A stretch of 24,946 bases of DNA from an uncultured virus (IMG/VR IMGVR_UViG_3300014810_000001). Taxonomy: Duplodnaviria > Heunggongvirae > Uroviricota > Caudoviricetes. The translations under genes and the position numbers were made by a program. Positions 1 through 24,946 of this stretch are shown one piece after another. The notes beneath the pieces are model-generated. The model was not told the origin of the DNA and did not search any database. It saw only the letters and a list, made by a program, of their open reading frames with translations. The DNA is taken from the IMG/VR virus record IMGVR_UViG_3300014810_000001, positions 62,001 through 86,946 of that record. One strand, 5' to 3'. Positions within the stretch are counted from its first letter, which is position 1. Each line of letters opens with the position of its first letter.

Positions 1-2
1 CG

Positions 3-845
3 GGCGGCCACAAGGTCATTCCACGCTCGTTCCGATCTATCCGTGCTCACGTAACGGACAATCTGCCATTGCTTAAAGCAAACCCTGAGTATCTGTCTAA
101 CTTGCAAGGTTATCCTACAATTCGTAGGCGAATCATGCTTGACGGTTCTTGGGTGGCTAAAGAAGAAGAATCGGGGTACTTTAAAAGAGAATGGTGTGAT
201 GTTTTACTTTATCCGCCAGACAATCCAAGAAAGAAAGTTCGTGTTTGGGATCAAAGCTCAAGCTTACCGAGCACCGCCCAACCTGACCCTGATTGGACAA
301 GAGGTAGTCTAGTCAGCAAAGACGCAAATAGTTTTTATACTGTTGAAGATATTAAGAGCTTGAGGGATAGGCCTCATAAGGTTGAAGAGTTAATAATTAA
401 TACAGCCAAAGAAGATGGTGTAGGCGTAACAATTGTTCTTGCCGTTGATCCGGGAGCCGCAGGTGTGGCTTACGCTAACTCCATGAAGGCCCGATTAGCT
501 GAAATGGGGTTTTACGTAAAACTAGTAAAAACTCAAAAATCTAAACTGACACGATTTTTACCTTTCTCTTCTCTAGCAGAAGCTGGAAGAGTGCGATTCG
601 TAAAAGCAGACTGGTTAGAAGAATGCTTTAAAGAATTAGAGGTTTTTACAGGAACGCGCAACGGATTTCACGATGACATTTGTGATACTTTATCTGACGC
701 TGTTTTAGTTCTTAATCAGACTAAGGACATTCCAATCATGACATTGCCAAACCTTACCATGAGTGGGCAACCTTCTTCGTCTTTTTCGACTTCATATAGT
801 CAAGGTAAGACTTCTTTTAGTTTACCAACATTCAATATTAAATAA
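3..845 (+). CDS. terL: Terminase large subunit, C-terminal part (5'-truncated by window edge)
   Basis: The frame is open from base 3 (GGHKVIPRSFRSIRAHVTDNLPLLKANPEYL...), so the TTG at 69 is internal. RNase H-like terminase nuclease motifs RVWDQS, DPDWT, DPGAAG, SKLTRF and HDDICD; directly upstream of the portal. Confidence 0.92.
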   Translation, partial: GGHKVIPRSFRSIRAHVTDNLPLLKANPEYLSNLQGYPTIRRRIMLDGSWVAKEEESGYFKREWCDVLLYPPDNPRKKVRVWDQSSSLPSTAQPDPDWTRGSLVSKDANSFYTVEDIKSLRDRPHKVEELIINTAKEDGVGVTIVLAVDPGAAGVAYANSMKARLAEMGFYVKLVKTQKSKLTRFLPFSSLAEAGRVRFVKADWLEECFKELEVFTGTRNGFHDDICDTLSDAVLVLNQTKDIPIMTLPNLTMSGQPSSSFSTSYSQGKTSFSLPTFNIK

Positions 846-854
846 GGGAGCTTT

Positions 855-2321
855 ATGGCTGCAAGAAAGAAAACAGTTACGAAGGCAGTCAGTCCTTTGG
901 ATCAACCTGAGCGATTCAGGCTTGGTGAAGTTGGTGCCCTCGCTTTGAGGGTATTTAATGGTGTTACTCAAGACGAACTTCGCAGAGAGTTGAACTGGCC
1001 TAATAGTATCACTACCTACAAGCAAATGTCGGATCATAGTGCAATCAATGCCCCATTGACGCTTTTTTCCAACATCATTGCAAAAGCCACTTGGATTTAT
1101 AAGCCTCCTGAGAATGCAACTGAAGAAGAGAAGAACCAAGTTAAAATCATCAATCAGATGATGGGAGACATGGAGCACTCTTGGGGAGACTTTATCCAAG
1201 ATGTTTTGAGTTCTAATGTCTTTGGCTTCTGTGTAAACGAAAAGGTCTACCGTAAACGTTATAAAGCTAATGGTAGTATGTACGATGATGGCATTATTGG
1301 GTGGAAAAAACTCCCTATCCGAGTTCAAGAAAGTATTTCTAAGTTTATTTTCAGCGAAGATGGAAACGATGTAATTGGAGTGCAGCAAAATCTTTCTGCT
1401 ATCAATGATATTTATAATCGTTTTAGTCGTAAGAGTAACCTAATCAATATCCCTAGGAGTAAGTTCTTGCTTTTCCGCACTGGGAAACACCGTGGCGATC
1501 CGTTTGGTAAGTCTCCTCTTCGTGACGCATATCTTGCTTGGCGATTCCTCACTCAACTTGAAGAGCTTGAAGCACTCGGAGTTGCAAAAGACTTGAATGG
1601 TATCCCAGTTCTTAGATTGCCCCCTCAAGTTCTTTCCGCCGATGGAAGTCCTGAGAATCAAGACCAACGACTTTACTTCGAGAATGCGATTCGTAATCTT
1701 CAAGTAGGTGAACAGATGGGTATTATCCTGCCTGCGCTGTATGACGAACAAGGCAAGTCTCTCTACGATATTGAACTTTTGTCTACAGACGGTAAGAAGA
1801 ATTTTGATCTTAATAAGATTAAAGAGTACTATCGTGGTTTGATTTTTATTTCTCTTTTTGCAGACATACTTTTACAAGGGGTTACAAATACAGGTTCTTT
1901 TGCTCTTGGTTCTATCAAAAATAGTTTGTCAGGTGCCTATGCGGAACGTCTAATTTCAAATATTGCCGAAGTTATCCAGAACGATTTGATTCGACAAACG
2001 TATGAAATTAATTCGTGGCCTACGGATAGAATGGGTAAACTTGATTTTGATAATCTGGATAATACAGACGTAGAGAGCTTGAGTAAGTATTTGCAGCGTG
2101 TAGCATCTGTCGGGTTGCTGGAAAAAGACCGTGCCGTTCTTAATGCCGTGCGGCAAGGAATTGGCATTGACCCATTACCTGAAGATTTAGAACCACAGCT
2201 TGATTTGATTACCCCTGAAACAAGTCGCGCGAGCGACGGTTTAGCGACGCCATTTGAGGGCACGCGAACATCCGATGGCGGACAGAATGACAACGATGGG
2301 AATCTAGACAATGCGGCCTGA
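855..2321 (+). CDS. Portal protein (DUF935-like)
   Basis: 488 aa, SD AAGGGAG upstream, follows terL; motifs FGFCVNEKVY, GDPFGKSPLR, GSFALG; acidic C-terminal tail. Confidence 0.88.
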   Translation: MAARKKTVTKAVSPLDQPERFRLGEVGALALRVFNGVTQDELRRELNWPNSITTYKQMSDHSAINAPLTLFSNIIAKATWIYKPPENATEEEKNQVKIINQMMGDMEHSWGDFIQDVLSSNVFGFCVNEKVYRKRYKANGSMYDDGIIGWKKLPIRVQESISKFIFSEDGNDVIGVQQNLSAINDIYNRFSRKSNLINIPRSKFLLFRTGKHRGDPFGKSPLRDAYLAWRFLTQLEELEALGVAKDLNGIPVLRLPPQVLSADGSPENQDQRLYFENAIRNLQVGEQMGIILPALYDEQGKSLYDIELLSTDGKKNFDLNKIKEYYRGLIFISLFADILLQGVTNTGSFALGSIKNSLSGAYAERLISNIAEVIQNDLIRQTYEINSWPTDRMGKLDFDNLDNTDVESLSKYLQRVASVGLLEKDRAVLNAVRQGIGIDPLPEDLEPQLDLITPETSRASDGLATPFEGTRTSDGGQNDNDGNLDNAA

Positions 2322-3006
2322 AGTTCAAATAAAAAAGGGTTTCACAATCACTCCACAAAACTACTATGTTTATTTGCATGTAAAAGAAGATGACGGCACA
2401 GTGTTTTATGTAGGAAAAGGTACGAAACTTCGGTGGTGCGTTTCAAACAGTCGCACAATCCATTGGAAGAATACCGCAAGTAAACATGGAGTGATTTGTC
2501 ACATTGTAGCTCACAATCTTACAGCCGAGGAAGCTTTGATTTTAGAAAAGAAATTGATTGCTTCCTATGGTAGACAAGATCAGAAAACGGGTTGTTTGGT
2601 CAACCTTACTGATGGAGGTGATGGGGTTGTTAACTACGTTTGGACTGAGGCACACCGGAATAAAATCTCTGAAGCTGGACGAGGCAGAAAACACACTGAA
2701 GAGTTTAAGAAAATGGTTTCTAAAGTTCATAAGGGTAAGGTCTTGTCGGAAGATACTCGTTCTAAAATCTCTGCGAGCCGTGTGGGCAAGAAGTGGACAC
2801 CTGCTCAAAGAGAAGCAGGGGAAGATAGACCAAATCCCTTCGGGAGGAAAGTAATCTGTATCAGTACAGGTGATATTTTTCCAAGTGTAGCTAAGGCTGC
2901 AAAGCACTTCAACATTGATCCTTCTGCTATCAATAAAGTTTGTTTGGGTAAAATTAAACAAACTAAAACTCTTGTTTTTAAGTATGTTACGGAAGAGCAA
3001 TCATGA
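2311..3006 (+). CDS. Free-standing GIY-YIG-type homing endonuclease (HEG1) with NUMOD3 repeats and a C-terminal NUMOD1/IENR1-like HTH
   Basis: YYVYLH..VFYVGKG..R..EALILEKKLI..LVNLTDGGDG nuclease motifs; HTEEFKKMVS and LSEDTRSKIS NUMOD3-like units; KVICISTGDIFPSVAKAAKHF. Start overlaps the portal end by 11 nt. Confidence 0.88.
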   Translation: MRPEVQIKKGFTITPQNYYVYLHVKEDDGTVFYVGKGTKLRWCVSNSRTIHWKNTASKHGVICHIVAHNLTAEEALILEKKLIASYGRQDQKTGCLVNLTDGGDGVVNYVWTEAHRNKISEAGRGRKHTEEFKKMVSKVHKGKVLSEDTRSKISASRVGKKWTPAQREAGEDRPNPFGRKVICISTGDIFPSVAKAAKHFNIDPSAINKVCLGKIKQTKTLVFKYVTEEQS

Positions 3007-3022
3007 GCACCGCCAAGCTAGT

Positions 3023-3045
3023 CCCCGTAGCCTCTGGCTACGGGG
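3023..3045. other. Perfect 10-bp GC-rich hairpin
   Basis: CCCCGTAGCC-TCT-GGCTACGGGG; no clear U-tract on either strand. Confidence 0.7.
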
Positions 3046-3082
3046 TTCGCCAACGTCTATGCAGCTTAAACTAAGGATAACA

Positions 3083-3406
3083 ATGCCAACCCCAATCATA
3101 GAACTAGAAGCAATCCGAGGGACTGATTTCTCTCAAATCGTAACCCTAGCTGACGACTCTAACGCCCCTGTATCTACTAACAACGCACAAGGGTTGTTCA
3201 TCCTCAGAACGCATGAAAGAGGTACCATTGTTGTCCAAAAGACGAACTTGAATGGTATTTCTTTCGGAACGTCAAACATGGAGATTCGTCTAACTGAGTC
3301 AGAGTTGGATGCAATCAATTATAACACCTTGCATTATGATCTATTCCTACAACTCCAAGGAGACGTAAAGAAGAAAATTGCAAGAGGCCCTTTCTTCTTG
3401 GAGTAA
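3083..3406 (+). CDS. Virion adaptor-like protein (BppU N-terminal-like), 107 aa
   Basis: SD TAAGGA before ATG 3083, so the track start at 2915 overextends. The pattern ELEAIRGTDF..YDLFLQ..KIARGPF resembles 23623..24012. Confidence 0.6.
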   Translation: MPTPIIELEAIRGTDFSQIVTLADDSNAPVSTNNAQGLFILRTHERGTIVVQKTNLNGISFGTSNMEIRLTESELDAINYNTLHYDLFLQLQGDVKKKIARGPFFLE

Positions 3407-3615
3407 TGATGATTGTTACTATTCCAGTAAAAGAAGATAAGACTGTGAAACTGCTAGTAGCCAACACATCGTTGGCTGTAGCGGCTACAGCAAATTCTCT
3501 CACGTTAGGTCAAGTCAAAGATGTTGATATTTCTCAAGCAGAAGTAGGTGACGTTTTAATGTTTAAGGGCACTAAGTGGGAAGCAGAAAGCCTTGACGGC
3601 GGAACATTTAATTAA
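3406..3615 (+). CDS. Small virion/fibre-associated protein
   Basis: TAATG coupling to the upstream gene; LGQVKDVDIS..GDVLMFKGTKW motif and C-terminal LDGGTF, a pattern common in phage fibre proteins. Confidence 0.6.
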   Translation: MMIVTIPVKEDKTVKLLVANTSLAVAATANSLTLGQVKDVDISQAEVGDVLMFKGTKWEAESLDGGTFN

Positions 3616-3626
3616 AAGAGAATAAT

Positions 3627-4082
3627 ATGGCACGTTTACAACTTCGCAGAGGTCTAAAGACCAACCTTCCTACCACCGGTATGCTTGCTGGTGAAGCGCA
3701 CTTTACCACTGACCGTGGCACTTTGCACGTAGCTACTGACCCTACAACTAAACTCCCTGTCGTACCCGCAATTGACGATCTCACTACGCTTGCTTCAGTG
3801 GATGGTGCAGCAGACTTGCTCATTATTCACGATGCCTCACAAGCATCTGGTCAGAAAGAAAAGAAGATTACCTTTGATGCTTTTAAGACTGCCCTTAATA
3901 TTCCTCCAGGTTCAAGCGATGAAAAGGTTGCTGTGGTGGCAGGGGGGACAGCAGGATATTTGTGGGGTACGGACGGAACTAATGGTGTTTTTCGTCTAAA
4001 CAGCTCCTTGTCGTGGACTAAGGATGCAGGTAATGCGTTTGTGACCCTTGCAGTTGAGACTGTAGACGGAGGCCAATTCTGA
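3627..4082 (+). CDS. Fibre-like protein with Mtd-N/hyaluronidase-N-type anchor motif
   Basis: MARLQLRRG..LP..LAGE..FTTDRGTL N-terminal anchor motif; C-terminal VDGGQF. Confidence 0.65.
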   Translation: MARLQLRRGLKTNLPTTGMLAGEAHFTTDRGTLHVATDPTTKLPVVPAIDDLTTLASVDGAADLLIIHDASQASGQKEKKITFDAFKTALNIPPGSSDEKVAVVAGGTAGYLWGTDGTNGVFRLNSSLSWTKDAGNAFVTLAVETVDGGQF

Positions 4083-4870
4083 CAAAGGATTATTATGTCT
4101 ACGTACATAGGAGAAAAGACAACAATACCGTATTCTATGTTGGTAAAGGCAGAGGGGAACGATGTAAACGTTCCAGAAACTACAAGTCTTGGAAAAATGT
4201 TGTAGATCAATCCTGTGGTTTCATTTACGAGATTATCTATAGCAGTCTAGGAGAGGAAGAAGCATTAAAGATAGAAAAAGAATTAATTCTTAATCCTCCG
4301 AAAGATTGGGAATTAATCAATAAGTACTCATCAAACACAAAAATAAATCTACAATTAGATTTACTTTCTAGTCAAGTTTATTATGACCCTTCTTCTCCTA
4401 GTGGCCTTAGACATTCTTTTACTAAAGGGCCTGTTATTAAAGATGAAATCGCAGGAACTTTGAAAACAGTAAACGGTCGTCCAGAGGCATGGTCTGTCAA
4501 AATAAAAGGTAGACTATACACTGCAGCAAGAGTTGTGTGGATTTTACAGCACGGAAGCATAGACGACGATCTAGTAGTTGACCATATAGACAGAAATGTC
4601 TCCAATAACGATATCTCAAATCTACGATTAGTGAGCGTTAAAGAGAACAACGCAAATAGGTCCATCGGTAGAAACAATAAAACAGGTGTTAATGGTGTTC
4701 AGCATTATTTTCATCAAGGTTTTGAATACTACACAGCCTACGTATCTGTTGACGGTAAATCAAAATTGGTTTATTTTTCTACTAAAAAATTAGGAAAAGA
4801 ACAAGCATTCTTAGCGGCAGTACAATGCAGGCGAGAGAGTGAACAGAAAGCATCTATATGCCTAGAGTAA
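4079..4870 (+). CDS. GIY-YIG + HNH + AP2-like endonuclease (HEG2), probable CTG start, 263 aa
   Basis: The frame of track ORF 4460..4870 is open back to 4058 and encodes KDYYVYVHRRKDNNTVFYVGKGRGERC..EEALKIEKELI..LINK. GGAGG at 4068-4072 lies 6 nt before CTG 4079. HNH motif VVDHIDRNVSNNDISNLR; AP2-like tail FSTKKLGKEQAFLAA. Confidence 0.82.
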   Translation: MTKDYYVYVHRRKDNNTVFYVGKGRGERCKRSRNYKSWKNVVDQSCGFIYEIIYSSLGEEEALKIEKELILNPPKDWELINKYSSNTKINLQLDLLSSQVYYDPSSPSGLRHSFTKGPVIKDEIAGTLKTVNGRPEAWSVKIKGRLYTAARVVWILQHGSIDDDLVVDHIDRNVSNNDISNLRLVSVKENNANRSIGRNNKTGVNGVQHYFHQGFEYYTAYVSVDGKSKLVYFSTKKLGKEQAFLAAVQCRRESEQKASICLE

Positions 4871-5070
4871 TTACTAAGAAATCCACGGTAGTAGGTAAAG
4901 TACCTCTCCCAGCGGATTTAGAAATTGGTGAACTAGCAGTCAATACTGCTGATAAGAAATTATACACAAAACATAACGATAACAATGTAGTGGCGATAGG
5001 TACTTATATTACAATCTCATCTACTGCACCATCTAATCCTCAAGTCAATGATTTGTGGATTCAAATTTAA
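4858..5070 (+). CDS. Small fibre-anchor-like protein
   Basis: KKSTVVGKVP..LEIGELAVNTADKKLYTK resembles long-tail-fibre N-terminal anchors; ends ISSTAPSNPQVNDLWI. Confidence 0.65.
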   Translation: MPRVITKKSTVVGKVPLPADLEIGELAVNTADKKLYTKHNDNNVVAIGTYITISSTAPSNPQVNDLWIQI

Positions 5071-5081
5071 GAAGGGTTTAT

Positions 5082-5240
5082 ATGCAAGTCGGCGATATTG
5101 TAAAAGTACTTTCACCTTTTAATGAAACCTATTCGGATACCTATAGCATTACAGATATTGTAATTACTGAAGATAATCAAACTGTCTATATTCTTGGGGA
5201 GCTTGGTGCATTTTCTGAAATTTATTTGGAGATTGTATGA
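5082..5240 (+). CDS. Hypothetical protein, 52 aa
   Basis: SD-like GAAGGG before ATG 5082; MQVGDIVKV start; ATGA overlap with the next gene. Confidence 0.55.
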   Translation: MQVGDIVKVLSPFNETYSDTYSITDIVITEDNQTVYILGELGAFSEIYLEIV

Positions 5241-6076
5241 CGATTACATCAAGAGATGGATTGATTAAAGCCCTTGGAAATAACTCAAGTCGTTTTATTC
5301 TTGACAAGGCTAACATTGCCTCTCAAGCTGCCGGGACATATGTCAGTCTATGGAGAGCAACAGGTCAACCAGGGCAAGGTGCGATCCCTGCTGCAACCGC
5401 CGTTTGTAACAATACGACACTTGGAGGCATGGGTTTTACTCAGCAAACTTCTCCAGCTACTAGTTATGGTTCATACATGGAAGTTGCTACCAGTAACTCA
5501 GCAATGACTGTAGAAATCCATGACCGACTTGCTCACATGGGTGGGTTGAACGGTACGCTAACTACTGCACAAACTGCAAGTCTTGATCTGTCAACATTGG
5601 GTGCAACAAATAATATCTCTAATCGAATCGGGGATACGAACTATTCGGACGTTCAATGGTGGCTTGAATGGTACACAGCTACGGGTGCAACTGCAGTTAC
5701 AGTAACTGTAAACGTCACGTATAACGATGGTACAACTGGAGCACTTACAGGTGCTTCTCTTGCTGCAACCCGTCCTGCTAGTTTTATGCTGTCCTTGAAT
5801 GCTCTTATTCCTGCCGCTAGTTCTGGTAAGTATATTCGTGCAGTCAATAACGTTACTCTTTCAGCTACTACAGGTACTGCTGGTAGTTTTGGTGTAACAG
5901 CTACTCGTCCACGAATGACTCTTGCTGCACCAATTGCAAATATGAAGTTTGTCGCAGATTGGGCACAACTTGGTTTTCCAGAAATCTTTAACGAAGCTTG
6001 TCTATTCCCGATTGTCCTTACGAGTACAACCTCTACAGGGACAGTGCGTGGTGGTGGCAAGATTAGTCACGGTTGA
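5237..6076 (+). CDS. Thr/Ala/Gly-rich putative virion structural protein, 279 aa
   Basis: SD GGAG, ATGA coupling, beta-rich composition, position within the head module. Confidence 0.65.
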   Translation: MTITSRDGLIKALGNNSSRFILDKANIASQAAGTYVSLWRATGQPGQGAIPAATAVCNNTTLGGMGFTQQTSPATSYGSYMEVATSNSAMTVEIHDRLAHMGGLNGTLTTAQTASLDLSTLGATNNISNRIGDTNYSDVQWWLEWYTATGATAVTVTVNVTYNDGTTGALTGASLAATRPASFMLSLNALIPAASSGKYIRAVNNVTLSATTGTAGSFGVTATRPRMTLAAPIANMKFVADWAQLGFPEIFNEACLFPIVLTSTTSTGTVRGGGKISHG

Positions 6077-6306
6077 TCATGGATTTCGCTAATGCAGATA
6101 TACCTAAAAGCATAGGTACTACATCGTTAGCTTGGGATTTAGTCCAGTTTATGGACGAGGACTTTTTCCCTCCTATTACTCCGCAAGGATCAACTTTAAA
6201 GATTTGGAATGGTAGTGCATACGTAGAAGTTACCCTGAAAAGGTATAACGGAACGAGTTGGCAAGATTGTTCTGTTAAGTTATTTAAAGGCTCTGTGTGG
6301 GAGTGA
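6073..6306 (+). CDS. Small virion protein with three K-x-(W/Y/F)-(N/K)-G-x-x-(W/Y) repeats (start 6073 TTG or 6079 ATG)
   Basis: KIWNGSAY / KRYNGTSW / KLFKGSVW at the C-terminus. Confidence 0.6.
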   Translation: MIMDFANADIPKSIGTTSLAWDLVQFMDEDFFPPITPQGSTLKIWNGSAYVEVTLKRYNGTSWQDCSVKLFKGSVWE

Positions 6307-6328
6307 TTGACGAAAACAGATAATTCAC

Positions 6329-6357
6329 TTGTAATTATTACAAAAGTATGATATAAT
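6329..6357 (+). promoter_or_regulatory. Sigma70-type promoter with extended -10
   Basis: TTGTAA (6329-6334), 17 nt, TATAAT (6352-6357) preceded by TGn; upstream of the protease gene. Confidence 0.7.
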
Positions 6358-6396
6358 TGATTTATCTGTTGTCTAGAATTAAAAGAAAGAAAATGG

Positions 6397-6783
6397 ATGA
6401 CTAAAGAAATTAAACAGGTTTCTGTAGCCAAGTCTTTGAATGAGGAACTCCAGCAAGTTACATACGTAGCTATGAAGCCGGGTGTTGATCTTCATGGGGA
6501 TATGGTTGACTTGGAAACAATAAGACTTGCTAAAGAGTCTTTTAACAGACAGCTTCGTAAAGCTAATTTAGCCAATCTGTATCATATCTCTAAAACTAAT
6601 GATTTTGATATCATTGAAAGTTATCTAGCCCCTACGGATATGACTTTGAATGGAAACTTCGTCCAAAAAGGCGAATGGCTCGTTACTCTTTCTGTTACCA
6701 ACAATACACTTTGGAATATGATTAAAAGCGACGAAATTACTGGAGTAAGCATAGGGGCTATGTGCAACATTGAGGAAATTTAA
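6397..6783 (+). CDS. XkdF-like prohead serine protease
   Basis: VDLHGD, ANLYH, IIESYLAP, KGEWL and LWNMIKSDEITGVSIGA motifs typical of the XkdF family. Confidence 0.85.
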   Translation: MTKEIKQVSVAKSLNEELQQVTYVAMKPGVDLHGDMVDLETIRLAKESFNRQLRKANLANLYHISKTNDFDIIESYLAPTDMTLNGNFVQKGEWLVTLSVTNNTLWNMIKSDEITGVSIGAMCNIEEI

Positions 6784-6793
6784 TTGAAAGGAA

Positions 6794-7816
6794 ATGATGG
6801 AGCAGTCATACTATAAAGAACAATTTGAAAGAAAAGATTCAAATAGGTTTTATGTTTATATCCATCGTAGACTTTCAGACAATAAGCCTTTTTATGTTGG
6901 TAAAGGCTGCGGAATTAGGGCATGGAACCAATCCTCTAGAAGTAATTACTGGAAAAGGGTTGTTGGTAAACACGGTCTTAAAGTTGAAATTGTTTTCGAT
7001 AACTTGGAAGAACAAGATTCGTTTCAGATAGAAAAAGACACTATTCTTGAATTTCAGTATTTTGGGTATTCTCTTGTAAATCACACATTAGGTGGTGAGG
7101 GAGTATCTGGTTATAAGTTTACCGAAGAGCAGCGTTCCAATATGAGTCTTGCTAAAGGTGGAACAGGTCTGTCTAGGTCTCTTAGTAGAGCCACGTCTAA
7201 AAGACGAACTAAAGATTCTTGTATTTATAAGTTTACAAGTCTTTCTGGTGAGAGTTGTATTTGTACTAGAAAATCTCTACAAAAAGAGTTTGGACTGAAC
7301 TCCCGTGACACCCAAACAATTGTCAATGGAAGTCTAAGTAAAGGTTGGTTTTTATTAAAAGATGACGAGACTGTTTTACAAGGAATTACTAGAATTAAGA
7401 ATAAAGATTCTGGTGTAAATAGTAAAACAGCTACGACTGATATTTATACTTTTGTACACAAAGACACTTGTGAATTATTTGTCGGAACTAGGATGGAACT
7501 TGTTACGCAAAAGGGTGTGAACAGAATATCTCTTAGCCAGGTGTTTAATAAGAATAACTCAGCACAGTCTGCACAAGGTTGGGGAGTTTTGAGTAACTCC
7601 GAAACTATTGAACAATGTACTGATCGTTTAAAAACATCCAGAAGTAAATCTAAGTCTGACAGCACCGTTTATGGATTTATTCATAAGAGTGGTCTGAGTT
7701 TTGAAGGAACTCGGTATGAACTGGCTGAAAAATTTAACATAGATCAGAACCAACTTTGTTCTTTATTCGGAAATAAAAAGAGAAAGACTGTTGCAGGATG
7801 GTCATTAAAAGGGTGA
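6794..7816 (+). CDS. GIY-YIG-type homing endonuclease (HEG3) with three C-terminal repeats
   Basis: FYVYIHRRLSDNKPFYVGKG..RAW..IEKDTI..LVNHTLGGEG; SD AAAGGA (ATG 6797 has better spacing); three Y-x-F...TR..L...GW units. Confidence 0.88.
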   Translation: MMEQSYYKEQFERKDSNRFYVYIHRRLSDNKPFYVGKGCGIRAWNQSSRSNYWKRVVGKHGLKVEIVFDNLEEQDSFQIEKDTILEFQYFGYSLVNHTLGGEGVSGYKFTEEQRSNMSLAKGGTGLSRSLSRATSKRRTKDSCIYKFTSLSGESCICTRKSLQKEFGLNSRDTQTIVNGSLSKGWFLLKDDETVLQGITRIKNKDSGVNSKTATTDIYTFVHKDTCELFVGTRMELVTQKGVNRISLSQVFNKNNSAQSAQGWGVLSNSETIEQCTDRLKTSRSKSKSDSTVYGFIHKSGLSFEGTRYELAEKFNIDQNQLCSLFGNKKRKTVAGWSLKG

Positions 7817-7817
7817 T

Positions 7818-8786
7818 ATGAACAACACAAATAAGAAAGCCAAACGGGTGCTGAAAAATATTGAGTTTGAAAGCAGTGATACTAGTCATATTGCGTTAGT
7901 ACATAAAGATCAGGGCGGCCCCGCCTCAGGTGCAGACTATAGACTCGTAATGAAATCGAACAACTTCTCTCCTGAGTTTATCCAAAAGATGCAGGCGATT
8001 CAAGTCACGATGACAATCCCAGAATTTTTGGAGAGGTTCTTCATGCTCTGGGAAGAAGATGTTGAATTTCTTTCTCAGTTGCTTGGTTATGTTGAACCCC
8101 CTGAAGACGAACAAGCTGAAGCTGTTGATGATTATAACAAGTGGATTGAAGAACGCTTTCAGTCTTTTAGCATTATTAAGTCCCTCCATGAAGCAAAGAG
8201 CCTACCAGATGCTCTTTCAAAACTAACAGAACAAGACTATCTTGATGTATTGACCGATCAAGCAGTAATTGAGAAGGCTCTTACCGAATTTACCAAGGGT
8301 GCCAAGCCCGAGGCAAATACCTCAGCTAAAAATGTTGAGAAACAAGTTGAGGCGTCTGCCTCGAAAGTCACTAAGAAAAACAAAGGAAAGCAAATGACCC
8401 AAACAACTGATATGGTTGAAGCGGACAAACTTGTTGCAGTAGAGAAGGCTCTGGAAGATCAGAAGATCGCACTGGAAAAAGCTCTCGCACAAGTCAAGCA
8501 ATACGAAAATGAAAAGAAAGAAGCAATTGTAAAGTCCAAGACTGATGCTGTCAAGGCTGTGGTTAAGGACGAAAAGCAAGCTGCTGTGGTTGTGAAGGCT
8601 GCTCTGGCACTGGACAACCAAGAAGACTTTGATGCACTGATTGCTGTGTTCAAGAGCATGAATGATCTGCTGGAAAAGTCCGGTCTGTTCCAAGAACAAG
8701 GCGTTAGTGCTGAGGCTGCTGAAGACAAGCCCGGTGAAACCAAACTGATGAAGGCTCTGAAGGCTCGTCATCAAGCAAAACAATAA
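7818..8786 (+). CDS. Capsid assembly/scaffold protein with protease-like N-terminal segment
   Basis: N-terminal KRVLKNIEF..HIALV..GGPASG; acidic middle; Ala/Lys/Glu coiled-coil C-terminal half; lies between the protease and decoration/capsid genes. Confidence 0.75.
   Translation: MNNTNKKAKRVLKNIEFESSDTSHIALVHKDQGGPASGADYRLVMKSNNFSPEFIQKMQAIQVTMTIPEFLERFFMLWEEDVEFLSQLLGYVEPPEDEQAEAVDDYNKWIEERFQSFSIIKSLHEAKSLPDALSKLTEQDYLDVLTDQAVIEKALTEFTKGAKPEANTSAKNVEKQVEASASKVTKKNKGKQMTQTTDMVEADKLVAVEKALEDQKIALEKALAQVKQYENEKKEAIVKSKTDAVKAVVKDEKQAAVVVKAALALDNQEDFDALIAVFKSMNDLLEKSGLFQEQGVSAEAAEDKPGETKLMKALKARHQAKQ
8394..8786 (+). CDS. Putative nested in-frame scaffold protein, 130 aa
   Basis: A-rich leader with AAAGGA (8382-8387) 6 nt before in-frame ATG 8394; hairpin at 8347-8364 just upstream. 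Confidence 0.6.
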   Translation: MTQTTDMVEADKLVAVEKALEDQKIALEKALAQVKQYENEKKEAIVKSKTDAVKAVVKDEKQAAVVVKAALALDNQEDFDALIAVFKSMNDLLEKSGLFQEQGVSAEAAEDKPGETKLMKALKARHQAKQ

Positions 8787-8802
8787 TAATTAGGAGAATA
8801 AG

Positions 8803-9198
8803 ATGAGTGTAATTTCTACTTCGCTTCACACAATTTCTAACGTTGTCAAGCACGAATATGGTGCTGACTATGCCTACTGCCGTAAGCTGGTGACGGTTAA
8901 TGATACTGCTGGTACTCTGGCAATCGGAACGGTTCTTGGCAAGGTAACTGCTGACGGCAAGTTCAAGCGTGCGGTGCAAACTGCTATCGATGGTTCTGCT
9001 GCTGCTGCTGCTATCGTTGCCTCTGCAAAGACTATCCTCGGTACTACTGACACTCAAGTTCTGGTCTACGTCCGTGGTCCTATGGGTGTGAGCAAGAATG
9101 GTCTGGTTTTGGATGCCACCTATGACACTGCTCCTGAAAAGGCTGCTGTTTACGCATCTCTGGAAGACCTCGGTATTCAGTGCCTCGATACCATCTAA
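8803..9198 (+). CDS. Head decoration protein (lambda gpD-like position)
   Basis: SD AGGAG; LAIGTVLGKVTADGK..DGS..AAAI..VRGP motif; immediately before the major capsid gene. Confidence 0.85.
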   Translation: MSVISTSLHTISNVVKHEYGADYAYCRKLVTVNDTAGTLAIGTVLGKVTADGKFKRAVQTAIDGSAAAAAIVASAKTILGTTDTQVLVYVRGPMGVSKNGLVLDATYDTAPEKAAVYASLEDLGIQCLDTI

Positions 9199-9229
9199 GT
9201 CTAACTAATAATAAATATAAGGATTAAAA

Positions 9230-10255
9230 ATGCCTCTGTATACTTCTCCTACCAGCAACTTTGAAGTTGTTGATCGCACAAATGAGATTCTAGTTCTTCC
9301 GCAGAATTGGACTCTCATGAATGACTCCGGTATGTGGCAAGAGGAATTCCTCACTACCCGTACCGTTACTTTTGAAGAGCGTGGTGGTCACCTCTTTATC
9401 GTCAAGGATCAAGTTCCTGGCGCTCCTCCTCAAACCACTGGTAACGACCTGCGTAAGCTGCACAGCTACCCAATGTCGCATCACCCTTTCATGGATGCTC
9501 TGCTGCCTCAAGACATTGCTACCGTGCTGCGTCCCGGTGCTCTGGCTCCTGAACTGGATTCCAAGGATCGTGCTCTAATGGTGAAGATGGAACGTATTCG
9601 TAAGTCCTACGACCGTACTATTAACTTCGCACGTTTCCGTACTATTGCTAATGGCGATATCTGGGCGCCTAACGGAACTATTAGTGGAAACCTGTACACG
9701 GACTTTAATATTACCCGCCAAAACGTTAATTTCGATCTGGCTACGGCTACGACTGATATTATCGACAAATGCCAGCAAGTTATTTCTAACTTCCAGTCAC
9801 AAGCTACTGAAGGTCAAGAAATTCAACGTGTTGTTGCGTACTGCTCCCCCGGTTTCTTCTCTGCTTTCATTGCTCACCCGAAGGTTCAGGCCGCGTACAA
9901 TATTTATGCTGTTGCTGCTCCCCAGCAAATCAGCCGTGATCGTGCAGGTGGGATGGGCCTGTATCGCCGTTTCACTTTCTCGAATATCGAATTCATTGAA
10001 GTGACTCAGAGCATTGACGGCACTCCTCTGGTTGATACCGACAAGTGCGTGTTTGTTGCAGATGACGGCGATGGTGCTTTCATGACCTATTATGGCCCAC
10101 CTAACCGCTTCGGCTTTGTGAACACTCCTGCTGTTTCTACGTACATGTGGACGTTCGAGGATCAACGCGGAACTCAAGTTACTATCGAAGCTGAGTCCAA
10201 TTTTATCAACCTGATGCGTCGCCCAGGATTTGTGAGCGGAGGCTCCAAGGCTTAA
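9230..10255 (+). CDS. Major capsid protein (lambda gpE / Phage_cap_E type)
   Basis: 341 aa, SD TAAGGA, strongly biased codon usage; motifs NLYTDFNIT, CSPGFFSAFIAHPKV, TYYGP, IEAESN..RRP; followed by a terminator. Confidence 0.92.
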   Translation: MPLYTSPTSNFEVVDRTNEILVLPQNWTLMNDSGMWQEEFLTTRTVTFEERGGHLFIVKDQVPGAPPQTTGNDLRKLHSYPMSHHPFMDALLPQDIATVLRPGALAPELDSKDRALMVKMERIRKSYDRTINFARFRTIANGDIWAPNGTISGNLYTDFNITRQNVNFDLATATTDIIDKCQQVISNFQSQATEGQEIQRVVAYCSPGFFSAFIAHPKVQAAYNIYAVAAPQQISRDRAGGMGLYRRFTFSNIEFIEVTQSIDGTPLVDTDKCVFVADDGDGAFMTYYGPPNRFGFVNTPAVSTYMWTFEDQRGTQVTIEAESNFINLMRRPGFVSGGSKA

Positions 10256-10268
10256 TAGCAAAATAATC

Positions 10269-10288
10269 GGACTCTTCGGAGTCCTTTT
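10269..10288 (+). terminator. Intrinsic terminator after the capsid gene
   Basis: GGACTC-TTCG-GAGTCC-TTTT (cUUCGg tetraloop). Confidence 0.8.
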
Positions 10289-10299
10289 ATCACAACATT

Positions 10300-10328
10300 T
10301 TGACAAGATCAGAGAGTTGTGATAAAGT
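10300..10328 (+). promoter_or_regulatory. Sigma70-type promoter for HEG4
   Basis: TTGACA (10300-10305), 17 nt, TAAAGT (10323-10328) with TGn extension. Confidence 0.65.
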
Positions 10329-10335
10329 TTGACTT

Positions 10336-10423
10336 TAAACAACGGCTAGGCTGATCCCCGAAAAGATTGATACCCCACCAATCCTGCCACTTGTTTTATT
10401 GTGGGATTTATTATGGGGAATAA
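10336..10423 (+). ncRNA. Putative structured cis-regulatory leader RNA of HEG4
   Basis: AAACAA/TTGTTT, GGC/GCC and AG/CT outer stem; GATTG/CAATC inner stem; loop ATACCCCAC complementary to GTGGG (10401) and TGGGG (10414). Confidence 0.5.
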
Positions 10424-11245
10424 ATGTACGAAAATTTAAAATACTGTGTTTATATTCATCGTAGGAAAACAGATAACTCTGTTTTCTATATTGGAAGTGG
10501 TAGAGAGTATAGAGCACAAAGCCCTAGTGGACGAACCAGCATTTGGAAGAATGAAGCAGACACTCATGGTTTTATAGTAGAAATACTTGAATCGGATTTA
10601 TCTAAGGCTGAGTCTTTAGAAAGAGAATTGCACTATTACGATAGTTTTAAAGACAGCAAGAATCTGGTTAATACTAAACCTCCTGCACTTGCTAAATCTT
10701 TTGATAAAGAGTTTTTGTCTCAATATGTTTATTATGACGAGACTAGTGAGACATTTTTAAGATGGAATTACACTTCAGATTTAGTGTACGGAAGTCACAG
10801 ACCTGAAGTAGGAAAAGTTGCAGGAACGCTCGGAAGCAATGTAAACATTTTGAAAGTACCCTATTCAGGTCACAAAGTTGTTTGGGCTTTGCACTACGGA
10901 GATATTCCGGCTGATATGGTTATTGACCACATAGATGGTAATCCAAAGAACAACAACATTAACAATCTTAGGATGATTCCGCAAAGTCTTAATTGTAAGA
11001 ACAGAGGAATGTCTAAGAATAATAAGACAAGTGTTTCTGGTGTAGTACATTACTTACAACCAAAACAGTGTGAATATTTCCGTGCTCAGGTTGCAATTGG
11101 AAATGGTAGAAATCAGCAGAAGTATTTTTCTGTCAAGAAATACGGCAAAGAAGAAGCCTTTCGCCTTGCTGTTGAATGGCGTGCAGCCAGAATCAAAGAA
11201 CTAAACGAACAAGGCGCTGGCTACACCGAACGACACGGTACATGA
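10424..11245 (+). CDS. GIY-YIG + HNH + AP2-like endonuclease (HEG4)
   Basis: YCVYIHRRKTDNSVFYIGSG..RA..LERE..LVN; YYDETSETFLRW; VIDHIDGNPKNNNINNLR; KYFSVKKYGKEEAFRLAVEWR..YTERHG. Confidence 0.88.
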   Translation: MYENLKYCVYIHRRKTDNSVFYIGSGREYRAQSPSGRTSIWKNEADTHGFIVEILESDLSKAESLERELHYYDSFKDSKNLVNTKPPALAKSFDKEFLSQYVYYDETSETFLRWNYTSDLVYGSHRPEVGKVAGTLGSNVNILKVPYSGHKVVWALHYGDIPADMVIDHIDGNPKNNNINNLRMIPQSLNCKNRGMSKNNKTSVSGVVHYLQPKQCEYFRAQVAIGNGRNQQKYFSVKKYGKEEAFRLAVEWRAARIKELNEQGAGYTERHGT

Positions 11246-11307
11246 AGAACGGAGGCTTTGCCTCCTTCTCTCAAAACTCTTTGTAAAACCAGAGGCTTTT
11301 GAAAGAA
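11246..11307 (+). terminator. Terminator-like hairpin followed by a second long hairpin
   Basis: GGAGGC-TTT-GCCTCC-TTCT, then TTCTCTCAAAA...TTTTGAAAGAA. Confidence 0.5.
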
Positions 11308-11329
11308 CTAAAACAACAAAGGAGCCAAA

Positions 11330-11752
11330 GTGGCCTTGACAGATATACAAAAACTCCGTGTTGAAGTAGGTGACACGGATGTAAGTTTTCCTATACTTGA
11401 TGATACCTCGTATGAGTATTTTCTTGAGAAGCATAGTAATAATATAAACAGGGCAGGACTAGACGCTGCCCGAGCAATCTTATTTCAGCTATCCACTAGG
11501 AATTCAGAAACTGTAGACGTGTTCTCAGTTAAAAATACCTCTGCTGAATCATATAGACAAGCGCTTTTGCTTTATATCAAAGACCCAAATCTTAATCCTT
11601 TATATAAAAATCTAAAGGGATACGTAGGAGGAGTTTCCATCTCCGACATGGAGGCGAATAACGCTGACCTAGATAACAACATCGTAGAGAACCCCGGTAA
11701 GACAGAATCCTTGTATCAAACAGGCCCGTTTACCGTAGGCTGGAGGTTCTAA
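11330..11752 (+). CDS. Head-tail adaptor protein
   Basis: GTG start with SD AAGGAG; IQKLRVEVGDTD..ILDD..YEYFL motif; first structural gene after the capsid gene. Confidence 0.75.
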   Translation: MALTDIQKLRVEVGDTDVSFPILDDTSYEYFLEKHSNNINRAGLDAARAILFQLSTRNSETVDVFSVKNTSAESYRQALLLYIKDPNLNPLYKNLKGYVGGVSISDMEANNADLDNNIVENPGKTESLYQTGPFTVGWRF

Positions 11753-12106
11753 GTGGATTGGGCGATAGGAACGACTACAAGGGCTCTACAACGTCACGGA
11801 CAGTCTCTACCTTACTCTACCATTACCAGAACGGTTGATCCCATTGAAGGTACCGTTACGGAGGTTCTAACCACATCTACGCTTAGGATTTATCCAAGAC
11901 CAATGCAAGCTACGCAGTACAACTTTCCAACACTCGTAGGAAAGCAAACCGTGATGTTCTATCTAGCAGCAGATGGTTTGACCTTTACTCCTAAGCCTTC
12001 AGATGAGATTACTTATCTAGGTGAAGTGTATAGAGTTAATTCTATCCAAGCGCACACAGCCCACGGAAAGACTGTTCTATATAAGTTGGTCGGAGTAAAA
12101 GGATAA
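11753..12106 (+). CDS. Head closure / head-tail joining protein
   Basis: GTG start with SD GGAGG; PKPSDEITYLGEVYRV beta-barrel pattern; synteny. Confidence 0.7.
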   Translation: MDWAIGTTTRALQRHGQSLPYSTITRTVDPIEGTVTEVLTTSTLRIYPRPMQATQYNFPTLVGKQTVMFYLAADGLTFTPKPSDEITYLGEVYRVNSIQAHTAHGKTVLYKLVGVKG

Positions 12107-12588
12107 TGATTTCTGCAGATGTGGCAAAAGTACTAGAAGAATTAAAAGCCTATCACGCAGATACTATCCGCAGAATGGAAAATATGGTAAGAGGCTTCTC
12201 TTATATTATCTCCAAAACGGCAATTGAGAATACTCCAATAGGTGATGCTAAAAAATACTTCGATCTATACCAAAGGCGTCTTACAGACGGCAGCGGCCTA
12301 AAACCTGAAGCTGGATGGGCAAAAGGTTCTTGGCAAGTAAACGAAACTGGACAATTCAGTATTCAACAGGTTTATTCTGCTGGCGAAGCCTTGAATCTAA
12401 TCAAAGCTGATCTAGGTAGTTATAAACTTGGTGACACTTTGTACATCGGTAATACTGGTTACTATATTAGATTGCTTGAAAACAATTATAGCTCACAAAC
12501 AAACGAACTAGGTATTATGCAACCTACTTTGGATAGTATTATGCAGACGTACAAAGTTGATTTACCTAGATTGTATAAAGAAGGATAA
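12106..12588 (+). CDS. Neck / tail completion protein (HK97 gp10-like)
   Basis: ENTPIGD..GWAKGSW..LYIGN..YIRLLE..SSQ motif; TAATG coupling. Confidence 0.75.
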   Translation: MISADVAKVLEELKAYHADTIRRMENMVRGFSYIISKTAIENTPIGDAKKYFDLYQRRLTDGSGLKPEAGWAKGSWQVNETGQFSIQQVYSAGEALNLIKADLGSYKLGDTLYIGNTGYYIRLLENNYSSQTNELGIMQPTLDSIMQTYKVDLPRLYKEG

Positions 12589-12590
12589 GA

Positions 12591-12998
12591 ATGTCAATTA
12601 TTAAAGCTGAAAAAGCGGTAAGGCGTCACCTTCTTACTTTGTCCCCACAGCTACCAACGGCACTTGAAGCAACCCCTTTTACAGCACCTACAGGAATGTA
12701 CCAGAGATTGCAGTTTGTTGTCAATCCTCCTACTGATCCAACCTTTGGTAATTATTATCACAGAGAGAACCTTCAAGTTCAGATTTTTGTAGCTGATAAG
12801 TTAGATGTAGGAACTACTGGAGCAATTACTAGAGCACAAGCTCTTCGGGATTTGTTTCATAAAGGTCTTACATTAGTAGAGGATGGAGTTCGTATGCACG
12901 TTTTGCGTACTCCACAAATTGCCGGTGCAACAGTCGCTGGCGACAGGGTTATTGTTCCTGTACTAATTCCACTTACTGTGGAAATATATCAGGACTAA
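12591..12998 (+). CDS. Tail terminator protein
   Basis: 135 aa directly before the tail tube gene; LQVQIF..GT..RAQALRDLFHKG pattern. Confidence 0.75.
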   Translation: MSIIKAEKAVRRHLLTLSPQLPTALEATPFTAPTGMYQRLQFVVNPPTDPTFGNYYHRENLQVQIFVADKLDVGTTGAITRAQALRDLFHKGLTLVEDGVRMHVLRTPQIAGATVAGDRVIVPVLIPLTVEIYQD

Positions 12999-13021
12999 TA
13001 ATACGCCATCGGCGTGAATGA

Positions 13022-13039
13022 TTAATTTTGCAAAATTAA
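13022..13039. promoter_or_regulatory. Perfect 18-bp palindrome just upstream of the tail tube RBS
   Basis: TTAATTTTGCAAAATTAA, preceded by the small hairpin ACGCC-ATC-GGCGT (13003-13015). Confidence 0.45.
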
Positions 13040-13054
13040 AATAAGGAAAATAAT

Positions 13055-14269
13055 ATGGCTACAATCGCCAAGGGCGTATCGAAAACCGTTGGGTACAAGT
13101 TGGAAACTGCTTGGGGCACCCCTGCGGGTGCTTCAGGGGCTAAACTCCTGCGTCGTGTAACTGCGGATTTTAACCTCACAAAAGAAAACTACGAATCCAA
13201 TGAAATTAATCCCTCCATGCAGACTATCGATAGTCGTCATGGTGTTCGTAGCGTATCGGGTACTCTAGAAGCTGAGCTGTCTCCCGGTACTTACTCTGAT
13301 TTTATCGGCTCTGTTGTTGCTCGTGATTTTACCGTTGGTGGAACCGCTGCTGCATTGTCTGTAACTATTGCTACTTCTGGTTCGATGTATACTATCACTC
13401 GTGCTGCTGGTAGCTGGTTGACAGATGGATTTTATGTAGGTAATATCATTCGTTTGACAGGCGCAGGTCTGAACCCAGCAAACGTAGGTAACAACCTACT
13501 GATTGTTGCGTTGACTGCTACTATTGCCACTGTAGTACTGCTTTCTGATACCCCCTTGGTTGCAGAAGGCCCAATCGCATCTGTCGGTGCATCGGTTGTT
13601 GGTAAGCATACATACGCTCCATTGACCGGTCATACTGACCAGAGCTATACGATTGAACAATGGTTCTCGGATATTGCCCAATCTGAAGTGTACACTGGCT
13701 TGAAGCCATCTTCGGTTTCACTGTCGTTGCCTTCTACTGGTTTGGTTACTGCATCTATCGGATTCTTGGGTAAAGACCTTACGCAGACAGGCACTTCTCA
13801 ATATTTCACAAGTCCTACGGCAGTTAATACCAAGGGTATTTTTGCAGCCGTTAGCGGTGCTGTTGTTATTAATGGTGTTCCAGTTGCTTTGATTACCAGC
13901 ATGGACTTGAACATTAATCGTAACCAAGAAGCTGCTACTGTTGTTGGTTCAAACAGTGCTGCTGAAATCTTTGTTGGTCGTATCACGGCCTCAGGTTCGC
14001 TTAGCGTGTACTTCCAAGATGCAGCTTTCCGCGATTATTTTGACGATGAGGCTAAGATTAGCATTATTGTTGCATTGACTACCGGTGAAGAAAAGAACGC
14101 AGACGCAATGTCTTTTGCAATGGGTAAAGTCAAGGTGAACTCTTCAAATCGTCAAGATACCGAATTGGGCCTCACTCAAACTATGGACTTCCAAGCCCTG
14201 CAAAATGATGTTGTTACAGGCGGGCTAGTAGCTTCCACCATTCTTGTACAAGATACTACACTGGTGTGA
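13055..14269 (+). CDS. Major tail tube protein with an internal accessory domain
   Basis: ETAWGTP, KENYESNEI, RHGVRSVSG.L.AELS, SYTIEQWFSDI, GRITASGSLSVYFQD; SD TAAGGA; no sheath gene present. Confidence 0.88.
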   Translation: MATIAKGVSKTVGYKLETAWGTPAGASGAKLLRRVTADFNLTKENYESNEINPSMQTIDSRHGVRSVSGTLEAELSPGTYSDFIGSVVARDFTVGGTAAALSVTIATSGSMYTITRAAGSWLTDGFYVGNIIRLTGAGLNPANVGNNLLIVALTATIATVVLLSDTPLVAEGPIASVGASVVGKHTYAPLTGHTDQSYTIEQWFSDIAQSEVYTGLKPSSVSLSLPSTGLVTASIGFLGKDLTQTGTSQYFTSPTAVNTKGIFAAVSGAVVINGVPVALITSMDLNINRNQEAATVVGSNSAAEIFVGRITASGSLSVYFQDAAFRDYFDDEAKISIIVALTTGEEKNADAMSFAMGKVKVNSSNRQDTELGLTQTMDFQALQNDVVTGGLVASTILVQDTTLV

Positions 14270-14298
14270 TTGACTTAGTTTAACATTTCTGCTATAAT
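14270..14298 (+). promoter_or_regulatory. Near-consensus sigma70 promoter for HEG5
   Basis: TTGACT (14270-14275), 17 nt, TATAAT (14293-14298) with TGn; begins 1 nt after the tail tube stop. Confidence 0.75.
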
Positions 14299-14337
14299 CC
14301 CTCTATTGCTTAACGGCTTAGAGGGATTTTTCATTTC
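14296..14337 (+). terminator. Terminator-like hairpin after the tail tube gene
   Basis: AATCCCTCTA (14296-14305) pairs with TAGAGGGATT (14319-14328), followed by TTTCATTTC. Confidence 0.65.
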
Positions 14338-14353
14338 TGAAAGGAGTTTTATT

Positions 14354-15259
14354 TTGGATTTTTATGTGTATCTTCATAAGAAGAAGACGACTGGAGAAGT
14401 GTTCTATGTCGGCAAAGGGAGCGGACGTAGAGCATGGCAACATTCTGATAGGAGTAAATATTGGAAAAGGATAGCCATGAAGTACGGATACATTGTTGAA
14501 ATTGTACAATACAATATTCAAGAGTGGTATGCTTTTGAGTTAGAAAAAGAACTAATTGCGTACTATGGAAGAGAGAACTTAAATGAAGGTACTCTTGTAA
14601 ATTTCACAGATGGTGGAGAAGGAGTTTCGGGTTATATTTGCTCACCTGAGAGAAAACAGGAAATGAGTAAGCAACGCAAAGGCGAATTACACCCTAATTA
14701 TAAACCAGAACTCTTGTACTTCTACAACATAGACACAGGTGCTATTGTCTCAGACACAAGGGCAGGATTCAAGAAGTCTTTTCCGGAAGTTTCCGTAAGA
14801 GCATTGATTTCTAAGAGTCAACGAAGTTCAAAAAGATGGACTATTCTTGATATTAGTACTGAAGAAGATATAAAGGCTCTTACCACAGGCATATTCAAAG
14901 GAGAGAACAATGGGAACTTTGACCATCGGACACATGAGTTGGTGAACATATGGACAGGGGAGACATTTAATGGTACTCGGGTAGAGTTTACCGCGAAATT
15001 TAATTTGAAATTGGATATTTTATTTGATGAATCACACAGCACAACTACTGTTAGCGGTTGGTGTCTTGTAGAAAACCTAGCACAAGTGAAGAAGATGTTC
15101 GTACACACTGTTCATTTATTTGAATCCACCGATGGTAAAATTTTCAAAGGTACTCATAAAGAATTTATTAAAGAATATGGTTATTCTTTGGAGAACTTAT
15201 TTAGAAAGAAAAGGCCTGCCAAAGTTTCCAGAGGATGGCGATTGCTTAAACATAAATAA
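14354..15259 (+). CDS. GIY-YIG-type homing endonuclease (HEG5) with three C-terminal repeats, TTG start
   Basis: SD AAGGAG (14341-14346) 7 nt before TTG 14354; FYVYLHKKKTTGEVFYVGKG..RAW..LEKELIAYYGR..LVNFTDGGEG. Confidence 0.88.
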   Translation: MDFYVYLHKKKTTGEVFYVGKGSGRRAWQHSDRSKYWKRIAMKYGYIVEIVQYNIQEWYAFELEKELIAYYGRENLNEGTLVNFTDGGEGVSGYICSPERKQEMSKQRKGELHPNYKPELLYFYNIDTGAIVSDTRAGFKKSFPEVSVRALISKSQRSSKRWTILDISTEEDIKALTTGIFKGENNGNFDHRTHELVNIWTGETFNGTRVEFTAKFNLKLDILFDESHSTTTVSGWCLVENLAQVKKMFVHTVHLFESTDGKIFKGTHKEFIKEYGYSLENLFRKKRPAKVSRGWRLLKHK

Positions 15260-15264
15260 TTCTC

Positions 15265-15293
15265 TTGTAAAATCACTTTATTTGTGATATAAT
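15265..15293 (+). promoter_or_regulatory. Sigma70-type promoter with extended -10
   Basis: TTGTAA (15265-15270), 17 nt, TATAAT (15288-15293) with TGn; same boxes as the promoter at 6329. Confidence 0.7.
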
Positions 15294-15389
15294 AGTTTTA
15301 TGCTTTGACATTAAAGTCATTCATCAGAAGCCTCTGTCCGTTATGATCGAGGTCTTTTGTTCATCTATAACCAAAGAAAGGAAATTATA

Positions 15390-15797
15390 ATGGCACTTAA
15401 TCTGTCTGTTTTGAATGTTAGTGAAGTCAGCGAATCCGGCATTGATATTGAACTTGTCCACCCGGCCACTGGTGAAGGTCTTGATGCATGGGTTCGTGTA
15501 CGCGGTAAGGATTCCCGTACTGTTCAAAATCACGCTCGTAAAGTTATGAACGACATGCAAAAACGAGAGAAGATTGCAAGGGGTAAGAACAAGGACACTG
15601 ACCTGAGCATTGAAGAGTTGGAAATGCTTGCGGTCGAGCGTGCAGTGGTGCGTATTATCTCATGGCGTGGTATTGAAGAAGATGGTCAATCTGTTCCATT
15701 CACGGTAGAAAACGCTACACGCATCTTGAAGGATAACCCTTGGATTCGAGAACAAGTCCTCGAAAACTCCGACGATTTGACTGGTTTTTTTCGTTGA
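15390..15797 (+). CDS. Tail assembly chaperone (G-like)
   Basis: SD AAAGGA before ATG 15390; ELVHPATGE..VRGKDS..IISWRGI..PFTVENA..PWIREQV; lies between tube and tape measure genes. Confidence 0.88.
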   Translation: MALNLSVLNVSEVSESGIDIELVHPATGEGLDAWVRVRGKDSRTVQNHARKVMNDMQKREKIARGKNKDTDLSIEELEMLAVERAVVRIISWRGIEEDGQSVPFTVENATRILKDNPWIREQVLENSDDLTGFFR

Positions 15798-16188
15798 AGA
15801 TTTAGATCAAGCTTTACTTTATGCTGAACAGCAGTTCCAAATGTCAGAGATTCAGGCCGACGGGAGGACTCTAAAAGAGAATCTCCTGAACGTGCAGAGG
15901 CAGCTAAAGAGAACTCCTAAAGAACTAGAAGAACTCGTAGAACTGCCTGATTGCATGGCCGAATACTGGCATTGGTTTACGAGGCTATCTAATCGTAGAC
16001 CTTCCGGTATGGGGGTTTCTGCTATCCCCTACTCAGAGATGAAATCTTTCTTTGACCTTCTAGGTATTGAGCCTGAGCCTTATGAGATAGAAGTAATTGA
16101 AATGTTTGATAGTGTAGCTATAAAGCATTATCAGAAGCAGCAAGAAAAAGAACGTCAAAAGACTGTTCAGCAAAACAAAAAGAAGTAA
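15781..16188 (+). CDS. Tail assembly chaperone extension (T-like), probably reached by programmed frameshift
   Basis: The frame opens after TGA 15778 and overlaps the G end at GGT TTT TTT CGT TGA; no SD before ATG 15841; motif WHWFTRLSNRR..AIPYSE..EPYEIEVI..D. Confidence 0.8.
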   Translation: MVFFVEDLDQALLYAEQQFQMSEIQADGRTLKENLLNVQRQLKRTPKELEELVELPDCMAEYWHWFTRLSNRRPSGMGVSAIPYSEMKSFFDLLGIEPEPYEIEVIEMFDSVAIKHYQKQQEKERQKTVQQNKKK

Positions 16189-16192
16189 AGTT

Positions 16193-16248
16193 AGCCTCGA
16201 AAGAGGCTTTCTTAATGTGCGATTCTTTACGGGATTGCAGATTAAGAA
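16193..16248. terminator. Terminator hairpin plus second long hairpin between convergent genes
   Basis: AGCCTC-GAAA-GAGGCT-TTCTT, then TTCTTAAT...ATTAAGAA. Confidence 0.65.
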
Positions 16249-16554
16249 TTATTTACTAGTGTAAATAAGACACCGCAAGAAAGACAAGCGACGAAAATCT
16301 TCATCTGACAAGTTTTTACGGTTGTAAATCCAGTAAGCTGATTCACGGATACGTTTTTTAATATCAGATGCAACCTTGTGTTTTTCCAGCAGGTCAATAT
16401 AGACATTGAACTGATCCGGGTGGGAGTTGAATGCACGTTTTAGTTCAACCTCAACTTCAACTGTATTATAGCAAACTTCTTCTTGACTTTTTGCAAATAC
16501 AGAGAACGACAATGTAAGTACTACAGTAAGAATAAAACCTTTAATAAATTTCAT
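16249..16554 (-). CDS. Moron-like secreted/periplasmic protein of unknown function, 101 aa
   Basis: SD AAGGAG (complement of 16561-16566); Sec-type signal MKFIKGFILTVVLTLSFSVFA; two Cys in the mature part; has its own promoter. Confidence 0.75.
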   Translation of the reverse strand: MKFIKGFILTVVLTLSFSVFAKSQEEVCYNTVEVEVELKRAFNSHPDQFNVYIDLLEKHKVASDIKKRIRESAYWIYNRKNLSDEDFRRLSFLRCLIYTSK

Positions 16555-16586
16555 TTTGAACTCCTTGGTTAAGTAAAGAAGACTTG

Positions 16587-16615
16587 ACTGTAGCAGACAA
16601 CTTTTGTGTTGTCAA
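16587..16615 (-). promoter_or_regulatory. Sigma70 promoter for the minus-strand gene
   Basis: Minus strand reads TTGACA-acacaaaagttgtctgc (17 nt)-TACAGT with TGn extension. Confidence 0.72.
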
Positions 16616-16641
16616 CAACTAAAACAAAAAGAAAGAAAAAT

Positions 16642-19600
16642 ATGGCTCTCAATCTCTCAGAGTTAAAATTTGTTGTGAACGATTCAGACCTAAAAAGAGC
16701 GTCTGACACTATCGGTGAACTAGTAACCAACGTAGGTAAGCTAGATAAAGCAGCAAGAGATGCTGCTCAGACTGAGGTAGCTCTTGCCAAAGCAGCCAAA
16801 CTTAATGCAGATGCAAATCTACAGAACGCTAAAGCTCAAGACGTTCGCCTGAAGAGTACTATCACGGCAGACAAGGCAGATCAGCAAGCTACTGCGGCAA
16901 TTGAAAAGAAAACCAAAGCTACCGAAAAAGTAAACGAAGTAGTTAGCAAGAATGTTGGTGTACTTCAACGACAGAAAGACATTCTTGAGTTCCAGACTCA
17001 GGGGTTTTCAAAGGGTCAATCAAGTATCTTAGCTTATGGTAAGGCTGCTGGGCTTGCTGCCGATGATATTAGCGAACTCGGTAAAGTACTTGAGACTCAA
17101 CGTAAGTTGATGGGAGGCGATCCATTTGACAAATCCTTGTCTGGTCTGAAGTCTCTGCAAAACCAATATACCGAACTGAAAGAATCTGTCCGTCAGTATG
17201 CCACGGACTCCAATCTTACGGCAAAACAGACTCGTGAACTGGCTCGTGACAAAGAGCGCCTAATTGAAAAGATGAAGGTGGAGGGGGCGTCTTTCTCTGA
17301 AATTCGCAAGGCTGTTCGTGCTCACAATGCTGAATATGTAAATCTTGCTACTTCTTACAACAAGATGACTTCCGCAGAAGATGCGGTGATTAAGAGTCGT
17401 AAAGAAGCTGTAAACGCCACAAACTATCTAACGCAAGCAGAAGCTAAGATGGCTGCTGCATTGAACACTTCCAACGCTGCCCTGGATAAGGCAGGCACGG
17501 ATTCGCTTGTAAAGTATGAAACAGCTTTGCGTAAATCAGGTGTCTCTCAAGATGTTGCAACCCTCAAGTTGGCGAAGTATAAAGCACAACTGACGCAAGT
17601 AGCAGGATTAGAAGAAAAGCGCAGAGCACAGCACTTGGCGAGGGCACTTCAACCTCAGTTTACCGATATTGCTGTTTCACTTTATTCTGGTCAAGCCCCT
17701 CTCACTGTTTTGTTGCAGCAATCGGGACAGATGGTTGATCTTTTCAAGCTTTCTGGAATTGAAGCTGACAACTTAGGTAAGGTGATGAGAGAAGCTTTTG
17801 CCAGCATGATTCCGGCAATTGCTACCGTTGCAAAAGGTCTTACTAGCCTTGTTTTTGAATCTTTCATGTCTGCTGGAAGTGCTGTCACCCGTTTTGTAGG
17901 AAATGTATCCGGCATTACGGCAGCAATGGAAATTGCTAAACGAGCAATTGTCTCTGGCGGTGAAGCCAATTTCAAATATATTGCATCTCTTGATAAAATA
18001 GGTAAAACGTTCTCTGCTGTTGCTGCTACAGGCATTGCTGCAATGATTGCAGGGATGATTCTCCTTGGTCTTGAATACAAGAAGATTATTCAAGCAGAGG
18101 CTGAATTGACCAATGCTCTTGCCACTTCTGGTGGTGCTCTGGGCATCTCTAAAACAGAGGCTATCGCTGCCGCAGAAGGAATGGCATCTTTTGGGGTAGG
18201 TACACTTAAAGCAGTTGCTGCAATTACCGAAATTGCAAAAGCAGGAAACATCGGAAAAGAATCTCTTGAACTCATCACAAAATCTGCAATTGACTTAGAA
18301 AAGACGGCTGGTATTAGTATTGAAGAGACAGCAAAGCAATTTGCTAAACTACAAGAAGAACCTGCTAAAGCACTCACTGAAATTGCTCAGAAAACCGGCC
18401 TTGTTGACAAAGCTACGCTTGATCATGTCTATGCACTTGAACAACAGGGAGATAAAACTGAAGCTGCTCGTGTAGCTACTCTTGCTCTTGCTTCTGCTAG
18501 TGCACAGGTAGCTGCCGAAGTACGGGACAATTGGTCGCCTATTGAAGTTCTTTGGAACGATATCAAATCCGCTATTGGCAGTGTAAAGCAAGAGATTTAC
18601 GATCTTACTACGTCTAACGCTGTTGTCGGAGCATTGCGTACCGTATGGGAAACTGTTGCTGTTGTAATCTCTGAAGTGTGGTTTACGATTAAAGGGGTGG
18701 GTAAAGAAATTGGTGGTATTGGTGCTCAGATCGCAGCAGTAATGCAAGGTGATTTTTCCGGGGCCGCTGAGATTGGTCGGCAGATGAAAGCCGATGCAGC
18801 CTCTGCTGCTGAAGAGCAAAAGAAGTACGTTAATGCAATCCTGAACCGTACAAGTGTAGAGCAAAAGTCTTTCAACCAAAGCAAAGAACAAAATTCTCAG
18901 TACGCAAAGTGGCGTAAAGAAAATGATCAAGCCTTAGATAAAAGTATCAGTAAAACTGATAAGTATAAGGCTAAAGAACTTGAAATGCAAAAGGCTGTGC
19001 TTGCGGGAACTGTAAGTCAGATTGAGGCAGATAAAGCTCTTGCAGGTTGGAAGAAGATCATTCTCGGAGAAGAGAAAACTAAAAAAGACCCATCCGAAAA
19101 CTACTACGCAACCTTAATGCGTGAAGCAACTGCTTCCTCTATTAAGGCGGAAGATGCTACCAAGTCTTTAACCGCATCGCAAGTAAAACTTCTTGAAACT
19201 GTTAACGATCCAAGATTTCTTAAACTATCGAAAGTTCAACAAGAAACATATCTTAGCACAATGGCTGCTAATGTTGCAACAGAGCAGCAAACAGCCCTCA
19301 CAGAAAAACTTGCTGATGCTGAAGAGCATCGTCTGAAACTCCTTGGCAAATCCGAAGGTATTGGTAAGCAGTACTACTCGGATATGCAAAAACTAGAAGA
19401 GTTTGCTAAGGTTGCTGGTTGGTCACGAGAGGAAATCGAAGAACTAACTCGTGCAGTATTCATGGCTACCCCAGCCTGGAAGGCTTACGAGAAATCTCTT
19501 GAAGAAGTTAATTCCGCTGCACGTAAGTTCAACGAAGATAGTATCGCATCTCAAGCAGCGACACTCAAAGAAAATGAATCCTTGGATTATAGAATTTCTT

Positions 19601-22065
19601 TGCTCGGTAAAACGACTGAAGAACAGAAGGCTCTTTCTACTGAGTACAACCGTGCTAATAAGATTGCTGACGTTCGTATCAAACTTGCTAAGCAATTGCG
19701 TGAAATTGAAGAGAAGATTGCAAAAGCTAAAAAAGATGGTTTACCAGAGAGCGACTATCAGTCTTTGATTGATGCTCAAGTTCAAGCCCGTAAGGATGCA
19801 GCAGAACAAGAAAAGGTAATCAACCGCGAAGTAGCTGTTCAATATGCAGAAGACCTCCAAAAAGAGTTTGATGCAATCAAGAACGGTATCTCTGATTCTA
19901 TTGTCACAGCTTTGTTTGAAGGTGGTAAAGCTGGTTCTAAGAAGATCAGAGATTTAGTCATTGCTGAGCTACGCAAGCCTGTAACGATGGTGGTGAATGC
20001 TGTAGTTAATACAGTGCTTGGTAGTGTTGTAGGTGCTCTTGGGTTTGGTTCCTCTGGTAGTAGTACGTCTAACGGAGGAGGGAATGTTTTTGGCGTTATT
20101 TCAAATGGCTTTAGTGCATTAAACGGAGGAATATCAACTGGAATTTCAAATGCTTTCTCTAAGTTTGCCGGTAGTTCTGTTGGGCAATCTTTAGGCTTGT
20201 CTAACTCTACTGCTATCGTCGGTAACAATCCTTCTGCCTACGTTCCCGAAGGAGGTCAACTAACATCGTTGGGTCAGAGTATTGGAACAGCGGCGGGGAT
20301 GATTGGTTCTGGTCTGGCTGGCTATGGGATTAGTTCTGCTATTTCTGGGGGTTACACCACAGGTGGAAAAACTGTTAATGTGTTATCTGGTGTTTCCAGC
20401 GCCTTTTTAGGCCCAATTGCAGGTGTTATTGGGGGGGTGGTTAATCGTGCGTTTGGACGTAAACTAGCAGACTACGGGATTCAAGGGACGTTTGGAACTC
20501 AAGGCGGCTTCTCAGGGGAATCTTACCAATTCTACAAAGGTGGGTGGTTCCGTTCTGATAAGACTAAGACGAGTGAAATGGATGCAGCCCTGGCTAAGAC
20601 GCTGGGTACTGCCTTCACACAAATGATTACTCAGGTAGGTACACTAGGTACTGTTTTAGGATTAAATACAGAGAAACTAAAAGATTTCAGTACAACTTTT
20701 AAGATCAGTTTTAAAGGGTTGCAAGAATCAGAAATTCAAGGTAAGATTCAAGAAGCTCTTGCTACTGCCAATAATGAAATGGCAGAGCAAATCTTAGGCA
20801 CATGGAGCAAAACTACCAAAGAAGTAACTGATGTCATTGAGACATCAGTAAGTGGAGAAGGATCGATTTTTGAAAATATAACAAGAGTTGTTGAAGAAGT
20901 TTCTTATACTGCTAGTCCTTTTGCAAGAGAAGGCGAAAAAGCAATTGATACCCTTACTAGACTTGCAGGTAGCTTGTCTTCTGTTAACACAGCTTTTGAT
21001 ACTCTAGGTTACACCTTGTATGACGCAAGTCTTGTCGGCGGTGATATGGCTAGCAAGCTAGTGGACTTGTTCGGTAATCTTGAAACATTTACAGCTAGTG
21101 CCTCGTCTTACTATCAGAACTTCTATACGGAAGCTGAAAAACAAGAAACGATGGTTCGTCAGTTGACTAAGGCTTTCGGTGAGTACAATCTTGAACTTCC
21201 ATCTACTAGAGATGCTTTCAGGCAAATCGTAGAAAGTCAAGACTTGACTACAGAAGCTGGTAGGGAGATGTTCAAGAACTTGATGGCTCTGCAGAATCCT
21301 CTGAATGAGTTATTCAATACTTCTGCTGGTCTATCCGAGACAATGAAAAGTCTCAACGAAGAGACTAGTAGTTTAGAGATTGAACTGCTAAGACTTCAAG
21401 GTAGGACTGCAGAAGCTGATGCGAAGCAGCGTGCAATTGACACTGCTGGTATGTCAGAAGCTGAAATTGCAGTCTACGACTACAACACAGCCCTACGCGC
21501 ACAGATCAAGGCACTGGAAGCCGCTGCAAATAGTGTTAAGGAACTTAGCTCTTCCGTCGTTGATGAAATCAATCGTTTACGTGGTTATACTGATACTTCA
21601 GGTAGTAGCCCTCAAGCACTGATTGCTGAGTTTGATAGGTTAACTACTCTCGCTCGTGGAGGAGACGCTAACGCCTTTAATTCTCTTGGTGACACGTCTA
21701 AACTACTTGATGAGTACTACAAGAACACAGCTACAAGTGCAGTGCAGTATGCTTATCAGCGGTCTGTACTGGCTAATAGTCTAGAGCAATCCTACAATAC
21801 CGCGAAAGCAAGTGGTGCAACCTTCAGTGGAACAAGTTCCTTAATGGGTACTCCGGCATTAAGCGCACCTGTAGTATCTTCGGTATCTTCTGCTAATGCA
21901 GCAGGTTCTTCAGGTCTTGCTGATCTTCTGAGTGCTGTAGTGACTGAACTGACGATGCTCCGCGCCGAAGTCCGTGCTGATGTGGCTCATAATGCTAAGA
22001 CAGCGAAAATTTTAGAACGTGTAACGCCAGAAGGAGATGCACTTGCTACAAGAAATGAAGGATAA
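16642..22065 (+). CDS. Tail tape measure protein, about 1807 aa
   Basis: ATG 16642 after an A/G-rich leader; Ala/Lys/Glu helical composition; lambda-type motif QFTDIAVSLYSGQAPLTVLLQQ; Gly-rich hydrophobic segments near 20000-20460. Confidence 0.93.
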   Translation: MALNLSELKFVVNDSDLKRASDTIGELVTNVGKLDKAARDAAQTEVALAKAAKLNADANLQNAKAQDVRLKSTITADKADQQATAAIEKKTKATEKVNEVVSKNVGVLQRQKDILEFQTQGFSKGQSSILAYGKAAGLAADDISELGKVLETQRKLMGGDPFDKSLSGLKSLQNQYTELKESVRQYATDSNLTAKQTRELARDKERLIEKMKVEGASFSEIRKAVRAHNAEYVNLATSYNKMTSAEDAVIKSRKEAVNATNYLTQAEAKMAAALNTSNAALDKAGTDSLVKYETALRKSGVSQDVATLKLAKYKAQLTQVAGLEEKRRAQHLARALQPQFTDIAVSLYSGQAPLTVLLQQSGQMVDLFKLSGIEADNLGKVMREAFASMIPAIATVAKGLTSLVFESFMSAGSAVTRFVGNVSGITAAMEIAKRAIVSGGEANFKYIASLDKIGKTFSAVAATGIAAMIAGMILLGLEYKKIIQAEAELTNALATSGGALGISKTEAIAAAEGMASFGVGTLKAVAAITEIAKAGNIGKESLELITKSAIDLEKTAGISIEETAKQFAKLQEEPAKALTEIAQKTGLVDKATLDHVYALEQQGDKTEAARVATLALASASAQVAAEVRDNWSPIEVLWNDIKSAIGSVKQEIYDLTTSNAVVGALRTVWETVAVVISEVWFTIKGVGKEIGGIGAQIAAVMQGDFSGAAEIGRQMKADAASAAEEQKKYVNAILNRTSVEQKSFNQSKEQNSQYAKWRKENDQALDKSISKTDKYKAKELEMQKAVLAGTVSQIEADKALAGWKKIILGEEKTKKDPSENYYATLMREATASSIKAEDATKSLTASQVKLLETVNDPRFLKLSKVQQETYLSTMAANVATEQQTALTEKLADAEEHRLKLLGKSEGIGKQYYSDMQKLEEFAKVAGWSREEIEELTRAVFMATPAWKAYEKSLEEVNSAARKFNEDSIASQAATLKENESLDYRISLLGKTTEEQKALSTEYNRANKIADVRIKLAKQLREIEEKIAKAKKDGLPESDYQSLIDAQVQARKDAAEQEKVINREVAVQYAEDLQKEFDAIKNGISDSIVTALFEGGKAGSKKIRDLVIAELRKPVTMVVNAVVNTVLGSVVGALGFGSSGSSTSNGGGNVFGVISNGFSALNGGISTGISNAFSKFAGSSVGQSLGLSNSTAIVGNNPSAYVPEGGQLTSLGQSIGTAAGMIGSGLAGYGISSAISGGYTTGGKTVNVLSGVSSAFLGPIAGVIGGVVNRAFGRKLADYGIQGTFGTQGGFSGESYQFYKGGWFRSDKTKTSEMDAALAKTLGTAFTQMITQVGTLGTVLGLNTEKLKDFSTTFKISFKGLQESEIQGKIQEALATANNEMAEQILGTWSKTTKEVTDVIETSVSGEGSIFENITRVVEEVSYTASPFAREGEKAIDTLTRLAGSLSSVNTAFDTLGYTLYDASLVGGDMASKLVDLFGNLETFTASASSYYQNFYTEAEKQETMVRQLTKAFGEYNLELPSTRDAFRQIVESQDLTTEAGREMFKNLMALQNPLNELFNTSAGLSETMKSLNEETSSLEIELLRLQGRTAEADAKQRAIDTAGMSEAEIAVYDYNTALRAQIKALEAAANSVKELSSSVVDEINRLRGYTDTSGSSPQALIAEFDRLTTLARGGDANAFNSLGDTSKLLDEYYKNTATSAVQYAYQRSVLANSLEQSYNTAKASGATFSGTSSLMGTPALSAPVVSSVSSANAAGSSGLADLLSAVVTELTMLRAEVRADVAHNAKTAKILERVTPEGDALATRNEG

Positions 22066-22068
22066 CTT

Positions 22069-23607
22069 ATGGATATTATTTTACCTCAACCAATTAACTT
22101 AGAGCCGGTAACTTTTTCAAGGGCCTCAATCGCTAGCACTAGAGACCCTGGTGGTTTCTTTGAGATAGTGGCAGCAAATACGTTAAGGTTTGATTACTTT
22201 AAAGATCAGAACTATCAGTCTGTATTCAATGGCGTTCTTATTGAACCAAGGAGAACAAATTATTTAGTGAATACAGCAAGTAGTCTTGTACCGGGAAGCG
22301 GTTTTCCTGTTCAACTACAAGACCAAACGGTATCTTTAGGAAGTCTAGGATCGAATAAACCTACTAAAATGACACTTTCTTTCTTTGGGAACAGTGATAG
22401 TAAAGTAACTGTTTCTGGTGGAGGTTTTGTGTATGAATTAGTGGGTAGTTCAGATACTACACGACCTGTATATAAAACATTTCCTGTGCGTGCTGATAAC
22501 TTATCTATTGAAGTTACAGGGGTAGTATATGCAGCGAACCTAGAAGGACTTGTTGGATTCAGTTCAATAAATGATGAAAACCTTCTTACTAAGATGACTC
22601 GACCTACAAGTTGGATACCGACTACGGGTGCCCCATCAACAAGAGAGGCCGATATTATCGACAACTCAGGAATCCTGTGGTCAAGTTTCATAGAGACAAC
22701 ACCAGCATGGAATCCTTCTACTACTTACTCAATAGGGGATAGAGTAGATAGGGATTATACAGTGTGGGCCAGTAGTTCTGACTCTAATATTAATAACGTA
22801 CCATCTTCTGAAAGTAATTTTTGGGTAAAAGTAAAAAGCGTTAATACTGTTGCTATGGTCGATCGTGCTGAGAACTCCAGCTCTTCACAAGAACAAGGTG
22901 CCAGTGGTGCGTATTTTTGTTACTCAAATAAAGTAAATTCTCCTGCTAATTTTTTAGATACTAACGCAAGCGGAATAAAAACATTTTTTGATTCTGCTGC
23001 TTTATTTGAAGTGAATGCTAAATTCTTTGAGTTAGTGGTTTCTGTATCTACTAACGCAGGTGTATTTACTAAAGTTGTCCAAGGTACTACATTCTCAGGT
23101 TCTGTTGCAAATACAGGAGTCATGGATGATGTATACGAGTTCTTGGAGAATTATATCTCTATGGAAGTGTATAATTGTACAGTTTCTGTACGCATCCATA
23201 ACGAACTTAATATTTCTGGAGAAACAATAAGTCCAACAGATGTAGTAAGCGTCAACGAACTAGTATTTGGGGTAGCTGAAAATCTAGGAAGAACAGCCTA
23301 TGGAATGCGTACCGGCATCGTTGATTATTCTAAAAAAGAAACAAATGAATTTGGTGTAACGTCATTTGTAAGGCGCGGGTTCAGTAAAACAATGAATTGT
23401 AATGTTTATGTAGAAAACGAAGATTACAACAGAGTTGTTGAAACACTTCAAAGTGTTCTAGCAGAGCCTACAGCGTGGCTTGGGACTGAAGTAGATGGGT
23501 ACTCAAACGGTGCCTTAATTTTCGGGGCTTTCAAAGATTATACGTTGACGATCAGTTACCCCACATACTCAATGCTTAATATTGAAGTTCAAGGTTTAGT
23601 CGTTTAA
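22069..23607 (+). CDS. Tail tip / distal tail structural protein, multi-domain
   Basis: Follows the tape measure gene; FSRAS..RFDY..GVLIEPRRTNYL..PTSWIPTTGAPSTREAD spike-like segment; WNPSTTYSIGDRV carbohydrate-binding-like motif; C-terminal GIVDYSKKETNEFG..IFGAFKDY..EVQGL. Confidence 0.65.
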   Translation: MDIILPQPINLEPVTFSRASIASTRDPGGFFEIVAANTLRFDYFKDQNYQSVFNGVLIEPRRTNYLVNTASSLVPGSGFPVQLQDQTVSLGSLGSNKPTKMTLSFFGNSDSKVTVSGGGFVYELVGSSDTTRPVYKTFPVRADNLSIEVTGVVYAANLEGLVGFSSINDENLLTKMTRPTSWIPTTGAPSTREADIIDNSGILWSSFIETTPAWNPSTTYSIGDRVDRDYTVWASSSDSNINNVPSSESNFWVKVKSVNTVAMVDRAENSSSSQEQGASGAYFCYSNKVNSPANFLDTNASGIKTFFDSAALFEVNAKFFELVVSVSTNAGVFTKVVQGTTFSGSVANTGVMDDVYEFLENYISMEVYNCTVSVRIHNELNISGETISPTDVVSVNELVFGVAENLGRTAYGMRTGIVDYSKKETNEFGVTSFVRRGFSKTMNCNVYVENEDYNRVVETLQSVLAEPTAWLGTEVDGYSNGALIFGAFKDYTLTISYPTYSMLNIEVQGLVV

Positions 23608-23622
23608 TAAATAGGAGATTAT

Positions 23623-24012
23623 ATGCCACAACTAGGCACAAAAGGGGCAGAACTTGATCTGCTAATTAGACAAGGGGCTACGCTTGGCCCTTTCAACATG
23701 AAGGTGCTGACTGCTGATGGGCTGGATGTAAACCTTACTTCTGCGGTATTTCGTGCAGAAATTCGTAGAAAGCCTGAGTCTCCTGCGCTAGCAGGAGTTA
23801 CATTTACGTTCGATATTGCAACTCCGCTTGAAGGTATTGTCAATTGGAGCGTAGATGCAGATAGTACAACAGCTCTTGTAGCTGGTGACTCTGAGACAGA
23901 CGCTGAATCACAGTACGTGTGGGACATGGAAGTTGAACTGTCGGACGGCAGGGTTATTCCTTTATTGTACGGAAAAGCTCAAGTATTCCGTGAAGTTACA
24001 AAGGTGAATTAA
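23623..24012 (+). CDS. Baseplate/fibre adaptor (BppU N-terminal-like)
   Basis: SD AGGAG; LDLLIRQGAT..VNLT..AEIR..YVWDMEV..PLLYG..EVT. Confidence 0.65.
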   Translation: MPQLGTKGAELDLLIRQGATLGPFNMKVLTADGLDVNLTSAVFRAEIRRKPESPALAGVTFTFDIATPLEGIVNWSVDADSTTALVAGDSETDAESQYVWDMEVELSDGRVIPLLYGKAQVFREVTKVN

Positions 24013-24591
24013 ATGACTACGTTGATTATTAATGAAGATACAAATCAAATTCAGCTTTATGTAAATGAAGGCGTACCGGGCAATATTACAGCCGACAATA
24101 CTGTAACTCTGACTAACAAGACAATCTCTTACTCCGACAATACTTTAACCGGAGTTCAGCCTTCTCTTGTGTCTGGTACGAATATTAAAACGGTCGGTGG
24201 AGTCAGCCTTCTTGGTTCTGGTAATATCCATGTTCTTACCACCAATATCGGGAATGAAGCGGTCACAAACGTAAAAACTATTTCTTTTGCTGGAGAGGGT
24301 GTTCTGAACAATCCTTCAGGAGCCATCTCTGTCAACTGGATAGCAGCGCAGAATTACAGGCAAGTAGAGCCTACCGGCTCGATTACCTATACATTTACAG
24401 CACCTCCCGGCCCTTGTCACTTACAACTCCGTATTGAGTCAGACGGTACAAGTGCAGCACAGACTTTTGTATGGCCTGCTACTGTAAAATGGCTACTTTT
24501 CACCTGGACTGCTCTTGCAAACAAAGGTGCTATCATTAACTTTTGGTATGATGGCACAAACTATTGGGCAATGGGTAGTAATGCTGTCTAA
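24013..24591 (+). CDS. Short fibre-like virion protein
   Basis: TLTNKTI and LVSGTNIKTVGGVSLLGSGNI motifs; C-terminal WPATVKW..FWYDGTNY domain. Confidence 0.65.
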   Translation: MTTLIINEDTNQIQLYVNEGVPGNITADNTVTLTNKTISYSDNTLTGVQPSLVSGTNIKTVGGVSLLGSGNIHVLTTNIGNEAVTNVKTISFAGEGVLNNPSGAISVNWIAAQNYRQVEPTGSITYTFTAPPGPCHLQLRIESDGTSAAQTFVWPATVKWLLFTWTALANKGAIINFWYDGTNYWAMGSNAV

Positions 24592-24602
24592 AGGAGTTTT
24601 CT

Positions 24603-24946
24603 ATGGCTGATAGATACTGGGTTGGTGGTAGCGGGACTTGGAACAGCACAAGCACGGCTAATTGGTCAACATCCTCTGGAGGCCCACCGGGTGTTAGCGC
24701 ACCGGGGTCATCCGATAGGGTATTCTTTGACAATAACTCCGGTGCATCTGGTTCAGTTGTCACAATTGACGGCGCGGTTAATTTCAACGACTTCTTTTTC
24801 AATCGAACAGACCCAATGGCTTTTGAAGGAAGTTCAGATTTACGCTGCTATGGGAATGAACTTACCATTGTTGGAACTATAACTTTCACAAATTATTCTG
24901 GCACTCTTCAAATTTTTGGGGATTCTGCTGCTGGTATTAATGCTAC
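24603..24946 (+). CDS. Putative fibre/spike or beta-helix protein (3'-truncated; absent from the ORF track)
   Basis: SD AAGGAG at 24591; MADRYWVGGSGTWNSTSTANWSTSSGG..APGSSDRVFFDNNSG; open to the window end. Confidence 0.75.
   Translation, partial: MADRYWVGGSGTWNSTSTANWSTSSGGPPGVSAPGSSDRVFFDNNSGASGSVVTIDGAVNFNDFFFNRTDPMAFEGSSDLRCYGNELTIVGTITFTNYSGTLQIFGDSAAGINA

Follow-up and report, generated by a model that had tools for sequence, protein, structure and literature searches.

The catalogued RNA closest to the leader described here is the int-alpA motif (RF02996), which was reportedly first described by Weinberg et al. in 2017, probably in the supplement. Rfam types it as 'Gene; sRNA', and its structure line is drawn without any pairing between loop and boxes and stops inside the element called box 1 below. 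No mechanism or characterisation of int-alpA was found in the literature searched; the accessible part of the main text of PMC5737381 does not name the motif, and the 2017 supplement, outside this search, may note pairing with the ribosome binding site (RBS). The C4 RNA of phage P1 and the CI RNA of phage P4 are described, in the available portions of PMC5320573 and PMC4825925, as processed from their own leader and as presenting variable loops to flanking targets. T4-type phages restrain their homing endonucleases by RBS hairpins in cis, according to the accessible text of PMC2988022. GACG loops form kissing homodimers of two base pairs in retroviral RNA, and the same source calls observations of functional RNA dimers rare (PMC7357161, accessible part). 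The available text of Weiss 2016 allows no match of its groups 3-6 to the leader RNA.

The locus lies in a window of 24,946 nt, which is taken up by the structural operon of a phage with a complete genome of 86,946 bp and encodes terminase, portal, protease, decoration protein, major capsid (9230-10255, PF03864) and tail tube. In its capsid protein the phage shares 35-37% identity with Limnohabitans phage DC31 and the Pseudomonas phages PN09 and phiPsa374, and from this resemblance we take it to be probably lytic. Five nuclease-like ORFs (starts 2311, 4079, 6794, 10424 and 14306) break up the operon, among them the free-standing GIY-YIG-like ORFs 2311-3006, 6794-7816 and 14306-15259, and all four matches of a GIY-YIG motif scan of the whole genome fall inside the window. 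We further note a stable hairpin (14296-14328), possibly another leader type, directly after a promoter-like site at 14270 and before the nuclease ORF 14306. The ORFs 3627-4082 and 5237-6076 in the portal-to-protease interval resemble, by eye, virion accessory or decoration genes and not core genes.

The leader cassette is placed between a terminator-like UUCG hairpin with a U-tract 3' of the major capsid gene (10269-10290, plus strand) and a plus-strand ORF of 273 amino acids (10424-11245). This ORF contains a GIY-YIG domain (residues ~5-86), an HNH domain (150-188) and an AP2 DNA-binding domain (219-255). Pfam matches are HNH_3 and AP2, the invariant GIY-YIG residues Y10, H12, Y22, G24, G26, R30, E68 and N83 are present, and the best fold match is the I-TevI catalytic domain (E 6e-3, probability 1.00, TM 0.60 to target). 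Judged by its domains and its optional insertion it would be a free-standing homing-type nuclease, with predicted cleavage and homing. DC31 provides the empty site, in which the capsid gene is followed after 103 bp by a 52%-identical homologue of ORF 11330. At the post-capsid site of related viral contigs (L048, L077, L189, L095) the same leader occurs with other loops and other nucleases, and a cassette like that of L077 is found at another site in L164. The first-pass annotation had proposed an RNA that travels with a dual-nuclease gene, which is in agreement with these observations. A paralogous GIY-YIG+HNH+AP2 nuclease ORF of 263 amino acids (4079-4870, plus strand), 40% identical to ORF 10424, carries no leader RNA; it possesses no ATG, and its frame opens at a CTG that shares bases with the TGA stop of the preceding ORF, which suggests translational coupling or a decayed start. 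As loops and nucleases vary at the site and the paralogue is leaderless, leader and nuclease appear to move together while neither needs the other. A protein-led search for relatives returned six loci, all of them distant HNH-only matches and none with the leader motif, a result that speaks to distant relatives only.

A sigma70-type promoter is predicted in front of the leader (10300-10328, plus strand), consisting of TTGACA (10300-10305), a 17-nt spacer and an extended -10 element TGnTAAAGT (10320-10328), with 10 out of 12 consensus matches. One must keep in mind that promoter-like sites between 6000 and 16000 are not more frequent than by chance (24 vs. 20.4 ± 3.6). Across the family a -10 hexamer stands just 5' of stem P1 in 64 out of 146 members, compared to 12 out of 146 in a control interval; the leader RNA therefore likely forms the 5' end of the transcript, with a predicted start at approximately 10334-10336, the foot of P1. 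An inverted repeat (10286-10326, 18-nt arms, 83%) overlaps the promoter and could represent an RNase III site in read-through RNA, a cruciform or an operator. Promoter-overlapping hairpins of unlike sequence occur at the same site in L048, L077, L189 and L647 (DC31). Such a repeat is not general, as among nine strict promoter matches one scored 10/10 and one 8. A weaker hairpin or inverted repeat lies 3' of the nuclease gene (~11270-11300).

In the linker 3' of P1 the T fraction amounts to 0.41 vs. 0.25 across members, a modest U-tract. An intrinsic terminator after P1 was rejected as a family-wide feature, TTTT being present in 30 out of 146 members only. Four raw RNA runs picked by species label contained 0 reads on the Acinetobacter-type homologue L021, which is not the window locus. 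Four RNA-library contig sets span the L021 locus, and such contigs can neither show RNA ends nor exclude DNA.

The leader (10337-10396, plus strand) pairs comparatively as a three-way junction in the order P1, UA, P2, GAAAA, P3, CU. P1 joins 10337-10342 and 10344-10346 with 10386-10388 and 10391-10396 (arms AAACAA.GGC / GCC..TTGTTT) and is interrupted in the window copy. From the single sequence this fold is inconspicuous: the leader alone folds like its shuffles (z -0.26, and -0.07 with the boxes), and its minimum free energy structure misses the P3 hairpin. The Rfam check proposed by the first-pass annotation had a divided outcome, returning nothing for the window at the gathering threshold and int-alpA, an orphan motif for which no characterisation was found, in E-value mode (28.7 bits, E 4.5e-4, or E 2.3e-5 at whole-genome scale). 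The alignment extends from 10339 to 10405 and covers model positions 1-71, the full length. As 28.7 bits is below the cut-off of 35.8, the window leader is a divergent relative and not a formal member of RF02996, and the notion of an undescribed system gives way to that of a sub-threshold relative. When 20 homologue loci were scanned with this model, 18 matched at E up to 1 and nine lay above the cut-off; L003, L025, L037, L048 and L054 have an identical 22-nt core yet exceed it. A MAFFT alignment of 38 members, pre-selected for parsable P1 and P3, gave 89.3% paired cells and a covariation of 0.568 vs. at most 0.116 for slid partners, with two-sided changes in 9 out of 14 P1/P3 pairs. Pair counts for P1 and P3 from the later pool of 146 members would be circular and were left unused. 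Together, the RF02996 matches and the P1/P3 covariation indicate that 10337-10396 is a real int-alpA-type three-way junction, a divergent one with a short P2, and comparative analysis thus supports the leader well as a regulatory RNA of a catalogued orphan family. The mechanism proposed below was not found in the literature searched.

The exact 22-nt core occurs in approximately 130 viral-contig stretches, and a relaxed core in about 420 metagenome and 121 genome stretches, some of them chance matches, spread over Proteobacteria, Planctomycetes, Acidobacteria and others. A sister subgroup with another P2 loop adds an estimated 1200 viral stretches. Related copies are present in cultured phages, including several of Vibrio and of Acinetobacter, Enterobacter Tyrion, and Pseudomonas D3, where the copy lies upstream of orf23; the complete genome of the phage itself contains no further leader copy. 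Several int-alpA copies per genome were seen elsewhere (L617/L618 in G086, L610/L613 in G003, four matches in G154), some of them ~700-2600 nt apart and with similar loops. In L054 a group I intron match (148-384) and a second, weak int-alpA-like match (2181-2226, minus strand) lie near the leader-bearing HNH gene. The presence of CUGAU..GAAA led us to consider a hammerhead ribozyme, which was dismissed by eye. The hammerhead core has a G at position 8, which is not G here; stem II is lacking, GC-type loops are without CUGA, and there is no Rfam match.

P3 is a hairpin of 5 bp (10365-10383, plus strand) whose stem GATTG (10365-10369) / CAATC (10379-10383) encloses the loop ATACCCCAC (10370-10378), the variable specificity loop AUACCCCAC. 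Box 1, GUGGG (10401-10405, plus strand), is complementary to loop nucleotides 10374-10378, which include the 3'-most loop base. Box 2 (10414-10419, plus strand; UGGGG at 10414-10418) is complementary to 10373-10377 and overlaps the Shine-Dalgarno (SD)-like GGGGA, which stands 4 nt before ATG 10424. The boxes are 12 nt apart in register, following the registers of the family, and each forms an equal, short duplex of -9.1 kcal/mol with the loop; towards the anti-SD, box 2 reaches -5.5 and box 1 -4.0 kcal/mol. Promoter, arms, hairpin, boxes (10401 and 10413) and ATG had all been placed correctly in the first-pass annotation. Its additional pairing of an internal ATCCCC with a box is an accident of the window copy: no covariation was found, and GGGGA occurs downstream in 6 out of 80 CC-type, 3 out of 20 CA-type and 4 out of 43 GC-type members.

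Pyrimidine-rich loops might fit any SD region by chance, a reading that could appeal to the C/U-rich loops and to the ordinary folding energy of the single window sequence. We compared loops and leaders across members, which were never picked by their boxes. In the discovery set (39 out of 45 members, loops longer than 14 nt left out) two runs of at least five pairs occur in 21 out of 39 members vs. 2.6% after swapping, and the permutation score of 382 compares to a maximum of 237 in 100,000 permutations. A hold-out set from metagenomes and genomes was found by a pattern without P3 or boxes; the comparison that includes it used 102 out of 161 non-redundant matches, as nine others had long loops and 50 failed the strict parser, a mix of chance matches and true members with G-U pairs. 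In the hold-out set the best run reaches at least five pairs in 59 out of 64 members vs. 20%, and two such runs are present in 39 out of 64 vs. 4.5%. The pool (146 out of 156) comprises 146 non-redundant members with 138 different loops, and two runs of at least five Watson-Crick pairs occur in 82 out of 146 vs. 3.9% in composition-matched swaps. All four bases contribute to the covariation, and box 1, which is not the RBS, nevertheless covaries more strongly. Chance complementarity is therefore rejected. The homologues and the loop covariation asked for at the outset were thus obtained for both boxes, and the earlier picture, in which the loop of a conserved and structured leader pairs with boxes over the RBS in a C4/CI-like logic of variable loop and RBS-side target, is strengthened. 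Irrespective of which variant of the model is right, we are highly confident that loop and boxes do pair and that this pairing controls translation.

The window loop finds no double match in the leaders of 145 other members. No 4-nt match is present at one of the boxes in 26 out of 146 members, and by eye the loop of canonical int-alpA members also fits two boxes. In Acinetobacter-type prophage copies (L021:1501-1600 and relatives), which precede an antirepressor-like gene, box 2 lies, by eye, over the start codon. L008, L205 and L636 have lost their boxes, and the next ORF is far away.

The positions of the loop matches form two sharp peaks at offsets 9-17 and 22-29, the spacing between the boxes is 10-15 nt in 106 out of 120 members, and the linker is poor in G (2-8% at positions 6-10). 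Box 1 pairs with loop positions 0-5 counted from the 3' end and box 2 with positions 1-5. In a leave-one-out calculation position 0 pairs with box 1 in 95 out of 130 members (expected 37), and with box 2 at chance (28 out of 124, expected 27.9), so that the two contacts differ in geometry. These unlike registers are absent from the first-pass annotation, as is the self-complementary P2 loop discussed below. Identity between the boxes is 0.78 where they pair and 0.26 in the flanking positions; this restriction to the paired span indicates selection, not only duplication. Of the two, box 2 fits the anti-SD better in 91 out of 120 members and lies mostly 4-10 nt before the start codon.

Pairing of the base next to the stem is the geometry of a stacked pseudoknot. 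Box 1 pairs with this 3'-most loop base, as in a stacked H-type pseudoknot, and is made first, which makes it the putative partner in cis. By our estimate the linker of 6-9 nt may be barely long enough for this pseudoknot if P1 stacks on P3. The reverse assignment, in which the loop would cover box 2 of its own RNA by default and a partner or read-through would free the RBS, so that the nuclease appears only late in infection, is improbable in our view. The longer linker to box 2 would make such pairing easier, and the accessible parts of the sources describe T4 homing endonucleases as late-only as a rule (PMC2988022) and IsrK as activating translation in trans (PMC4825925). This assignment has to face the facts that box 1 is made first, forms the stacking pair at position 0 and in most members is no weaker than box 2, and that a partner on box 1 would not by itself free box 2. 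Energy does not fix the direction of switching, as box strengths are near-equal and mixed (stronger loop duplex at box 1 in 64 out of 120 and at box 2 in 42 out of 120 members).

The second loop of the junction adds a further hint. P2 (10349-10359, plus strand) consists of a 2-bp stem and a 7-nt loop with the palindrome GAUC (10353-10356) and is predicted to act as a kissing, that is dimerising, loop; a short P2 of this kind recurs in the above-cut-off members L610, L617 and L618. Keeping the flanking core constant, we scanned viral contigs separately for the different classes of dinucleotide at the loop centre. The centre GC accounts for an estimated 1200 viral stretches (all 50 non-redundant ones sampled were GC) and AT for approximately 120-130 under narrower patterns. 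A pyrimidine in the first place (position 4) gave nine matches, five of which form one real UA family with the palindrome UUAA while four look like chance. The remaining centres were rare: one purine-purine match (GAUC shifted by one base), two AC matches (one apparently by chance, one with a shifted longer palindrome) and one GT match, a wobble variant. Self-complementary centres seen in the family are AU, GC, UA and CG. In the pool, in which two subgroups dominate, 145 out of 146 centres are self-complementary and 129 out of 146 extend to four bases, the outer pair of the palindrome being broken in 17 out of 146. Among the RF02996 matches listed from bacterial genomes (16 of 24 loci) seven have GACG, eight another palindromic loop and one GACA. 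Exceptions are L625 (GACA) and L637 (GU centre). This evidence amounts to about five loop types and not to hundreds of independent events. As adjacent bases cannot pair inside one molecule, we read P2 as an intermolecular contact, which suggests kissing dimers between two RNA copies.

These results can be held against a purely intramolecular two-state switch or damper, in which the RBS would be open while the loop is bound to box 1 as a decoy and closed while it is bound to box 2, and P2 would serve a tertiary contact or bind a protein or ligand instead of dimerising. A single loop facing two boxes that are similarly strong and cannot be bound at once, both reachable over a flexible, G-poor linker, is what such a switch would need, and the cis hairpins of T4-type phages mentioned above offer a precedent. 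It leaves unexplained that the P2 centre changes only between self-complementary dinucleotides, and there is no obvious trigger that would suit downstream genes of this variety. We consider this switch unlikely, albeit a serious contender.

The variety of the downstream genes also bears on the function of the RNA. In the discovery set the ORFs following the leader (n = 43) comprise 21 nucleases, 8 antirepressors or Rha/KilA-type regulators, 3 replication initiators, 1 match to a head-morphogenesis protein (probably a mis-picked ORF) and 10 without match or unknown. Among the 132 pooled downstream ORFs, many of them partial, HNH_3 (15) and DUF1376 (6) are commonest, and a single one matches an integrase; at the window, too, a nuclease gene follows the leader in place of the int/alpA context that the family name implies. 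Judged from these annotations the leader is not nuclease-specific and also precedes antirepressors and replication initiators. Together with the leaderless paralogue this argues against a dedicated RNA-plus-nuclease cassette, as had been supposed. A conserved scaffold with a variable loop beside nuclease genes (21 out of 43) might still recall a guide or cofactor of an RNA-guided nuclease. We regard this as very improbable: the variable loop is just 7-10 nt long and follows the 5' UTR of the gene itself, the scaffold precedes unrelated folds and non-nucleases, the 40%-identical paralogue does without a leader, the protein has an AP2 domain of its own, and the genome holds no 9-nt complement of the loop elsewhere. 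The first-pass annotation had likewise seen no support for an RNA-guided role, and no sign of one was found.

We therefore propose, with a probability of roughly 0.45 and on the basis of sequence comparison, that the leader is a dose-sensing translational autorepressor whose own loop holds box 1 while a second copy covers box 2 at the RBS. In this model the nuclease mRNA would begin with the leader, folded into a three-way junction. Box 1 would be transcribed first and paired in cis by the P3 loop of the same molecule, so that box 2, the predicted RBS, would stay accessible in the earliest transcripts. Once leader RNA has accumulated, a second copy could dock via a P2-P2 kiss, and its loop would cover box 2. 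The partner could be a short stable leader RNA arising from termination or cleavage in the U-rich linker. The outcome would be an early burst followed by self-shut-off of the nuclease. Since loop and boxes are particular to each copy, repression would be specific to these sequences and would reach only copies of the same type, similar to the immunity groups of phages. The partner RNA, the intermolecular P2 kiss, the start at P1 and repression after a burst are steps we infer; the weak U-tract and the near-equal duplex energies speak against the model.

Instead of this autorepressor, an excised stable small RNA might act in trans as antisense in the manner of C4 and CI, occupying both boxes on newly made transcripts, either as a homodimer or as a pair of monomers, and causing a translation block or premature termination, with cis pairing unimportant. 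The C4 and CI precedents, the two boxes at a fixed spacing of 10-15 nt, which suit a dimer with two loops, and the frequency of antirepressors among the targets (regulators 8 out of 43) are in agreement with this view. It has difficulties with the 45 nt 5' of the RNA, where no upstream target is found (5 out of 38 and 9 out of 64 members vs. 12-14% in swaps, 14% for the latter), whereas CI has seqA upstream. Further, a start at P1, as predicted, leaves no leader for RNase P, the registers of the boxes differ, unlike those of a symmetric dimer, and the Rfam C4 model RF01695 matches neither the window (gathering threshold, or E up to 10) nor the 20 homologue loci (E up to 1). We hold such a trans mechanism to be doubtful.

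The dose-sensing autorepressor, if true, would be a dimer-dependent translational repressor and thus a new regulatory principle. It would offer a testable mechanism for an orphan Rfam motif that is found in cultured phages, Pseudomonas D3 for example, and in well over 1000 stretches of viral contigs, and would widen RNA control of the C4/CI type from the immunity of temperate phages to selfish nucleases in probably lytic ones. The 60-nt scaffold with its natural swaps of loops and boxes (138 loops in 146 members) could represent a source of orthogonal negative-feedback parts. As a broader conjecture, somewhat more tentative than the reading of the window itself, int-alpA RNAs could be widespread protein-free dimeric repressors, in which a palindromic kiss brings together two programmable loops that read a tandem 'operator' in the mRNA. 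A mobile gene would thereby sense the dose of its own RNA, burst on entry, shut off and exclude only copies with the same loop. Available in well over 100 orthogonal specificities, the portable module would have been taken up by selfish nucleases, by antirepressors and by replication initiators.

Compared to known systems, the window leader shares with int-alpA (RF02996) the three-way junction, the core elements UAG, CGAAAAG and CUG and the match over model positions 1-71. It differs in its P2 of 2 bp with a 7-nt GAUC loop, where int-alpA has 4 bp and GACG, in the interrupted P1, in the score under 35.8 bits and in its position before a homing-type nuclease in a probably lytic phage.

In C4 the upstream targets are a1 and b1, and the loops of C4 and CI are a' and b'; the window has one specificity loop for two tandem downstream boxes, and its family, unlike C4 and CI, shows no upstream target, a predicted start at P1 and a self-complementary second loop. 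Common to C4 (phages P1 and P7, RF01695), P4 CI and the window is a multi-stem RNA in the leader of the controlled gene, a variable loop complementary to an RBS target that sets the specificity, and the occurrence of antirepressors among the controlled genes (PMC5320573, PMC4825925, in their accessible parts).

With I-TevI, I-TevII, I-TevIII, segB and mobE of T4 the window has in common an RNA structure over the RBS of a phage homing endonuclease, and with I-TevI also the GIY-YIG domain of the nuclease. The T4-type structures are, as described in the available text of PMC2988022, simple hairpins removed by a late promoter, whereas in the window the predicted promoter lies 5' of the whole structure, a portable three-way junction that reads two boxes. 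Finally, the self-complementary loop resembles the GACG and palindromic kissing loops of retroviruses, in which as few as two pairs suffice (PMC7357161 and PMC516450, accessible parts), and GACG is also the common P2 loop of canonical int-alpA. The likeness is an analogy: dimerisation is predicted here, and its proposed use, unlike that of the retroviral loops, would be translational control.
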